In this document: one piece after another, positions 1 to 64,000 of the stretch
Numbering within the stretch: position 1 is the stretch's first letter
How the letters are laid out: each line of letters begins with the position of its first letter
IMG/VR virus record: IMGVR_UViG_2974506496_000001
Location: 160,001-224,000 of that record
From: a virus
Taxonomy: Duplodnaviria; Caudoviricetes
Strand: one strand, 5' to 3'
DNA: 64,000 bases
Made by a program: the position numbers and the translations under genes
The notes under the pieces: model-generated
What the model was told of the DNA's origin: nothing
What the model saw: the letters and a program-made list of their open reading frames with translations, nothing else
Databases searched by the model: none

Positions 1-486
1 CTGCTCTTTATGCTTTTTTAATTTTTGTCAAATATAGTATTATGCAATTCTAGTAATTAACGACACGGTAAAGTATACTTATAAGGAGAACAGGCCAGCA
101 ATGGGGGAAACCTTTAAGGATGGGGGCTTATGCTGATATATATTACAGACAGTATTAACAGTGATATATTGAGTATATCAGCATACCAGTAAGTAGCCTT
201 ATAGCTGTCAATAATCATTATCTATTATAACCCAGAGAGAACACCCTCTTAGAACAAAGATATAATAGATAATCATTAACCTGTAATCGGATAAAAAAAA
301 ACCGCGAAATTGAAACCGGGAGGCTGAAGCCTCTCTTTATGCCTGTTTAGTGTATTCTAGTAATTCGTGACTAGAGTGGCTAACAGTATGAAAGTATTTA
401 AATCTTTCACCCGAGCTAAGGGTAACGTAGAGGTTTAGATATATGCTGATTAAATTTTAATTACGATTAAGAGAAGGATCGTTATC

Positions 487-912
487 ATGACAGATCTCAA
501 CAAAGACAACCTCATGAAACCCGGGGATGTGAAAGCCTTGTTTGCCAATAACGAGCATGTCAATCTCCCAACGTTAGTCAGTGAAGTCCGTGGACTGTTT
601 ACCCTGTTATGCAATGAACCCGAGAATGCTCGCTTCTTGTGGTTTCCGGATCATGCTTCAGTGCTCTCCTGGGTGGGGCAGTTCAGCGTGCAGTTGAAAG
701 TCTATTTCAGCGGTGAGATTGAAGTGAGCATCAATACCGAGCTGGGGGCGTCAGTGATTGGTCAGGAACGGGCGAATGCGTTGGTGTTTGTTGATCGCAT
801 CTTACCCCTTACAGGTTACTACGCCAACATCACCCATTGGCCTGCCAAAGAGGGGCACGGTGAGATCATCCTGATCCAGTACTTACTGAAGGCGCCGTCT
901 GCTGACGTGTAG
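487..912 (+). CDS. hypothetical phage protein
   Basis: 141-aa ORF with AAGGA RBS upstream. Confidence 0.7.
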   Translation: MTDLNKDNLMKPGDVKALFANNEHVNLPTLVSEVRGLFTLLCNEPENARFLWFPDHASVLSWVGQFSVQLKVYFSGEIEVSINTELGASVIGQERANALVFVDRILPLTGYYANITHWPAKEGHGEIILIQYLLKAPSADV

Positions 913-926
913 GGTTATAACTATGG

Positions 927-1322
927 GTGATTCCGTCCTTGAGTCACACCACTCAACCTGCACACGGCCGAGACATACGCACTATGATAACACAACCCAA
1001 TGTCAGATTAACCCCCGAGGACACGCAATACCGAATCTACCTGGCAAATGACTTAGGTCTGGATTCCAGCCCGATGCTCCATCTGGAGTGGGAAAAAGGA
1101 CGTAATGAGTATTTAATTGGAGACCTCATCCTGGCGCGCCAAGGTGATCATTTTCTCCTGTCGATCAAAAGCTGTCGTCGTAAAACTGTCATCGCTTCTG
1201 CCAAAGTTTTAGATAACGGCTCAGTGGGCATTTATCTAAACCAGTGCTTTAGCAACATGGCCAACAAAGCAGAATTGGTGTTGAGTTTACGCGACGCTGT
1301 GACGCGATACCTCTACTGTTAG
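927..1322 (+). CDS. hypothetical protein, probable paralog of 2477..2749 (start may be 984)
   Basis: AKVLDNGSV...LRDAVTRYL resembles GHVLANGNV...LRNQIRFL. Confidence 0.6.
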   Translation: MIPSLSHTTQPAHGRDIRTMITQPNVRLTPEDTQYRIYLANDLGLDSSPMLHLEWEKGRNEYLIGDLILARQGDHFLLSIKSCRRKTVIASAKVLDNGSVGIYLNQCFSNMANKAELVLSLRDAVTRYLYC

Positions 1323-1430
1323 TCGTCGTATATCTTATGAAATAGACTCCTTCGCCCGCCTCCTTCTTCCTGAGGGTCGTGGGTTGAAGGGTCTATGCCG
1401 ATCGATATGTAATCTAATAAATTTTGTATC

Positions 1431-1438
1431 TATATTAC
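1431..1438 (+). promoter_or_regulatory. phiKZ-type early promoter motif TATATTAC
   Basis: Exact TATATTAC after an AT-rich stretch, upstream of the 1512 ORF; recurs across the window. Confidence 0.6.
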
Positions 1439-1511
1439 GAATAGGTAATTGTTGGCCAACAACATGACAGCATTTTTATGACTGTCTTATTAACCCCTCG
1501 GAGTTGCTTCT

Positions 1512-2057
1512 ATGATGAACGAAGATTTTGTCGGTACTGGTACGTATTACAAGACCGCTGTTGAACAACCAGCTGTACCGACCGTGCCAGTCAGTGATGC
1601 ACAGATCGTCGAGTCAAGCACCAAGTTTGAAGCATGGTTAGCCTCCGTGGGTTGGCCGGCATGCAAACGCCCGCGCAGCTACCCGGCGGTAGTGACTCTT
1701 TATAAAGGGAAGGCATCCACCTTTACTGCCATTGAGATCAATACCCGTACTCGCTACTACCTGGCGATCCAGCGCATCGCGGCAAACTATGCACACCTGG
1801 TCAAAGCCGAGCCGAACAAACGTCACCGGATCATCTTGCGGGGTTCATTACTGACCAGCCGTCTGGATGGACGGGTCGCAGTGGTACTGGCTGATCAAGA
1901 TGTCACTGACCTGGTCGTGGGTATCGCCTACAACAAAGTCAGTGTCGTGTTTAATCCACAATCGTTTATCAACGCCATAGAGGACATCGATAACAGCTTT
2001 CGCAATCAAAACAAATGGAGCTGGTCGATTGGGCTGGAGATTGTGACATCCCGTTAG
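1512..2057 (+). CDS. hypothetical protein
   Basis: 181-aa ORF with GGAG RBS. Confidence 0.7.
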   Translation: MMNEDFVGTGTYYKTAVEQPAVPTVPVSDAQIVESSTKFEAWLASVGWPACKRPRSYPAVVTLYKGKASTFTAIEINTRTRYYLAIQRIAANYAHLVKAEPNKRHRIILRGSLLTSRLDGRVAVVLADQDVTDLVVGIAYNKVSVVFNPQSFINAIEDIDNSFRNQNKWSWSIGLEIVTSR

Positions 2058-2063
2058 TAGGAA

Positions 2064-2471
2064 TTGGTCATGGAACATTTAACTTTTGCTGATCTCACTG
2101 CTGATCAGTTTACTGCTTTACTTCAGACCGTTACACACCGTGTAACCATTCATTGTCCCGATAAATGGCTCTGGGTTGATTCATCTGCAAAGCAACCGCA
2201 ACTTGTGGTTTCTACGCGCTTTTCAGATAAACGCAATCCTTCGGGCTGGGCGCCCTACCTTACGCGACTCAATCTTCCTTCAGATGTCGAGGTGACATCA
2301 GTGTCTGTCCTTTGGATAGAGAAGGCAGATTGGTTCTTGTATGAAGTAACTGGGGTTGATGCGCAGGGGAGCTTGTGCCATCAGTTTATCAAAGCTACAG
2401 TGCAAGGGGAAAAGAAATACAAAACCCACGCACTGTGTCTCTATCGGGATCGTCTCACATTACAGGAGTAA
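2064..2471 (+). CDS. hypothetical protein
   Basis: ORF with AGGA RBS, operonic. Confidence 0.65.
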   Translation: MVMEHLTFADLTADQFTALLQTVTHRVTIHCPDKWLWVDSSAKQPQLVVSTRFSDKRNPSGWAPYLTRLNLPSDVEVTSVSVLWIEKADWFLYEVTGVDAQGSLCHQFIKATVQGEKKYKTHALCLYRDRLTLQE

Positions 2472-2476
2472 ACCTC

Positions 2477-2749
2477 ATGAAACTAACTTTATGCCAGGCC
2501 AACGGGTATTCATTGATTCACCCAGCGTACCACAGTCACACCCCGAAGAACAACGTCGTGTTGGCGGAGGGGAAGTTATCCTTTAAAGACAACCGCTGTT
2601 TCCTCGGCACCAAAGAGATCGGTCATGTGCTGGCGAACGGCAACGTACAGTTGAACACCGATGTGGTGCTGCCTACCCTCGGCTTTGTCACTGGGTTGCG
2701 TAACCAGATCCGCTTCCTGCACAAAACCATTGCCCGTCAGCTTCATTAA
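2477..2749 (+). CDS. hypothetical protein
   Basis: AGGAG RBS before ATG 2477; followed by hairpin and T-tract. Confidence 0.65.
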   Translation: MKLTLCQANGYSLIHPAYHSHTPKNNVVLAEGKLSFKDNRCFLGTKEIGHVLANGNVQLNTDVVLPTLGFVTGLRNQIRFLHKTIARQLH

Positions 2750-3097
2750 GGTCACAGGGGGGTAGTTGGACTACCCCCTCGCCTTTGTGCTCTTTTTTTT
2801 GTATTTAATTACACAAGAGAGCATCGTATGTAGGTCAGTCGTGACCACCAATAGTGACAACAACTAAATTAAGTTCACCAGTACTCTTGGCGGGGGATGT
2901 GTCAGTAACGGTACGCACCCCCGTTCCTTTTTTTTTTTATACCGCACCCAAATTCCCGAACAGGTTGAGCAGATCACCCAGGTCACGTTGTCCTAGCAAC
3001 GTACTTACGGCGCCCGTCGTATCAGACACCCCCTGCGTCTAAGTTTGACCCGATCTGCTCGACCTTCCTTATCTACCACTACCCTAAGGAACCTGCT

Positions 3098-3418
3098 GTG
3101 AGCGATGATATCAAAGTAACCAAACAACTGACCGTGTCCGCCCCTGAGCACGGCATCAAGGTACAGATCGACGCCCTGGCATTAAAGGACGATGAACACG
3201 CCGATCCTGAGCAGTACCGGATCATCTCAACCGCGATCGCTGAAACTGGTGGTGAGCCGTTGACGGAAGGTGAGTTCAATGATTTCCGTCGTTATGACGA
3301 AGAAGGTCGTCTGCTGTTCTCCTTCTTCCCGGCCAGTGGCATCCTTGAGATTGCCCACGGCTACGACAACGAGATCAACCTGACTGTGGTTGTTACCCTG
3401 CGTGAAGTCGCCGCGTAA
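3098..3418 (+). CDS. hypothetical acidic protein
   Basis: AAGGA RBS, GTG start, phage-like codon use. Confidence 0.7.
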   Translation: MSDDIKVTKQLTVSAPEHGIKVQIDALALKDDEHADPEQYRIISTAIAETGGEPLTEGEFNDFRRYDEEGRLLFSFFPASGILEIAHGYDNEINLTVVVTLREVAA

Positions 3419-3529
3419 TGCCTTGCTCAGGTTTAGGGGTGCGGCATAACAGCCGCACTATCTCCGTACGGGAGAAACGACGCCGTACTGCGCTCTATCG
3501 TGCCTTAGCTAAAGCTAGAGAGGTGTGCG

Positions 3530-3769
3530 GTGGAGCGAACTGAACTTATGGCCGGCGGGGAATACACCCACTATAAAGGCGGTTGCTACAAGGTTGTTGG
3601 GTTTACGAACCTGCATGCAAAAGACAACCCGCAGTTTATCCCGCAAGTGGTGTATCACTCGATCAGTCCGAACGACCCCAATAACTGGTACTCGCGTCCA
3701 CTGAGTGAGTTCCTGGAAAAGTTCAGGCCAATTACGCCTGAAGATGTGAAGGCCGACATCGGTCTTTAA
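3530..3769 (+). CDS. DUF1653-like protein
   Basis: YxHYKGGxYxV...VVY...WxRPLxEFxEKF pattern. Confidence 0.75.
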   Translation: MERTELMAGGEYTHYKGGCYKVVGFTNLHAKDNPQFIPQVVYHSISPNDPNNWYSRPLSEFLEKFRPITPEDVKADIGL

Positions 3770-3844
3770 GCACGACCCGGCTTACGAGCCACGGTGTTAC
3801 GACACCACCTTTAACTACTACTCTTAACTACTAAGGAATGACTA

Positions 3845-4984
3845 ATGTCCATGATCGTGAAAATCACCTCGGGTGAAGATAAAGCTGACAACAATGTGAG
3901 CAAAGGGTTTGAACTGATCCCAGTAGCGGCCGGTATGCGCACTGCCTTTGAGCGCGATGAACAATCCCGCGCCTGGTTTAAGTTGTTCAATACGGATGCA
4001 GAAGGTATTGAACAGCAACTGCTCACCCGTCAGGTACTGGGTAACGTCTATGTGATGGAAGCCGGTAAGACTATCGCCAGTTTCTCCTCGGCCGATATCA
4101 GTGATATCCGGACGTCAGCAGAAGGCACCGTGTTCTTGAGCAGCCCTGCCAACGGTATCAGTAACCAACCTTATACCGAGCCTGCTATCTCTGAGCTCAA
4201 CGTACTGGGGTATAATGACCGCCTGCACGACTATACCGAGCTGCCTTTCATCACCTCAGAAGAAGTGAATGATGCCCGGGTGTTTAAGTTTCACGCCAAC
4301 TCAGAGCCAGAAGTCTGGTATGTCAATGCCGATAAAGAGTGGCAGCTGCATGAGCAGGCAACACTCAACCATCGTCAGTCTGGCGCAGCAACCAGTGAGC
4401 GCGTAGATGTCGAGGAGTTTGCCAAGGAGCTCGCCCTGGCCGTATTTGACAGTGCCGATGTTTCAGCCAGCAATGATAACATGATGTTTATCAAAACGTT
4501 GGCGGCGACGGTGATGACTGCGCACGAGAAGAACGTCACTGACTACATGGGCCTGGAATTGTTGTCAATCATTCGAGTGCCATTCTCGCGCTTAAAAACG
4601 CTGGAAGAGTATCTGCGCGTGTGCAAGTATCCGGTGCTGTGTAAGTTCGCCACTGAAGGTACACGTATTGTGAGTTACCATGTGCGGGCGTATGAGCCAA
4701 TCAATGACATCCTGCCTGGTACCGAGCTTCTGCTCCAACGTCTCAAAAGCGAACAGAAAGGCCTGGTAAAGAACCTGGTTGATAAGATCGTTAAGTACTA
4801 CCGTGCGGATTGCACCGTCGTACCGGTCGAGCCCAACCTGGTTTTTGAGTCCTTCGAGGAGCGGGCGCTGTCTGATGAATTCAGACGACTGCTTAAAATC
4901 CAGCTGGACTTCATCATGAACGATGACGGTCACTGCCATACCGCAGTGATCAGTTATCCGAGTATCATCCGTATGGGTGAGTAG
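3845..4984 (+). CDS. hypothetical protein
   Basis: 379-aa ORF with AAGGA RBS. Confidence 0.8.
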   Translation: MSMIVKITSGEDKADNNVSKGFELIPVAAGMRTAFERDEQSRAWFKLFNTDAEGIEQQLLTRQVLGNVYVMEAGKTIASFSSADISDIRTSAEGTVFLSSPANGISNQPYTEPAISELNVLGYNDRLHDYTELPFITSEEVNDARVFKFHANSEPEVWYVNADKEWQLHEQATLNHRQSGAATSERVDVEEFAKELALAVFDSADVSASNDNMMFIKTLAATVMTAHEKNVTDYMGLELLSIIRVPFSRLKTLEEYLRVCKYPVLCKFATEGTRIVSYHVRAYEPINDILPGTELLLQRLKSEQKGLVKNLVDKIVKYYRADCTVVPVEPNLVFESFEERALSDEFRRLLKIQLDFIMNDDGHCHTAVISYPSIIRMGE

Positions 4985-5337
4985 CAGGTATTTGTAAATA
5001 AATACTAGATACCTGCTATTACTATGTAAACTACGACGCTCCGAAAATCCCCCAAGATAAAGGAGTCATAACCTCTCCGTTATGCGCCTCGTAGTTTTCT
5101 TTTGAGACAGGCAAGGACGTCGACTGGGTTCAGCTGATACTGTAAAGTGTTGCTGTGTGTACCCGGTCCCTTGCCGTCTCCTTTTTCTCGATTTGTGCGA
5201 TTCTCTTCCAGGCTGTTCTTACCTGATCTCGTGTCAGGAAACAGATCGAAGACAGACATGCGAATCAACTTTGGTAGTGCCTACTATATACACACTTAGC
5301 TGTAAATTTTACTCAAAAGCAATATTAAGGATGACCC

Positions 5338-5505
5338 ATGGACAAGCAGAGAGAAGATTCTATCGTTGAGATGATGACACTCGCTCAGCGATTAAATAAC
5401 TTAGTCGTTGGAATGCAAGTCCGCAAAGCCCAGTTAACGTCAGGTTCCGCCAAAGTCGTCGCTGATGCAATCAGCAAAGCGAATGTGAAACCTGAGGATC
5501 ACTGA
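5338..5505 (+). CDS. small 55-aa protein (MDKQREDSIVEMMTLAQRL...), absent from ORF track
   Basis: TAAGGA RBS, ATG 5338, TGA 5503-5505, helical-looking sequence. Confidence 0.55.
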   Translation: MDKQREDSIVEMMTLAQRLNNLVVGMQVRKAQLTSGSAKVVADAISKANVKPEDH

Positions 5506-5665
5506 GGTAGCCGTAAACGTAGTGGGTATGGCGGGGATCAATGATAGCCCTGCTCGGTGAGTTTGTTAATCCCCGCCGTATCGCTTCGTAGAACACAGGG
5601 TCACTCATGACGTGGGGAGTGGCATAAACACCTGGGGTAGAAGTCCCAACTGCATCCAAAATTCT

Positions 5666-5741
5666 TGGTCTATAGTTCAGTCGGTAGAACAGCGGACTGT
5701 TAATCCGTAGGTCGCTGGTTCGAATCCAGCTAGACCAGCCA
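5666..5741 (+). tRNA. tRNA-Asn(GTT)
   Basis: Full cloverleaf: TGGTCTA/TAGACCA acceptor, GTTC/GAAC D stem, GCGGA-CTGTTAA-TCCGT anticodon arm, GCTGG-TTCGAAT-CCAGC T arm, encoded CCA. Confidence 0.97.
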
Positions 5742-5747
5742 AACAAT

Positions 5748-5893
5748 GACGCCCGTCACAGCCGCTTAAGCGCGCAGAAGATGACTTGTGTGCTCTGTGG
5801 CGATACTCGGACTTGCCAGCCTGTGGGGGCGGAGTAAAGTCTGGGTATTAGCCCGCTGCCATGTTACCACGTGAAAGTCGTGGGGGCGTCACC
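5748..5893 (+). ncRNA. tRNA-like structured RNA: acceptor plus T minihelix with two long arms and no anticodon loop
   Basis: GACGCCC/GGGCGTC 7-bp stem, CCACG-TGAAAGT-CGTGG arm directly 5-prime of it, ACC tail; inner helices 5755-5761/5795-5801 and 5803-5814/5837-5848. Confidence 0.6.
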
Positions 5894-5973
5894 CTATTAG
5901 ATCGATCGCTGACAGTACGTGTTTATACTTACTTGCTTCTCTGGTTACGCTAACCTATCGTGAGGAGATAAAC

Positions 5974-6270
5974 ATGAATCTGTATATAGTCAAACGTGAT
6001 GATAGAGCTGTGGATTTCGAACAGTGTGCGGGGATGGTGGTTGCTGCGTCGTCTGAGGATGAAGCTTTGCGATTGCACCCGATGGTTCTTGACTCTAGCC
6101 ACCCAGACAATGCTGAGCGGCACCTGGCTGAATCGGCGGAGAACTTCGAGGATGGTACGTTGTACGGCTGGCCTAGCCAGGACCGTTTTCACGAACTGAC
6201 CATCACCTTGATAGGAACCACACACCTGACTATTCCGCAAGTTCTGTTACTCGACTATAAAGGCGGTTGA
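5974..6270 (+). CDS. hypothetical phage protein
   Basis: GAGGAG RBS; MNLYIVKR...GMVVAASSEDEAL.LHP...LLDYKGG resembles a common small phage protein family. Confidence 0.75.
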   Translation: MNLYIVKRDDRAVDFEQCAGMVVAASSEDEALRLHPMVLDSSHPDNAERHLAESAENFEDGTLYGWPSQDRFHELTITLIGTTHLTIPQVLLLDYKGG

Positions 6271-6389
6271 TCTAAGTCCGGGGTAACACCCGGACACCCT
6301 ATTCTGTTTTTCAGTACATCACTGGAAGATACTATCGAGAGCAGCCACTCCGATACTCTAATTTATAAAGTTTAAAAAGGATAATAACG

Positions 6390-7043
6390 ATGTCAACCGA
6401 AATGACCATTTCTCGTGCACTGGCTACAGTGAAGTCTTTGAATGTCCGCATCAAAGATATCTCTAAAAAGCAGGTGCTGATTCTGCCAACTGCCGGCACC
6501 GGCGACATGCAAGCGGTGATCAACAACAGCATCACTGTTACCGATGCTGAAGCCGCCATCCAGAATAACTGGAATGCGCTGAACGACATGATCAAAGTGC
6601 GTAACGATATTCGTGCGAAGATCATCCTGTCGAACGCCACAACCAAAGTGACTATCGCCGGTAAAGAATACACCATTGTTGAGGCATTGGACTTCCGCAA
6701 CTCCCTGGTCGAAAAGAAAGACACGGTTGAGTGCCTGAAGCGCAACTACGACTCCACAATGAAAGTTCACCGCCAGCAGGGCGACATCTACGAAAAGCGT
6801 TTAAGCGATGTGCGCTCCGAAGCCCTGGCCTCCGGCAAGAAGTTTGATGAAGCCAGCTTGAAGACCTTCACCGATCCAATCGATGTGAAGATGAAACCAG
6901 GCCTGATCGATCCTCTGGGTATCTCAGCAGTTATTGAGAAGCTGGACAAAGAGATCGCTGACTTCGAACTTAACGCCGACTACGCGTTGTCCGAATCTAA
7001 CGCAACGACCAAGATCACTGTTGAACTTGGTAACATTGCTTAA
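6390..7043 (+). CDS. coiled-coil protein resembling the DIP1984/DUF6847-like family, immediately upstream of a long structured RNA
   Basis: MTISRAL..VK.L..RI; internal repeat SNATTKVTI / SNATTKITV; TIVEAL; DPLG..IEKLDKEI; family similarity recalled, not searched. Confidence 0.6.
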   Translation: MSTEMTISRALATVKSLNVRIKDISKKQVLILPTAGTGDMQAVINNSITVTDAEAAIQNNWNALNDMIKVRNDIRAKIILSNATTKVTIAGKEYTIVEALDFRNSLVEKKDTVECLKRNYDSTMKVHRQQGDIYEKRLSDVRSEALASGKKFDEASLKTFTDPIDVKMKPGLIDPLGISAVIEKLDKEIADFELNADYALSESNATTKITVELGNIA

Positions 7044-7052
7044 CCCGTATTA

Positions 7053-7495
7053 AAAGGCTTGTCTTCGTTTGACGAAAGATCAAACACCGCCTTCCTATTT
7101 GGCCGGATGGAAGTAAAATAACCGGCCAGCCATTATACATCTGTAGGTCGCAGGTTCGATTCCTGTCGGGGTGAAACCCGTAGCTCAGTCGGTTAGAGCA
7201 GCAGAACAACTGCTTATGCTAAAAGCAATGATCTTTGGGATCATCAATGGTGTACTGTGAGCACCTTGAAATCACAGGTCTAAAGCTTAAAGCTATAACG
7301 TATAATGACTAAAGCTCTAAAGGTTTAAACTTATAACGTTAAAAAGATCTACACTCCCTGATGACTGTGTTCGTCGGGCTATAACGCTAAAACCTTTTAA
7401 ACAAATCCTGGGTATTCCTCCGCTGTGAGGATGGGTAATGTGGAGTGTGGTCTGCCACGTATCGCCGCCAGGCTGTCTTGCGGAGACAAGTCTTT
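7053..7495 (+). ncRNA. ~440-nt Y-RNA (YrlA)-like ncRNA with permuted tRNA domain and UAAAG-like repeats
   Basis: Terminal helix AAAGGCTTGTCTTCG (7053-7067) pairs with CGGAGACAAGTCTTT (7481-7495); GACGAAAG/CTGTC bulged helix; T arm, looped acceptor and D arm in that order at 7140-7205. Confidence 0.7.
7280..7402 (+). repeat. imperfect 6-9-nt tandem repeats with a TAAAG/TAACG core
   Basis: CTAAAG CTTAAAG CTATAACG TATAATG ACTAAAG CTCTAAAG GTTTAAAC TTATAACG TTAAAAAG, then three more units at 7379-7402. Confidence 0.7.
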
Positions 7496-7517
7496 CCCTT
7501 TTGCAATAGGTGACCTA

Positions 7518-7688
7518 ATGACAGGCACTGCCTTAATGATCATTGAGCAACCACAACTGGAATTCAATATCCCGTTGAGGTCGCCTTATCCTACCCTTCA
7601 TGACGTAAGGTTTTCTATGTTCCCTGTTATGGCTGAGCCTGAGAACGAAGGGTTTGAACAAGATTCAGAAACTGACGCATTACATTGA
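7518..7688 (+). CDS. small acidic hypothetical protein (56 aa)
   Basis: AGGTGA RBS before ATG 7518; the longer ORF-track start would overlap the ncRNA. Confidence 0.45.
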   Translation: MTGTALMIIEQPQLEFNIPLRSPYPTLHDVRFSMFPVMAEPENEGFEQDSETDALH

Positions 7689-7977
7689 GGAGATTCAATC
7701 GCGCAGGTTCTTAACCGACTAAAGCCAGGGTGACTTGTGTTATCTTGGTAACAGGTGAACGCGTCGTTACAGCGCATACGACTGAATGGGCCGATCCCCC
7801 CTTCGGAGTAATATTAGCCCAGATCCATTGCACACCAATAAGTCAATGGCTAGCCAGACACACAAAAAACTATTATGCTTCGACAGATGGTAGGTGCCTG
7901 ATTACTACAATTCGATTCGATACCTCAACTAAAAGGCGGACACAAGGGCCGTTATGAGTGAAGCACCAGGAAACTAT

Positions 7978-8030
7978 ACCTTGGTAAGGCCCCAGGCTTT
8001 TTATCCTTACCAAGGTTCTCTTTCTTTTAC
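7978..8030 (+). terminator. intrinsic terminator-like hairpin
   Basis: ACCTTGGTAAGG/CCTTACCAAGGT 12-bp stem followed by TCTCTTTCTTTT. Confidence 0.55.
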
Positions 8031-8106
8031 TACCTGATAATGGGTGGATGCCTTAGTCACCTTTCTTTCACAGAGGCAACAACCTAAGGCGTCTGCCCGC
8101 CCTATA

Positions 8107-8216
8107 ACCCGAGTCGTCTAGCGACAAGACACCGTCAGACCCATTTGGTAACAGCCTAACTTACCTGTTACCCAACCTATGACGGAAACAGGTGGTTCAA
8201 CTCCACCTCTTGGGTC
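8107..8216 (+). ncRNA. tRNA-Glu-like RNA with anticodon loop replaced by a ~44-nt hairpin insert
   Basis: ACCCGAG/CTTGGGT acceptor, TC-GTCT..AGAC D arm, CCGTC/GACGG stem, AAAC variable loop, AGGTGG-TTCAACT-CCACCT T arm. Confidence 0.7.
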
Positions 8217-8293
8217 TTAGGTATTGGCTTAGGCAAACTCCGTCGCGGCTTTACCCTCAATAGGCTGCGTTGCGTAAGTCAGTACCGTGCTGT

Positions 8294-8449
8294 GCGTCGT
8301 ACTCCCTGATGAGGCGCCCGACGTTAAAAGGCACGAAACGGGGACAGAGGATACTCCATCGGTGATTGCAATCAACCACGCTGGGGTTTATACAGGCACT
8401 TGAGAGACACGCTGGTTTCTCGTTGCCTGTCCCTTTGTCCCGTCGGAGT
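8294..8449 (+). ncRNA. type I hammerhead ribozyme with loop II pseudoknot
   Basis: Stem I ACTCC/GGAGT, core CTGATGA (8306-8312), GAAA (8335-8338), stem III ACGGGGACAGAGG/CCTTTGTCCCGT, GTC cleavage triplet ending 8444, GCGTCG (8294-8299) complementary to loop II CGACGT. Confidence 0.8.
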
Positions 8450-8956
8450 CCCTTGCGTTCCTGGAGGGATGACACCGCGTTAAGACTGATCCCCTTAACG
8501 AAGTTGCAATAGCCGGGGGTGTTTCTTGCAAAGGTTACTCACAGCAGACTGCCTCCGCCAATTGCGGATGGCTTAGGCCCTCAGTCCGTCAGGAAGTTGT
8601 CGTTGAATAAATGACAGCTGGACTAGGGTTGCATTATAACCCGGCAAATGTGCAGCCTGTTTTTTCTTCATGTGTACCTGAACCGGTTCAGGAGCCTACA
8701 GATGAGGGAACGACGGGAAGCATATTGCTACCGATCATTTGCTGTGTGACCGGGCCAAGGATGGCATATACCGGAACCAGTAGTCGTATTCAGCGCAGGT
8801 GCGCTTTCTCTTCCTTATCTTGTGGTTAAACCGCGCCTGTCTGGATCATACGTGCCGGGGTCACACCTGGCGCTTATGCCGTCTGAGTTGTATCCTTTTT
8901 TACTCCTACATTACGAAGCTGATATACCCATCAATTCAATTTAAAGGAGTTTAGTT

Positions 8957-9379
8957 ATGAAGAACGTTACTATTGCTATTGGTCGTAATCCGCTGTCCAA
9001 CCAGAAATGGATTCTGGATCAGATCGTGAGTCTGGTGAAGTCCGGCAAGTCCGACATCTTCATCGTCAATACTGACTCACGGGTTTCCACTGCGGTACTC
9101 AACGCCTTGAAAGAGTATACGAAGGATGATGCGGAATACACTCGCTTGGTTGCTGAGAACGGTGTCATGTTCCACACAACCGAGACCGAAGACCTGCAAA
9201 CGCTGGATGATGCTAAGATGAACAGCCGCTCGGCGATTCTGGCCAACATGCTGTTCAGCCTGCCATTGGTCAAACAGTGTCGTGATCTGGCGCGTCACCA
9301 CGTCCCGGTCTTTGTGAGTGCCACACCTGCCATGTCTGGTAAGGTGCCGGCTGCCGCCCATACCAAGTTCCTCGATTAA
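8957..9379 (+). CDS. hypothetical protein
   Basis: AAGGAG RBS; early promoter-like motif CCTACATTAC at 8905-8914. Confidence 0.75.
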   Translation: MKNVTIAIGRNPLSNQKWILDQIVSLVKSGKSDIFIVNTDSRVSTAVLNALKEYTKDDAEYTRLVAENGVMFHTTETEDLQTLDDAKMNSRSAILANMLFSLPLVKQCRDLARHHVPVFVSATPAMSGKVPAAAHTKFLD

Positions 9380-9388
9380 GGATAGCCC

Positions 9389-9850
9389 ATGGTAAATCAC
9401 CTGTGGGGTCAGTTGTCGGAGCGTGCCATCCGCGCTGCTGCTACTGACCTACGGTTGAAGCCTGTAGAGAGCCTGCCCATGTGTTGGGCAGAGCTCCTCT
9501 CCATCGGGATCACCAAACCCCTTGGACGCTTTGACGTTCTTACCCATATCGGTCGCCGTCCTGAGCTTCACTACTTAACCGTGTTAGCCGAGGAAGGTGT
9601 CCGTTTCATCGATGTGTTAGCGGAAGATACTGATGCCCGTCACGCACATCGCGCTCGAGCAAACGCAGTCTGCTATTATGACAAAGATCAGAAGCCGCAA
9701 CTGTGTTGGTTATACCTCTCCCGTGGCGAGTTAACGGAGGGGAATTTTAGTCGTGCTGTGCGTGAAGGTATTCATCGTGTCGCTGGGAAGTTCCCGGAGG
9801 ACACCAACACTCACTTCTGTGATCTATCGGGATTGACCCATGCTAAGTAA
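9389..9850 (+). CDS. hypothetical protein
   Basis: ORF with AAGGA RBS. Confidence 0.7.
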   Translation: MVNHLWGQLSERAIRAAATDLRLKPVESLPMCWAELLSIGITKPLGRFDVLTHIGRRPELHYLTVLAEEGVRFIDVLAEDTDARHAHRARANAVCYYDKDQKPQLCWLYLSRGELTEGNFSRAVREGIHRVAGKFPEDTNTHFCDLSGLTHAK

Positions 9851-9965
9851 AAAGATTATGACTGAACTGCGTCGTCGGATTAATAAAGGCAATAAGCCTC
9901 AGCAGTCAGGTCGTTTGACCCATGTTCTTGTAGACAGCAAGTCTACAGGCTTTAAACCACAATAA
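9840..9965 (+). CDS. small basic protein (41 aa, MLSKKIMTELRRRINK...)
   Basis: Fills the gap between operonic genes and overlaps the upstream stop. Confidence 0.4.
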   Translation: MLSKKIMTELRRRINKGNKPQQSGRLTHVLVDSKSTGFKPQ

Positions 9966-9982
9966 CGTTTCTCGGTGTCCTC

Positions 9983-10528
9983 ATGACTCAAACACAAAGT
10001 TATTCCGTTAATGCCTTTGACGAAATCGTCATCACCGCTACCCGTCACGCGTCCAACCATATCCACTACCAATTCGCAACCCCTGGGGAAAAATCGGTAG
10101 TGGTCCATGCGTTTGACTCAACCACGGAGCTGACCACCCAGGAGGCTTTTAAACGGGCTTATGCCGAACTGGCACACTGGGTAGGGGTTAAGGCCGGTTA
10201 TGATCATCTGCAGCGTAACGATGCCATTCCGTTGCTGATTTCGGTGGCCCGTGATCTGTTTGTTGAGAACATCTTCAAAGACATGAAAGATCTCAGCGGT
10301 GAGTTCTTGCACAATGGCGTGTCTGTCAACTGGAAACGCACGTTGATGATGGATGTGTTACTGACCAGTTTTGAAACCCAGGTAAGTGACCATATCAGCG
10401 AAGATGGTTTGGGTGTTCGGACGTATTCCAAGATCGAGCTGCGCACCCACTCGAAAGAAGACAACCTGTCACCAAACCTGCAGTACGCGGAATACGCGGG
10501 GGTATTTGATCGTGGTCCAACTCTCTAA
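9983..10528 (+). CDS. hypothetical protein
   Basis: 181-aa ORF; N-terminal FDEIVIT..HAS..IHYQFATP resembles the next gene. Confidence 0.7.
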   Translation: MTQTQSYSVNAFDEIVITATRHASNHIHYQFATPGEKSVVVHAFDSTTELTTQEAFKRAYAELAHWVGVKAGYDHLQRNDAIPLLISVARDLFVENIFKDMKDLSGEFLHNGVSVNWKRTLMMDVLLTSFETQVSDHISEDGLGVRTYSKIELRTHSKEDNLSPNLQYAEYAGVFDRGPTL

Positions 10529-11084
10529 CTTCGCCCATCCTGTTAACGCGGTTAATACACAGCAACAGTTCGAGCTGTTTACGATCACTACCCTGCAGTT
10601 GCATGGCGGGAGTGTTTTCCATCGGGTGACATTGCCTTTGGATGGACGCCCTACCGAGATCGCATTGTTTGCCCAACCCACGAAGATGTCACATGTCGAT
10701 GTGTTGCGCACGGTGCACGATCTGGTGTTTCTGTGGATTCCGCCGGTGACTGATCCGCGGGGGTTAATCATGGGTCATCGTGATTATATCCTCAATCTCT
10801 GTAAAGAGACCTTGCGGGTTGTTGCAGGCGTGGGTAGCTGGCCAGTTCCAGCGTTTAATAAACAGGACGTCACGGATAACGGCGTGCTTCATTTGTTGCG
10901 CTACTATGATCCGATAATGGACCGTATCATCACTCAGGTGGTTGGTACACCGCCAATGGATCTGGATGATCGGGATATGCGCCAGGATAAGCAAGGGGCA
11001 GGGCTTGTCGCCTTCTCACCCTCTTGGCTTGACCCAGGGCCTTTCACGGCACAGGATCACAACTACGGCGTTGCGGATGCATAA
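10386..11084 (+). CDS. hypothetical protein, possible paralog of 9983 (true start likely near 10510)
   Basis: FELFTIT..LHGGSVFHRVTLP similarity; ends at bidirectional terminator. Confidence 0.6.
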   Translation: MTISAKMVWVFGRIPRSSCAPTRKKTTCHQTCSTRNTRGYLIVVQLSNFAHPVNAVNTQQQFELFTITTLQLHGGSVFHRVTLPLDGRPTEIALFAQPTKMSHVDVLRTVHDLVFLWIPPVTDPRGLIMGHRDYILNLCKETLRVVAGVGSWPVPAFNKQDVTDNGVLHLLRYYDPIMDRIITQVVGTPPMDLDDRDMRQDKQGAGLVAFSPSWLDPGPFTAQDHNYGVADA

Positions 11085-11086
11085 AA

Positions 11087-11138
11087 CGGCATAAGAGGAG
11101 GAGCAAATGCTCCTCCTCTGTTTATGCTGCTTTTTTTT
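11087..11138. terminator. bidirectional terminator flanked by TTATGC on both strands
   Basis: AGAGGAGGAGC-AAAT-GCTCCTCCTCT hairpin between convergent genes. Confidence 0.8.
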
Positions 11139-11139
11139 G

Positions 11140-11991
11140 TTATCGTTTGGGGACACTCATCCGAATCGAGCGGTGCTTACGGAGTTTGTCTGACCACGCT
11201 GCTGTCTTCTTCCATCGGGTTTCCAGGAAGTCGGTGTAGTTGTCCACCGCATCAGCATAGCTTTCAATGGTGTCTTTAAACGCCCCGAGTTCCACACCAC
11301 CCACTAACGCCCCTTGGTCAACAGGAATACGCAGACGTTGATAGATGTAGGCTTTCACCGCATAGTTCACCAACTGTGAGAACCGAGTGTAAGCCCGCAC
11401 CGGGATGTTAGTCATCTCTGAGTCGTTTGAGACAATACAACGCAGGGTCAGCATGTTCGTGATCATTTGGGTTTCATAGATCGCTACCATGTTCTGACCA
11501 ATCAACGCTACGTTGGTCATCTGAATCTCAGGGGCTGGGGAGTAAGACTGCAACATCTGCTGCATGCCCTGGGTGATTGCCCCGTTACTGCACCCCATGT
11601 TCATTCCACCGGTATACCCGCCAATCCCTGCTCCACCGGGTACGCCAAATAACGCATCGGGGTAACCGTACATCAAGGAGAGAATCGAGGTGATCACTCG
11701 CCCGCCGGTTAACGACTTCGGTACCCGAAAGACCGTGGTGAAGTTATCGGGTTGAACGTACTCCACATCCCGTAAGGGTATGATGACTTCTACCCCACCC
11801 ACGACGTCACAATCACGACGCACTTTGGCATCGATCACTTTCGTACGGATGGCTTCATTAAGTGAAGTGTTGAGAACCTGACGAACGCCAGTGTGGTAGT
11901 AAGCAACATCATTGGTCATGAACGCTGCTCTTAACAAACTGGGATCAAAGTTCCACATCACGTCATTAATGGCATGATCTATCGCGCTCAT
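11140..11991 (-). CDS. conserved jumbo-phage protein, possibly virion structural
   Basis: 283-aa ORF divergent from phuZ; function inferred only. Confidence 0.55.
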   Translation of the reverse strand: MSAIDHAINDVMWNFDPSLLRAAFMTNDVAYYHTGVRQVLNTSLNEAIRTKVIDAKVRRDCDVVGGVEVIIPLRDVEYVQPDNFTTVFRVPKSLTGGRVITSILSLMYGYPDALFGVPGGAGIGGYTGGMNMGCSNGAITQGMQQMLQSYSPAPEIQMTNVALIGQNMVAIYETQMITNMLTLRCIVSNDSEMTNIPVRAYTRFSQLVNYAVKAYIYQRLRIPVDQGALVGGVELGAFKDTIESYADAVDNYTDFLETRWKKTAAWSDKLRKHRSIRMSVPKR

Positions 11992-12079
11992 AATCGCACC
12001 TTTGTTACATTCTACATGGATGTATGTATATATGTTGAAAAACTGATCTCATAGAATTTAACCAACGGAGCAATATCAC

Positions 12080-13054
12080 ATGTCAAAACGTTTAACCCGC
12101 ATCTACGCTTGTGGCGGTGCTGCCATCAACATCACCGCGGCGCAGAAGGACCAGCACGATCAACTGGGCTTCTCTGACCTCAGCGTATCACGTATCGATA
12201 CTTCGGATAAGAACATCAAACCAGGCATGTCACCGAACAGCGTCTACATCCTGGAAAACGCAGACGGTTCTGGTAAAGAGCGTAAACACAACTACAAAGC
12301 GATCGTGGCCTCACTCGAACAGATCCTGGCGATGCACAAACCGGGCGATTACAACATCGTCATGATGTCAGCCTCAGGCGGTTCTGGTTCGGTCATCGGT
12401 CCGGTAATCATTGGCGAGCTGCTGAAGCGTAAGATCCCAGTGGTTGCGCTGGTTGTGGGTACCATCGGTTCTGAAACTGAAACGCAGAACTCCATCAATA
12501 CCCTGAAGTCCCTGGCCGGTGTCTCTGAAGCTCAGAAAGCCCCACTGGTGATGTCATACTTCCCGGTGAACCAGCACTTCGATCAGCGTGAAGTGGACAA
12601 GCAAGTCCTGACCACCATGACGCTGTTGCTCAACCTGTTCGACTCGAAGAACATCGAAATCGATTACAAAGATATCGTGAACTTCCTGAACTACACCAAC
12701 ATCCGCAACACCCGCCCTGGCCTGGTTGGCCTCGAAACGTACAACGACGACGAACTGCAGACCATCGCCGGTACCTCGCCGTTGTCCATGGCGTCAGTGT
12801 TCAAAGATGATAACCGTCCGTTCCTGCCGGTTACCCCGGACTACCATGCCACCGGTACCCGTGACCAGGACATGAAAGATGAGCGTATGCAGTTCAATGC
12901 GCACTATGTCATTACCTCAGCGCCGGTTAAAATGGCGTTCGAAGATCTGAACAAACGTATGAAGCAGATCACTGATCAGCAGCATACTCGCGGCCAGAAC
13001 TTCAACCTGCTGGGTGATGGCGACCAGGGTGACGATAACGGGATGTTCCTGTAA
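12080..13054 (+). CDS. phuZ: phage tubulin PhuZ
   Basis: CGGAAIN, IDTS, DGSGKER and tubulin signature SASGGSGS; acidic C-terminal tail. Confidence 0.92.
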   Translation: MSKRLTRIYACGGAAINITAAQKDQHDQLGFSDLSVSRIDTSDKNIKPGMSPNSVYILENADGSGKERKHNYKAIVASLEQILAMHKPGDYNIVMMSASGGSGSVIGPVIIGELLKRKIPVVALVVGTIGSETETQNSINTLKSLAGVSEAQKAPLVMSYFPVNQHFDQREVDKQVLTTMTLLLNLFDSKNIEIDYKDIVNFLNYTNIRNTRPGLVGLETYNDDELQTIAGTSPLSMASVFKDDNRPFLPVTPDYHATGTRDQDMKDERMQFNAHYVITSAPVKMAFEDLNKRMKQITDQQHTRGQNFNLLGDGDQGDDNGMFL

Positions 13055-13356
13055 TCCACTGAGCCTCTCTATTATATGTAACCGCTGCTGCAACACTCCT
13101 CTGTCTGGGTTTTCTGTATTCCTTTTACCAGAGATGAGTGAAGCGTTACATTTCTTCCGTGACCATGGCTGCTAGCGGGAGAGGCTGTTTAAAGAGCGAA
13201 TCCCCTCCACCGTTTTGGTGGAGGGGTTATGCCGTCAAAAATAATTCAAACCTACATTATAATCACGAGCAGTACCAATTACTTTCGTACATTAACGTAC
13301 TATTATTTAGGGCATAGCCCTTTTATAGTTGGATGTATGACTAGGAGCTTAACACC

Positions 13357-14646
13357 GTGAACTACAGCACAGACAATTTTATTATCGACGTTGGTCAGTA
13401 TATTCCAACCATCATGTTTCGCGCACCGTACCTGAACGGTAAGCCATTAACCCACGAACAAACGTATTGTATTTTCGCTGCCATCCACGATGAAATCTTT
13501 AATGAGACATTCCCGTGGGCCCACATTAACAACAGTTTAGAAACCGCCTTATCAACGGTGTATGCAGACTACCCTTTATTTACTCTTGGTGAACCACGCT
13601 ATTGGCGTTTTGGACATAACGGCTATGAGATCTATCGCCCAACCCAAAATGGCTTTAATTACATGGATGCTCCGCATGGACGTTTACCGCAGAACCCACC
13701 ACGTGGTTCGATCTTTAAGATTGCCGGCGGACGGGTCTATGCAGAGTGGTTAAGCGCGTTTGTCACGAACACCTTGTTTGGTATTCGTAACCGACTCCAC
13801 GACGAACTGCTCCGTTTCGTCGGTACGGCTGCGGATTACGAATGGCACTTTGAGTATGTGTCAAACGGAATTTTCTATACCAAAGTTTCTAAGAACCCAT
13901 TGGTCACTCAACCGGTGCATATCAAGCTCCAGGCAATGACTGAAGCTGAGCAGATACAACAGGCGATTTCAGATCTTCCAGATGTTCGTCAACCAACCGT
14001 AGGGAATGCGGTGGCGGTGAATCTGGATATTCGTGCACACAGCAGTCTCGAACGTATCCCTGAAGTTTGTGGTTATCTGCAACAGCTGATCATGCATGCG
14101 CAGCAACATCATGCACCGCTTGAAGTGAAGGTGATCTATCACAGCAAAACCTACTACGATAAAGTGGTCAGCTTTGCGCGTGGGTTTATTGAACAATATC
14201 AATTGCCAGTGAAGCTCGCCTTCAAAGAGCAATGGGTGGATTTGCAACAAGCTCACCCAATCTCCCTGGGCGCTGTATCGGTATCTTCTGACATCCCTAG
14301 CATTAAAGATATAGAGCGTGACCACGATCGTCTGCGTGAAATCCGTACCCAGCTGATTCGTAATAACGCCCTCAGTCCCTGGTTGACACAAGAACTGTTG
14401 GCAATTGCACCAGGCTTGTTTAGTAAGAAGATCTCCGATGAAGAGATGTTCACCGCCATGATGACAACGGACTGGGGAGTAAACAACAAAGGCCGGCGGG
14501 TAGATGCCACTCGACTGAACCCGATGGTGATTGGGGCAGTAATCTCCATTGATCGTCAGTTAGAAGGGGAAGCATTGCCACAGGTTACCCAGCCACAACA
14601 CCAACTTCACGTGTTACATGAGATCAACTGGAATAATGTGCGATGA
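13357..14646 (+). CDS. hypothetical protein, first gene of the phuZ-DNAP operon
   Basis: 429-aa ORF, AGGAG RBS, promoter motif at 13251. Confidence 0.75.
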   Translation: MNYSTDNFIIDVGQYIPTIMFRAPYLNGKPLTHEQTYCIFAAIHDEIFNETFPWAHINNSLETALSTVYADYPLFTLGEPRYWRFGHNGYEIYRPTQNGFNYMDAPHGRLPQNPPRGSIFKIAGGRVYAEWLSAFVTNTLFGIRNRLHDELLRFVGTAADYEWHFEYVSNGIFYTKVSKNPLVTQPVHIKLQAMTEAEQIQQAISDLPDVRQPTVGNAVAVNLDIRAHSSLERIPEVCGYLQQLIMHAQQHHAPLEVKVIYHSKTYYDKVVSFARGFIEQYQLPVKLAFKEQWVDLQQAHPISLGAVSVSSDIPSIKDIERDHDRLREIRTQLIRNNALSPWLTQELLAIAPGLFSKKISDEEMFTAMMTTDWGVNNKGRRVDATRLNPMVIGAVISIDRQLEGEALPQVTQPQHQLHVLHEINWNNVR

Positions 14647-14999
14647 ATGCCAATGTGCTTCTGATCGATCTTAAACCGATAGTCTATCAGTGGTTCACAC
14701 CAGAACAAGCCAATGACAGTGACTTGCACATGGCAATAGATGATCTGGCCATCTGGGCAACCAGCACGGCGGTGGAACAGGAATGCGACACCGACCTGAT
14801 TGGCCCGACCTTCTTCCTGGTCAACTCAGGTTGGCAGCATGACCAATTGCAAGCCATGATCGATACAATGGCCAAAGTAGTAAGAACGATCTACCTGACC
14901 CAGTCCACTCCCGAATGGCGTAGCGCCGGGGTGAAACGTATTCAGGTAGATCAATTCTATCTGATGACCGTTAAGCTGGGGATTGATCCATATGTCTGA
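14643..14999 (+). CDS. hypothetical protein (tandem family)
   Basis: ATGA overlap; VLLIDLKP N-terminus. Confidence 0.7.
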   Translation: MNANVLLIDLKPIVYQWFTPEQANDSDLHMAIDDLAIWATSTAVEQECDTDLIGPTFFLVNSGWQHDQLQAMIDTMAKVVRTIYLTQSTPEWRSAGVKRIQVDQFYLMTVKLGIDPYV

Positions 15000-15354
15000 A
15001 GTCCTGTCCCGAACCAAAGCCATCGTCCCGTGCGGTGAGCTGCTCGGGTCTTTGAAACGCTACCCTGGCGTGGGTGATGAAGCAGCCCATGCTTTTATCA
15101 CCGCCGGGGCGGTACATTTATTCCACGACCGTTATGTTGATCCCATCCTCAGTGTAGATGACCTGGCGTTAATTGGGGAGACCCGGGCCAGTGTCTTGAC
15201 CGGTTTAGCGTACGAGTGGTTGCATGATCAGTTCACGATCATTCACAACGACATCAAACGACACGTCAAGCACTTTGACGAGTTGCGTGCCGACGACTAC
15301 AGCTGGGAGGGGGATTGCATACATCTTGACTTGTCGCTTTACGATGAGGACTAA
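14983..15354 (+). CDS. hypothetical protein (tandem family)
   Basis: overlapping operonic ORF. Confidence 0.65.
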   Translation: MIHMSEVLSRTKAIVPCGELLGSLKRYPGVGDEAAHAFITAGAVHLFHDRYVDPILSVDDLALIGETRASVLTGLAYEWLHDQFTIIHNDIKRHVKHFDELRADDYSWEGDCIHLDLSLYDED

Positions 15355-15357
15355 CCT

Positions 15358-15942
15358 ATGCAGCAGCAGGAACTTACAGTACACCCGTTTTCACCCGCTT
15401 TTATTCCCCAGCCTATACACACACCGTTTATAGTGGATACGCCAGACTTAATATCATGGCTGAAGGCGCCAGTCAAGGGAGATCCTAATGACCCTGACCG
15501 GATTGATACCACCAGTATCTATGTTCCACCGGAGGTTGAAATGAAACCCGTCGCTATCATCGATTTGTTCGGTTTATCCTGGACAAACCACGGCGGGCTA
15601 CTGACCATGTTCTCGCAGGTAAACCTGTTTGATCTGTTTGTCGAAGTGATCCACAAATCCCTGGGTCAGCCGTCTTACAACCTGTATCTGTTGAACGAAT
15701 GGATTGAGGCGATGATGGGCGTGGGGGATTACTTCGATCCTGAGACCAACCTCCCACAACCGTCAATGGAAGAAGTCATGGTGATGCAGGATGCATTGAT
15801 GCGGATGTTCTGTGACTTCGTGGTTAACAACCAGAGCTTTATCATGAAAGTGCTTCAGCCGCTGTTAGTGAATCAGGCTGTGGATACGATCAGTCTGCAG
15901 CAATTAAAAGCAGGTGGCAGTATTGTCGTTAATTTAGGGTGA
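15358..15942 (+). CDS. hypothetical protein (tandem family)
   Basis: GAGGA RBS. Confidence 0.7.
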   Translation: MQQQELTVHPFSPAFIPQPIHTPFIVDTPDLISWLKAPVKGDPNDPDRIDTTSIYVPPEVEMKPVAIIDLFGLSWTNHGGLLTMFSQVNLFDLFVEVIHKSLGQPSYNLYLLNEWIEAMMGVGDYFDPETNLPQPSMEEVMVMQDALMRMFCDFVVNNQSFIMKVLQPLLVNQAVDTISLQQLKAGGSIVVNLG

Positions 15943-15950
15943 GGTAAGAA

Positions 15951-16334
15951 ATGAATACGCTTGTCGTATTAGACCTGAAACCCAGTTGGGTATATCTTCG
16001 GGCGTGTTATGACCGCAGTACGGCTAATACCCTGATGATTCCCTTCGACCGTTTTCTGGAGATTGTCTTAGAAGCGTACACGGCCGAGTTAAATAAGCCG
16101 GGGAGTTCGGATGTGATCTTGGAAGCCCTGGTTGACTTTGGCGAGCTCCAACCGATGATCGACCAATCGGATATGGTGAAGCGCGAGATCTGTATGGCAT
16201 CCAATGTCATCGACGAGCAGCTGACCTATGCGATGGCTGGCTATTTTGGCGTGGAGTATTTAGGCGGGGTATCACAGATGCGGATTACCCCACATCGAAC
16301 CTTAGAAGTGTATTACGGTAAGGAGGTCACATGA
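15951..16334 (+). CDS. hypothetical protein (tandem family)
   Basis: LVVLDLKP N-terminus, GAGG RBS. Confidence 0.7.
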   Translation: MNTLVVLDLKPSWVYLRACYDRSTANTLMIPFDRFLEIVLEAYTAELNKPGSSDVILEALVDFGELQPMIDQSDMVKREICMASNVIDEQLTYAMAGYFGVEYLGGVSQMRITPHRTLEVYYGKEVT

Positions 16335-16759
16335 GCATTACCCGCGTGTCGTTGATCTTCAATATCATGCCGGATGCCGAAAAGCGAATGTATGAAGGTG
16401 TGCGAAAAACACTGACGGATGTGGGTGAGGTTGACCGCAACACCCTTGTCTATCTGGCACTGAATGAATTAACCCTGGGGCGTACCATCGCACACACCCC
16501 AACAATGTCTATGGAGGCGAAGATCCCCGTGATCTTTCCTCAGTACTCATACACCGCGCATGAAGCCATCAAGCAAGCCGTTATGGTTGTTGCCTCTGAA
16601 CTGTACAAGGAGTTCTTTACCATTCTGGAAGGCGCCCACATGAGTTACCCCGCCGTGCTGTCACAAGCCGGTATCAGTGGGTGTTCGGTGAGCACCATCT
16701 TTGACAGTCATGAGGAGCCACGGCCATGCAACTGGCAGTACTCGAGTTCACCCCAATAA
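16331..16759 (+). CDS. hypothetical protein (tandem family)
   Basis: AGGAGG RBS, ATGA overlap. Confidence 0.7.
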   Translation: MSITRVSLIFNIMPDAEKRMYEGVRKTLTDVGEVDRNTLVYLALNELTLGRTIAHTPTMSMEAKIPVIFPQYSYTAHEAIKQAVMVVASELYKEFFTILEGAHMSYPAVLSQAGISGCSVSTIFDSHEEPRPCNWQYSSSPQ

Positions 16760-17307
16760 TGCAGGACATCCAGACCACCTTGACTACGATGAGCAACATG
16801 GTTGTTAATCATGTGCAAATCACTCAAGCGGTCTGTGCTGGGTTTCCCGTGAAAGCCAGTTCAGCCAGTGAGCTGGATGTGTTGATCAGCAATACCCCAG
16901 GTTATCTCAGTCAACAGGATATCGAGAAGGTGCACCTGTGTGGTGAGCTGATCTTTGATTTCCTGGTTCAGCAACTGCAGCCCTATGCAGTACCTCGGTT
17001 GTTGCGTTACGGTTGTCCTGGCTTTTTCCAAACTCAAGGTTATGTCCTGATGTCGCAATATCACGACGACGCCTTCTTCAAAGAGTTTGTGAACATCCAG
17101 GCGAACATCACAACCCAGCAACTCCCAATCAGGAAACTGATGACATTGGAACAGGTGGTTGAAAGCAGTGAGATGCGGATAGCCGAGCTCAATGCAATGC
17201 AGCTTAGTGGGGATAACAGCGTTGAAGTACATCGGCAAATTGCCAGACATCAAAACTATCTCGATCGGTGCTCCGGTGAGATGGCGAAGATAAGAATAAA
17301 ACAATAA
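16726..17307 (+). CDS. hypothetical protein (tandem family) with C-terminal coiled coil
   Basis: GAGGAG RBS; LAVLEFTP N-terminus. Confidence 0.7.
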   Translation: MQLAVLEFTPIMQDIQTTLTTMSNMVVNHVQITQAVCAGFPVKASSASELDVLISNTPGYLSQQDIEKVHLCGELIFDFLVQQLQPYAVPRLLRYGCPGFFQTQGYVLMSQYHDDAFFKEFVNIQANITTQQLPIRKLMTLEQVVESSEMRIAELNAMQLSGDNSVEVHRQIARHQNYLDRCSGEMAKIRIKQ

Positions 17308-17320
17308 CAGCAAAGAAGGT

Positions 17321-17629
17321 TTGCACATGGTTATCATCGACCGCAATCCAGAGTTTGAACATATCGTGGATGCCATCAAGCACCTGATAGACCCGGACGC
17401 GCCTGATGGTGCGTCTGTTAAAGGCATTAACGATGTCATCGTTGACCTTCTCCACCACTACCACATGCGGTCGAACATTGTTGATATGGACCCGGACATT
17501 GCAGCATTGCATGAGCCATTTTATGTGGCACTTAACAATCTCTTAATCCGGTATGGTTTTCAAGAAGACCAGATCATCAATTTCATCATCAGTGATAAGC
17601 ATGCAAACTTTGTGCTCATCACAACGTAA
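17321..17629 (+). CDS. hypothetical protein (tandem family)
   Basis: MVIIDRNP N-terminus. Confidence 0.65.
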   Translation: MHMVIIDRNPEFEHIVDAIKHLIDPDAPDGASVKGINDVIVDLLHHYHMRSNIVDMDPDIAALHEPFYVALNNLLIRYGFQEDQIINFIISDKHANFVLITT

Positions 17630-17640
17630 CACTTGGGAGT

Positions 17641-18066
17641 GTGCACGTGTCAAAAAGCTATGCAGATCTCGTCAAGGGCGCGATCGTCGACTTTAATGTG
17701 GTGGCGCCAGATATCCTGGGCGAAGGGTTTACCTCATGTACGGTCAATGGTCGCTTTGATGCCGATACCGCTAACCTGCTTGGGTTGGATGTCCAGGCGA
17801 AACACCAGAACCTGTACCCGCTGGTGAAACCCCAAGGCATCCCGGATAATCCTGATAGCTACGACTTTATCAAGGTAACCAAAACCAGTGGCGCGCAAGC
17901 GATCCTGTGGCTACCCTGGATTGTCGAATCAACGATCGCCCCGGTCTCTCGTAACAAGATCAATGTGGTGATTGAAGACGTGGGATCAAAAGACATCGCT
18001 GTGGTTAAAGCCGCACTGGAGTCTAACGGTTATCTGAATGCAGTGGTTACCCTGATTGACAATTAA
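17641..18066 (+). CDS. conserved chimallivirus protein (phiKZ gp49-like by synteny)
   Basis: Directly upstream of DNAP; GGAG RBS. Confidence 0.55.
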   Translation: MHVSKSYADLVKGAIVDFNVVAPDILGEGFTSCTVNGRFDADTANLLGLDVQAKHQNLYPLVKPQGIPDNPDSYDFIKVTKTSGAQAILWLPWIVESTIAPVSRNKINVVIEDVGSKDIAVVKAALESNGYLNAVVTLIDN

Positions 18067-18190
18067 TAATAAACGCCTGTGGGTTTCCACAGGCTTTATG
18101 ACCCACTTCTTTTTTTTTGTTATCAACTATTTCCTTACATGGATCGTCTAATCATTTAGAGAGTTAAGCCAGCGCTAAGGATATCCTGCC

Positions 18191-20302
18191 ATGGATTTAT
18201 TCATTAACCACCCGAGTGAGTATAAACGCGATTACCGTATTTATCATCACTACGTTGAAGGAAAGGCACTTGCCATTTCCAAGATCACCGGCCGTCCGCT
18301 TGATGAAGCACGTGAGTACGTTACCCGTGTTACCGGCGAGACCGGGAAGTTTGCGTTACAAGATCCCCGGGTTAAAATCCTGGTGCGGAACAAAGTGGGT
18401 GACCGTGAACTGAAGTACACCACCTTTAATAAGTTTCTGAAGGCCGTAGAAGACCGTGGTGCGATTTTATCGCCGAGCCTGACTGCTTACCTACATCCGA
18501 AAGAGAAGGTCTCACAATACGCTGTATCGACTGATAAGAACATCAAAGCGCGTAAAGTGATTAAGCATGAGATGTTCATCGCCGAGCAACGCGGCGACAT
18601 GGTGACCAAGAACGTAAAAGAGATCATGCAGACTGGGCGTAAGCTCACCAACAACGGAATGTCCGGCGGGTTCTGTACTGCATCGACGCCGTTCTTCTGC
18701 CGATCAGCCCACAGCTCACTGACCTCCTGCTGTCGTAGTGCTACCAGTTCCACCAATGCCTTCAACGAGAAGTTCTTGGCCGGGAACCGCCACTACTACA
18801 GTCCCGAGATTACCATTGAGTCGATTACTACGCTGATCCGCCTCAGCGACCTGGAAAAAATCCAGGCGGTCATGACCGAGTTTAATCTGCAAGCACCAAC
18901 CGTCACCCAGACCATGGCCTGTATCTATCGCAGTACTCGGCGTTATTGGTCTGACAAGTACTTCATGGGTGTGATCTTAAAACTCATTGAAGGGTTGACG
19001 GATGTTGAACGTGCAGCCTTCATGTTTGTCTCCGACCTCTACCATCTGCGTGAAGTCAACCCGGACTTTGTGCGCAAGTTCTTAATTGATCTGGCAGAGC
19101 GCAGTGAAGAGCAGTTGGCTGACGATGTGAAGATGAAGGATGGGGATTGTCGTATCCTGGCAACCATGAAGTGTGCGGACGATATCGCGCGTATCGGGAC
19201 AAAGAACCTGGAGCACAGCGAGGAGTTCAAAGCACGCCTGAAAGCGAACTATGTATTGAGTGAACGCAACATCACGCAATATGAATCGTTCATCCGTGCT
19301 TTCTTTGTTACCAAGAACACCCCGACCAGTATTGCCATGATGCCGCACCATGTGCGTGAAGTGGTATTGGCATCCGATACCGACTCCTCAATCTTTACCG
19401 AGCAGATCTGGATTGACTGGATTCAGCCAGACTACTCCAAACGCCAGGAACGTATCCAGGTAAACGCCGCAGTAACTTTCCTGATCTCGCAGCAGGTCGT
19501 GCATTTACTGGCAATCGTTTCCGGTAACATCGGGGTAGCGGACGAACATCTGTTCCGTCTGGCAATGAAGAACGAATACTACTTCGAAACGTTTGTGTTG
19601 ACCAATATGGGTAAACACTACTTTGCGACCCAGGCTGCCCGTGAAGGGAACTTCTTCCCGAAACCCAAGCTTGAGCTCAAGGGTGTGCACCTACGCAACT
19701 CTAACGTACCGAAAGAGATCCGAGACCGCGGTAACAAACTGATCAACGACATCCTGGATAAGTCCAACGTCAATGAGCAGTTCTCGGTGGTAGATCTGTT
19801 AAACCAGGTTGGGGATATAGAGCGCTTCATCATCAACTCCATTACCAAAGGCGAGACGATCTTCTTAACCAAAGCCACGATCAAGGATAAGGGGTCTTAC
19901 GCTAAACCGTACAGTTCAAACTACTACCACTACTGTATGTGGCAGGAAGTCTTTGCTGAGAAATACGGTCAAGCACCGCCATTGCAATACATTGGCCTGA
20001 AAGCTAAGTTGGGTCTGAGCTCACAAACCGCCGTGAACGATTGGCTGGACAGCTTAGACGACCAAGCCCTGGCTGAGCGTATGCGTAAGTTCTTAGTGAA
20101 GTACGGCAAGAAGTCGATCACCCAGGTGGTCATGCCGGCAGATATCGTGATGAACATGGGCGTACCGCCTGAGATCATTGCCGGTATCGATCTGCGTAAC
20201 CTGATCATGGAGAACCTGTCCATGGTGTATTCGTGTCTTGAATCGCTAGGTCTTTATTACGTAAACGACAACGCAACCAAACTGGTATCTGACGAACATT
20301 AA
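18191..20302 (+). CDS. family B DNA polymerase, polymerase domain (phiKZ gp50-like)
   Basis: Motif B-like KLTNNGMSG, motif C SDTDS, KHYFA and LKGV; position upstream of chimallin. Confidence 0.88.
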   Translation: MDLFINHPSEYKRDYRIYHHYVEGKALAISKITGRPLDEAREYVTRVTGETGKFALQDPRVKILVRNKVGDRELKYTTFNKFLKAVEDRGAILSPSLTAYLHPKEKVSQYAVSTDKNIKARKVIKHEMFIAEQRGDMVTKNVKEIMQTGRKLTNNGMSGGFCTASTPFFCRSAHSSLTSCCRSATSSTNAFNEKFLAGNRHYYSPEITIESITTLIRLSDLEKIQAVMTEFNLQAPTVTQTMACIYRSTRRYWSDKYFMGVILKLIEGLTDVERAAFMFVSDLYHLREVNPDFVRKFLIDLAERSEEQLADDVKMKDGDCRILATMKCADDIARIGTKNLEHSEEFKARLKANYVLSERNITQYESFIRAFFVTKNTPTSIAMMPHHVREVVLASDTDSSIFTEQIWIDWIQPDYSKRQERIQVNAAVTFLISQQVVHLLAIVSGNIGVADEHLFRLAMKNEYYFETFVLTNMGKHYFATQAAREGNFFPKPKLELKGVHLRNSNVPKEIRDRGNKLINDILDKSNVNEQFSVVDLLNQVGDIERFIINSITKGETIFLTKATIKDKGSYAKPYSSNYYHYCMWQEVFAEKYGQAPPLQYIGLKAKLGLSSQTAVNDWLDSLDDQALAERMRKFLVKYGKKSITQVVMPADIVMNMGVPPEIIAGIDLRNLIMENLSMVYSCLESLGLYYVNDNATKLVSDEH

Positions 20303-20360
20303 TCTCCGTCGGCATAAAGGCCTCTTAGCGGGATAACCCCCGCTAAGAGCGCCCTTTTAT

Positions 20361-21473
20361 TTATGTGTCTTTGCCGGTGATCATATTCTGGATATGGGTC
20401 AGCTCGTAATCGATGGTGTTCTTGACCTTGCTGGTTAAACCACTCAGATAGAAGGTGTTGTCTGACCGGATGCGCTGAATCGCGTGCAAGATGGTGTTGA
20501 AGTTCGCACCCTCTTTTCGCCGTTTAAACGACACCTCCAGCTCCACCAGGAAATCGATCACCCAGGTGCGGGCGATGATCCACGCCCAACGGTTCTGTCG
20601 CATCTCCATGTCAATCGGTAACCGGATCGCATCGTACCCGTTTCGCCAGACAGTAGGGATATGCAGTAACACCGCTTCAAAGAACCGCTGACTGCGTTGG
20701 AGCTCCACCACAGTTCTAACAATCACCTGATCGGTGATGGCCAGTTCATCGTTGAGCCAGAAGCTTTGTCTGACATTGCGGGTTTCCCGTAAGTCATTAT
20801 CATAGCGACCGATAAAGCGATTGAAGATGGCGATGTCATTGTGGGACTTGAGCAGATTGGGGATCGGGTACTTGGTGACGAACAGATAGGGCGCGGGTGC
20901 TGTTGCGCCATCTTTGGTTTGCTCACGCAACCACATCAAGTACTGCAGTGCTAATAAAGGAATGTTGATACTGAGTACCGCGATCCCTGAGCCGCCTAAG
21001 TCATGCTTCTTACAGAGCAAACCGTAGTAGGTGACATTATAAGGGTGGCGATGGACTTTGATCGGTTCCGCATCTTGCCAGTTATACAGCATCTCCGGTT
21101 TAAACGGTTCAGAGTTGGTGATGATGATCTCATCTACCGAGTCGTCGTAGAACTGAGACCGCACGATGGCACCGAAGCGGGTGGCGCTGGTTAAGTTGAA
21201 TTTATTACCATAGCGGTAATCCACGGCCCGTAGGTCATCGTAGTACTTTCGTACATTATCGAGAGATAATTGTGTAAGACTACCGCCTGGTAGTGGTAAC
21301 TCCTTTATGAGCTTCACCACCAGATGGTTATTCAATATGGAATTCTCGTTTGACCGCCAATGGTTAAGCGCACGTTCCATATTGCGATGGGAAATATCGA
21401 CAAGTCTTTTGTGCAGCGGCGTCAACATGCTACCGTAATTGGTAGTGACGTCAGAGGCAAATAGGTTAAGCAT
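20361..21473 (-). CDS. conserved chimallivirus core protein (phiKZ gp52-like by synteny)
   Basis: 370-aa reverse ORF between DNAP and chimallin. Confidence 0.6.
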   Translation of the reverse strand: MLNLFASDVTTNYGSMLTPLHKRLVDISHRNMERALNHWRSNENSILNNHLVVKLIKELPLPGGSLTQLSLDNVRKYYDDLRAVDYRYGNKFNLTSATRFGAIVRSQFYDDSVDEIIITNSEPFKPEMLYNWQDAEPIKVHRHPYNVTYYGLLCKKHDLGGSGIAVLSINIPLLALQYLMWLREQTKDGATAPAPYLFVTKYPIPNLLKSHNDIAIFNRFIGRYDNDLRETRNVRQSFWLNDELAITDQVIVRTVVELQRSQRFFEAVLLHIPTVWRNGYDAIRLPIDMEMRQNRWAWIIARTWVIDFLVELEVSFKRRKEGANFNTILHAIQRIRSDNTFYLSGLTSKVKNTIDYELTHIQNMITGKDT

Positions 21474-21618
21474 ACGACCTCTATTGACTATATGTAAAAG
21501 TGTACATGGCTCGAGTATATATTATGTAAGAGGTCACACTCTTGACTCCCTGTTCACGCAGGGGGTCGAACTGAGGGTAATGCTGCCTCAAAAGGTAAAT
21601 TCAAAAAAATTACAAGTC

Positions 21619-21626
21619 TATATTAC
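21619..21626 (+). promoter_or_regulatory. early promoter TATATTAC driving chimallin
   Basis: Exact motif after an A-tract, ~70 nt upstream of the chmA start. Confidence 0.65.
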
Positions 21627-21695
21627 GTATGTGTATAGAGTAATCTATGCAACATTAGCTAATGTAAACTTGCAAGTAAATTAAAAGGAATCGGT

Positions 21696-23831
21696 ATGAA
21701 AACTCCTGAAGGCGAAAACAAGGCACAGGGTCAGCAGCCATCTGACCAGCAGCAGCCTAACAATTCGGCAATGGGTGATGCGCTACTACAAGCGCAACAG
21801 AGGCAGAGTCAGCAGCCACAGCAGCAGCAAACTCCGCCTCAACAAGCGCCGCAGTCAGCACCTCAACCAGTGCAAGCAGCAACCCAGCAACAGCAACACA
21901 CCCCACAATTTCATCAGACTGCAGGTAACAGCACCGTGAACAACACAACTAACAACACCAACACCGAACAACAGCAGCCGCGTCAGTCACGCATTTACGG
22001 CATGAACGAACGCCGTTCTCGTATCTTCGACGCGACCGCGTTTGGTGAAAACTTTAAGATCGCGCTGGAAGCGACCAAAGAAGTGCTGGAAGGCTACGAA
22101 GATAAAGGTTTCAACAAATCTTTCTTCCTGGTTCCTGTTGCTGACGCAACCCTGCACTGCAATGGCCTGGCGTATGCGTCTGTGTTCAACTTCGGCGGTA
22201 GCACCAAAGCGATCGTCTACACCCTGATGCTGGAAAACACCGGTTCTCCACTGAAGCCACAGCGCGGTAACGATCCACTGACGGGCGAACCGTTTGAGAT
22301 CCCACGCATGACCGGTTCTCAGTACGACAACACCTACTGGGCTCGTGTAGCACAGCTGGTCGCGCACCGTGTTGGTAACAACGCAGAAGTGCTGGATGCT
22401 GGCGCCTGTGTGGTGCACGCTGAGATGAAGTGGGACGACAAGTCTGCGATCAAACAGCTGCTGAACAACGCAGAAAACGCCACCATGGCGTATGCGAACA
22501 GCCTGTCTGGTTACCGTATCGAACCACCATTCAACATCGCGCAGGAAGTGGACCCGAACATCGACCGCATCACCGCGGGCTTTAACTTCAATCCACAGCC
22601 GCTGTTCACTGTTGATGGTCAGCCGATCCGTAACGACGTCGAAGTGAAACTGTCTGCTTACGCAGAAGGCGCAGGCCAGGTTCAGACCACCGAAGCTATC
22701 ACCACCGTGAACGGCTATGTTGAGCTGATCGCTGCACCGCAGCAGCAGATGGGTTATCAGCAGCAGATGATGATGGGTATGAACCCGCAGCAGGCGATGC
22801 AGTTCTACCGTCGCTTCTACCCGCAGTTCACCATCACTTCAACTGGTACCGGTATCTCTAACGCACAGGGTCCTGAGTTCCAGCTGCTGGCGCTGTTCGC
22901 TGCTTCACTGATTGGTGAAAACAGCAACTGGCACCATGCGTTTGCGCCGAAGATGGTAAACGGTGTCGATATCAACGATATCGGTGCGATCAACTACGAA
23001 CTGAAAATGGGTCTGGAAAGCCCAGATGACCGTCCGAAGAAGATCATCACCAAAGACCACAGCTTCACCACGCAGGCTCTGCATCAGCTGCTGTACACCG
23101 CATGCCACGAATCCATGTCTATCGCGATCGACATCGAAGAGACCGGCACGCGTACCTGGGTTAACTCCATGCTGCTTCTGGCTGGCGGTCAACCAAACGG
23201 TAATGCTGCAGCACTGAGCCCACAGGGTCAGCAGGCGCACAAAGCGATCATCCAGGCGGCGAACAACCTGACCAACGGTGAGTTCAGCAAACACTTCACC
23301 GATCAGAACCAGCTGATTGCTGTACGTGACGGTACCCGTATTCAGGGTGGTTTCTACGTCTCTAAAGACAACCATCAGAAAATGGATATCCGTAACGTCG
23401 ACCTGCTGGCGGTTCTGAACTTCGTCGGTGAAACTGATCCGCGCATCGTGGAAGAGTGGAAAATCATCACCAGCTCTACTTCTGGTATGTCTACTCCGAA
23501 ACGTGTCGCGCTGCGTCAGCAGAAACTGCAGCAGCTGCTGGGTGAGTCTTTCGTCCTGAAAGCTTACTACGAGCGTGTAGTGATCAACTGGGCATTCATG
23601 GATGCTCTGCGTAAAGCAATCACTGCAGCAGGCCTGATCGTGCGTCCGGAAAACACCAACATGCAGTACAACGTACAGAGCTACGGCACGCCAATGGCGC
23701 AGCTGTACGGCATGCCTACCAACATCGGCAGCTCACTGCAGCAGGGCGCTTACGCAACCGACAACCAAGGTCGCGTAGTGAACATGGCAGCGTTCCGTAC
23801 TGGTGGTGCATTCGGTACGTTCAACGGCTAA
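21696..23831 (+). CDS. chmA: chimallin, major phage nuclear shell protein
   Basis: 711 aa, strongly biased high-expression codons, conserved position between the gp52-like gene and nvRNAP beta-prime. Confidence 0.82.
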   Translation: MKTPEGENKAQGQQPSDQQQPNNSAMGDALLQAQQRQSQQPQQQQTPPQQAPQSAPQPVQAATQQQQHTPQFHQTAGNSTVNNTTNNTNTEQQQPRQSRIYGMNERRSRIFDATAFGENFKIALEATKEVLEGYEDKGFNKSFFLVPVADATLHCNGLAYASVFNFGGSTKAIVYTLMLENTGSPLKPQRGNDPLTGEPFEIPRMTGSQYDNTYWARVAQLVAHRVGNNAEVLDAGACVVHAEMKWDDKSAIKQLLNNAENATMAYANSLSGYRIEPPFNIAQEVDPNIDRITAGFNFNPQPLFTVDGQPIRNDVEVKLSAYAEGAGQVQTTEAITTVNGYVELIAAPQQQMGYQQQMMMGMNPQQAMQFYRRFYPQFTITSTGTGISNAQGPEFQLLALFAASLIGENSNWHHAFAPKMVNGVDINDIGAINYELKMGLESPDDRPKKIITKDHSFTTQALHQLLYTACHESMSIAIDIEETGTRTWVNSMLLLAGGQPNGNAAALSPQGQQAHKAIIQAANNLTNGEFSKHFTDQNQLIAVRDGTRIQGGFYVSKDNHQKMDIRNVDLLAVLNFVGETDPRIVEEWKIITSSTSGMSTPKRVALRQQKLQQLLGESFVLKAYYERVVINWAFMDALRKAITAAGLIVRPENTNMQYNVQSYGTPMAQLYGMPTNIGSSLQQGAYATDNQGRVVNMAAFRTGGAFGTFNG

Positions 23832-23936
23832 TCCGGCGTTGTAAGCAAGCAGTAACATGAACGGGTAGGCGGGAAACCGCCTACCTTGTTTATGCCCACT
23901 TTATTTTTTAGTAGTACGTAAAAAGGAAAACCGGTA

Positions 23937-25424
23937 ATGATGCATGAAATGCAAGCAGCGCAACCGGCACTCGTGCAAGAAGGTGGTTTGACAGCGGTTG
24001 TGGGAAACCATGACCAACACTTCTTCATGTTGTCGCGTCCACCCATCATTGCTAACGACTATGACCTCTCGATCGAAGCTGACCGACAAGCCCTGAATAA
24101 CCATCTGCGGGTGAGTTATGATACGGACATGTTCAGTGTCAAGCCGAAGTGTCAGTGCGGGCATACCAGCGGCGGTGATAAAGTTGGAAAGCTGTGTGTA
24201 AAGTGCGGCACGAAGGTCACCACTGTAACCGAAGAAGAGATTGAGTCTCAGCTCTGGTTACGCAAGCCTGAAGGTGTAAAGGGCTTCATTAACCCACAGT
24301 TATGGTTATTGTTCTTTGAACCGTTTAATGTCAAAGGGTTCAATCCAATGGAGTGGTTTGCAGACCGTTCCTATACTCCAGCCAAGGGGGGTATGGATTA
24401 CAAGAACAAAGATGTGTACAAAGTCTGCGCGGACATGGGTATCGAACGAGGCATAAACTCCTTGTACGATAACTTTGACGCTATCGTAACAAACCTACTT
24501 AACTCTCCGGTCGTGCGTGATCAGGTCACGTCACAAGAAGTGCTGCGTCAACGTTCTGATTTGTTTATTAAATACCGTGATCGTTTCTTCTGTGAACACT
24601 TACCGATGCCCTCCAAGCTGATGTTTGTGGTGGAATCCAATGCAACCGGTCGCTATGCTGCCCCTGAGATGAAACTGGCTCTGGATGCAGCGTTGACCGT
24701 CTGTTCAGCAAAACGCCAACTGCATACGGTGCGGGATGTGCGCTTTAATGAAAGCATTGCGATTAAAGTGGTCCGTCAGATCTCGAAGTTCTATGCGACG
24801 CATGACAGTGACAACTTTGCGGGTAAGTTAGGGTTACTGCGTAAGAACATTGCTGGGGCAAAACATCCGTGGACTGGTCGTTGTGTGATTACCTCGCATA
24901 CTGGCGATCATGACATGGATGAAGTGATCCTGCCACGTTGTTTGGCGATCCCGATGTTGAAATACCACATCATCAACAAACTGCGTCGTCGGAACTACAC
25001 CCCAACACAATGCCTCAAACTTATCCAGGCGGGTATTAAACAAACCATCCCAGTGATCGATGAGGTGTTAGATGAACTCCTCGCAGAAAGCCCTACAGCG
25101 TCGATACGGGTATATGTGCAACGAAACCCAACCCTGCGTTGGTTATCGAACCGTCGGTTCCATTGCCGAACCATCAACCGTGATCCAAATGACATCAGTA
25201 TCCGTATCAGTACCTTATCTATCAAATCCTCGAATGCGGACTTTGATGGTGATGAACTGAACGTGATGTTACAGCTGGATAACGTCTCAGCGAACTATGC
25301 GGAAGCGTTCGGTTCACACAACTGTGTGCTGGACATGAACACCCCGCTGAAGATCTCTGGTGACGTGGGTCTGCCGGGTACGTTGATCTCGACCATGAAC
25401 CGTTGGATGTACAGTAACGACTAA
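23937..25424 (+). CDS. non-virion RNA polymerase beta-prime N-terminal subunit (phiKZ gp55-like)
   Basis: Catalytic NADFDGD, RNPTL, GRCVIT; N-terminal Zn finger CQC..CVKC. Confidence 0.92.
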   Translation: MMHEMQAAQPALVQEGGLTAVVGNHDQHFFMLSRPPIIANDYDLSIEADRQALNNHLRVSYDTDMFSVKPKCQCGHTSGGDKVGKLCVKCGTKVTTVTEEEIESQLWLRKPEGVKGFINPQLWLLFFEPFNVKGFNPMEWFADRSYTPAKGGMDYKNKDVYKVCADMGIERGINSLYDNFDAIVTNLLNSPVVRDQVTSQEVLRQRSDLFIKYRDRFFCEHLPMPSKLMFVVESNATGRYAAPEMKLALDAALTVCSAKRQLHTVRDVRFNESIAIKVVRQISKFYATHDSDNFAGKLGLLRKNIAGAKHPWTGRCVITSHTGDHDMDEVILPRCLAIPMLKYHIINKLRRRNYTPTQCLKLIQAGIKQTIPVIDEVLDELLAESPTASIRVYVQRNPTLRWLSNRRFHCRTINRDPNDISIRISTLSIKSSNADFDGDELNVMLQLDNVSANYAEAFGSHNCVLDMNTPLKISGDVGLPGTLISTMNRWMYSND

Positions 25425-25475
25425 ACTTATGGCCAGGGGTAATTCCCTGGCCTTATTACCGACGGGATATTTTTT

Positions 25476-26123
25476 ATGGATAATTTGCTTGAAAGGGGAC
25501 GGTTTCTTCTTGAGAACACTGCAGCCGCCATGAACCCTTATCCTTACACGATCATTTTCGTCACCACCCCAATGGATTGGGATGCCGTGGTCACTGCCAT
25601 GCATGCTAACGATCCTGCAGCAAACATCATTAAACATAAAGGACAGTTCACGACCCGGCGCGATTACCAATATGTCATTTATCGAGATGAACATTGGTAT
25701 ATCGCTGGTGCGAATATGAGAAGCCTGCCTTACAACCATTACCATACCGGTGCGATGCTCGGCATTGCCATGGACCTGGGGCATGAAATCATTATCGATA
25801 TCAGCAATCGCATCGGGAATGATGCGACTGCAGCTCCGGCGATAACGGCGATCATGCACGATTGGTTTATGGTCAACTGGCGCGAAGCTGTGTGCGTTAC
25901 CCATGAGAACTACCTGGCGTTTATTCCGGATGATGATTACTTGTACTTGAGTAACAACAAAAAAATACTCAGGCAAGTGATTCGCGCACAAGAACAACTG
26001 GGATCGCCCTTGGCATTGACGTCGGCGTTACAGCGTGAGTGTCAGCGCCTGATGAACACCCAGGTGATGATCGAGCCCACTGGTTGGAACGCCACTACGT
26101 ACTACAGCGGAGGTGAGGTATGA
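25476..26123 (+). CDS. HExxH-family paralog 1 (degenerate motif)
   Basis: IIFVT, GHEII, C-terminal TTYY shared with the next two genes. Confidence 0.6.
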   Translation: MDNLLERGRFLLENTAAAMNPYPYTIIFVTTPMDWDAVVTAMHANDPAANIIKHKGQFTTRRDYQYVIYRDEHWYIAGANMRSLPYNHYHTGAMLGIAMDLGHEIIIDISNRIGNDATAAPAITAIMHDWFMVNWREAVCVTHENYLAFIPDDDYLYLSNNKKILRQVIRAQEQLGSPLALTSALQRECQRLMNTQVMIEPTGWNATTYYSGGEV

Positions 26124-26791
26124 CGTTTGCTGAAGCTGAACAGTATATTTACAGTCTCAGTCAAGACGGCGGGGTCTATAAACAAGAGTTCATCTTTGTG
26201 TTTGATCCCGAGTCGTGGGATAAGGTGAACCTGGCGTTGGATATCCTGGACAATAACCGTGGGATCTGGGTGAAGAACGTCGGAGAGTTCAAAACCGCTG
26301 GTATGACGACCTACGGACCGGTGTCGGGAAGGCTTAAAGGGTATGTTGTTATTGCTGTCCATTTCATGGGCGAACGTAAACTGTTCAATCCAGGGTATCT
26401 GCAGCATGTGTTGAATACCGCGACCCATGAGTTGGTCCACGCTGCTCAGTTCGCTGTTCGGGCGCAGAGCTACCATGATCCATTGATTGCTGTAGAGCCA
26501 TTGGCTTACCTGACCGGCTGGCTAATGGAGAAATGGATCTATGCGGTCTGGGAGAAGTTTAAAATCACGATTGCAACAACACCCACCGGCGAGATCTCAT
26601 ACAACGTGTTGTTTGACATGCTGTATCGGTTTAATGACCGCCGGCTGGCAGATCGTCTGTGTGAGCTCACCATGACACAGATTCAGAGTGCTTTAGTTAG
26701 GGAGTCGATTAACAGTCTGAATAACGTGGCAGTGGTAAACGATATCGGCTGGTCCTCGACAACGTATCTTGATGGAGTTAACAAGAAATGA
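26120..26791 (+). CDS. putative zinc metallopeptidase-like protein, paralog 2
   Basis: HELVH...EPLAYL. Confidence 0.6.
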   Translation: MTFAEAEQYIYSLSQDGGVYKQEFIFVFDPESWDKVNLALDILDNNRGIWVKNVGEFKTAGMTTYGPVSGRLKGYVVIAVHFMGERKLFNPGYLQHVLNTATHELVHAAQFAVRAQSYHDPLIAVEPLAYLTGWLMEKWIYAVWEKFKITIATTPTGEISYNVLFDMLYRFNDRRLADRLCELTMTQIQSALVRESINSLNNVAVVNDIGWSSTTYLDGVNKK

Positions 26792-27414
26792 AGATGCCGG
26801 TCAGTCAGTATGTAGATAAGTTTCTATTAAGGCTGTTCCCTTATCCGCGGCAGTTTATCTTTGTCACTAGTGTTGCAGATTTTGATGCGGTGATTACCGA
26901 ACTGGCACGTCGGCAGACTGCGGCTGGGATTAGCAATAAATGGCTGAGTCACAGAGGGCATTTCAAAGGGAATGGGATTTGTGCTTCGGGGAATCAGATC
27001 TGTGTATTAGGTGCGCTTTATGATACCGGCACGCAGCTCAGCCCAGCTAACATCGCCGGGACGATCGGTACCATGCAACATGAAATCCAACACATGTTAC
27101 TACATACCTGTGCGCAGATTGGTTATAACCCGATGCGCGAACACGAACCGTTTACGTATTTAACGAAGTGGGTGTTTGAGTTGTTCCTGGCGTTTATGCG
27201 TAATTACCACGGCGTGATGATCACCGATGTGCAGCGGCAAGATACTGGTATGCTGAGTCGGTTGCAGAAGGGAGGGGCTTTTGAGTTACTGCACGCCCTG
27301 CCCGTTGAAAATGTTCGAGATTCATTAGCAAGAGAATCTCGTGCATTATTAAACAACGCGGTGGTCGTCAGTCCTATTGGCGCATCCCGTTCCACAACCT
27401 ATTTCGAATTATAA
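26788..27414 (+). CDS. putative zinc metallopeptidase-like protein, paralog 3
   Basis: HEIQH...EPFTYL. Confidence 0.6.
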   Translation: MKMPVSQYVDKFLLRLFPYPRQFIFVTSVADFDAVITELARRQTAAGISNKWLSHRGHFKGNGICASGNQICVLGALYDTGTQLSPANIAGTIGTMQHEIQHMLLHTCAQIGYNPMREHEPFTYLTKWVFELFLAFMRNYHGVMITDVQRQDTGMLSRLQKGGAFELLHALPVENVRDSLARESRALLNNAVVVSPIGASRSTTYFEL

Positions 27415-27442
27415 TTAACCCGGCCAGGGAAACCTGGCCTGT

Positions 27443-28165
27443 ATGTCAAAAAAGGAAAGTAACATGGGTATGTATACCGGCGTCTCATTTCGTTTGAAGG
27501 TCAGAAAAAATGCACCCTTGCCGGTGTTAGAGTTCATGGATAAGTTCTTCATGGAAGGTGAAACACTGCAAGCAGTGAAAGACCTACAGAAAGAAACGGG
27601 TATCCAGTTCCAGTCCACAGCCATTGCATTACCGGGTGATCAGTTTCATTACAGTGAAATTGCCGATATGGTCATGATGGTTCGCGGGCACTCTTCCAGT
27701 TTTGAAAGCTGGTACTGGCGTGTTAAAGAAGATAAGGGCGATTACTGGTTGTATGAAACCCGCGCCAATACCAAACGCCCTCACCATGACCTGGCCGCCA
27801 ACCTTATCCAGGCATTATTACCATGTCTGGTTATCGAAGAAGGTGAGGTGGTGTTGCGCTCCATTTATGAAGACAGCGCCCAAGAACGCGTTCTGGCATT
27901 GGTAAATGGCAAGATTATTGAGGAACGTGGTTATGAGTACGAGGATGAATACAATAGCCCGTGGAATGAAAAGGCGCCGATAGATTATGTCAAGGGTGAT
28001 TTTGGTGCAATTGCACATATCCGCATCACGGAAGAAGAAGAGTTCACACCACCTTGGACTTTACAGGAACTGCGGGCCGGTGAAGAAAAAGCACGGTTAG
28101 AGAAAGAAGCTGAGCACGAACGGATACGGGCAGAAGGCGGTGGTTTCGGTTTCGGTGGTTGGTAG
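27443..28165 (+). CDS. hypothetical protein
   Basis: 240-aa ORF ending GGGFGFGGW. Confidence 0.7.
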   Translation: MSKKESNMGMYTGVSFRLKVRKNAPLPVLEFMDKFFMEGETLQAVKDLQKETGIQFQSTAIALPGDQFHYSEIADMVMMVRGHSSSFESWYWRVKEDKGDYWLYETRANTKRPHHDLAANLIQALLPCLVIEEGEVVLRSIYEDSAQERVLALVNGKIIEERGYEYEDEYNSPWNEKAPIDYVKGDFGAIAHIRITEEEEFTPPWTLQELRAGEEKARLEKEAEHERIRAEGGGFGFGGW

Positions 28166-28230
28166 TTTTAATTAATTTAACCTGACGTACAACACAGCAA
28201 ACAATAACACAGATTAATTGAGGGTAGTTT

Positions 28231-28932
28231 ATGAACGGTATGAAGATGATGATTGGTTCCCTGCCACTGAGCAGCATGATGGGTGGTAGTCGTTCAGACG
28301 CGGGTACTTTCAATCCTGCACCGCACGCTGTCCCTTTCCGCGCAGTTGGTGAGTACATCGCGGATGCGGCATTTGAGGATCGTGGGGTGTTGGTTTCTGC
28401 AGACGGGATCGTTGCTACTGTGCGCGCCAAAAAGATGACCTTCCAGGAAGCCGCAGATGCCCGCGGTGCAGCCACCGGACTGTATGCCATTATGTTCCCA
28501 GTCGCTAACGGGGCGAAAGACGATACTGTCGTGATCACCACTACCAGTCAGGCTGTGTTGTTTAACTTACTGGCAGTTGAAGATCTCCCTGATGAACTGT
28601 TTGTGCAGTTTGGTCTGGCAACGACTACCGCGACGGTGAAAGCCATGACCAATGACAACAACGACCATATCCGGGTACTGGCCAACGCCGGCGGTATCGC
28701 CCCAAGCAATACTTCCCCGTCCCATTTGATTGTGGATAAGCAGCGCAATCTGATCATTGGTCATATTGTAAAAGAAGGTGATGATCAAGCAGACTTCAGT
28801 ATCTTCGCCGCCTCACGTAAATCCAAATCATCACAGGACTACATTATCAACGTGAGTACCGATGATAGTGATATCATCAAGCATATCGTCCAGGCTACAG
28901 TGGAAGAGATTGCACTGGGAGACGCTGTCTAG
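28231..28932 (+). CDS. hypothetical protein
   Basis: 233-aa ORF with GAGGG RBS. Confidence 0.7.
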   Translation: MNGMKMMIGSLPLSSMMGGSRSDAGTFNPAPHAVPFRAVGEYIADAAFEDRGVLVSADGIVATVRAKKMTFQEAADARGAATGLYAIMFPVANGAKDDTVVITTTSQAVLFNLLAVEDLPDELFVQFGLATTTATVKAMTNDNNDHIRVLANAGGIAPSNTSPSHLIVDKQRNLIIGHIVKEGDDQADFSIFAASRKSKSSQDYIINVSTDDSDIIKHIVQATVEEIALGDAV

Positions 28933-29000
28933 TCTGTAATTGCAGACAAAACCGGCGGATGATATAGCACCAGAAATTAACCGGAAGTAGGAGTAAAAGA

Positions 29001-29648
29001 ATGTCAGTCATGACAGGTGGTTTTGGCGCAATCAATGCGCTAATGTCCAACGGCCGCCCGACTCAGGGTGCCATGGAGTATTTTAACAATCAGTATCAGG
29101 GCATGCTGCAAGCAGCGCAGCAAGTGGGTAGTGTAGCGATGCAGCAGATCTATCAGATCGCAACACACACCTATGAGAACCTGATGCAGACCCGTCCGTG
29201 GGAACTGGCAGAAGCAGCGTTGCGTCAAACAGTGCACATGTTTGACCCGAACACGGTTCGTCAGCTTCTCAACCTGGCTGATATGCAAACCGCCAAACCG
29301 ATCATGCAGCGGTGGGTGATGGCGCAACCGGATATCCGTCAGATGTATCATCAGCAGCGTATCGATGGTTACAGCGAAACGTATGAAGATGCCCAACCAG
29401 GGATGGTAGGTGCAGACCATTATGATTATCGTCGTGCAGCAAACGGCATGTTGCAGTTTGCACACACTGAAGAGGTGCCGATGGCGTCTTGGCAGGCGAC
29501 GACCTATTATGAGCGTCTGGTAGAAGGTGATAACGAACTGTCGTTCCATGAGAAGCGTGACATCCATGTAACCTGGGATGCGTGTCTGAATCTGATGAAC
29601 ACACAGGCGTATGATCCGACCTCCATCTTCAACATGAAGCTGGCGTAA
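29001..29648 (+). CDS. conserved chimallivirus core protein (phiKZ gp59-like by synteny)
   Basis: AGGAG RBS; MQRWVMAQP, IDGYSETY, C-terminal DPTS. Confidence 0.55.
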   Translation: MSVMTGGFGAINALMSNGRPTQGAMEYFNNQYQGMLQAAQQVGSVAMQQIYQIATHTYENLMQTRPWELAEAALRQTVHMFDPNTVRQLLNLADMQTAKPIMQRWVMAQPDIRQMYHQQRIDGYSETYEDAQPGMVGADHYDYRRAANGMLQFAHTEEVPMASWQATTYYERLVEGDNELSFHEKRDIHVTWDACLNLMNTQAYDPTSIFNMKLA

Positions 29649-29678
29649 GTTAATCGGAGGAGGGGTAGCCCTCCTCTT

Positions 29679-29921
29679 ATGCCGTTTGAGGGTAGCATGG
29701 CAAAAAAGGAACTCACGATGAAGCGACTTCAGATAGACATCTCTGAACAGGGCTTTAGCAAACTCAATGCACTCAAGGTGAAAATGGAAACCACTGCCAT
29801 GGGTAGCGTTGTCAGCCGCGCCTTATCGATTACCGATCGTTTGTTCACCGCCAAGGAGAAAGGCAGTAAGATCCTGATCGTGGATAAAGATGGTAATGTC
29901 ACCGAAATCGAATTACTGTAG
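29679..29921 (+). CDS. ribbon-helix-helix-like DNA-binding protein (start probably 29697 or 29718)
   Basis: KRLQIDIS strand followed by two helices (SKLNALK, SVVSRAL). Confidence 0.5.
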   Translation: MPFEGSMAKKELTMKRLQIDISEQGFSKLNALKVKMETTAMGSVVSRALSITDRLFTAKEKGSKILIVDKDGNVTEIELL

Positions 29922-29929
29922 AGGTTAAC

Positions 29930-30157
29930 ATGGCTTGGTCCAAACGCCGTGCAAAGAAACGCATCATTCACTTACGTGGTTTTCATTATCGTGTTCAATC
30001 ACGTAGTATCGCAATCTGGGAACAGTATCGCGAATATCATCAAAATCGACCATTTGGATCTGGCGTTGGTTTATTGATGTTACTTGACCCTGAAACTGGT
30101 TGTCCAATAGGAGCTCATCGTGGCCTTAAGCAAAACAAAAATAAAGCGTCGTACTAA
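29930..30157 (+). CDS. small basic protein
   Basis: GAGG RBS; MAWSKRRAKKR. Confidence 0.55.
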   Translation: MAWSKRRAKKRIIHLRGFHYRVQSRSIAIWEQYREYHQNRPFGSGVGLLMLLDPETGCPIGAHRGLKQNKNKASY

Positions 30158-30404
30158 TGCGCTGTATAACTACAAAACGCTGGTTGAACGCATTAGCTAT
30201 AAATGCATGATAGCCCACATCGATGCTCAGGGTATCAAGCTTGAATTGAACCGCACGGGTTCGTCAATTAAAAGTGAAGACATTCCTGCTGCAAAAGAAG
30301 CCCGTCTTGCATTGAAACGCGAAATCGTCCGTCTGCGGAATATCCAGGGGCGTCGTCGTATCGTGAATGCCGGTAAGATCAAAGCGGCAATCAGCCAGTA
30401 TTAA
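30120..30404 (+). CDS. small basic protein
   Basis: AGGAG RBS; MALSKTKIKRR; followed by terminator. Confidence 0.6.
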   Translation: MALSKTKIKRRTNALYNYKTLVERISYKCMIAHIDAQGIKLELNRTGSSIKSEDIPAAKEARLALKREIVRLRNIQGRRRIVNAGKIKAAISQY

Positions 30405-30466
30405 TAGAAGGGACTTCGGTCCCTTTATTTTTTTTTTGTCTTGAATAATGAAATTTTTACGCTGTA

Positions 30467-30488
30467 GAAAATCTTAGACCTATATAAC
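30467..30488 (+). promoter_or_regulatory. extended early promoter GAAAATCTYAGACCTATAT
   Basis: Near-identical copies at ~31073 and ~53341. Confidence 0.6.
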
Positions 30489-30528
30489 GGCACTGATAGA
30501 GTAATCTAAATTAACTTACGAGGTTATC

Positions 30529-31059
30529 ATGAAAAACACTACTTTTCTAATTGAGACCCTGAAACGTATCTTGGAAGAGCTGGACCAGGCAACGTTATCA
30601 ACTGAAGAAAAAATTGAATTAACCACCATGGTTGAGAAAGAACATTTTGCTAAGCTGTTCGGTGTCCGCGCAGAAGAAACCACTCAGTTAAGTGAGCGCG
30701 ATTTCTCTAAACTGACCGGTTATCAGTACAACAGTGTTTACGCGGGGTTAGATTTGGTTGGTAATTTTGACTGGGTGATCACGGCGGATGGCGCAGTCGT
30801 AACAAGAGAAATGCCTCATCACGGCAGTAACCATTGGTTGCCACCGCGCAGGCAATTTATATTCAGACTGATCGATGAAGGTCGTGAAATATTTAATGAA
30901 GGCACTAGACTGCTTGTTATCAGAATTGAGAACACCATCACCAAAGAGGTCTTTTCAATTAACTTTGAAGTTGCTGATATTCAAATCGGCAGTGCGGTTG
31001 TTAAAATGGTTGAGCGTTATCTGTTCGATTATTACAGGGTCAGCGTCAAGAAACTGTAA
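30529..31059 (+). CDS. hypothetical early protein
   Basis: GAGG RBS after the promoter motif. Confidence 0.7.
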   Translation: MKNTTFLIETLKRILEELDQATLSTEEKIELTTMVEKEHFAKLFGVRAEETTQLSERDFSKLTGYQYNSVYAGLDLVGNFDWVITADGAVVTREMPHHGSNHWLPPRRQFIFRLIDEGREIFNEGTRLLVIRIENTITKEVFSINFEVADIQIGSAVVKMVERYLFDYYRVSVKKL

Positions 31060-31162
31060 AATATGAGTTGCAGAAAATCTCAGACCTATATGACTGGGGT
31101 GATAAAGAGTAGTGAATACTCTTAACCCCTAACCCAATTAACCTTAAGTATGGAGTAGTATC

Positions 31163-31453
31163 ATGACTGTAACTTTCTCTCAGCAAATGCAGGTTGTCGA
31201 ATCTATCGCTGTGATGCAGGAAAAAGCAATGGAACTGCAAGTTGCTACCAAAGCGTGTTACGACGAAGTCACCCGTCTGGCCAACCGACTGGCTGACATC
31301 AACGACCCACTCGGCTTTCAGAAAGCCTATGAAGAATATCGTGCCAAGCTGGCTGAAGCGGATGTATTAGCCGATGCTACTCGCCTGGCTTACAACATGT
31401 CAGACGCTGCACTGAAAACCATCCTGGGTGAAGCTAACCCAACCTTTCATTAA
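31163..31453 (+). CDS. hypothetical helical early protein
   Basis: GGAG RBS after the promoter motif. Confidence 0.7.
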   Translation: MTVTFSQQMQVVESIAVMQEKAMELQVATKACYDEVTRLANRLADINDPLGFQKAYEEYRAKLAEADVLADATRLAYNMSDAALKTILGEANPTFH

Positions 31454-31492
31454 TAGTTAATTACTCATCGTCATTACGCCTCGGAGAAACTC

Positions 31493-31702
31493 ATGAGCGA
31501 TTTTATTAGCAACCTGTTCGAAATCGCTATTGCAGTTTCTTCTGTAGTGGCGATGGTTAAATTGATTAAATCTGATAATGCCTATATTGCAGAAACAGTT
31601 CGTATCATCGATGCCTGCGCTTCTTTACAGGAAGGGCAAGTAATTCAGGGCGAAGTGGTTAACACCAACACCCAGACAACCAACTTATACATCACCCATT
31701 AA
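31493..31702 (+). CDS. small protein with hydrophobic N-terminus
   Basis: GGAG RBS. Confidence 0.6.
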   Translation: MSDFISNLFEIAIAVSSVVAMVKLIKSDNAYIAETVRIIDACASLQEGQVIQGEVVNTNTQTTNLYITH

Positions 31703-31724
31703 TCTACTTGTAAGGAATACACCC

Positions 31725-32186
31725 ATGTCAAACTCTATGTTCATCTGCCTGTCACTGTTAGCGGTTATCTCTGTCTCCGGTGGTATCGCCTTTGCCAAGA
31801 GCCTGTCACCGACCCATGCCATGATGACCGCCTTTGCTTACTTACGTGAGCAACTCGGTGATGACGCAGCACAGTACGAATACGATAAACGCTCACACCT
31901 TCTTTGCATGACAAACCTGGTGGAAACTAACTATGCCCTGGTCTGCGGTAAGCACTTTGAACGCGCAGAACAAAAACGTGCATGGTTAGTTAAGGAAGCA
32001 GAAGAGATCCAGCTCACCCCGCGTCAACAACTGATGCTGCTGGACTCCTTACTGAACCTGAACACCCGTCCTGAACAAGCAAAGAAAATTGTTAAAGTAC
32101 GTTCAACCAAAGAGATCGTTGACTTGGCTGCGCAGTATGCGAGCGACAACCGTCGTATCGAAGCTCCGCTGGCCTTGTTCCGCTAA
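31725..32186 (+). CDS. protein with N-terminal signal or membrane anchor
   Basis: MFICLSLLAVISVSGGIAFA; AAGGA RBS. Confidence 0.65.
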   Translation: MSNSMFICLSLLAVISVSGGIAFAKSLSPTHAMMTAFAYLREQLGDDAAQYEYDKRSHLLCMTNLVETNYALVCGKHFERAEQKRAWLVKEAEEIQLTPRQQLMLLDSLLNLNTRPEQAKKIVKVRSTKEIVDLAAQYASDNRRIEAPLALFR

Positions 32187-32309
32187 TGTAAGCTGTAGTG
32201 TATTGGTCACCTCATGACCGGAGCTCACCCTAACCGGTGGGCTCTTTTTTTTGTCTTCTTTTTTTTTGTTCGGGGATTATATGTAGTCCATATTAGCTAA
32301 GAGGACATT

Positions 32310-32714
32310 ATGGCAGAGCGTGTAGTTCCAACCATGTCCGTAACCGGGTACGTAACCGGCGTGACTGAAACCATTGACCGGATGTTTGCCTACTGGCTGA
32401 CCGCACAATACTCTCAAACGTATCTTGCTCGCGGTAACATTCACTCCCTTCAATATTTGATCCAGCAGTATGACGGTAACCCAGAACGTCTGTGTGATGC
32501 GGTGGTGAAAGACCTCAAGAACTATTTTACGGGTCCGTTTGATGCCGCCACGGTTACCTGTAATCCACGTTATGCGACCAGTGAGCGTGATGAGAAGTTC
32601 TATATGCTGGAGATCGATATCAAAGTTTCTAATGGCGATATCGGTTATGATGTTGGTCGCCGTCTGCTAGAGATTGAAGACGGTATCTTTAAACGCATTG
32701 TAGGTACTCTGTAA
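32310..32714 (+). CDS. conserved chimallivirus core protein
   Basis: GAGGA RBS; position upstream of the SbcD-like gene. Confidence 0.6.
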   Translation: MAERVVPTMSVTGYVTGVTETIDRMFAYWLTAQYSQTYLARGNIHSLQYLIQQYDGNPERLCDAVVKDLKNYFTGPFDAATVTCNPRYATSERDEKFYMLEIDIKVSNGDIGYDVGRRLLEIEDGIFKRIVGTL

Positions 32715-33316
32715 TGGCACAAACCGAACACGATAAAATGATGCACCAGCGGGCAGGGTCGATTGAGCGTCGACTGGCACAGGCCGCCCAGCATGAACGT
32801 AATCCCCAAATCCAGGAAGCGGAGTTCACACGGGTATTCCTGCCGATGTTTGTTGGCGGGGGCGAATACATTAATCAGGATGCTTGGGTAGCGGTTGCCG
32901 GTTCTGTTAATAATGAAGTCGATGTCTTCCGCGGGCAAGAGTATCTTTATACCCTGCCAGCCTTAGCCATCCCGATTCGCTCTGAGATCTCCAGTCGTAG
33001 CCAGAATGGTCGCATGGGTGATAACTGGATGGGCACAGGCTTAAACGCCGCAGACGATCCAGGCTCAATTGAGAGCGTGATGTCGATCGATGCCAAGGGT
33101 AAACAGGTTGCGTTAGCCAGTACTGCTGAGGAGCACATGGCACGCTGGGATGAGGTGTTCAAACGTTACGGGCTGGACTACCGCGTAATCCGTGCTGACC
33201 TCCATGAACGTAAAACAGGTCAGAAAGTTAATCCCAACATTATCGATCAATCAGATAAGGCATTAGCGACTAAACAGGTTGAGCTCGATGACAACGGTGA
33301 TTACGAAGACTACTAA
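32714..33316 (+). CDS. conserved chimallivirus core protein
   Basis: TAATG overlap; IQEAEF.RVFLP.F, W.AVAGS. Confidence 0.6.
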   Translation: MAQTEHDKMMHQRAGSIERRLAQAAQHERNPQIQEAEFTRVFLPMFVGGGEYINQDAWVAVAGSVNNEVDVFRGQEYLYTLPALAIPIRSEISSRSQNGRMGDNWMGTGLNAADDPGSIESVMSIDAKGKQVALASTAEEHMARWDEVFKRYGLDYRVIRADLHERKTGQKVNPNIIDQSDKALATKQVELDDNGDYEDY

Positions 33317-34433
33317 AAAACCTGGCATGGTACGGATTATTCAGACAGGCGATATTCACCTCTGTCATAAGCGCACCCCAACGGCGAACATTATCCGTAC
33401 ACTGAACTACATCTTTTATGAAAACGAATCCTTGGCTGAAACTGACCTTATCATCCTTGCCGGGGATGTCTGGGATACTCTGGTGACCATGCCTAATGAC
33501 GATGCATTATTAGCTCGTCAATGGATTCGTAAGTTTGTCGAAGATTGCGCACAACACAATGTGATTTTAGATGTGTTAGAAGGCACTCCTGACCATGATT
33601 GGGAGCAGTCTTCTGAGTTCACCCTCTTTGAAACCAGTTGTGAAGTGCGCTACATCAAAACCCTGCAGATTGTCCGTCATGAGCACTTGGATTTAAATAT
33701 CCTTTATGTGCCCGATGAATGGCGCCCAACCATTGAAGCGATCTGGGAAGATGTGTGTGTGGCGATGACTGAAGCCGGACTGGATAAGGTGGATGTCGCA
33801 GTGGTGCACGGGGGATTTGATTTTAACTTCCCGCCAGAATACAACATCAAAGGCCACAGCGCTGAGCGCTTTAGCAGCATTGTCAAACATGCGGTGTTTG
33901 CTAACCACATCCACAAAGCCCAGAGCTTTATGAAAGTGCACGGTCCAGGTTCACCGGATCGATTAGCACAGGGTGAGGAAGGGGACAAAGGTTACCATCG
34001 GGTGGTGATTGATCAGAAGACCGATCAGATGCGCATCCAGTGGATTAAGAACCCACATGCCTGGACCCATATCGCAATCAACGTTGCAGATATGTCGGTT
34101 GAGGAGATCGTCGCCAAAGCCAAAGCGATCGCAGCACCACTAAGAGCCGGCAGTTATCTGCGTTTTGATAACGGTGATCCCTTAGTGGTGAAAGCGGTAC
34201 TGTGGGCATTGAAAGCAGAAATCCCGCATGTGATCTTGGAATACAAAAACAAGAAGCAAGCAGGGATCACTCAAACGCACCAAACTTATGCCAAGAAGTT
34301 TTCTGGCACCCACATTAACCGCAACAATGCCAAAGAGTCGATCGTCGGCTGGTTGCAGGGTAAAGGGTTAACGGACGACTCACAGGGTCAGTATTTAAGT
34401 GATATCTTACAGCGCGCCATGGCGCTGAAGTAG
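33279..34433 (+). CDS. SbcD/Mre11-like metallophosphoesterase nuclease
   Basis: GDIH, AGDVWD, GTPDHD, VHGG and NHIH motifs. Confidence 0.85.
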   Translation: MSSMTTVITKTTKKPGMVRIIQTGDIHLCHKRTPTANIIRTLNYIFYENESLAETDLIILAGDVWDTLVTMPNDDALLARQWIRKFVEDCAQHNVILDVLEGTPDHDWEQSSEFTLFETSCEVRYIKTLQIVRHEHLDLNILYVPDEWRPTIEAIWEDVCVAMTEAGLDKVDVAVVHGGFDFNFPPEYNIKGHSAERFSSIVKHAVFANHIHKAQSFMKVHGPGSPDRLAQGEEGDKGYHRVVIDQKTDQMRIQWIKNPHAWTHIAINVADMSVEEIVAKAKAIAAPLRAGSYLRFDNGDPLVVKAVLWALKAEIPHVILEYKNKKQAGITQTHQTYAKKFSGTHINRNNAKESIVGWLQGKGLTDDSQGQYLSDILQRAMALK

Positions 34434-34443
34434 TGAGGGTGTT

Positions 34444-35244
34444 ATGGCTGACAGGACCATGGGGATCTTGCCGATGTCAGTCGGCACCTCCCTTTCATTT
34501 GAAGCATTAATGGCAAAACCCGTTGAACCGATTGAAACCTTAGTGCTGAACATCGGGACCATCTTTCGTAATGTCTATCAGGCGTATGATACCGATGACC
34601 GCGATCGCTTAGGGATTGATAAGTTGCATGACGATATGATTGCAGATATGTCAGCGATTTACGACATCTTAAAAGACATCGGGAAAGCGGGTGTGCCAGA
34701 TTACAAACTGTATCACGGGCGCTATGAACGGTTAGCTTCCGCCTTTCCACTGGCGAAGATCTGGGAGCCTTCTTCGGATATTCAGAAGACGTACGCACGA
34801 CTTGAACGCAACGTCCTGGAGAAGGTGATCAAGACAATGCGGGGGTTAGTGCAAGAGGTGGATCACACCTTACCGATTTCCGTAAAGAATACCTATGTGA
34901 TGACCCATCACATCGTAGACCTGGTTGTGCCGGCTGGTTACGGTGAGATTACGTTGGTGGAATCCCATACAGGCGCCTTGAAGAAGAAACCGTTATGGCA
35001 TACCAAACTCACCAACGGGCGTTCGCTTGAGCGTATTCCGTTTAACCGACTGACCTTGCAGGTGTTCGGTGATAACTCTGTGAACTTCAAAGCCAACAGC
35101 TTTAAATACAAAGCGGCACTGATGAAGCTTGCAGAGGAGAACAAGTGGACACCCATGGCAACCCGTGATCGTATCAAGCTTGGCATTGAAACGTTAAAGG
35201 ACGCGCAGCTGAAAGCGGACTTGTCAAAAATGCTCAGTGTATAA
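34444..35244 (+). CDS. conserved chimallivirus core protein (phiKZ gp66-like by synteny)
   Basis: 266 aa between the SbcD-like gene and the ChmC-like gene. Confidence 0.55.
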   Translation: MADRTMGILPMSVGTSLSFEALMAKPVEPIETLVLNIGTIFRNVYQAYDTDDRDRLGIDKLHDDMIADMSAIYDILKDIGKAGVPDYKLYHGRYERLASAFPLAKIWEPSSDIQKTYARLERNVLEKVIKTMRGLVQEVDHTLPISVKNTYVMTHHIVDLVVPAGYGEITLVESHTGALKKKPLWHTKLTNGRSLERIPFNRLTLQVFGDNSVNFKANSFKYKAALMKLAEENKWTPMATRDRIKLGIETLKDAQLKADLSKMLSV

Positions 35245-35307
35245 ATCAACATAACTGCTCTAACTTTATAGAGCAGTATAACTAATTAGTCCTAAAAGGA
35301 GCAACAC

Positions 35308-36078
35308 ATGGCTGGTCCACAGCGTCAATTTAAAGCTCGTGAAAAATCTTACTTGAGCGAGTACTCGATGAACCTTCAGGGCCCGGTGCAAGCTGGCGCT
35401 CAGTTCCCTGCTGAATTCCGCATGGCCTTTGCAGCCAACAAAGTGGCCATTCAGGTTGAAACCAAAAACCGCGATAACAAAAATAACGGTCGCTTTGAAA
35501 TCGTTGTTCCTTATCTGGGCGCTATCGGTGTGCTGAATACGATCGACAAGCTTATTCAGGACAAAGCACGCAGTAAGCTGCAATACAAAGTGAAAGACTT
35601 CGTTTACTTCGGTAAAGGTAACAAGTCTGACTCACCAATGATCAAAGGCACCCTGACTGTAGGGCGTGATAACGAAGGCTGTCTCTATATCGGCATGTCC
35701 GGTAAAGACATCACCCCAATCAAATTCATCTTCGCCCTGCCGGCGCATGATGAACTGTGCGATGACTCAGGTCAGCGTCTGGGTGATGCTGAGCACTCTG
35801 AGTTTGCTGCGAAGAACTTCGTGGTCGGTTACCTGGGTCTGCTGCCAGTGGTGATGGGTATTCACTATACCCCACCTGAACCGAAGAACCCAGATGGCGG
35901 TAATGGCGGTGGCGGTGGTCAAGGCGGTGGCGGCTGGGGCGGTAATGGCGGCGGGAACCGTGGCGGTGGTAATGGCGGGGGAAACCAGTACGGCCAAGGC
36001 GGCAATCAGGGCGGCGGGAACGCCTCTGGTTCTGGTAGCAGCGGCGGCGGTGACTTCGCAGATGACCTGCCTTTCTAA
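35308..36078 (+). CDS. chmC: ChmC-like nucleic-acid-binding protein with Gly-rich tail ending in SSB-like DFADDLPF
   Basis: Synteny (upstream of the gp68-like and PicA-like genes); Gly/Asn-rich disordered tail. Confidence 0.55.
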   Translation: MAGPQRQFKAREKSYLSEYSMNLQGPVQAGAQFPAEFRMAFAANKVAIQVETKNRDNKNNGRFEIVVPYLGAIGVLNTIDKLIQDKARSKLQYKVKDFVYFGKGNKSDSPMIKGTLTVGRDNEGCLYIGMSGKDITPIKFIFALPAHDELCDDSGQRLGDAEHSEFAAKNFVVGYLGLLPVVMGIHYTPPEPKNPDGGNGGGGGQGGGGWGGNGGGNRGGGNGGGNQYGQGGNQGGGNASGSGSSGGGDFADDLPF

Positions 36079-36155
36079 ATAGACAGGACGATGAATTCAG
36101 CATAAGTCATTGTCTGGGTTCATCCACAACAGAGGAGGGTGAAAACCCTCCTCTT

Positions 36156-36479
36156 GTGCCGTCCACGGACTGGGCTATAGCTCACGCTTACTCCCCAGGG
36201 TATGGGCGATTCAAACGCCGACATTTCAGGAAGAATACGCGCAAGCGACCCCCACGGCCATGTAAGAATAAAAGTAAGTTGATGAAGGTGGCTCAGAGTA
36301 AGTTGGGTTATGCGATCATGACAGGCAGGGTAATCAGGCAGGCAGTATGTGATGAGTGTGAGGCGGATGAACGTATCGAGCCTTTGCAAGTCAATTATGC
36401 TAAGCCGTATATCGTGCTGTGGCTTTGTCCACGTTGTCATGCTGACTGGTACCTGACAAATGAGCCGGCGTACAGCTGA
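36156..36479 (+). CDS. degenerate HNH-like zinc-binding protein
   Basis: CDEC...Y.KP..V.WLCPRCH..W. Confidence 0.5.
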   Translation: MPSTDWAIAHAYSPGYGRFKRRHFRKNTRKRPPRPCKNKSKLMKVAQSKLGYAIMTGRVIRQAVCDECEADERIEPLQVNYAKPYIVLWLCPRCHADWYLTNEPAYS

Positions 36480-36510
36480 GGGTTTCGGCCCTCCTTTATG
36501 ATACCAAGAG

Positions 36511-36909
36511 GTGACAATGTTTGAAGAACCGACACATGTTCGTTATGCATTGGTAACCCGCCCTCAACACGATGAGAAGGTAACACTGACACCCTGTGAT
36601 AATCTGATCGAAGCGGTACACAAACAAGACCGTTACGATTCGATTGCTTCTGTGGTGATCTGTGATGACTTCAAAGCGCAGGCGGTGGATGTCCGGTTAC
36701 ACTTTATCACGGGTCCGGATGACTCGGCGTACCGTGCAAAGGAAATGTTACTGGCTTCTTTTATACGCCAGAACAATGGTTGGATTCCCCGTCATGTTAC
36801 GGGCTGTATGATAGACGCTTTTGATGACGAGACCCTTACCTTCATCCAAAGCCTACTATCTTTCTTTGATTCACACAGAACCAATTTTGCTCGTTCGCTT
36901 GCTTCGTAA
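36511..36909 (+). CDS. hypothetical protein
   Basis: GAGG RBS. Confidence 0.6.
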   Translation: MTMFEEPTHVRYALVTRPQHDEKVTLTPCDNLIEAVHKQDRYDSIASVVICDDFKAQAVDVRLHFITGPDDSAYRAKEMLLASFIRQNNGWIPRHVTGCMIDAFDDETLTFIQSLLSFFDSHRTNFARSLAS

Positions 36910-37086
36910 TTTTTATTGCTGGATGCGGTAAACCCGCTCCAGCCCTTATGCCGCCTGTAATATCGTACATTATTCTACTATCTATTAGAGGAACAAATAA
37001 TCTTAAATATTTACAAGCCTACATTATCAACATGTCATAGCAGTATGTGATTTAACCTACCGTGTGATCACCGGGAGCAGCCACCA

Positions 37087-38631
37087 ATGATGTTTAAGTA
37101 CACCACCAAATCGACCTCTGAGAAGGTATGGTTAAACACAATCATAGTTGTCAGTCGTCATGGCGAAGAGATTGTGTTTAACGAAAACAACTTCTTCAAG
37201 TCGGAAGAGAAGGACCACAAAGGAACCTTCGACGAACTGAATCTCTATCTCTTGCGTTGCCTGAGTAACGAGCAACGTGACCGGATGTTTGAGTTCTATA
37301 AGCAAATCAGCTATATCCTGAAAACGGAACTGTCGGTCACGAAGGTCCTTCTGCCAAAGTTGCAGCCTTTGGTTAAAGGGATCTACGACCTGGTTAGCTT
37401 AAGCGACCTGAACGTCTTCATGTATGAAAACAAACTGACGCACATTCCGAACAGCGTACTGGATACCATCCCGTCCTCGAAAGAGTACCCGACGATGACC
37501 ACGTATGTGAAAGCGGATTACGTTAAGCTGGTTAACCTGTCGGTGTTGTTGCATCTGATGGCGCCGATCATCGCGGACTATGTCAGCAAGGTCAGTGAGT
37601 CAACCGGCAAGCAGTTTAAAGAACACGCCGCCTTACCGTTACTGGAATACACCAACATCATGTATTCTGATGAGATGGTCAAGCTGCGTAACTTCGTGAC
37701 CGCCAACTGCAGTAAAAAGCCGGTGCCGTTATCAGCCACCTTAGAAGGGATGTCAGAAGAGTCGTTCCCGGATTGGATGCTGGCGTCGGTCATTGCACGT
37801 AAGCTGTGTATCAACCATGTACGGCGTGGGGATGAGAACGGACACCTGGTCGCTGCGGTGTTTGCCTACATCAACTACAACATCAAACTGGATGGTAAGT
37901 TTGGTGGCGGAGTCATGCCAAAGAAAGAGCGTCGGGGTCTGGGAGAAGATGAACGCGAGAAAGCGGTCATTGATAACTGGAAGATGAAAGAGGATGTGGA
38001 CAAGATCGATATCTTAGCCTGTGCTGTTGGCTTTGATGATCCGGTTGCTGCTGCCAAATTCATTGAGCCTGACATCGATCCAAACATGGTGATCCGTTGC
38101 CTGAATGCGATTCCACAAGCCTGGAACTTCAGCATGACTCGTCATCAGAGCATTCTGTTGCAGTGGGTAGTGGGTGAGCTTCTGCCGCATATCGGTGATA
38201 CGTATGTGCCGCCGTTGACCGTTGAGTATTACGATTACGATGTCTGCGTGAAGTTGGTCGGGATTGCACAAGCGGTACTGTGGCATCGGGGTTATCCGAA
38301 GCTTGCAGTGTTTGCTGCGACTTATCCGTCTGAAGTGGATGCCGGCGGGATGCCGAATGCCGTGATGCCATTAGAACTGAAAGTGATGGCAGAGCTGGAA
38401 GCGTATTACGGTAATGTGCGTCTGGGTAAACGTCAGGACAGCAGCGATGGCTTGGTGCATAAAACCATCAACACCATGGTTACCTCATTGTTAGAAGATG
38501 ATTATCAGGTCGTAGGCCCTGATGAATTGTTAGCGTTATCTGGGGTGGTAGATTTCGAACGTCGAATCGTCATTCCTGAAAGCCTATATTACGATATTGC
38601 TGGCTACATTCGTTTCTTAGCCACTCGTTAA
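37087..38631 (+). CDS. non-virion RNAP promoter-specificity subunit (phiKZ gp68-like)
   Basis: 514 aa; size and synteny within the core block. Confidence 0.6.
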   Translation: MMFKYTTKSTSEKVWLNTIIVVSRHGEEIVFNENNFFKSEEKDHKGTFDELNLYLLRCLSNEQRDRMFEFYKQISYILKTELSVTKVLLPKLQPLVKGIYDLVSLSDLNVFMYENKLTHIPNSVLDTIPSSKEYPTMTTYVKADYVKLVNLSVLLHLMAPIIADYVSKVSESTGKQFKEHAALPLLEYTNIMYSDEMVKLRNFVTANCSKKPVPLSATLEGMSEESFPDWMLASVIARKLCINHVRRGDENGHLVAAVFAYINYNIKLDGKFGGGVMPKKERRGLGEDEREKAVIDNWKMKEDVDKIDILACAVGFDDPVAAAKFIEPDIDPNMVIRCLNAIPQAWNFSMTRHQSILLQWVVGELLPHIGDTYVPPLTVEYYDYDVCVKLVGIAQAVLWHRGYPKLAVFAATYPSEVDAGGMPNAVMPLELKVMAELEAYYGNVRLGKRQDSSDGLVHKTINTMVTSLLEDDYQVVGPDELLALSGVVDFERRIVIPESLYYDIAGYIRFLATR

Positions 38632-38666
38632 CTTAATTTAATCTACACCGTTAGGAGTCACCCAAG

Positions 38667-40184
38667 ATGTTACCTACCCAAAACATTCAGTTCGAAGGCT
38701 ATGTTGAGAAAGCTGCTATCTGCCGTACACCAGCTTATCAGGACATGTACCGTCGACCGTACAGCATGAATATCAGTCAGGACACCGCATCCGTTATTGG
38801 TAACATGAGTGCCGGTGTGGATTATTCTCGTGAGCGTTTAGCGCCGATTGCCGCATCGGTCATTGCGCCACAGACTTACGTTGAATCGGTTTGTAACGTA
38901 CCAGAGGGCTGGGGTTCTGAGCGTTGTCTCTTCATTCTGAAGATCGTTCACGGTCGTCCGGGTGACCAGGGTCTGAACAAACGTGTGCAGTATCTGACCG
39001 GCTACACCAGTCACATGGGCATGATGCCAAGTCAGATGCGTGCGAATGATGTTGTTGTTGATGACAACATGCGTCTGTTCTTTAACACCAGTATGCTGTT
39101 TAACGAAACCAGCCATATCGATGGCTATGGTCGTAAGCTCGTCACCGCCATGCCGTTGATGGCAAGTCAGTTGGTAATGGGTCAGCACGGCGGGGTGCAT
39201 GGTCATAACGATCGTACGTTGCGTCCTGAAGATGTTTACTCAGCAATCAATGTTGGGCAACTGATTCAGCAGAACAACCAGTATGATCAAAGCCGTGGTA
39301 CCAATGGTCCGATTGGTCAGCTGTATGATGGTCGTACTGCTTTCCAACCTGGTCAGCCGTATAAGCTTTCTCAGCTGAATAACCTGGTGCCTTCAAACTA
39401 CCTCAGTAAAGTGCTGACCGGTGCAGCCACCGAACAGCTGACCTTAGGTGGTCAACGTGCAAACCCAGCGGATACCAGCAATCAGATCGCAACTGGCCTG
39501 AACGAAGGTTATCTGTCTAACGACCTGACCCTACAGCACATCCTGGATCGCACTGGTCTGCGTGAAAACTGCTCAATCACATTTGGTGAATTGCGTCGTA
39601 TTCTGCCGAACATTGATGCACCGGGTATTTTGACCAAAGCGGGTATGGAAGGTGTCGGTACTGGTCAGGTTGCCGGTGCAGTAGGTGGTGCTGGTTCTGA
39701 ACATCATCAGGGTTCGAACTATGAAACCGTGATTGCCAACATGCTGAACAATGTGACCACTGCACTGATGATGGATCTGATGATCGGCGAGATTCATTGT
39801 AATGGCGGTAACATGACCGTAGCCGATGTGGCGACTGGTACAATGAGCGGTCAGTTCCTGTTGAACACGCCGTACGCAACTTCCTTCGTGGACGGTCGTG
39901 ATGCGGTGGCGTTGTGTGAATCGTTTAAGCTGCGTCTGGTGCGTGAGTTCCTGTCAAGCTTTACCGGCCACAACCACGTGCCAATCGGTTTTGCAATCCA
40001 TGCAAGTCTGATGGCCGAAACGGTTATTGATGTCTCTTACAATAACCAACCGAAGATTCGCTTCGTGTTCCCGGTCTTTGCGAACGCGTCCTATACCCCG
40101 ATTATCACTGGCGATCAGAACACTCTGAACTCCATTGCCGTACACACACGTGAACTGGTCCAGCAGCTGACCAACGTCTTTTAA
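38667..40184 (+). CDS. picA: PicA/Imp1-like nuclear import protein (phiKZ gp69-like)
   Basis: 505 aa directly after the gp68-like gene; assignment mainly by synteny. Confidence 0.55.
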   Translation: MLPTQNIQFEGYVEKAAICRTPAYQDMYRRPYSMNISQDTASVIGNMSAGVDYSRERLAPIAASVIAPQTYVESVCNVPEGWGSERCLFILKIVHGRPGDQGLNKRVQYLTGYTSHMGMMPSQMRANDVVVDDNMRLFFNTSMLFNETSHIDGYGRKLVTAMPLMASQLVMGQHGGVHGHNDRTLRPEDVYSAINVGQLIQQNNQYDQSRGTNGPIGQLYDGRTAFQPGQPYKLSQLNNLVPSNYLSKVLTGAATEQLTLGGQRANPADTSNQIATGLNEGYLSNDLTLQHILDRTGLRENCSITFGELRRILPNIDAPGILTKAGMEGVGTGQVAGAVGGAGSEHHQGSNYETVIANMLNNVTTALMMDLMIGEIHCNGGNMTVADVATGTMSGQFLLNTPYATSFVDGRDAVALCESFKLRLVREFLSSFTGHNHVPIGFAIHASLMAETVIDVSYNNQPKIRFVFPVFANASYTPIITGDQNTLNSIAVHTRELVQQLTNVF

Positions 40185-40198
40185 GGAAAAGATAAACC

Positions 40199-41743
40199 AT
40201 GACAACTCCACTTATTAACTATTACACGGGCTTCCTGGAATCGACGGGCGCTGTGATTGATCAGTCCACCGGTGTGGTGAGCTATGAACGTTCCACCGGT
40301 TTAAAGCCGGTGTTAATCGATGGCAAAGAGCTGATCCTACCCATCCGTGCGTTTCAGGATAAGCCGGACTGGACGCGTTATGTACCATTCCATCCGCTGT
40401 CTGAATCGATTGCTCGTGGTGAATCGGAAGTGCTGCAGAAAGCCAAAGAGCTGATCAGTCTGAAGCTGTTCCTGAAATATGCGGAACTGTCTGAAGCGCT
40501 GCTGATGCTGGCAGTGAACTCTGAATCGCAGGCGAAGCTCACCCCTACCCAGATGAAGTTCCTGGAAGGGCTGGGTGATGCGGATGAGAAAACGGTTGAG
40601 AACTTCTCAAAGATCCTGGCGAAATCCAAAGCGACCTTTGAAGGTGGTGAGAACCGTTGTCTGGTGTCGTTGTTCCTGAAACGTGGCGGTACACTCAACG
40701 GGCAGAAGTTTGCCCGTCTGTGTGTTGTAGCGTTCCCGTACTACGAAGCGCTGTGTAAGATCGAAAACGAACCTGCGGATAAGCGCGTGGTGTTTGGTGT
40801 GCCATTGCGTGCCAAAGACATCAAAGTGCTGAAGCGTCTGCATGAAGTGATCGTACCGAACAGCGATGACGGGATCTACTCGATCGGGACTAACGTACAG
40901 ACTGCGCCGTACTGGGGTGCATTGATGATGACTTACGTCAACATCCTGAACCAGTTCAACAGCGTAATCAAACCGTTCTCGAAAGTGATCAAATCGCTGA
41001 AGGCGGTTGATACCTCGTGGGATGTGGGTGATGAGTTGCAACAGTTCCGTGCTGAGATTCCACCGATGCCGTATAATGAAGGTGCAGATTCCAGCAAACC
41101 AGCTGAAACAACCCAGCCTCTGCAGACCCAACAGCAGCCTGTTGCGACGCAGCCACAAACCATCCCACAGCCAACCGGTAATCTGGTACAGCAGCCAGCA
41201 ACCATCCAGCAGGCGCCGAGCTTTAACGGTAATCAGAACCAGTCCAGCACAGTCACCCATCCGCCAGCTCACAACGTTAAACCATCTAACGGTGGCGGTG
41301 TGAACTTCGCTGATGCGATGAACAAGTCGGGCATGGGGATGATGCCACAAATGCAGATGCCAGGGATGATGCCACAGATGTATCCTCAGCAGGGTTACCC
41401 ACAGCAGCAGATGCCAATGTATCCGCAACAGCAAATGTATCCTCAGATGCAGATGCAAATGCCGATGCAGCAGCTTCCAATGCCACCGGTCTCTCAGCCG
41501 CAGGGTCAGCAGCAATTCCCGCAGCAGATGTATTATCAAAATGGTCAGTTGCCAATGCCGCCGGTTAGCCAGCAGCAACAGCAAGGTTACCCACAGCAGG
41601 GCATGTATCCTCAGCAGCAGATGATGCAGCCTCAAATGTACCCGCAGATGCAAATGCCTGGCATGATGCCACAAATGCAGATGCCGGGTATGATGCAGCA
41701 GGGTTACCCGCAACAGCCACAGATGTTCCAGTTCGGGCGTTAA
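40199..41743 (+). CDS. conserved core protein (phiKZ gp70-like) with Q/M/P-rich low-complexity C-terminus
   Basis: FHPLSESIARGES; repeated PQMQMPGMM and YPQQ. Confidence 0.6.
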   Translation: MTTPLINYYTGFLESTGAVIDQSTGVVSYERSTGLKPVLIDGKELILPIRAFQDKPDWTRYVPFHPLSESIARGESEVLQKAKELISLKLFLKYAELSEALLMLAVNSESQAKLTPTQMKFLEGLGDADEKTVENFSKILAKSKATFEGGENRCLVSLFLKRGGTLNGQKFARLCVVAFPYYEALCKIENEPADKRVVFGVPLRAKDIKVLKRLHEVIVPNSDDGIYSIGTNVQTAPYWGALMMTYVNILNQFNSVIKPFSKVIKSLKAVDTSWDVGDELQQFRAEIPPMPYNEGADSSKPAETTQPLQTQQQPVATQPQTIPQPTGNLVQQPATIQQAPSFNGNQNQSSTVTHPPAHNVKPSNGGGVNFADAMNKSGMGMMPQMQMPGMMPQMYPQQGYPQQQMPMYPQQQMYPQMQMQMPMQQLPMPPVSQPQGQQQFPQQMYYQNGQLPMPPVSQQQQQGYPQQGMYPQQQMMQPQMYPQMQMPGMMPQMQMPGMMQQGYPQQPQMFQFGR

Positions 41744-41795
41744 TCTATAAATCTGATCGGCATAAGGAGAGGCTACGGCCTCTCCTCTTTCAGAG

Positions 41796-42131
41796 TCATT
41801 TTTTATTTGAGTTGTAGAGATCTCTAATAGATGACAGAAGTGAACTGTTTTCATCTATTAGAAGAATGTCCGTTGTAATGACATCCCATTTAAAGGGATT
41901 CATGATGTTGTTGATTCGCATAGTTAACCAATGCATGTGATAAGGAACGCCGTATTCCAGTAGTAGCATGCGAAAGTCACCACGTTCTTCGTACTGTTCA
42001 AGAGGGGTAGGGGGAGTAAACTTAGTTGCATTCGCCCGAAGCAAATCGAGATGATGCACCAGGACCTGACGAAAGCCGTGATCTTGAAACAGCTTATCGG
42101 TCGGGTGTTTGATTTCGTTGCTGACTCGCAT
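41796..42131 (-). CDS. small conserved protein
   Basis: Reverse ORF ending at a hairpin with the TTATGCC motif. Confidence 0.6.
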   Translation of the reverse strand: MRVSNEIKHPTDKLFQDHGFRQVLVHHLDLLRANATKFTPPTPLEQYEERGDFRMLLLEYGVPYHMHWLTMRINNIMNPFKWDVITTDILLIDENSSLLSSIRDLYNSNKK

Positions 42132-42201
42132 ATGCGTAAATACCTATACTTGTTTAAGCCTATATTATCTCTTGGCAGTTAGGTTGATAAAAGGAATCAT
42201 A

Positions 42202-44313
42202 ATGAGTCATATTACCGAGGCAAGTGAACTCTCTGCAGAGTTGTTAGGCAGTGTGTTATGTTTGAACCCAACCGTACATGGCGATAGCAGCCCACGTTCT
42301 GCTATGTTCGGAGGTCATGCAGGACAGGCCGTGACAATCGAGGGTAGCACGCCACGTATGTTAAAAACCGGGATCGAGTATGAGTACGGTCAACGGACCT
42401 TCAAGATTGAAGCGCCGTGTCAGATGCTCGTGATCGGTGTGATTAACCGTTTCGTCACCAACCACGTTGGTACTGGGGGTGTGAAAGAGAACCCTGAGAA
42501 ATATGTGATCTATCAGAACTTAAGTGTAAATACGCCTACACCGACGTTCGGCATTCTGTGTATTCCGACCTATCACACACGTAACCACGCATTAGGGTTT
42601 AAGTATGTGATGGACAAGAAAGCAATTAACCGTTTGTACAGTGTTGATGGTAAGGCGTATATCGAAAAGGGTGTGATCTTTGCCCGTTCCCCTAACTTAA
42701 CCGAAGGTGGCGATTATAAGTACGGTCGTGAAACCAACGTAGCATTTATGTCATTACCGGAAGTCGAACAGGACGGAATGGTGGTAACAGAAAGCTTCGC
42801 ACAAGCCATGGCCTGTACCAAGATCGAAAGCCGTATCGCACAGTGGGGCGATGATCAGGTGTTGTTGAACCTGTATGGCGACGATGAGAACTACAAAGCG
42901 TTTCCGGATATCGGCGATAAGATTCGTGAAGATGGGATGTTGTTTGCGGTACGTAAGATCATGCCAGGTACTGGCATTGTCAATCTGACCCCAAAAGCCC
43001 TTCGTACTTACGATCCGAACTTCGACTATCCGCAGTATGCTGAAGCCGGTGCCACGGTGGTGAACGTCCAGGTGAACTCGGACCGCATGCGTACAGGACG
43101 TACCGATGTGCAGTTCTATGATAAACAAGCTGAACGGTATGAACGTGCAGCGCGTGAGTTCTCCAAGTCTCTGCGTAAGATCTACGACGACCTCTATCGT
43201 ACGTATGGTCATGGCATGATTCTGGAACCTGAACTCAACCGGATGGTGACGGATGCCATCTCGGATACCGGCGGTATGGATCGCAAGATGAATAATCAAG
43301 GACAGATTATCAGCGTGGACAAAGGCACACAGGTCTATAACAAAGTCCCGATTGGTGACTGGCGTGTGAAGATCACCTTTGTTAAACGGATTGAAGCCGG
43401 CGTGCGCTTTAAGATCACCGATACCCATGGCGGTAAAGGTGTTATCGTAAACGTGATTCCTGACGCCGATGCGCCGACCGATGATTACGGTAACCGGGCG
43501 GATGTGATCATGGATGATGTGTCGATTACCAAACGTATGAACCTGGGCAAGCCAACCGAGCAGTATATCAACGGTGCATCAGTATATGCAGCGAAGATTG
43601 CGCGCCAGATGGCAGCCAGCGGGGATCTGGATGGTGCCTGGAATCACCTCATGAGTTATTACCATGCAGCTGCGTATGAGCAATGGGAAATGATGCAATC
43701 ACCAACGTACCTGGATAACAAACCGAATCGCGATCATCATGTGCGTTGGGTGTGTGATCATGGTATTGAGTTGTTTGCACCAACTGACCGTCGCTACTTC
43801 GGGGCCGAGCAGGTACGGCGTATCATGAAGGAGCATGACTTCCCGGTTACACCCGTGACGTATCGTGCACCCGATGGGCGTATGGTCCGTACGCGTGATC
43901 CGGTGGTGATTGCGCCGATCTATATCATCCTGCTGGAAAAGATGGGCGAATACTGGGCGTCGTGTGCGATTCCAAAACTCACACACTTCGGTACACTCTC
44001 ATCCTTAACACAGGCGGATAAGTTTGCGTTGCCGTGGCGTAACACCCCAACCCGTTTCGGTGAGTCTGAGTTGCGTCTGTTCTTAGCAGCGTGTCGTGGC
44101 TATTATGCGAACCGCCTGCAAAGCATGGCGAACACTCCGGCGATGCAGAAGGAAGCTGCATTGATGTTCTTGCGTCACGATACACCAATGAACATCCCGA
44201 ACGTGATTGATGAAACGAAGACACCACTGGGGCGTGCACGTCCATTGCAGATGTATAAGCATAACCAGGGCTGTCGTGGTATTGAGTTTGAAACAACCGT
44301 GTTAAATAAATAA
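42202..44313 (+). CDS. non-virion RNAP beta C-terminal subunit (phiKZ gp71-73-like)
   Basis: SSPRSAM, KITDTHGGKGVI, KRMNLG, RFGESE; AAGGA RBS before ATG 42202. Confidence 0.9.
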   Translation: MSHITEASELSAELLGSVLCLNPTVHGDSSPRSAMFGGHAGQAVTIEGSTPRMLKTGIEYEYGQRTFKIEAPCQMLVIGVINRFVTNHVGTGGVKENPEKYVIYQNLSVNTPTPTFGILCIPTYHTRNHALGFKYVMDKKAINRLYSVDGKAYIEKGVIFARSPNLTEGGDYKYGRETNVAFMSLPEVEQDGMVVTESFAQAMACTKIESRIAQWGDDQVLLNLYGDDENYKAFPDIGDKIREDGMLFAVRKIMPGTGIVNLTPKALRTYDPNFDYPQYAEAGATVVNVQVNSDRMRTGRTDVQFYDKQAERYERAAREFSKSLRKIYDDLYRTYGHGMILEPELNRMVTDAISDTGGMDRKMNNQGQIISVDKGTQVYNKVPIGDWRVKITFVKRIEAGVRFKITDTHGGKGVIVNVIPDADAPTDDYGNRADVIMDDVSITKRMNLGKPTEQYINGASVYAAKIARQMAASGDLDGAWNHLMSYYHAAAYEQWEMMQSPTYLDNKPNRDHHVRWVCDHGIELFAPTDRRYFGAEQVRRIMKEHDFPVTPVTYRAPDGRMVRTRDPVVIAPIYIILLEKMGEYWASCAIPKLTHFGTLSSLTQADKFALPWRNTPTRFGESELRLFLAACRGYYANRLQSMANTPAMQKEAALMFLRHDTPMNIPNVIDETKTPLGRARPLQMYKHNQGCRGIEFETTVLNK

Positions 44314-44320
44314 GGGGTGT

Positions 44321-46291
44321 GTGATGCAAAGCTATCATTGGCGTGATCTGTTGTCGATGTCTGAGGAGCAGATTTGGCAACTTGATCCTGCAATCAACAA
44401 CCCAATCATTGAAGTGGTGGCAGAGGATGCCACCTTCAAGATTCCTGCCCGACAGGTTATCGGTAGCTGGTATTGCTGGCCGTTTCAAAAGCTCTATCGC
44501 AACATGGTGTTGTGTAAGCGTCATTTCATCACAGCGTTTCGTCTGTCGAACAAAACCATCCTGGGGATCATGACCAACGGTTATCGTGATTATGATGCGA
44601 TGATGAACGGCACTATCTTAGATGTCGTGGCATTAAACAGCTTGATTGCGAAAACGGCGAACCGCATTAACAATGCGTTTGTCACCAAGATCCCAGAGTA
44701 TGTCACGACCTCGGGCATGAAGCAGTATATTGAAATCGTGGATGACCCTGAGTTTAAAGCGATTCGTGATGCAATGGAACCTAACCAGAACTCGATTCGT
44801 GATGGTTATGATGCGTCACTCAAACTGCTGATGGACCCGAAGAAGTATGTCGGTAATCAGGTGGCGGAGTATGTGAAGCAAGGATCAGCATCAGCAGGCC
44901 AGGCATTACAATGTCTGGTGGTGCGTGGTTATCTGACTGACCATAACTCGCGTATCTTTGTTAAGCCGGTCATGGGTAACTATGTCGAAGGGCTGGGTAA
45001 GTTCTACGACTCGTTCGTGGAATCACGCTCAGCAACCAAAGCGGCGTTGTTTACCAAGAAACCCCTGGAAGACTCCGAATGGTTTAACCGTAAAATGCAG
45101 CTGGTTGCACAAGCGGTGCAGAAGATCCATCTGGGGGAGGATTGTGGGTCGACGATAACAGTGCCTATTGTTATGCGTCGTGGCTGGGCAAGTGCGATGG
45201 CCGGTACGTATTATCTGGATGATGATGGATCGTACAAAATGATCACGGAAGAGGACAAGCATCTGGAGAACCGGTTACTCAATATCCGCTCTCCGATGTA
45301 TTGTAATCATCCTGACCGTACCGGTATCTGTGAGCGGTGTTATGGGAAGTTAGCGGTATCCATTCCGTACTTCAATGTCGAAGGGAAAGTTGGGGATAAC
45401 CAGGTGATCGTGGGGCACGTCAGTGCAACGGAAATCGGTGAGGATCTCTCACAGAAGATGCTGTCAACCAAACACCTGGATACGTCCTCGACGGTAGATC
45501 CGTTTGCTATTCGTCGTGCCGATGCGTTGTATGTGAAACCAGGCTTGCGTGAAAACGCCATTCGCCTGAATCCACGTCTGCGTAATGAAAAGGTCACGAT
45601 GAAGGTATCTTTCGACAAAACTACCGCATTATCTGATATCGCAGTTGCCGAAAACTTAGATGAAGTAGCAACGCGTGTTTCCGGTTTCAATGAGATCGTG
45701 CTGGAGTTTGAGCGTGAAGATGGGGGTAAAGAGTCTATCCCAATCAACACCACCCAGGGTTCTCGTCAGGGTCAATTCACTGTCGACTTCCTGCGTTACT
45801 TGCAGCGCGTAAGCTGGACGAGTGCGGACAAAGATTATATCTCTATCCGTCTGGATCAATTTGAATATGATTGCGATGTGGTTGAATTGCCGTTAGTGCA
45901 TGAAGACATGATGGCGTATCAGAAACAGATTGAATCCTACATCCGTTTCAGTAAGGAATCAGCGAATTGGAAAAACAAGTTTGTCACGCCGGATGAAGTG
46001 GGTGTGGTACTGGATGAGTTCTTCTCGTTACTGCGTCAGCGTTTGGGTGTGAACATTGTTCATGCACAGATCATGCTGTATTCAGTGATGACCATGGACC
46101 CAGCCAAAGGCGACTATCGTCTTCCGCGGGCGTATGAACCACGGCAGTTCTCTTCCTATCACGAATGTATCGAGTACCGTTCTCTCTCGGTCCAGCTCGT
46201 GTATCAGGAACAGGCTGCGGTGATGCTGAAGCCGTCCACTTTCCTCAATGACAAACGACAACCGCACCCGATGGATGAAATCTTCAAATAA
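44321..46291 (+). CDS. non-virion RNAP beta-prime C-terminal subunit (phiKZ gp74-like)
   Basis: EDCGS, RSPMYC...ICERCYG Zn site, SQKMLSTKH. Confidence 0.85.
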   Translation: MMQSYHWRDLLSMSEEQIWQLDPAINNPIIEVVAEDATFKIPARQVIGSWYCWPFQKLYRNMVLCKRHFITAFRLSNKTILGIMTNGYRDYDAMMNGTILDVVALNSLIAKTANRINNAFVTKIPEYVTTSGMKQYIEIVDDPEFKAIRDAMEPNQNSIRDGYDASLKLLMDPKKYVGNQVAEYVKQGSASAGQALQCLVVRGYLTDHNSRIFVKPVMGNYVEGLGKFYDSFVESRSATKAALFTKKPLEDSEWFNRKMQLVAQAVQKIHLGEDCGSTITVPIVMRRGWASAMAGTYYLDDDGSYKMITEEDKHLENRLLNIRSPMYCNHPDRTGICERCYGKLAVSIPYFNVEGKVGDNQVIVGHVSATEIGEDLSQKMLSTKHLDTSSTVDPFAIRRADALYVKPGLRENAIRLNPRLRNEKVTMKVSFDKTTALSDIAVAENLDEVATRVSGFNEIVLEFEREDGGKESIPINTTQGSRQGQFTVDFLRYLQRVSWTSADKDYISIRLDQFEYDCDVVELPLVHEDMMAYQKQIESYIRFSKESANWKNKFVTPDEVGVVLDEFFSLLRQRLGVNIVHAQIMLYSVMTMDPAKGDYRLPRAYEPRQFSSYHECIEYRSLSVQLVYQEQAAVMLKPSTFLNDKRQPHPMDEIFK

Positions 46292-46299
46292 GTAAGAGG

Positions 46300-47853
46300 T
46301 TGGCGATGCGCAATACTGCGACAATCACTATCAATAGTCACGGCTTTACAGTCTCTGATTATAATAGTGAGTTCTACGAGAAGTTGAAGTTGTATTGCGC
46401 TCGTTTTGTCAAAACAAAAATGGTCTCTAAGGTCGTCCATGGACGGAGGATCTTGGCTAAAGAAAATGACCGTGTTTTTGCGAGCGCTCTAAGCAACCGT
46501 CGAGAGATCCGCTTTCACATCAACTGCTATGAAGAGTTCAAACGTCATATGCAGCAGTGGGGATATAATGTCTCCCGCTTTAAGGAAGTGCGAACACCAA
46601 TTCCAGAAGGCAAAGATGCTAACTTCGAATTCAAGTTCGAAGGTGTGCAGCCCCGTGAGCATCAAGTGGAATGGTTGGAGTACCAGTTAAATAAAGACCA
46701 GGGTGAAGTCACCACAAAGATCAATACCTTGCAAACCGGTAAGGGGAAGAGCTTCTGTGGTATTTACAACATGGTCAAGCTGGGAAAAGTAACGGTCATT
46801 GTCATCATGCCAAAATACATTAATACGTGGATTGTGGCGCTGAATGACTTTGTCAAGTTAGGTGAGAATGACATCATGGTGGTGCAAGGCTCAGGTGAAC
46901 TCAACGGCTGCATGAAGTTGGCTGAAGAAGGTAAACTTGAATCCCGCATCATTATTATCAGTCTCCCCACCTTCCAATATTACATGTCGGAGTATGAAGA
47001 TAACAACGGCGTGATGACGCATTACAACTACACACCTGATCAATTCTGGGCAATGATCCAACCCGGGTTCCTCATTGTCGATGAAGGCCATGAGTCAATC
47101 CACGCGCTGTTCAAGTTCGACCTTTACACCCATGTCAAAAATAAACTGGTACTCTCGGCCACCCTTGAGGCGGATGACCAGTTTATTAACGACATGTACT
47201 TTGTCATCTACCCGAATAAAATCAGGTTCCGTGGTGGCGAGTATGATAAGTACATCGAAGCGATTGCCTTGATGTATGGACTGGTGAGTAATAAGAAGGT
47301 CAAGACCAAAGGCTTCGGCGGGACGTATAACCACGTCAAGTTTGAGCAAAGCATCATGAAAGACAAGCAGCTGTTGAAGACGTACCTTACGCTCATCAAC
47401 AAGGTGTTCTCCTTCTTCTTTATTAAAGTGAAGGAACCTGAACAACGCTGTCTCATTTATTGTGCCACGGTCGAGATGTGTTTGTACGTGACGGATTATC
47501 TGAGCACTATCCATGATACCCTGATCGTGCGTAAGTATACCCAGGAAGACCCGAAAGAATCGTTGTATGAATCTGACGTGAGTGTTTCGACACTGAAGTC
47601 AGCCGGTACCGGTGTGGATATCCCAGGACTCCGCACTTGCATCATGACGATCGCGATTGGGTCACGGCAAGCCAGTGATCAGGCATTGGGGCGACTGCGG
47701 CGGTTGAAAGACTACCCGGACACTATCCCGACGTTTGTTTACTTCGCCTGCACGGGTATCGAAGCACACATGAAATACCACAGCAAGAAACTCGAACTCT
47801 TCCCAGTGAAGACGTTGAGTCTGCGTGAGGTGAACAGCGGCTTCTCGTTATAA
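46300..47853 (+). CDS. superfamily 2 DExH helicase
   Basis: QTGKGKS, DEGH, SAT, GTGVDIPGL, QALGRLRR. Confidence 0.9.
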   Translation: MAMRNTATITINSHGFTVSDYNSEFYEKLKLYCARFVKTKMVSKVVHGRRILAKENDRVFASALSNRREIRFHINCYEEFKRHMQQWGYNVSRFKEVRTPIPEGKDANFEFKFEGVQPREHQVEWLEYQLNKDQGEVTTKINTLQTGKGKSFCGIYNMVKLGKVTVIVIMPKYINTWIVALNDFVKLGENDIMVVQGSGELNGCMKLAEEGKLESRIIIISLPTFQYYMSEYEDNNGVMTHYNYTPDQFWAMIQPGFLIVDEGHESIHALFKFDLYTHVKNKLVLSATLEADDQFINDMYFVIYPNKIRFRGGEYDKYIEAIALMYGLVSNKKVKTKGFGGTYNHVKFEQSIMKDKQLLKTYLTLINKVFSFFFIKVKEPEQRCLIYCATVEMCLYVTDYLSTIHDTLIVRKYTQEDPKESLYESDVSVSTLKSAGTGVDIPGLRTCIMTIAIGSRQASDQALGRLRRLKDYPDTIPTFVYFACTGIEAHMKYHSKKLELFPVKTLSLREVNSGFSL

Positions 47854-47937
47854 ACTGACTGTGTAAAAGACCAGGGGGCTTACTCCTTGGTCTTTTATGC
47901 TTTCTTTCCTTTTCTTTTTGTTAAGGATACACAGCTT

Positions 47938-48264
47938 ATGAATGGTAACCGACCAGTAATGGTGATTGGCGGCATGGGGTTGAGTCCTGCATTGATTGAG
48001 CGCTTACGGCAGTTAGACGACCTGGAGATCAAGTTGGTGGCCGATGTGGCAATCAGCGATATCCTGGAGTTTGAACCGGGTTATGCTCGCGGCTTGGTTC
48101 AGGCGATTCAGCATCAGCAACAACGTGAGTGGAATCCCTTCCGGGAAAGCTACTGGGATAACTTCATTACCCTGCGACGTAAAGAAGTCAACGGACATAC
48201 CCGCATTCCTCCCAAGAAAGCCACCTGCAGCTCCCGTCGTAAGGGACGGAGGTTCAAGGGATGA
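47938..48264 (+). CDS. hypothetical protein with basic tail
   Basis: AAGGA RBS before ATG 47938. Confidence 0.6.
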   Translation: MNGNRPVMVIGGMGLSPALIERLRQLDDLEIKLVADVAISDILEFEPGYARGLVQAIQHQQQREWNPFRESYWDNFITLRRKEVNGHTRIPPKKATCSSRRKGRRFKG

Positions 48265-48584
48265 GCGAGATCGATTATCGTGCATTGAAGTATTGTGTCA
48301 CCAAGGTTAGTCGGCGTATCCGCGACGGGGATTCCCGTAACGCGTCACGTTGCCTCTTCCAGTATGTTGAGACGCACGCCGCATTACAAGACATGGCCGC
48401 CATTGATCGTCTTTTAGCACAGTGCCGAGAAAATAAGGTACCCCTAAAAGAGATCAACAAAGTCTCGTTACTGCGTGCATGCTCATGTTTACGCCCCCAC
48501 CTTACAGAGTATCAGTCGTGTATGGACCTGTGGCGCCAGGACATTAAAGCGGCGGGTATGGAAAACTTATTAATAGGATTGTGA
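48261..48584 (+). CDS. hypothetical protein
   Basis: ATGA overlap. Confidence 0.6.
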   Translation: MSEIDYRALKYCVTKVSRRIRDGDSRNASRCLFQYVETHAALQDMAAIDRLLAQCRENKVPLKEINKVSLLRACSCLRPHLTEYQSCMDLWRQDIKAAGMENLLIGL

Positions 48585-48585
48585 T

Positions 48586-48948
48586 ATGTCTGATTATTGT
48601 GCGGATATCTTTAAAGCGATCAGTTGCAAAACCCCCACCAAAGGCAGTGAACTCTACATCGATGATTTCGGTGATCTGTGGATGTTGATTCCCAAGCTTA
48701 ACCGCTTCGGTGAGCAGTCAGTGTTTCGTCAGTATGCCGGTAACCTTGCGTTGATGGCTGACCGCGGGCAGATGTATCAGGGTCAGTTATATGTGTGTGA
48801 GTTGATCCCGGGATATCACTTGGTGTTAACCAACCAAGCCGTGATGGTCAACCAATACAGCCTGGTGCAGTATGTGAAGACCCGTGCTGCGAAAGTGGAA
48901 GCGCGCTACCGTAAGAAACCCAAGCCGATGAGCCGAGCTTACGCGTAA
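48586..48948 (+). CDS. hypothetical protein
   Basis: AGGA RBS, operonic. Confidence 0.6.
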   Translation: MSDYCADIFKAISCKTPTKGSELYIDDFGDLWMLIPKLNRFGEQSVFRQYAGNLALMADRGQMYQGQLYVCELIPGYHLVLTNQAVMVNQYSLVQYVKTRAAKVEARYRKKPKPMSRAYA

Positions 48949-48978
48949 GCAACCTGACTGACAAGAAAGGATAGACCT

Positions 48979-49488
48979 ATGTTCGAATGGTTCTCTGTGT
49001 TATTGATGAAGTGGTTGACCCGAAAGGAAAAGAAACACAACAGGACAGTGCGGGTAGAACCGGTGGTGTTTGAACCGCAACTCAAACCCACCCCGCAGCC
49101 GTTGAGTAACGCGTTAAAAGAAGAAGCGCAGCAGATTCGGGACACCCTGCTGTTTGAGTCGCCGTTGAATAAATCCCGACCGATCCCGACCAAACCCACC
49201 TTACGGGTAGTAAGACCCAGTACAAGCTCCTCACGCCCACACGGTAAGGCGAACGATGACAGCATGCTAACACATGCCTTATTGATGCAGCAGGTGTTAG
49301 CAGACGATACAGCGCCGTCTGATCGTCATCATCGTACCCATGCCCCTCAGGATAACCACCGCCATGAAGACCGACCCTCGTACCATTCCACGCCCACTCA
49401 TCATAGCAGTTCTAGTAGTAGTCGCGATGATGATAACGGGAGTAATGATTACAGTAGCGGACCTAGTGACAGCGGTTCGTCTGATTAA
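48979..49488 (+). CDS. hypothetical protein with His/Ser/Asp low-complexity tail
   Basis: AAGGA RBS; HHSSSSSSRDDD. Confidence 0.6.
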   Translation: MFEWFSVLLMKWLTRKEKKHNRTVRVEPVVFEPQLKPTPQPLSNALKEEAQQIRDTLLFESPLNKSRPIPTKPTLRVVRPSTSSSRPHGKANDDSMLTHALLMQQVLADDTAPSDRHHRTHAPQDNHRHEDRPSYHSTPTHHSSSSSSRDDDNGSNDYSSGPSDSGSSD

Positions 49489-49527
49489 TACCCTCGATTA
49501 ACCTTACGTAATAAGGAACGCCTCACC

Positions 49528-50385
49528 ATGACAGATCCCCACCCCATTCTCGCCGCAGCCATCGGAGAGCCCCAGGATGACGATTGCTGGGATTTTCCGG
49601 GCGAGACTGTTGTTGGTCACGGCGACTTGATGTACACCAACATCCATAAGCCTCAGGCATTATGGAACGGTGTTATCCGGTCACTGCGAAAACGTTTCCT
49701 TACTGAACCATCAATTAACCAAAAGGATACTTGTATGACCGAGCAATACAAGCCATCGCCTGACACCGGCTACCAAAACCTTTTCTGTGAGCCCGATGTT
49801 CTCAACACAAACGACCGAATTTATCCCCGCAAGAGTCTGGTAGCCTTACTGGAGAAATTCCCCTCCGATAATTTTCGTGGAACACCCGCAGTTCGCTATC
49901 CTTTTATGCGCCGTCTGGCGGTGTTGTTTAAGATAGCGTTCTTACAGACCAGCCTTGACCAGAAAGCTTTATCCTTGAATACACGCCAGACCGGTAAACC
50001 ACGGATCACGCAACATTCATTAACTAGTATCTGTAATTTAATGCACCAGCTGCATTATGAGCTCAGAGAGCTTCAGTATCAGAACCCCAATCCGATTGAC
50101 CTGACCCGTTATGCAAGGCTGTTGAAGTGGGAAGCTGTAAAGACGGAAAAACCAGAGTGGCTTACATCCCTGGATGCAATTGAGTCACGCACCAAGTATA
50201 GCCGTCCGTTTGATGAAGATGTGGCGCATATGTACCTGAACCCCATAATGCCGATTCATAGACAAATTCAGGCGATGGAGCTTTTACCGGATTTGTTTGT
50301 GCCAACCAATCCTAAGTTCGGTAAAGCACTCACAGAACAACTCAACCGTGAAGCGCTGATTGCGCCACGCAAGCGCAGAGGTTAA
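49528..50385 (+). CDS. hypothetical protein
   Basis: AAGGA RBS; second internal RBS before MTEQYK. Confidence 0.65.
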   Translation: MTDPHPILAAAIGEPQDDDCWDFPGETVVGHGDLMYTNIHKPQALWNGVIRSLRKRFLTEPSINQKDTCMTEQYKPSPDTGYQNLFCEPDVLNTNDRIYPRKSLVALLEKFPSDNFRGTPAVRYPFMRRLAVLFKIAFLQTSLDQKALSLNTRQTGKPRITQHSLTSICNLMHQLHYELRELQYQNPNPIDLTRYARLLKWEAVKTEKPEWLTSLDAIESRTKYSRPFDEDVAHMYLNPIMPIHRQIQAMELLPDLFVPTNPKFGKALTEQLNREALIAPRKRRG

Positions 50386-50387
50386 TC

Positions 50388-51527
50388 ATGGCACTGGATC
50401 AAGAGTATTATGAAAAGGCATTGGGTGTCCTACTGACCAAAGGCTTCTCTAACCAAGAAGCTGACCAGATCGCCACCACGCTTTCGGTATATCTCCCGAT
50501 GCGTTTCATCAAAGCTGGTGTATGGGCACTCATGCCTTACGACCAGCATCCGGCTGATCCCCTGGCATTTAAACACATGCGGCTACTTGACCGTATCCCT
50601 GAGTTAAAGAAACCAGTGATCCTTCAAATGCCGACTGACTTTACTTACACCACGTATGGTCAGGAGTATTGCCCTGGTGCTGACTCGCCGGTATACACCA
50701 CAGGACCCGATGGCTATACACATCATCCGGTTGGTTGGGAAAGTGGCATTACTGGCATGCCAGGCGTAATGGGTCCGGCTGGGGATGACAATATTGAAGT
50801 CAGTGATCTGACCTGTGATCACCCCCAAAGCGATTTTAGACTATCGTTACCTGCCGAATCAATGGCTAGTCAGTTTACCGTTGTCATGCGGGTTGGTGGT
50901 AAGGCTATTAAAATGACGCTGGAAGAACTCATCCAGGAAATTGGAGGTTATGACAAACTTCCTGCTTCTGCACGTGCTGCGATTGATCGTGTCATGGAAG
51001 AGCATCGCAATGCCCCTGTAACTACTGTATCTGTGCGTACACCCTTACCAGGCGGAGTATCTCAGGATCAAGCTGACTATCTGAAACTGGGCGACCTCAG
51101 CGACATCGAAGGGATCAAACGGGCTTACCCGATCATCGACGAGAAAACAGCTGAACGGATGTCTAAGTTGCATTGTCAGCTTAATCAGCATATCGCGCGG
51201 GTTCATCGTGAGCCGAGAGACGTTGAGGTATTTGATCTGCTTGCGGGCGATCACTCTCAGCGGATATTCCAATCTCGTCATGCTAAACGTCAGTACCCAA
51301 ACAGTTTGTTTGAGAAGTTCCTGCCGGATCAAGCAGACATCGATGAACCCGAGGGCATGACTGTTAAAATCAAAACTCACAGCATACGTCACTTCGGTCA
51401 CGGTCTTGAAATTAGCACGCCGTTGTTTGGTCAATCCCACAAAAACCCTACGGGACCACAAACCATGCCGGGGCTTGAGAAAGGCCGTGATGGTAAACGT
51501 AAACGTAATAAGAAGGGCAGACGATGA
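50388..51527 (+). CDS. hypothetical protein with short Gly-X-Y run and basic tail
   Basis: GITGMPGVMGPAG; KRKRNKKGRR. Confidence 0.7.
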   Translation: MALDQEYYEKALGVLLTKGFSNQEADQIATTLSVYLPMRFIKAGVWALMPYDQHPADPLAFKHMRLLDRIPELKKPVILQMPTDFTYTTYGQEYCPGADSPVYTTGPDGYTHHPVGWESGITGMPGVMGPAGDDNIEVSDLTCDHPQSDFRLSLPAESMASQFTVVMRVGGKAIKMTLEELIQEIGGYDKLPASARAAIDRVMEEHRNAPVTTVSVRTPLPGGVSQDQADYLKLGDLSDIEGIKRAYPIIDEKTAERMSKLHCQLNQHIARVHREPRDVEVFDLLAGDHSQRIFQSRHAKRQYPNSLFEKFLPDQADIDEPEGMTVKIKTHSIRHFGHGLEISTPLFGQSHKNPTGPQTMPGLEKGRDGKRKRNKKGRR

Positions 51528-52297
51528 TCGATCGCAGTTTTGAAGGTGGCTGGGAGTCTATACTGCAATGGCATGGGTTTGCTGATCGTGCTAAACAGGG
51601 GCTGTCTGAGCACTTTGTTATCGTGGATTACGGAACCCTGGCAGAGGCCGCCGCTTTTGAGCAATTGACAGCGCTGGCGGAGAAAGTGAAGTATGTCTCA
51701 GTCGAGCGAGTTAAAGCCGTTGACTTTACCCCGACGCTTGTACGTACGCTACATGAACGTGAACATGGCTGGCATTACTGTCATGTCATGGGGCGATGTG
51801 GTTACGGCGGCCACGGGATAATGATCGGTGCTAATGGCGGCTGGACAGGCGCGCACGGCGGTGCAGGTGATGCAGGCCCGCCCTCAACACCTGATGATGG
51901 CTCGATACTATACCAGACAGATTACAGTAGTCTCGGTATCCAGGACCGAGGATTTACTACACTGCAAGACATGATGGAAAACGCCAGCCCTTACGATTAC
52001 CCTCGGGAGATTCGTATAGTAGGGGATCGGCATGACCCGGATGTCAAAGCGTTAACGCAGGCAGTGATAAAGCTTGTTGGGCGTCGAGCTATCAAAGTAG
52101 TTAACATACCGCATGCCGACATGATGTATAGACCCGGCCCGCACCGAACGTATAACCTCGCGCCGGAGAAATACCGGGAGCGATTTGACATTGCTTATAA
52201 ACAAGCATTAGAAAATCTCAACAAGGCGGCCATCCTGCCGTATGCCCGTGGACCATTGCAGTCTGTTCTGGCATCAAAGCGCAAGAAACACTTTTAA
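51524..52297 (+). CDS. hypothetical protein with Gly-rich segment
   Basis: ATGA overlap. Confidence 0.65.
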   Translation: MIDRSFEGGWESILQWHGFADRAKQGLSEHFVIVDYGTLAEAAAFEQLTALAEKVKYVSVERVKAVDFTPTLVRTLHEREHGWHYCHVMGRCGYGGHGIMIGANGGWTGAHGGAGDAGPPSTPDDGSILYQTDYSSLGIQDRGFTTLQDMMENASPYDYPREIRIVGDRHDPDVKALTQAVIKLVGRRAIKVVNIPHADMMYRPGPHRTYNLAPEKYRERFDIAYKQALENLNKAAILPYARGPLQSVLASKRKKHF

Positions 52298-52324
52298 TCA
52301 GTTCCCCTCAACAGGAGAGTAACC

Positions 52325-52630
52325 ATGTGTAACATGCGATCGGATTGGTTTGTAGAAGACGAACCGTCCATGAAGGAAAGTGATCCGCATTTCGACAATA
52401 AAGCAATGGATGGCTTGATGGCAAAGATCCGTGACTTTGTTAAAGAGAGTGATGCGGCGACCTATGTCCCGCAAGCCCTGTTTGGCGAAGCCGGTAAAGT
52501 TAACCTGTCCAAAGTGGCAGCAGTAACCCGTCCGGTCGATCACCTCATTACCCTGAACCCAGTGGCCAATGACGGTGATGTGTATCTGGACTTCGCGCGA
52601 GGGAAGCGGCGTGGATACAAACCCCACTGA
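52325..52630 (+). CDS. hypothetical protein
   Basis: AGGAG RBS. Confidence 0.6.
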   Translation: MCNMRSDWFVEDEPSMKESDPHFDNKAMDGLMAKIRDFVKESDAATYVPQALFGEAGKVNLSKVAAVTRPVDHLITLNPVANDGDVYLDFARGKRRGYKPH

Positions 52631-52879
52631 AGTTAACATCGAGCAGGCCAATCGTTATGAGGGGTCTACCGATGATTTGGTCCAGCAAGCTAATGATCGT
52701 GGTTTTCTCCAGGGGATTCGTATCACTTCTGGCGAGGACATCGATCCAAGCATTTGGACACCTGAGAAGATCGAAAAGTTGAAAGCTGCACTTCGACATA
52801 TTCGTGACTCAGAACAACGCATCAAAGGTAGCCAGGGGTAACACCCTGGCTTTATGCCGGTTTAACGAGGACGTGTAAC

Positions 52880-53335
52880 ATGGAATCGAGCGGTTTGATT
52901 ACGCTGGCAATGGTCTTTTTAACCTTCGTCATTGGGTTATGTTGTTGGCTGACGCGTTTCATACGCTATCACACCAACCGCTACACCGTTGACACCAAGA
53001 AGGCGTTAAAGCAATTTGCCTGTAAGCTTGAAAGAGTACTGGATGTCCCGCAGCCGTATTCGCTGGCACAAAGCGAAATGACAAGGCTGGATAATGAACT
53101 GAACGCTTCTCTCTTCCTCTTTGAAGAGATCACAGGGAAGATCCACGATGAAACCAGTCGACTGTACCTGGAGTCAAGTTTCATGGTGGTGCGCGGCACT
53201 CAACACGATACCCCGATTCGTATCTGTGTGGCGAACACAATCTTCAGCCTGTCAACGACTAACCACAATCACCACAGCGTCATGAAGGTCATCAACGACT
53301 TTAATAACCGCTTGGCTAAAATTGTAGAAAGTTAA
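52880..53335 (+). CDS. membrane-anchored hypothetical protein
   Basis: N-terminal hydrophobic helix; GAGGA RBS. Confidence 0.65.
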   Translation: MESSGLITLAMVFLTFVIGLCCWLTRFIRYHTNRYTVDTKKALKQFACKLERVLDVPQPYSLAQSEMTRLDNELNASLFLFEEITGKIHDETSRLYLESSFMVVRGTQHDTPIRICVANTIFSLSTTNHNHHSVMKVINDFNNRLAKIVES

Positions 53336-53398
53336 GCACAGAAAAACTCAGACCTATATCACGCCCGTGATAGACCCCTCAACCCCCATTAATCTTAA

Positions 53399-53851
53399 GT
53401 GAGTTCAATCATGAAATACGTTTACACTATTATCGCTGTTCTTGGTTTCTCTTTTGCGTCTGTTGCAGTTGCTGCAGATCAAACCAAAGTGGTGAAAGGT
53501 TGGTACGCCGAATACAACACGGCTTCGGTCCTGTATTCTGCTGGGCCAAAGAAAGGACAAGAATTGACCATGGAATGTGTATTAGGTGGTTGGACGTTTG
53601 CGTATGCAGACAAGATGGGCGAGGAAGTAAACTCGGTCGATGATGACATGACAATCCTGGTCGACGGTGCAGCGTTTGCTGTGCCGAAGACTCAGGGTCA
53701 GCGTGAGAAGTTATACGCCGCCATTCAGCACGCTAAGAGTGGTATTCAATACAAGACCCACGCCTATGGTGTGTCGGTAGTATTCCCAGTGGATGGCTTG
53801 GCCGAGATGTTTCGTGACCTGCCGTTTGAAGTCAGCCCGTGCATGAGCTAA
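53399..53851 (+). CDS. exported protein with Sec signal peptide (start likely 53411)
   Basis: MKYVYTIIAVLGFSFASVAVAA; early promoter motif at ~53341. Confidence 0.65.
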   Translation: MSSIMKYVYTIIAVLGFSFASVAVAADQTKVVKGWYAEYNTASVLYSAGPKKGQELTMECVLGGWTFAYADKMGEEVNSVDDDMTILVDGAAFAVPKTQGQREKLYAAIQHAKSGIQYKTHAYGVSVVFPVDGLAEMFRDLPFEVSPCMS

Positions 53852-53864
53852 AAGGAAAACAATT

Positions 53865-54566
53865 GTGATGACCCCTACCAAACAAATTAAACGCAGCTAC
53901 CGTCTGATCAAAGTGACTGCCGATGTAACACGGGATAACTGGGTCGGGAAAGACATCGACTTCATTGTTCAGCCCAATAAAGACATGATCGACGACACCA
54001 CACGTGGTGGACCTAATCGCCTGCTCGCGACATACATCGTGCTGGGTAACCGTATTCCTGTAACCGTTAACAGCCATGCGGCCATTACCCGGGAAGAAGG
54101 CTTGCAGGATCTGCAGGTCAGTATTGTCGATGGTCAGTCAAAATACATTGACATCAGTAATGTGCGTTACGTCGTGTCGTGTGAGTTAGAAGAGCACTTC
54201 ACCTGCACCCCACCAAAAGAACCTTCGCTACTTGATCAGCTGGTTGGCGGACCAATGGGTGACCCAACCCATATGTTCATTATCGATGAAAACTATAACG
54301 TCTTTGTCGGCACAGCGAACGATTCACAGGAAGATTATACCTTGGCTGGTCGTCTGATCAGTAACCTCGGTTCTCATGATGCTGAAGCTAATGATTTGGA
54401 GATTATCGGCAGTTATCCTGATGACCAAGGTGACCACTACTACGTCTCCATTGACTGGAACAAGTCATTCATTTCCGGGATTTCCAACAACGAGAAATGC
54501 GAATGGTTTAACCAACTCGATGCACTGGTAGCAATGTTGCTGGAAAAGATTAAAGTTACAGTGTAA
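53865..54566 (+). CDS. hypothetical protein
   Basis: AAGGA RBS. Confidence 0.7.
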   Translation: MMTPTKQIKRSYRLIKVTADVTRDNWVGKDIDFIVQPNKDMIDDTTRGGPNRLLATYIVLGNRIPVTVNSHAAITREEGLQDLQVSIVDGQSKYIDISNVRYVVSCELEEHFTCTPPKEPSLLDQLVGGPMGDPTHMFIIDENYNVFVGTANDSQEDYTLAGRLISNLGSHDAEANDLEIIGSYPDDQGDHYYVSIDWNKSFISGISNNEKCEWFNQLDALVAMLLEKIKVTV

Positions 54567-54678
54567 GTAATATCAGGCAGGGGGAATACTCTCTGCCTTT
54601 ATTTTTTGTGGTATTCTGCCACAGAAAACTACTGGCCATACTACCAGTGGTATTCACTCAATAGACTGCGAGGAATAA

Positions 54679-55239
54679 ATGATGTTTGATAAAATTGAAG
54701 GATTGGCTGATGTGATCGAGCTGAAGTACGGCTTGCTTGATATCACCTATCACCGCGGTAACGACAAAGACCTCTATGTCGATGTCTTTTATAAAGACAC
54801 ACGCTTGTCAAGCCGGCGTGACCTGACCGATGCCCTGGACTACGCTTATATCGGTGTGCGGTTGTGTAACCCTCAGTTCGGTGCCTGGTGTTATGGTGCT
54901 GAGCGTGAGTTGGTCATGTCGCATTTAATGGACGCATTGAGAATGGTGGGTAAGCCTGCACCCAGGGCGGTTGAAGACTCACGGTTAAAGACAGGGATTC
55001 ATCGTACCATTCAGCTGCTTACCGAGAACGGTAACCTGCATCCGAAAGAGGATGATATCCGCATCACGATCCATCGCGCGGCACGAGTGGACTACGGTTC
55101 AACAGATACCATCGAAACAACCATCAGCATGACCAACCACGATATTACTATTAGTAAGCGACGGATTGAGTGTGTCAGTGGTGAGATGCGGGATTTACAA
55201 GCATGGGCGCGTAAGTTATATGCGAGACACTTTGAATAA
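54679..55239 (+). CDS. hypothetical protein
   Basis: GAGGA RBS. Confidence 0.7.
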   Translation: MMFDKIEGLADVIELKYGLLDITYHRGNDKDLYVDVFYKDTRLSSRRDLTDALDYAYIGVRLCNPQFGAWCYGAERELVMSHLMDALRMVGKPAPRAVEDSRLKTGIHRTIQLLTENGNLHPKEDDIRITIHRAARVDYGSTDTIETTISMTNHDITISKRRIECVSGEMRDLQAWARKLYARHFE

Positions 55240-55249
55240 CGAGGTAGCT

Positions 55250-55651
55250 ATGGGTAGTGCGTACTGTAAGGTTGTGGCAATCCACAGCATCTATGTACAC
55301 AGTGCAGCGATGGAAGCGGTATCCGCTAAATACAGGAGCTGTTTTCGTTTGGCGTATAACTTCGTGAATGCTACGCAGTTAGCCCAACAGCTACGGCTTG
55401 CCGTGAAGAACAGCGAAATCCTGATTGTCGATACCAGTGACTTTACTCGCCGGGCACTTAACAATCTTAATGAGCAGTTCTACTGCATCTATCCGGGTGA
55501 GGAACAACATTCCGATATGTCAGTCAAGCATCAGCGTAACTGTCGCATGACGCCTGACTGTATTCATATCGAAATTCAAAACCTCAGCGACTTTGAGCGC
55601 TTAAACTGGGAAGTTCGACCCGATGCAGGGTTAAGGATATCACGCCGTTAG
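55250..55651 (+). CDS. hypothetical protein
   Basis: GAGG RBS before ATG 55250. Confidence 0.6.
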   Translation: MGSAYCKVVAIHSIYVHSAAMEAVSAKYRSCFRLAYNFVNATQLAQQLRLAVKNSEILIVDTSDFTRRALNNLNEQFYCIYPGEEQHSDMSVKHQRNCRMTPDCIHIEIQNLSDFERLNWEVRPDAGLRISRR

Positions 55652-55716
55652 AACGGCATATAGGCCCTCCGTAATGGAGGGCCTTTTATGACATCTTTTT
55701 TTTTTGGTTTACAGCG

Positions 55717-56163
55717 TTATACCAGGCGCTGAGTTAACTGCGAACTATATTGAATAGCGTGATAGGTCGCAGGTTTCTCAAGCTGCTCGGTGCAGCGGTA
55801 GACCGGGGTCTTCATAAAAGGGCAACCGGCATTCATTAATGCCTCACGGTTGCTGGGCGACTCATCCACGCGAATCACCACATCCGTGGACTGGAAGCCA
55901 AAGACTTCCCGCTTCGTTGCAGTATATTCTGCATCCAGCACCACGATCTTACGGTTGATCACCAGCTTCACGGCCACCGGGTATTTGATTACCAGGTCTG
56001 ACCCTAAGCCCGCCAAGACAAACTTAATGACAAACTTCTTAAGTCCATTTAGCAACTGACTCTCACTGGCCCAACTTTTAACAATCTGCAGCATGTGTGT
56101 ATTTCCACTCATATAAGGGGAAGTTAAGAAAAGCAACCTGAGGGCCCGTCCGTGATCCCTCAT
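55717..56163 (-). CDS. hypothetical protein (start may be 56112)
   Basis: Last gene of the reverse operon, ends at a bidirectional terminator. Confidence 0.55.
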   Translation of the reverse strand: MRDHGRALRLLFLTSPYMSGNTHMLQIVKSWASESQLLNGLKKFVIKFVLAGLGSDLVIKYPVAVKLVINRKIVVLDAEYTATKREVFGFQSTDVVIRVDESPSNREALMNAGCPFMKTPVYRCTEQLEKPATYHAIQYSSQLTQRLV

Positions 56164-56169
56164 AATGTA

Positions 56170-56724
56170 TTACTTCATACCGTCCAACTGCTTTTGAAGT
56201 TCCTTTAACTGACGGCTTGCATCCGGCGTCTCGGCGTCATGATCTCTGATCGCTTCAATAAACGACTTCCGTTTGCAATAAGGATACTTCATCCATTTAT
56301 CAAATGACAAACCAAATTTGCCCAAGATATCCGCACGCAGATATTCGAGCTCATACTTTCGATACCCAACTAACGCCAGCGAGTCTTCCTGCTCGACCTG
56401 TAAGATTAACGAGAGCGGCGAGGTTTCCACGTTATGGTCAATAATCCCAAACGTGTCATCGTAAAGCTCTGTTAATCGAATTAGTGGATACTCCCAGTTC
56501 TCGGTAAGAAACGTGGGGTTTTCTAACGCGACATCCCAGGCATCGGACCGATCACTTTCGGACAGACCGAAATCCCAATGGATTAGATGTCGGCTTGATC
56601 GAACGTCTGATTCAGTGTATTCGTCATTAGGGTAAAAAAAACCCGTGCTACGTTCAGCGGGGTGTATGCCGGGAAGGTGTTGCTCACCAGCGGTTGACGC
56701 GCCTGGCAGTTCGGGCATTTCCAA
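56170..56724 (-). CDS. conserved hypothetical protein (true start probably nearer 56600)
   Basis: reverse operon. Confidence 0.55.
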   Translation of the reverse strand: MEMPELPGASTAGEQHLPGIHPAERSTGFFYPNDEYTESDVRSSRHLIHWDFGLSESDRSDAWDVALENPTFLTENWEYPLIRLTELYDDTFGIIDHNVETSPLSLILQVEQEDSLALVGYRKYELEYLRADILGKFGLSFDKWMKYPYCKRKSFIEAIRDHDAETPDASRQLKELQKQLDGMK

Positions 56725-58202
56725 CGCGGTACTGCGACCACACCGACCGTTACCCGGTTGATGAACTTGTTCAGCTCTTCAAAGAACGGTTTACGCATAT
56801 CCGGGGTTGCACTGAATTGCTTCAGCAGCAAGGCCACGTCATCGGCCGACTCAACATAGTTGCCATCGTTGAACTCGATCTTGGTCACCCAGTGGGCGTA
56901 ACCACGCATGGAGGACAGCGCTGCCTGTTTGTTGATGTGTTGCTCACGCTGCTCACGCGTCATGCTGTCGTTGAAGCTGTCGGTGATCGCTTGTTGAATG
57001 CCGTTGATCCAGGCATAACCCGCTGCATTCTTATCTTCGAGTGATGGCACCCGCAGATAGAACTTCACATCTTTCACAGTGATGACATTGTCTTTCATCA
57101 CTTCAAAGCCGGTCTGATAGGCAACGACCTGCTCGACGGTACGGCCGCTGAAGTGAGACATGTGCGCACGCTGGGTTGGTGACAGACGATTGTTGTCAAT
57201 GATCGACAGACGAGAGACGTTAACTTTCGCTGCTTCAACATGCACACACTTCTTCGGATCGGCGGCACAGGCAGTGACCATGTGGTAGCCAGACTTAAAG
57301 CGTGCGCCCAGGTAGGCGTTAGCGATCAGATCGAGATCCTGCTCTTTGATTAACGGCAGCAGGGTTTTCTTATCGGAGACGCCGATGCTGCTGTCAGTGA
57401 CCATACCCAGCAGGAAGTCAGTCATGTGCTTACGCACCACGACATCCAGGTTGTTAAACACCAGACCGTTGGTACGACGACCGAGGATCGCTTTCTCAGC
57501 CATGATGGCGGTTTGCATATCCACAAACTCATCATCACCGGCAATCAGCAACGTAACCCAGATACCAGAATGTGGCAGCGGCAGATGGACATAGTCACCC
57601 ATGTTCATCACGCCACGAGCACGCATCACTGCCTGTGGACCGGTCAGCAGTTTAGTGCCTTCGGTACTGCGCTTCACTGGCGGGCGAGAAACACCCTGCA
57701 CTTTGTTATTGTCGAGCAGAATACCCTGCAGCCACTGCGCACCATCTTGACGAATGGTCAGGTTCAGACCAGAACGGTACGACAGGTTGGTGATGGCGTT
57801 ACTGGCCAGGGATAGCCAGATCATCGCTTTATCAGCACCGTACAGACTGACGATCTCTTTTAAGATCTTCTTGTCTTCGGTGTTGGTGTCGATCTCGTTG
57901 ATCAGCGCCGTCGCTGCATCGTAATCCTGATGCATGATAGACAGCACACCTTCCGTGCCGACATCCTCCATGGAGTTCAGCTTTTCAATGATCGGGTTCT
58001 GATAGAGCGGATCGAACGCCTGCTCAACGGCTTCAACTTCAGGTGCTTCAGCTTCGCCCTGTTGGCTGGTTTCTGCTGGCTCGGGATCGGTGCCAATAGT
58101 ACCAGTAGTCGCCGGACGGCCTGGATCAACTTCAGGAATACCAGAGTGGTTTTCTTCAACAGGATCTTGCTGTGACAGAATGGATGGGTTATCACCGGAC
58201 AT
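56583..58202 (-). CDS. conserved chimallivirus protein (phiKZ gp77-like by synteny) with C-terminal CPNC
   Basis: 539 aa, acidic N-terminus, LPHSGIWV motif. Confidence 0.6.
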   Translation of the reverse strand: MSGDNPSILSQQDPVEENHSGIPEVDPGRPATTGTIGTDPEPAETSQQGEAEAPEVEAVEQAFDPLYQNPIIEKLNSMEDVGTEGVLSIMHQDYDAATALINEIDTNTEDKKILKEIVSLYGADKAMIWLSLASNAITNLSYRSGLNLTIRQDGAQWLQGILLDNNKVQGVSRPPVKRSTEGTKLLTGPQAVMRARGVMNMGDYVHLPLPHSGIWVTLLIAGDDEFVDMQTAIMAEKAILGRRTNGLVFNNLDVVVRKHMTDFLLGMVTDSSIGVSDKKTLLPLIKEQDLDLIANAYLGARFKSGYHMVTACAADPKKCVHVEAAKVNVSRLSIIDNNRLSPTQRAHMSHFSGRTVEQVVAYQTGFEVMKDNVITVKDVKFYLRVPSLEDKNAAGYAWINGIQQAITDSFNDSMTREQREQHINKQAALSSMRGYAHWVTKIEFNDGNYVESADDVALLLKQFSATPDMRKPFFEELNKFINRVTVGVVAVPRWKCPNCQARQPLVSNTFPAYTPLNVARVFFTLMTNTLNQTFDQADI

Positions 58203-58219
58203 TATGCTTATCCTTACCT

Positions 58220-58687
58220 TTACTTTTTAGTGGGGTCGACCTGAACCGGGTCATTGAGTTTGCTTGCTGCGCCAGCGGCAACCGCGTTAGCATGGGCACT
58301 GTCTGACATGGTCAGAATGGCAGCACCGTGACGCTGCATCGCATCCAGCAATTTACTCTGCAGGACGATGTATTGTTCGTGCACACTGAGGAAGTCAGCG
58401 ATGGTGCTGTCATGCAAGGCATAACCGGTTTTGCCTTGATGCTGCTGCTTGATCATCGGCAGTGTTTCATCGATCTCTTTGACTACAGCCAGCGCCGCTT
58501 CGATGTGCGAGCTTAACGCAGAGGGGTTTGGCTGAAAGCGAATGATGTTGGTGTTGACGGCCATGAGACAAGTATTGCTCAGCTCATTGCGCAAATTAAT
58601 CGTATAAGTTGCCGCAGAATCCAGGTACTCCCAGAACTGATCGGGCTGATGGACCTCTGGTGCGAGAGGCGGTTCATTGGTTGACAT
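58220..58687 (-). CDS. hypothetical helical protein
   Basis: AAGGA RBS on the minus strand. Confidence 0.65.
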   Translation of the reverse strand: MSTNEPPLAPEVHQPDQFWEYLDSAATYTINLRNELSNTCLMAVNTNIIRFQPNPSALSSHIEAALAVVKEIDETLPMIKQQHQGKTGYALHDSTIADFLSVHEQYIVLQSKLLDAMQRHGAAILTMSDSAHANAVAAGAASKLNDPVQVDPTKK

Positions 58688-58779
58688 AACGGGTCCTTGA
58701 GGTGATTTATCTTGTGGCTTACATATATTGACACTACTAATGTCAACAATTACAACGTTTATACGGAAAAGGCACGGTC

Positions 58780-59691
58780 ATGAGTGATTTTACTGACTTA
58801 ACGAAATTGAAGACCGAATTACCACAAAACATCCAAAAGATTGATGAGCAGGATGATGTGGGTGACTTCAGCGATCTTAACGACTACCTCATGACCATCA
58901 TTCCGGATGAACGGCGTGAGCGCTTGATCGCGATCTGTCAAAACTTGAGCACCCTGCAGTATCATCAAGTCCAGCCCGATGTGGATCGGTTACTAATGAT
59001 GGCCAACGACGGTGAAGCGCCTTCGGTGCTCGATGACTTGACCCGGTTGTTATTTGAACACGCTTATGACTTAACGAAAAACATGGGCTTTAACTGGGCT
59101 GATGAGATTGAGTTTGATCAGCTGTTCCTGCTCGGTGATGTAATCGAAGGTGCCATGTTGATTGATGGCATGGAAGACTACGGCGACCTCTCAGCGATCC
59201 TGGATGGGGATGACTCAGTTGAAGAGAAGGTGGTGGATATCTGGGGTCTGGTGCTCGACAAAGACATGCACCATCTGTTTGAACAGATCCAGTCCATCGA
59301 ACCGGCGGTGATCAGCGGGATCAAGCAAGTCACGACCCGACCGTATGCCGAAGACGATTATGCAGATGTGCAACGTCCACTTGAGTTTGTGGTTGAGCGG
59401 TTGGTGAAAGTCCGTGAAATGATGAAGACCGATGGCATTGCTTACCAGCACGTGGCCAAGGGTGGCGCCTTAGGCGTTGAGCTCGATTCACTGATCACGC
59501 TCTACACCCCTGAGCTGAATGCCGTGACCGACCCGATCGAACTGACCGACCTGCTGGTTGCCTTTACCCTGATCAGCAACACCCCAGATGGTTTGGTGAA
59601 ATCCACCGCATCCCGGCTGGCAGAAAAATGGATTGATGATATCGAAGTCATCAATGTGGTAGGTAAACATATCGACAGGTATCCCGTGTGA
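58780..59691 (+). CDS. conserved acidic protein (phiKZ gp79-like by synteny)
   Basis: 303 aa directly upstream of the vRNAP subunit. Confidence 0.6.
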   Translation: MSDFTDLTKLKTELPQNIQKIDEQDDVGDFSDLNDYLMTIIPDERRERLIAICQNLSTLQYHQVQPDVDRLLMMANDGEAPSVLDDLTRLLFEHAYDLTKNMGFNWADEIEFDQLFLLGDVIEGAMLIDGMEDYGDLSAILDGDDSVEEKVVDIWGLVLDKDMHHLFEQIQSIEPAVISGIKQVTTRPYAEDDYADVQRPLEFVVERLVKVREMMKTDGIAYQHVAKGGALGVELDSLITLYTPELNAVTDPIELTDLLVAFTLISNTPDGLVKSTASRLAEKWIDDIEVINVVGKHIDRYPV

Positions 59692-60998
59692 ATATTCGCG
59701 ACTATTTAATCATGGCCTTTCGGGCAGGGGCTTACAAGCAACGCCAGTGGGTGTTGAGTGTCATGAGTATCACCCAGACCCCGGATGGTAAATCCGTAGC
59801 AGACAGTATGATCCCGTATCAGGCACACCGCATCAACATCGGCGCGACCCTCGATTGGGCTTACTGGGACGACTTCAACAAAACCTTTGTGCCGATTGAG
59901 GGAGTGGATGTTAACTTCCCGTTGTTTCGACCCGAGGATCAATACACACTACAACCTGGGGATTTTGCCAATGTCACTGAAGAAGTTACTACTACTTTCG
60001 GCCGTATTCTGGCTAACCATTATTATTTTATCGATGTGGTCGGTGAACGTGTCCCATTTCAGAACGTAGAATTCAACCGTGGGATGTTGGAGAAGATCTA
60101 CAAGGCCCGGGTATTAGAAGACGCCCAGGACTTGCGGCGTTCTGATCCGTTCTACCTGACCGTCGATGAATTCAAACGCTCAGTGGATAATGGCTTTGCC
60201 TTGGGTGGGTTGTCGAAACTTTGTGTACCGACTGCTTGTCCGGAAACCATGTATCCGCCGAAGTTCATCATCGAGATGCGTGACCGTCTGTTTGAAGAAC
60301 ACAAGGATGAGCTCAACAACCCGGTGGTCATGGGGCGTATTCAGGATGAGCTGTTAAAGCACTATCGTGAGTTCCTGATGTCCACCCCGTCAGCCAAGTT
60401 CTTTGTGATCAAGAAGACCATCGACCAGGCCTTCAACAACATGTTCCTGACCGGTGGTATTGCGGGGGCTTTTGGTGGTAACACTGTTATTACCAACTCG
60501 CTGTACGAAGGCTGGAACCTGAAGAACTTCCCGGCGTTAGTGAATGGCTCTATCGAAGCTTCCTTTGACCGCGGTGCGGCTACAGCCGATGGCGGCGAGA
60601 AAGTGAAGATGTTGATCCGTGCCACGCAGAACATCCGTATCACCGATGATGATTGCGGCACCCAGCTCGGGGTACCGTGGGTGATTGAAGATGCCGGCAA
60701 GGCACGCTTCATTAACTCTTACATACTGGATAAGGGTGTGACGATTCTGTTAACTCCGGAGAACATTGATAAGTTCGTCGGTAAGCCGGTCATGACCCGT
60801 TCACCCAGCTTCTGTAAGAAATCCCATGGCGACTCCTGTAAGTTCTGCGTCGGTGCGCATAACGCCACCAACCCACGCGGGATGTCTTCCGGTACCTCGA
60901 AGATCGGTTCTACCCTGATGTTGTTATCGATGAAAGCGATGCATAAAGGCAGTAAGATCGATCTGATCGAGTATAACCTTGATGAGGTCTTTAACTGA
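59688..60998 (+). CDS. virion RNA polymerase beta-prime fragment (phiKZ gp80-like)
   Basis: RGAATADGG (bridge-helix-like), DDCGT, RSPSFC...CKFCVG, MKAMH. Confidence 0.8.
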   Translation: MNIRDYLIMAFRAGAYKQRQWVLSVMSITQTPDGKSVADSMIPYQAHRINIGATLDWAYWDDFNKTFVPIEGVDVNFPLFRPEDQYTLQPGDFANVTEEVTTTFGRILANHYYFIDVVGERVPFQNVEFNRGMLEKIYKARVLEDAQDLRRSDPFYLTVDEFKRSVDNGFALGGLSKLCVPTACPETMYPPKFIIEMRDRLFEEHKDELNNPVVMGRIQDELLKHYREFLMSTPSAKFFVIKKTIDQAFNNMFLTGGIAGAFGGNTVITNSLYEGWNLKNFPALVNGSIEASFDRGAATADGGEKVKMLIRATQNIRITDDDCGTQLGVPWVIEDAGKARFINSYILDKGVTILLTPENIDKFVGKPVMTRSPSFCKKSHGDSCKFCVGAHNATNPRGMSSGTSKIGSTLMLLSMKAMHKGSKIDLIEYNLDEVFN

Positions 60999-61052
60999 GG
61001 ATATCTGAAACCTACATTATAAGAGGGAGATAACTTTTATAAGGAACGTACC

Positions 61053-61769
61053 ATGTATGGTTTATTAATCCTCGCCTTGCCTCAGTCACCGTACGTCCAC
61101 ATGAGTGCGATGACTGCGGACAGGTTTACTGAACTGCTCCCACAACTCCAGAAAGAGCTCGATGCAGATATCTTTCCTAATGTGTGTTTCCAGGGTGCAT
61201 TCAATGTCAGTAATACCCGTACGGTCACTCAGCTGTTTATTCCGTGTAGCGGATTGGTGGCGGCGCGGGAGTTGGGGTATGAACAGATCCGCAATATTCT
61301 CGCCAACCCAGAGAAGGAAGTCCAGCATGTCACCAACATCGGTGATTGGCTGGGTATTCCTGGTAAGGTGATGTTTGATAATGCGGATGGATCTGTGGAT
61401 GAGGTCGTTGTGACTGACATGTACAAATATCTGGTACATGAAAGAAGAGAGCGCTCTGTCTTTCGGTTCAGTCCTATTGATCTTAGTATAACCGATACCG
61501 AACCATTACCAACTCACCTCTACCCACGTGATCATTTCTACGACCAGGTCTACCTCGACAAAGACGGCGAGCGTGCTTTCCTGTCTTACGGGTCGTGCGG
61601 TGAGGAAGGCTGTGTCATAGAACCCAGAGAAGAGAAACCCGTGCAAGTGTACGGCGTTACCTACTCGTCACTGGATGAAGTGGCCCGATGCTATAACCTG
61701 CCTGAGCAGTACGTGAAAGAACGCGTTGAGTCTGACAGCCTTGAATGGCTGGAGTGGTCATATTTGTAA
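61053..61769 (+). CDS. protein with C-terminal NUMOD1/IENR1-like HTH; possible decayed homing endonuclease
   Basis: KPVQVYGVTYSSLDEVAR.YNL. Confidence 0.5.
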   Translation: MYGLLILALPQSPYVHMSAMTADRFTELLPQLQKELDADIFPNVCFQGAFNVSNTRTVTQLFIPCSGLVAARELGYEQIRNILANPEKEVQHVTNIGDWLGIPGKVMFDNADGSVDEVVVTDMYKYLVHERRERSVFRFSPIDLSITDTEPLPTHLYPRDHFYDQVYLDKDGERAFLSYGSCGEEGCVIEPREEKPVQVYGVTYSSLDEVARCYNLPEQYVKERVESDSLEWLEWSYL

Positions 61770-61897
61770 AAGTATTTGGGGATGAGACGCAGAGCTGATT
61801 CCCATCTACGGTAAGTTGTTCAAGGAAGCAGCAAACCGGTTATAAAAAATGAAAGGGTTTTCGTAAGATAGTCAGTGCTCCGTACCCGAGACAATAC

Positions 61898-62095
61898 ATG
61901 ACCACAAACCCGCAGTTTATTTTCGTGGCTCAGAATTCTGATGCTACACACAGCGTAGAGAAACTGGAAGTAGGACGCGATACCGATACCCAGAAGAACC
62001 TCACGGAACTTCGTAAAGGTTTGCCGTTCGACTTCTCGTTTATCATGTCTGAAGAGGCGATCTATCAACTTCGACAGGCAGGGCACATCAACTAA
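61898..62095 (+). CDS. small hypothetical protein
   Basis: 65-aa ORF in operon. Confidence 0.5.
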   Translation: MTTNPQFIFVAQNSDATHSVEKLEVGRDTDTQKNLTELRKGLPFDFSFIMSEEAIYQLRQAGHIN

Positions 62096-62110
62096 ACTGC
62101 TGAGGTAGTC

Positions 62111-62563
62111 ATGACGAACAAATCGGAGATCTCACACGGTGGTGGTGATCAGCCTATGGAAAAAGAGCAAAGCAACTTATCCGTACTGGTGAACTACTCC
62201 ACAGGTGTGATGGAAGGTGACCGTTTTAATTACTCGGTTGCATTGGCGCTGTTGAAAGACGGCATCAAAGTGAAACGCGAAGACTGGAAGAACGCTTTCC
62301 TGGTGTTCGTCCCGGGTAGTCAGAATGTTGAACTGCCAAAAGGGTCGCCGTATGAAGTCGCACTCCACGGTAAGAAGTCCGTTGCCAATATTCGTCCGCA
62401 CATCGATCTGTACACGGAGTACGGTGAATTCGAAGTCGGTTGGACCGCCAACCAGGAAGACACCAACGCCGATGACTGGATGATTGTCTTAGACAAGAAC
62501 ACCAATCAAGACGACAGTGCCGACGAAGAGAAAGAGTCCTCAAACGACGACTCGAAGTCATAA
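62111..62563 (+). CDS. DUF2829 / Tad2-like anti-defence sponge protein
   Basis: F.YS.AL..LK.G.KV.R.DW...PHID......GW.A.Q.D..ADDW.IV pattern. Confidence 0.7.
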   Translation: MTNKSEISHGGGDQPMEKEQSNLSVLVNYSTGVMEGDRFNYSVALALLKDGIKVKREDWKNAFLVFVPGSQNVELPKGSPYEVALHGKKSVANIRPHIDLYTEYGEFEVGWTANQEDTNADDWMIVLDKNTNQDDSADEEKESSNDDSKS

Positions 62564-62612
62564 ACCCCAGGAGAGCTTCGGCTCTCCTTTTATGCCCATT
62601 AAGGAACATGTC

Positions 62613-62972
62613 ATGAGTGAAAAGAAAGCGTTTGAAGTGGTATTGGATAGCCGTCATGAACCGTACGAAGCTTACCAGTTATTAGTGGCGCGTATCAATA
62701 CGTTATTACGCACCGGTCAAGGCTACCATGAAGTGAAACTCACGAAGTGGCAGCTTTACGATAACGGTCTTCTTATCAAAGGAGATGATGATGTGCATAT
62801 CTCCTTGTTGCGTCATTTCTATTACGATAAGCAACGCAATACGTTTGGTGGTGGCTTCATGGCCTTTGAGATCCTGGAAGATTTGGGTCGTTACTACAAA
62901 GTGCACGATATCACAGAAGGGATGAGCGAGAACGTTGGCCTCGTCTTCACGATCACGGTAACCACACCATAA
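62613..62972 (+). CDS. tandem paralog family member 1
   Basis: AAGGA RBS; VKLTKWQLY..GLLIKGDD. Confidence 0.6.
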   Translation: MSEKKAFEVVLDSRHEPYEAYQLLVARINTLLRTGQGYHEVKLTKWQLYDNGLLIKGDDDVHISLLRHFYYDKQRNTFGGGFMAFEILEDLGRYYKVHDITEGMSENVGLVFTITVTTP

Positions 62973-62978
62973 GAGGTT

Positions 62979-63347
62979 GTGATGAAACCACTCTTCGCCA
63001 TGAAGTTCGATACCCGGGATGCGGGATTAGGGGATCAACTCGATCTCTTGCAATCACGGGTGAAGGCTTACTCTAAACACGGCACCATGATCAAGGATGT
63101 GGCGGTGACGGCCTGGGTGGTCTGTTCGGATAACATGCCAGTTGCCGGTGATGACCCTGCTTATGTCAGTATTATCCACCGTTACCGTTACGACATCGAA
63201 CAACAGTGTGTGGTCGGTGGGGTCAGTGCCATGGATGCTCTGCGTGAGATCTGGTCGGCGTATGGTCCTGACTCTACCCTCCCGCCGTTCAGCCGGATAC
63301 CCGGTGCTGTCGATATGCAATTTACCTTAACTGTGTTCACTATTTAA
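62979..63347 (+). CDS. tandem paralog family member 2
   Basis: VAVTAWVV...PVAGDD. Confidence 0.6.
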   Translation: MMKPLFAMKFDTRDAGLGDQLDLLQSRVKAYSKHGTMIKDVAVTAWVVCSDNMPVAGDDPAYVSIIHRYRYDIEQQCVVGGVSAMDALREIWSAYGPDSTLPPFSRIPGAVDMQFTLTVFTI

Positions 63348-63360
63348 AGGAGATACCCTC

Positions 63361-63753
63361 ATGGGAGTTTCTACTGCTGCTGCTCGTCGTTCTAAAGAAG
63401 GGGTGTTTACCCGGAGTATTGAAGTGCGTCACGATCACTGGAAACGCGATATCACTGATCTAGGACTGGATGTCCATAACCTGGTGCTGTGCAAGCAGGA
63501 GATCGTGTCCGTTACCGTCACGGCTTGGCGGGCGTATGATGAGTGCGGTGTATTGCGCGGTAGTGCCAAAGAGTTGAAGTTAGACATTACGGAATGGTTC
63601 CTCGGTGACAAAGGCCCGGTCATTAATGATGCGATCAAACCTCTCACGTTTGCCTTCATCATTAATCAACAACGCAGCCAACGCACGCCCTGGGTAAAAG
63701 ATGTCCGCTTAGGGCTTAACCTGTCCATTGTCTACAAGAGGATTCAGCAATAA
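63361..63753 (+). CDS. tandem paralog family member 3
   Basis: VTVTAWRAY...VLRGS. Confidence 0.6.
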   Translation: MGVSTAAARRSKEGVFTRSIEVRHDHWKRDITDLGLDVHNLVLCKQEIVSVTVTAWRAYDECGVLRGSAKELKLDITEWFLGDKGPVINDAIKPLTFAFIINQQRSQRTPWVKDVRLGLNLSIVYKRIQQ

Positions 63754-64000
63754 TGGAAATTGTCCACCAACTCGATCTTAGCCACGGCTGGGAACCCTTC
63801 AACCGCCTGAAAGCCGCCTTTGCCAAGAAACCCCCGGAGGCGATCCACATCACTGCCTGGGTCGCTCATGGTTATAAAGGAAACCTCATCGGCGATGAGC
63901 AAGTGGTGAAAGGGTCGTGCCAGGAGTGTCGGATTGATGTGACCCACATCTTCTTTCCCAGTCGGCCTGAGATCTTGATTGGTTTGTCGAGCTTCATTAA
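63753..64000 (+). CDS. tandem paralog family member 4 (runs off the window end)
   Basis: TAATG overlap; MEIVHQLD...IHITAWVAHGYKGNLIGDE. Confidence 0.55.
   Translation, partial: MEIVHQLDLSHGWEPFNRLKAAFAKKPPEAIHITAWVAHGYKGNLIGDEQVVKGSCQECRIDVTHIFFPSRPEILIGLSSFI

What the first reader, a model, noticed from the sequence alone, without database searches (positions are those of the whole stretch)
7140..7205. Circularly permuted tRNA domain resembling the neighbouring tRNA-Asn
Seen order: anticodon-stem 3-prime strand TCTGT, variable loop AGGTC, T arm GCAGG-TTCGATT-CCTGT, short acceptor CGGG/CCCG closed by a GTGAAA loop, TA, D arm GCTC-AGTCGGTTA-GAGC, A, then GCAGA pairing back to TCTGT. The acceptor end is sealed, and the anticodon stem opens into the host RNA with no anticodon loop. 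The D loop, variable loop and stem closely resemble tRNA-Asn at 5666-5741 (AGTCGGTA, AGGTC, GCGGA/TCCGT). This topology is the known hallmark of YrlA RNAs. It cannot be aminoacylated or decode, so it is probably an elbow mimic (inference).
Basis: partly seen in the sequence, partly recalled or inferred. Interest (0 to 1): 0.8.

Follow-up and report, generated by a model that had tools for sequence, protein, structure and literature searches.

The report
Inside-out tRNA domain in phage RNA
A jumbo Erwinia phage carries a real, evolutionarily maintained "inside-out" tRNA look-alike of the kind known from bacterial Y RNAs, but it has no Ro60 partner gene and sits as an add-on domain inside a much larger, unannotated, folded phage RNA whose function is unknown.

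Summary
Window 7140-7205 (+) reads: anticodon-stem 3' strand, variable loop, T arm, sealed 4-bp acceptor hairpin, D arm, anticodon-stem 5' strand. The tRNA core nucleotides that I checked are present.

- **Support for the fold.** Rfam's YrlA model matches only this tRNA-like part (44.5 bits, E 1e-9 in the whole phage). Five phage lineages keep the fold through compensatory changes (97% of cells paired, 8 of 20 pairs changed on both sides).
- **Not a YrlA member by context.** No TROVE, DUF2828, DUF7788 or vWA_Ro60 gene was found in this 271-kb phage. TROVE and DUF7788 were also absent from its four module-bearing relatives. The proposed Ro60-binding motif is not conserved.
- **It belongs to a larger RNA.** The domain is inserted in a roughly 445-nt stem-closed RNA with a likely pseudoknot (7053-7495), directly after a T5.085-like gene (phrog_1491). 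I found the same RNA in all ten lineages I looked at, including T5-like and V5-like phages. Those versions carry a plain hairpin at this position.
- **Expression hint.** All four contigs from three metatranscriptomes fall inside this RNA; none falls on the flanking genes.

This scan had already noted the large RNA in T5-like phages (e1-196896). Most likely the domain is a tRNA-elbow mimic that gives the large RNA a handle for tRNA-binding factors; that function is inferred, not shown.

The parts
7140..7205 (+). Circularly permuted tRNA-like domain. AC-stem 3' strand 7140-7144; V loop 7145-7149; T arm 7150-7166; sealed acceptor hairpin 7167-7180; U8 A9 7181-7182; D arm 7183-7199; A26 7200; AC-stem 5' strand 7201-7205.
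   Evidence: Sequence. Rfam YrlA 44.5 bits, model positions 23-87. Covariation in five lineages. My own model R1 scores 91.9 bits here, against 25-40 bits at tRNA-rich control loci (one confirmed tandem junction 33.6).
7053..7495 (+). Whole host RNA: a roughly 445-nt stem-closed structured non-coding RNA between the phrog_1491 gene and the true start of the next gene.
   Evidence: RNAalifold on five and on eight lineages. MFE z-score -3.4 here and -6.1 for the T5-like homologue. Metatranscriptome contigs only at 7078-7484. No Rfam family matches it.
7053..7074 (+). 5' strand of the closing helix (16 bp, then a 2x2 internal loop, then 4 bp).
   Evidence: Pairs with 7474-7495. Compensatory changes occur at many pairs across eight lineages.
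7474..7495 (+). 3' strand of the closing helix, followed by a T-rich tail (7491-7503).
7071..7078 (+). GACGAAAG at the top of the closing helix. It fits the YrlA GNCGAAN0-1G motif.
   Evidence: Read; motif definition from PMC4201824. The fit is kept in AH06, L018, AKFV33 and NINP13076. It is lost in pEa_SNUABM_37, SA002, My1, L013 and L014.
7091..7128 (+). Likely H-type pseudoknot. S1 is CUUCC 7091-7095 with GGAAG 7109-7113. S2 is UGGCCGG 7100-7106 with CCGGCCA 7122-7128. The loop reads GGAAGUAAAAUAA.
   Evidence: S1 is in the RNAalifold consensus with changes on both sides. S2 was read directly: seven different sequences in the ten lineages, all still pairing.
7131..7138 (+). 5' strand (CAUUAUAC) of a long-range helix that encloses the variable domain holding the tRNA-like module.
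   Evidence: Pairs with GUAUAAUG 7300-7307. The equivalent helix is ACAACCUA/UAGGUUGU in pEa_SNUABM_37 and CAACUAUAC/GUAUA(C)GUUG in SA002. Read; not confirmed by a counting tool.
7300..7307 (+). 3' strand (GUAUAAUG) of the long-range helix.
   Evidence: As for 7131-7138.
7280..7349 (+). A-rich region with five (C/U)UAAAG-type repeats and the self-complementary GUUUAAAC (7323-7330).
   Evidence: Read. Comparable AAAG repeats occur in all ten lineages. In L018 the palindrome is kept as CUUUAAAG.
7407..7472 (+). 3' domain closed by CCUGG 7407-7411 with CCAGG 7468-7472.
   Evidence: In the RNAalifold consensus. By my reading, My1 has CUCAG/CUGAG and AKFV33 has CCUAGA/UCUAGG.
6390..7043 (+). Upstream gene gp207 (217 aa, phrog_1491, T5.085-like). 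It is the constant neighbour of the RNA.
   Evidence: PHROG match E 1e-72. tblastn hits in 714 phage records. The RNA lies directly downstream in all ten lineages inspected.
7518..7688 (+). True downstream gene (56 aa). The annotated GTG start at 7425 lies inside the RNA.
   Evidence: phrog_10783 matched over 1-56 of 56 positions, E 9e-44. Region 7425-7517 is conserved as RNA structure.

Best explanation
**Shown.** 7140-7205 is a selectively maintained, circularly permuted tRNA-shaped domain of the YrlA type: T arm, sealed acceptor hairpin, D arm, closed by a 4-5 bp 'anticodon' stem. It is not a free-standing Y RNA. It is an accessory domain inserted where T5-like and V5-like homologues have a plain hairpin, inside the variable region of a roughly 445-nt stem-closed RNA with a likely pseudoknot (7053-7495). 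That RNA is encoded directly after a T5.085-like gene in the tRNA islands of many large phages. This phage and its four module-bearing relatives encode no Ro60-like protein that I could detect.

**Inferred.**
- The domain folds into the tRNA L-shape with an intact D-loop/T-loop elbow.
- It gives the large RNA a tRNA-like handle, so that a tRNA-binding factor that reads the elbow or the D stem is tethered to the RNA or titrated by it. Candidates are modification enzymes such as TruB or Dus, RNase P, the ribosome, or a phage protein.
- It cannot be aminoacylated and cannot decode.
- The large RNA is probably cut out of the gp207-gp208 transcript at its 16+4 bp closing helix (RNase III-like processing) and accumulates as a stable RNA.
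For: - **Fold and selection.** YrlA model hit. Covariation in all three variable helices; the D stem and the loops are invariant.
- **tRNA core.** U8, A14, G15, G18, G19, A21, G46, C48, G53, T54, T55, C56, A58 and C61 are all present. These are the same interactions that hold the solved YrlA domain in a tRNA shape (10.1101/312249).
- **What is conserved.** The acceptor hairpin varies from 4 to 8 bp among lineages, while the elbow does not vary. Selection therefore acts on the elbow and core, not on the acceptor end.
- **Host RNA.** Closing helix, pseudoknot stem and 3' helix carry compensatory changes in five and in eight lineages. MFE z-scores are -3.4 and -6.1.
- **Insertion.** The homologues in My1, AKFV33, NINP13076, L013 and L014 lack the module.
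- **No Ro60.**, with a positive control.
- **Expression hint.** All four contigs from three leaf-litter metatranscriptomes lie within 7078-7484. One wastewater cDNA contig lies at 7217-7385. None lies on the flanking genes.
Against: - No binding partner, modification, processing site or transcript end has been measured.
- The expression evidence is low-depth contigs from runs that were selected by shared words.
- Only one clade (five lineages) carries the module, so its gain is a single evolutionary event.
- The module could serve only as a stable structural cap.
- The long-range helix and pseudoknot stem S2 rest on my reading of the sequences, not on a counting tool.
Confidence: 0.55

Rival explanations
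1. It is a true Y RNA. The closing helix with GACGAAAG binds a host Ro60/Rsr ring, and the tRNA-like domain tethers an effector, as proposed for Salmonella YrlA.
For: - The YrlA model matches the module.
- The RNA is closed by a 5'/3' helix, with GACGAAAG at the top of its 5' strand. This is the arrangement of the YrlA motif.
- The phage encodes RtcB, which shares an operon with rsr and yrlA in Salmonella (PMC7790460, listed but not read here; the operon link is from my own knowledge).
Against: - No TROVE, DUF2828, DUF7788 or vWA_Ro60 in this phage. No TROVE or DUF7788 in the four relatives.
- TROVE was found in only 10 of 401 sampled genomes of the host's family, 5 of them over the cut-off.
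- The E. coli control genome lacks TROVE, yet T5-like phages of E. coli carry the same RNA scaffold.
- The motif is lost in pEa_SNUABM_37, SA002, My1, L013 and L014.
- Whether Erwinia amylovora itself has rsr was not tested.
Confidence: 0.1
2. The tRNA fold is only a compact, nuclease-resistant structural cap that stabilises this arm of the large RNA and has no specific partner.
For: Chen et al. proposed this for YrlA (PMC4201824). Homologues function with a simple hairpin at the same place.
Against: A cap would not need an invariant D-stem sequence (GCUC/GAGC never varies). The same D-stem sequence stands in the Rfam YrlA consensus. One search reports that D- and T-stem sequences are conserved among YrlAs and reads this as a binding site. 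A cap would also not need every tRNA tertiary nucleotide to be kept.
Confidence: 0.2
3. It is a processing signal. RNase P or RNase Z cuts at the acceptor hairpin and splits the RNA in two, as in Mycobacterium smegmatis YrlA.
For: In SA002 the hairpin is 7-8 bp and the loop begins G-CCA right after the 7-bp stem. M. smegmatis YrlA, with a 7-bp stem, is cut by RNase P and gains CCA.
Against: The stem is 4 bp here, 5 bp in AH06 and L018, and 6 bp in pEa_SNUABM_37. That is too short for RNase P by the criterion given. No CCA is present in those lineages.
Confidence: 0.08
4. It is a decayed remnant of two neighbouring tRNA genes (3' half of one, 5' half of the next) with no function.
For: Tandem tRNA junctions do give weak YrlA-like scores (22 bits; 25-40 bits with R1). 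The phage has a similar tRNA-Asn 1.4 kb upstream.
Against: Compensatory changes keep all helices in five lineages, down to about 70% DNA identity. The two halves pair with each other. The acceptor is a designed hairpin of varying length. No flanking tRNA halves are present.
Confidence: 0.03

Closest known systems
YrlA Y RNAs (Rfam RF02553; Chen et al. 2014 PMC4201824; structure in 10.1101/312249)
   Same: - Same permuted order: T arm, sealed acceptor-like hairpin, D arm, closed by an anticodon-like stem.
- Same conserved tertiary nucleotides and the same invariant D-stem sequence.
- The RNA is closed by a helix of its 5' and 3' ends.
- Occurs in phages and near tRNA genes.
   Different: - No Ro60/TROVE or DUF2828-type gene was found in the genome.
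- The Ro60-binding stem of the model is not matched, and the GNCGAAN0-1G motif is not conserved.
- The module is one domain of a roughly 445-nt RNA, not most of a roughly 110-nt RNA.
- The constant neighbour is a T5.085-like gene.
GOLLD and ROOL large phage RNAs (PMC5737381; 10.1101/2024.12.08.627333)
   Same: Large, intricately folded RNAs of unknown function, encoded by phages, often in tRNA islands. GOLLD sometimes carries tRNAs in a variable linker.
   Different: No Rfam match to either. This RNA is smaller. The tRNA-shaped part here is permuted, sealed and not releasable as a tRNA. Multimer formation is untested.
Phage tRNA-mimic RNAs beside Ro60 or DUF2828/DUF7788 proteins (Vibrio phage BONAISHI, Enterococcus phage EFDG1, IMG/VR loci L065 and L059)
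   Same: The modules score 54-64 bits with the model built from this element. BLAST identity to this element is 75-78%.
   Different: In L005, L006 and L065 they come in pairs directly next to a TROVE+vWA_Ro60 or DUF2828+DUF7788+VWA gene. L059 is a single module in a genome that holds DUF7788. This element has no such gene in the genome.
Two-piece (permuted) tmRNA and permuted tRNA genes
   Same: Gene order with the T arm before the acceptor 5' strand. Pseudoknots lie in the same RNA.
   Different: ARAGORN finds no tmRNA. The D arm is complete, there is no tag frame, no anticodon loop, and the acceptor stem has 4-6 bp in four of five lineages, so no chargeable end can form.

Membership tests
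YrlA (RF02553) | Permuted tRNA-like module (T arm, acceptor-like hairpin, D arm) with the tRNA tertiary nucleotides | tested here: met
   Model positions 23-87 matched, 44.5 bits. Covariation. Nucleotides read.
YrlA (RF02553) | Score at or above Rfam's gathering score (69 bits) | tested here: not met
   44.5 bits. However, the YrlAs beside Ro60 in BONAISHI (59.3, 35.8) and beside DUF2828 in EFDG1 (44.9, 34.2) also fail. The cut-off therefore does not discriminate phage members.
YrlA (RF02553) | GNCGAAN0-1G motif near the 5' end (proposed Rsr contact) | tested here: inconclusive
   GACGAAAG at 7071-7078, at the top of the closing helix. Kept in AH06 and L018; replaced by GCGGGA/U in pEa_SNUABM_37 and SA002. 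Chance expectation is about 5% per 100 nt (my estimate).
YrlA (RF02553) | Encoded within about 4 kb of a Ro60 (TROVE) gene on the same strand | tested here: not met
   No TROVE, DUF2828, DUF7788 or vWA_Ro60 in the 271-kb genome. No TROVE or DUF7788 in four relatives.
YrlA (RF02553) | Bound by Rsr; modified by TruB and DusA | not testable with these tools
   Needs immunoprecipitation and modification mapping.
T5.085-associated large phage RNA (unpublished as far as I found; earlier scan note e1-196896) | Lies directly downstream of a phrog_1491 gene | tested here: met
   Seen in ten of ten lineages inspected.
T5.085-associated large phage RNA (unpublished as far as I found; earlier scan note e1-196896) | Long closing helix of the 5' and 3' ends | tested here: met
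   Read by eye for L013 and L014.
T5.085-associated large phage RNA (unpublished as far as I found; earlier scan note e1-196896) | Pseudoknot with a GGAGGUUAAAUAA-like loop, AAAG repeats, and a 3' CCUGG/CCAGG helix | tested here: met
   S1 and the 3' helix are in the RNAalifold consensus. S2 and the repeats were read directly.
tRNA | Anticodon loop, 7-bp acceptor stem with free ends | tested here: not met
   No loop between 7205 and 7140. The acceptor is a sealed 4-bp stem. ARAGORN and Rfam tRNA are negative.
tmRNA (including permuted) | Chargeable acceptor, tag reading frame, detection by ARAGORN | tested here: not met
   One search finds none. The acceptor is sealed.
GOLLD / ROOL | Match to the Rfam models | tested here: not met
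   No match at E up to 10, up to 5 or up to 1.

The most novel reading that the evidence does not exclude
The roughly 445-nt RNA is a new class of large phage RNA that works without Ro60, perhaps as a particle with the neighbouring T5.085-like protein, or as a multimer through its self-complementary GUUUAAAC. Nucleus-forming (PhuZ-encoding) Erwinia and Salmonella jumbo phages have grafted a sealed tRNA mimic onto it. The graft could capture a host tRNA-binding machine, or mark the RNA for tRNA-like handling, for example trafficking out of the phage nucleus.
Probability: 0.2. Interest if true: 0.8.

Novelty: new variant of a known kind. Interest (0 to 1): 0.62.

Why it matters
YrlA-type tRNA mimics have been defined by their partnership with Ro60. 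Here the same domain, with its elbow and D-stem sequence conserved, is kept by selection in phages in which I found no Ro60-like gene, grafted onto a different and much larger RNA.

This separates the tRNA-mimic module from Ro60. It supports the idea that the module has its own still-unknown tRNA-binding effector. It also offers a natural with/without comparison for finding that effector: jumbo phages with the module against T5-like phages without it.

Finally, it draws attention to an unannotated, probably abundant large RNA present in hundreds of sequenced phages, among them T5 relatives (T5.085 is the homologous gene).

Tried and rejected
- **Re-permutation and tRNA scoring.** Not run: the script machine was lost.
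- **Host rsr.** I sampled 401 genomes of the family through a Kosakonia handle instead.
- **Supplement and review.** The supplement of Chen 2014 and the 2020 Ro60 review are not held.
- **gp207 function.** The AlphaFold model is confident (pLDDT 88) and is a helical bundle. The only structural or sequence neighbour is a protein of unknown function, 3kdq. The 'tail fiber' label is unsupported.
- **Promoter and terminator scan of 6900-7700.** Found nothing. What I first read as a 5' hairpin and a 3' terminator hairpin are better explained as the two strands of the closing helix.
- **Counting pseudoknot stem S2 with a tool.** Failed because MAFFT put the lineages in two registers.
- **Literature.** Searches for a described T5 or jumbo-phage RNA at this locus found none.
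- **Hammerhead ribozyme.** The CUGAUGA...GAAA strings at 7357-7363 and 8305-8338 have no proper stem II and no Rfam hit, so I rejected this.
- **attP remnant.** Considered and set aside without a test. I expected a lytic jumbo phage not to integrate, and did not compare the module with host tRNA genes.
- **Metatranscriptome cover.** Shares are small (0.06-0.10) and depth is about 2, so no habitat or expression level is claimed.

Full report
**Where the window lies.** It is bases 160001-224000 of a 271-kb virus record. The record is 99% identical to the Erwinia amylovora jumbo phages Deimos-Minion, Rebecca, MadMel and Desertfox, genus Agricanvirus. The relatives annotate a PhuZ tubulin at the place of window 12080-13054. 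None of the records annotates anything under the finding.

**The observation.**
- ARAGORN finds only tRNA-Asn at 5666-5741.
- At its gathering score, Rfam finds only that tRNA.
- With a relaxed threshold, the YrlA model RF02553 matches 7142-7205 at 44.5 bits and E 1.3e-8, covering model positions 23-87, which is exactly the tRNA-like module.
- It is the only such match in the whole phage, E 1.2e-9.
- As a control, a real tRNA-Thr/tRNA-Ile junction scores 22 bits with the same model.

**Conservation of the domain.** I found the same element, in the same place, in four more lineages:
- Erwinia phage AH06
- an IMG/VR contig of 287 kb (L018)
- Erwinia phage pEa_SNUABM_37
- Salmonella phage SA002

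No shuffle reaches these values, and slid controls give 35-45% paired.

The pattern of variation is informative:
- The T stem, the acceptor hairpin and the anticodon-like stem all covary.
- The D stem never varies.
- The acceptor hairpin has 4, 5, 5, 6 and 8 pairs in the five lineages.
- The loops and core are constant: U8, A14, G15, G18, G19, A21, G46, C48, G53, T54, T55, C56, A58 and C61.

These are the interactions that hold the crystallised YrlA domain in a tRNA L-shape. That paper also notes conserved D- and T-stem sequences as a likely binding site. The domain is therefore real and under selection, and the selected part is the elbow and core.

**The domain is not a YrlA by context.** Chen et al. 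define YrlA by three features: the tRNA-like module, a GNCGAAN0-1G motif near the 5' end, and a position within about 4 kb of a Ro60 gene on the same strand.
- The phage has no TROVE, DUF2828, DUF7788 or vWA_Ro60 match.
- The four relatives have no TROVE or DUF7788.
- The same search does find DUF7788 in another phage, L059's genome, which serves as a positive control.
- In a sample of 401 genomes of the host's family, TROVE matched in 10, of which 5 were over the cut-off. Erwinia itself could not be singled out.

For comparison, canonical arrangements exist in other phages. Vibrio phage BONAISHI has two YrlA-like RNAs just upstream of a TROVE+vWA_Ro60 gene. Enterococcus phage EFDG1 and IMG/VR locus L065 each have two next to a DUF2828+DUF7788+VWA gene. 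Those RNAs also fall below Rfam's gathering score, so the score alone says little.

**The host RNA.** The gene after the element really starts at ATG 7518. The 56-aa product matches phrog_10783 end to end, so 7044-7517 is non-coding.

RNAalifold was run on the five lineages. It was then run on eight, after adding the T5-like phages My1 and AKFV33 and the V5-like phage NINP13076. Both runs give:
- a closing helix, 7053-7074 with 7474-7495 (16 bp, a small internal loop, then 4 bp), with many compensatory changes;
- a stem CUUCC/GGAAG (7091-7095 with 7109-7113);
- a helix CCUGG/CCAGG (7407-7411 with 7468-7472).

By direct reading:
- GGAAG lies in the loop of a second stem (7100-7106 with 7122-7128). 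That stem has seven different sequences in the ten lineages and always pairs, which makes a likely H-type pseudoknot.
- A long-range helix (7131-7138 with 7300-7307) encloses the tRNA-like domain and two or three hairpins.
- An A-rich stretch with repeated UAAAG follows (7280-7349).

Two more distant jumbo contigs, L013 and L014, have the same layout. Single-sequence folds recover the closing helix, with z-scores of -3.4 here and -6.1 for AKFV33.

In all ten lineages the RNA follows a phrog_1491 gene (T5.085 in phage T5). Homologues of that gene occur in 714 phage records, often among tRNA genes. No Rfam family matches the RNA, and I found no paper describing it. This scan had already noted it in a T5-like phage (e1-196896). 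My analysis reached the same conclusion from a different genome before I saw that note.

**The tRNA-like domain is an insertion.** My1, AKFV33, NINP13076, L013 and L014 have no such module after the gene. My1 and AKFV33 have a plain hairpin at that position. The module-bearing genomes tested all encode a PhuZ homologue, whereas the L013 and L014 genomes do not. This is one clade, so it counts as one event and is not evidence of a functional link.

**Expression.** Three leaf-litter metatranscriptomes hold contigs at 7078-7228, 7239-7388, 7258-7483 and 7252-7484, at 99% identity or more. A wastewater cDNA run holds 7217-7385. Nothing lies on gp207 or beyond 7500. Depth is about 2, and contigs cannot show ends, so this is only a hint that the RNA is more abundant than its neighbours.

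**How it most likely works.**

Shown: the fold, the selection on it, the embedding in a larger RNA, and the absence of a detectable Ro60 gene.

Inferred: the domain adopts the tRNA L-shape and presents an elbow and D stem that a tRNA-binding factor recognises, so the factor is tethered to the large RNA or titrated by it. The sealed acceptor and the missing anticodon loop rule out charging and decoding. The closing helix is long enough to be an RNase III site, which would release the RNA from the gp207-gp208 transcript.

Only SA002 has a 7-8 bp acceptor stem followed by G-CCA in the loop. That version could be opened by RNase P, as happens for M. smegmatis YrlA.

**Rivals.**
- **Ro60-dependent Y RNA.** Kept alive by the closing helix with GACGAAAG at its top and by the phage's RtcB gene. 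Weakened by the lack of any Ro60 gene, the loss of the motif in half the lineages, and the presence of the same scaffold in phages of E. coli, whose control genome lacks TROVE.
- **Purely structural cap.** Possible, but it does not explain the invariant D-stem sequence.
- **tRNA-gene relic.** Contradicted by the covariation.

**Verdict.** This is a new variant of the YrlA-type tRNA mimic, detached from Ro60 and grafted onto a large, widespread, undescribed phage RNA.

Noticed in passing
window 7689-8956: A 1.27-kb stretch with no annotated gene in the relatives. It holds a perfect T-arm-like hairpin, GGTGG-TTCAACT-CCACC (8191-8207), flanked by GACCCA (8138-8143) and TGGGTC (8211-8216). These could form an acceptor-like stem around a long hairpin (8148-8173). 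This may be a second, D-arm-less tRNA-like element. SA002 has a similar GGTTCAACTCC motif (L004:3466). No Rfam hit.
   Followed up: partly
window 7353-7364 and 8301-8312: The 12-mer ACTCCCTGATGA occurs in the large RNA and again about 950 bases downstream. Its meaning is unknown. It is not a hammerhead ribozyme.
   Followed up: no
window 7323-7330: A self-complementary GUUUAAAC lies in the A-rich region. In L018 it reads CUUUAAAG, so the palindrome is kept by a double change. This would fit RNA-RNA self-pairing or a DNA-level binding site.
   Followed up: no
window 7425-7688; L004:2749-3093: The annotated starts of the downstream small gene lie inside the RNA. Here the annotation uses GTG 7425, but the true start is ATG 7518. 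In SA002 the annotation starts at 2749, but the true ATG is at 2920.
   Followed up: yes
window 6390-7043: gp207 is labelled 'tail fiber protein' through phrog_1491. The confident model is a helical bundle, and its only neighbour is the unknown protein 3kdq. The gene sits among early genes and tRNA genes and is always followed by the large RNA. The label looks wrong, and the protein is a candidate partner of the RNA.
   Followed up: partly
G000:C1:44575-45723 (outside the window): The phage encodes a full-length RtcB RNA ligase (E 6e-127).
   Followed up: no
L006:2473-2592 and 2675-2786; L005:2302-2409 and 2480-2603; L065:2254-2332 and 2513-2593 (minus strand): Unannotated pairs of YrlA-like RNAs lie next to a Ro60 gene (Vibrio phage BONAISHI) or next to DUF2828+DUF7788+VWA genes (Enterococcus phage EFDG1 and an IMG/VR jumbo contig).
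   Followed up: partly
L004:3308-3378: An unannotated tRNA-like sequence in Salmonella phage SA002 (Rfam tRNA 34 bits, with several unpaired acceptor positions).
   Followed up: no

Follow-up and report, generated by a model that had tools for sequence, protein, structure and literature searches.

The phage and its noncoding unit

The window, meaning the whole stretch of DNA that was analysed, is 64,000 nucleotides long and corresponds to bases 160,001-224,000 of a 271-kb virus record; positions below are those of the window unless stated otherwise. Over positions 7900-9000 it was 99.4-99.8% identical to the Erwinia phages Rebecca, MadMel, Deimos-Minion and Desertfox (Agricanvirus), and Erwinia phage AH06, also an Agricanvirus, showed 82% identity to it over the same positions. 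The taxonomy line of the Rebecca sequence record reads Agricanvirus ray. By this sequence similarity the window phage is an Agricanvirus, a RAY-like Erwinia jumbo phage. Phage RAY itself is a nucleus-forming chimallivirus (PMC10299810).

The ribozyme site lies within approximately 1,270 bp without an annotated gene, between the genes at 7425-7688 and 8957-9379. Frame-breaking indels of 1, 2, 4 and 5 nt were found between relatives across this region, and as these are not multiples of three, a conserved ORF on either strand is excluded. Most likely the region holds a noncoding unit of about 0.85 kb, consisting of a tRNA-shaped RNA, the ribozyme, a folded RNA of about 400 nt and a terminator, all on the + strand.

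The tRNA-shaped RNA (8107-8216, + strand) has a 7-bp acceptor stem (ACCCGAG/CUUGGGU), a D arm (GUCU/AGAC) and a T arm (GGUGG-UUCAACU-CCACC), and its anticodon arm is longer by an 8-bp hairpin, the apical loop of which (CCUAACUUA) is conserved. Its stems covary in five phages. It was missed by default ARAGORN and by Rfam. A decoding tRNA with an intron was considered for 8107-8216 and rejected, as ARAGORN needs relaxed settings here and the anticodons disagree between relatives. A spacer hairpin with a conserved apical ACCCUCA (8222-8290, + strand) separates the tRNA-shaped RNA from the ribozyme, which occupies 8294-8449.

Downstream of the predicted cut lies a conserved and covarying multi-hairpin noncoding RNA of about 400 nt (8450-8853, + strand), in which about 55 nt at approximately 8505-8560 (AAGUUGCAAUAGCCGGGGGUGUUUCUUGCAAAGG...CAGCAGACUGCCUCCG) are nearly invariant. 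No Rfam family matched 8450-8853, and a search of the phage genome for its antisense targets returned chance 11-13-mers only. Group I intron, tmRNA and RNase P were rejected as the identity of this large RNA, since Rfam and ARAGORN gave no support to them.

A phage-type terminator follows (8854-8881, + strand), formed by a GC hairpin and then UUAUGCCG, and probably closes the noncoding unit at its 3′ end. The module of a hairpin plus TTATGCCG occurs about 27 times across the genome, at gene ends; a variant with TTATGAG was seen at 7948-7957. A promoter-like motif, CCTACATTAC followed by N5 and TGATAT (8905-8914, + strand), precedes the gene at 8957-9379. Because the terminator stands before this motif, the next gene's promoter most likely lies beyond the end of the noncoding unit. 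Nine exact copies of CCTACATTAC and three close variants were found, all on the + strand, where about 0.26 would be expected by chance, and most of the copies, not all, lie 35-75 nt upstream of start codons. The motif takes the form CCTACATTAC-N5-(T/G)GATA and often comes directly after the terminator module; a few copies have no nearby ATG or stand at the genome end. We also considered a switch for the gene at 8957, in which the freed 5′ GGAGU would act against an anti-Shine-Dalgarno ACUCCU (8902-8907). This was dropped, because ACUCCU lies in the spacer between terminator and promoter, upstream of the likely start of that mRNA.

Two further features were seen near the unit. Just upstream of it, at about 8033, a 172-aa ORF is present in near-identical and related phages (L005/L038 and AH06; 103-621 in L038, 3147-3665 in L002). 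It has a P-loop-like GPRQLGKT motif and gave no match in a Pfam search. Apart from the start codon and the last few codons it is missing from the window phage, a presence/absence polymorphism. At 7355-7366, about 940 nt upstream of the ribozyme, there is a 12-mer, ACTCCCTGATGA, that is the same as the stem I/core start of the hammerhead. This copy has neither GAAA nor matching stems and may be due to chance or be a relic.

The hammerhead fold and its relatives

The fold at 8294-8449 has type I topology, with an open stem I, stem II closed by an 11-nt loop and stem III closed by a two-hairpin branch. The core motifs and stems I and III described in the first-pass annotation were all present: CUGAUGA at 8306-8312 (C3 U4 G5 A6 U7 G8 A9), GAAA at 8335-8338 (G12 A13 A14 and A15.1) and GUC at 8442-8444 (G16.2 U16.1 C17), with predicted scission between C8444 and G8445. 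Stem I pairs ACUCC (8301-8305, positions 2.5-2.1) with GGAGU (8445-8449), the 5′ end of the predicted 3′ cleavage product. The pseudoknot proposed earlier was found as well. Its 5′ strand GCGUCG (8294-8299) pairs with CGACGU (8319-8324), the first six nucleotides of loop II (CGACGUUAAAA), through five Watson-Crick pairs and one G-U.

Stem II with its loop (8313-8334) is made of G8313-C8334, an opposed G8314.A8333, a bulged C8315 and GCC 8316-8318 paired with GGC 8330-8332. The base helix of stem III comprises 12 pairs (8338-8350 with 8432-8443, G8343 being bulged), its 3′ strand running on into the cleavage triplet (8432-8444), and the 81 nt inside it (8351-8431) fold into two hairpins. Hairpin P3a (8353-8387) carries a nearly invariant CAUCGGYGAUUG..AUCAACCACG. 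In P3b (8392-8430), ACAGGCA and UGCCUGU pair around GAGAGA/UUUCUC. The extra stem III hairpins had been noted before and are there, with the correction that ACAGGCA is at 8392-8398 and not at 8393-8399; UGCCUGU is at 8424-8430.

A descriptor that required the core, stems I-III and a position 17 (H17) other than G found a single site in the window, pseudoknot included. The same descriptor found no site in 300 first-order-Markov random 64-kb windows. The site was also the sole credible hammerhead in the whole 271-kb genome, and in each of four genomes checked there was one copy. A search of the genome for a second ribozyme able to excise a segment found none.

A comparison with the hammerhead models of Rfam had been proposed as a check, and it returned nothing. 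Rfam 15, applied at the gathering score to the window and to six loci, gave no hammerhead or other ribozyme match. At E<=10 (7600-9200 of the window, 12380-12530 of L004 and 1800-3050 of L041) no hammerhead was matched in either branched or minimal forms. A weak RAGATH-32 line (E=3) was dismissed. The models presumably miss these sequences because a bulged stem II and a loop II of 11 nt lie outside their experience. The failure is a limit of the peripheral elements of the models and the core is not at fault.

Six distinct versions besides that of the window were collected, giving a comparative set of seven sequences from approximately four lineages. The AH06 version was found by BLAST against named phages. 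L039, L040 and L041 are uncultivated relatives (67-77% identity) that were reached via homologues of the downstream gene, and L041 lies on a complete 287-kb genome. Together with AH06 these three are diverged syntenic relatives, all with the stem III branch. The remaining two, L004 and L035, were found by a pattern search built on the stem II/loop II block; they are unrelated phage contigs without other similarity to the window. The spacing from GAAA to the cleavage triplet is 103 nt in the window, 103-107 nt in the four branch-bearing relatives, 11 nt in L004 and 8 nt in L035. As stem III of L004 and L035 is plain and short, with a loop of 3-4 nt, the branch is read as a lineage-specific elaboration of an otherwise minimal ribozyme. 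A DNA contig, X17, is a further diverged relative in which the core is kept. BLAST of the core against named phages found Agricanvirus only, and looser pattern scans (one of viral contigs at fixed spacing and two of genome contigs) found only chance matches in coding DNA.

Every invariant core base was kept in all seven sequences, and only N7 and H17 vary. N7 is U or A (A in L039). H17 is C in three sequences, U in two and A in two, giving the triplets GUC, GUU and GUA, and is never G. The pseudoknot was 100% paired in the five relatives aligned; its closing pair (8299:8319) is G-C, U-A in AH06 and C-G in L004, and its outer pair G-U or A-U. Each pair of stem I occurs as two or three pair types, with A/U-rich pairs in L004 and L035, and pairs 3-6 of stem III each occur as three standard pair types. 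Stem II is invariant save for 10.2/11.2 and the bulged base, and therefore uninformative as a test of covariation; the stem II/loop II block is nearly identical even in the unrelated contigs L004 and L035. Stem II had been rightly described as imperfect, and this had been taken as the main weakness of the call. It is instead a trait of the family: G-C, then U-A in six of the seven sequences (G.A in the window phage), a 1-nt bulge and GCC/GGC.

To quantify pairing and covariation, the five long versions were aligned with MAFFT without reference to structure. The model of hammerhead plus pseudoknot had 94.5% of cells paired, as compared to 35-49% when the partners were slid by 1-3 columns. Compensatory change was seen at seven pairs, and none of 500 shuffles equalled the observed covariation score. 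P3a, which is missing from L004 and L035, had 92.9% of cells paired and two compensatory pairs. P3b has another sequence in AH06 and L039-L041 with pairing retained, as judged by eye where the alignment is poor. Motif, conservation, covariation, single copy, noncoding context and the terminator and promoter boundaries are direct observations. Although approximately four lineages make up a small sample, their pattern is the one expected under selection for an active hammerhead.

Proposed processing role and alternative readings

We consider it very probable that the RNA is a catalytically competent hammerhead. With slightly less confidence, we regard it as a genuine type I hammerhead with a 6-bp pseudoknot and an 81-nt stem III branch, which probably cuts itself between C8444 and G8445 and so splits a noncoding transcript of about 0.85 kb. 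The first-pass annotation had called a pseudoknotted type I hammerhead with a stem III insert of about 80 nt and a cut after C8444, and the conservation and covariation of the seven sequences support that call. Catalysis itself, the transcription of the whole stretch as one RNA and the purpose of the cut are what we infer. Among public reads, the only RNA-library contigs (two; 196 nt, 8198-8393, depth 3.8) end before the cut site at 8444 and are no proof of transcription.

Transcription of the + strand would give the tRNA-shaped RNA, then the spacer hairpin and then the ribozyme. The pseudoknot could form once loop II emerges and would hold stems I and II parallel. When stem III and the 3′ strand of stem I have been made, the RNA would fold co-transcriptionally and cut itself at C8444/G8445 by internal transesterification. 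As the ribozyme is present in single copy within the noncoding unit, the cut would yield two parts of the transcript. The upstream piece would keep the tRNA-shaped RNA, the spacer hairpin and the ribozyme and end in a 2′,3′-cyclic phosphate. The downstream piece would be a structured RNA of about 435 nt, starting with 5′-OH-GGAGU and ending at the terminator (8854-8881). Since stem I has only 5 bp, the two pieces should separate.

The subfamily occurs in three unrelated contexts: after a tRNA-shaped RNA, after true tRNAs or after a strong hairpin, and before a long structured RNA. In L004, a complete 54.6-kb phage, the ribozyme begins 1 nt past the CCA of a tRNA-Arg, downstream of a tRNA-Met, and in L035 it is placed after the strong hairpin. 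On the 3′ side of the hammerhead both have a conserved leader of about 230 nt and then an Amidoligase_2 gene. The position between a stable RNA element and a long structured RNA fits a role as a processing point or insulator, and we propose that its purpose is a protein-independent maturation or insulation of RNA modules. Within the shared leader, on the minus strand of both contigs (12243-12442 in L004, 556-784 in L035), lie CUGAGUGUGUGCUC and a UGNCGAAAGNCA hairpin that covaries.

The phage nucleus is thought to exclude most host proteins, host RNases possibly among them. It is a protein shell with selective protein import (PMC12908238). Processing of RNA without protein could suit a phage that transcribes within such a shell, which we offer as inference only. 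A more far-reaching and rather doubtful proposal places the hammerhead at the heart of RNA processing in a multi-domain noncoding operon (about 0.85 kb) of nucleus-forming jumbo phages that has not been described before. The operon would comprise tRNA-shaped RNA, spacer hairpin, branched hammerhead and folded RNA of about 400 nt and would mature its RNA without protein inside the phage nucleus, with the branch docking or regulating and the freed RNAs acting in the cytoplasm. There the released RNAs would have a role as a decoy or in export or repair.

Of the rival explanations, the one that survives best keeps a real hammerhead and makes its cleavage conditional or timed, with P3a binding a phage or host factor or a 5′ hairpin locking an inactive fold. 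The sequence of P3a is conserved far beyond what pairing needs, including nearly invariant unpaired bases, and the branch is dispensable for the core, as L004 and L035 are without it. For the 5′ hairpin, nearest-neighbour folding favours a structure in which CGUGCU (8286-8291) pairs with GGCACG (8330-8335), sequestering stem II and G12, and in which the pseudoknot helix turns into an ordinary hairpin. This fold was calculated at -68.7 kcal/mol, as compared to approximately -60 for the hammerhead, to which the nested fold contributes -52.6 and the pseudoknot about -7.3, a difference of about 9 kcal/mol in an energy model that omits the tertiary contacts stabilising the active fold. The UGCU/GGCA of the alternative helix is invariant in the five Agricanvirus-like sequences. 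However, the helix shows no compensatory change, one of its pairs is broken in L039-L041 and it is missing in L004. Because compensatory change does not maintain it, we take it as a possible gate and not as the selected fold. No partner or ligand was identified for such a gate, and overall we find gating unlikely.

Hammerhead cleavage leaves a 2′,3′-cyclic phosphate and a 5′-OH, and such ends are substrates of RtcB. The ends made by the ribozyme could then be joined by phage RtcB, through circularisation or trans-ligation and possibly with tRNA-like or Y-like RNAs. RtcB is encoded by the window phage, AH06 and the 287-kb relative (L041), and both a YrlA-like RNA (7142-7205) and the tRNA-shaped RNA lie near the ribozyme. 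A specific link to RtcB and the Y-like RNA, as suggested in the first-pass annotation, did not hold up. With one ribozyme per genome no second compatible end would be made, and no other self-cleaver family was found at E<=10. The RtcB gene is approximately 120 kb from the ribozyme (genome positions 44,575-45,723), the complete 54.6-kb phage with the same hammerhead subfamily encodes no RtcB, and Rsr/TROVE is not encoded. In RAY, moreover, RtcB is cytoplasmic and has been read as a tRNA ligase (PMC10299810). Taken together, the missing Rsr, the distant and cytoplasmic RtcB, the RtcB-less relative and the single ribozyme make a dedicated cleave-and-ligate circuit improbable.

It is less probable still that the hammerhead-shaped domain is a structural relic that serves as architecture of a larger RNA and does not cut or cuts too slowly. 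The G.A at 10.2/11.2, a large branch that could misfold and the missing Rfam score would suit a relic. However, the variation obeys the rules of activity, being restricted to N7 and H17 with H17 never G, even in otherwise unrelated phages, and compensatory changes preserve the pseudoknot, on which fast cleavage depends. A chance motif or a DNA-level element, such as a protein-binding site or opposite-strand coding, is effectively refuted: the minus strand allows an ORF of 72 aa (8257-8475), but this ORF is broken by 1- and 2-nt indels in comparison to AH06, the random windows gave no match, and the compensatory changes tolerate G-U in a way specific to the + strand RNA.

Comparison with known systems

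Pseudoknot-stabilised hammerheads of all three types, many of them in prophages or intergenic regions of phages, were described in 2011 (Perreault et al., PMC3088659). About 40% of natural hammerheads have a pseudoknot that joins stems I and II, and the prophage hammerheads sit between genes (PMC3088659). The ribozyme described here resembles the type I hammerheads of that study in its canonical core, open stem I, 6-bp loop II pseudoknot and intergenic position in a phage. It differs from them in the bulged stem II, whose 11-nt loop hardly varies in sequence (NGACGUUAAAA), and, in the Agricanvirus lineage, in a stem III that forms a three-way junction with an 81-nt branch. It does not flank genes in pairs or triples but is present as a single copy, and the noncoding RNA that surrounds it is long and belongs to a lytic jumbo phage that forms a nucleus.

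Hammerhead_1 (RF00163) and the other hammerhead models of Rfam have the same core and three-stem topology as the present ribozyme, which nevertheless falls outside their modelled diversity, both by gathering score and at E<=10. The mammalian Clec2 3′-UTR hammerhead is discontinuous, with a large insert in stem I that separates the enzyme and substrate strands. Both ribozymes have a core interrupted by a long peripheral insertion, but here the insertion is a compact, conserved branch that closes stem III. The ribozyme class is an already familiar one; what differs here are the near-fixed stem II/loop II, the branched stem III, the strict single copy, the noncoding unit of a jumbo phage and the invisibility to Rfam.

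To our knowledge, hammerheads number in the thousands in bacteria and phages, where their biological role is still unproven. In the present case the role can be tested, because there is a single conserved and covarying copy, a cultured and genetically studied group of RAY-like Erwinia phages and a purely noncoding unit whose neighbours and boundaries are defined. The effect of mutations in the core or the pseudoknot on RNA processing and on the fitness of the phage could therefore be read out directly. An entire phage subfamily escapes the current models of Rfam; its stem II is bulged, its loop II is long and one of its lineages has a branched stem III. The analysis also flags about 800 nt of conserved, structured and uncatalogued RNA in nucleus-forming phages, which bears on the question of how RNA is matured away from host enzymes in these phages.

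Theta (HDV-like) ribozymes adjoin phage tRNA genes (PMC10879173). Similarly, the hammerhead is a small self-cleaver directly downstream of a tRNA or tRNA-like RNA in Caudoviricetes, and in L004 the pseudoknot strand starts 1 nt past the CCA. The theta ribozymes are of a different class, cut at their own 5′ edge and trim the tRNA trailer, whereas in a type I hammerhead the cut falls on the 3′ side and the ribozyme would remain on the upstream RNA.

In common with the Rsr-YrlA-RtcB module for RNA repair of Salmonella and relatives (YrlA, RF02553), the window phage encodes RtcB and carries a tRNA mimic similar to YrlA, so the Y-like RNA of the first-pass annotation is real. Unlike in that module, there is no Rsr/TROVE gene (a TROVE search of the 271-kb genome gave no match) and RtcB is not adjacent; the hammerhead lies outside any described Rsr/RtcB module. 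The YrlA match at 7142-7205 scored 44.5 bits (E 8.5e-9), below the gathering score of 69, and covers only positions 23-87 of the 114 in the model, which correspond to the tRNA-like core, instead of the full length with the Ro-binding stem. In its context (approximately 7091-7260) this YrlA-like RNA begins with a T arm (GCAGG-UUCGAUU-CCUGU), followed by a closed hairpin that resembles an acceptor (CGGG-GUGAAA-CCCG) and then by a D arm (GCUC-AGUCGGUUA-GAGC).
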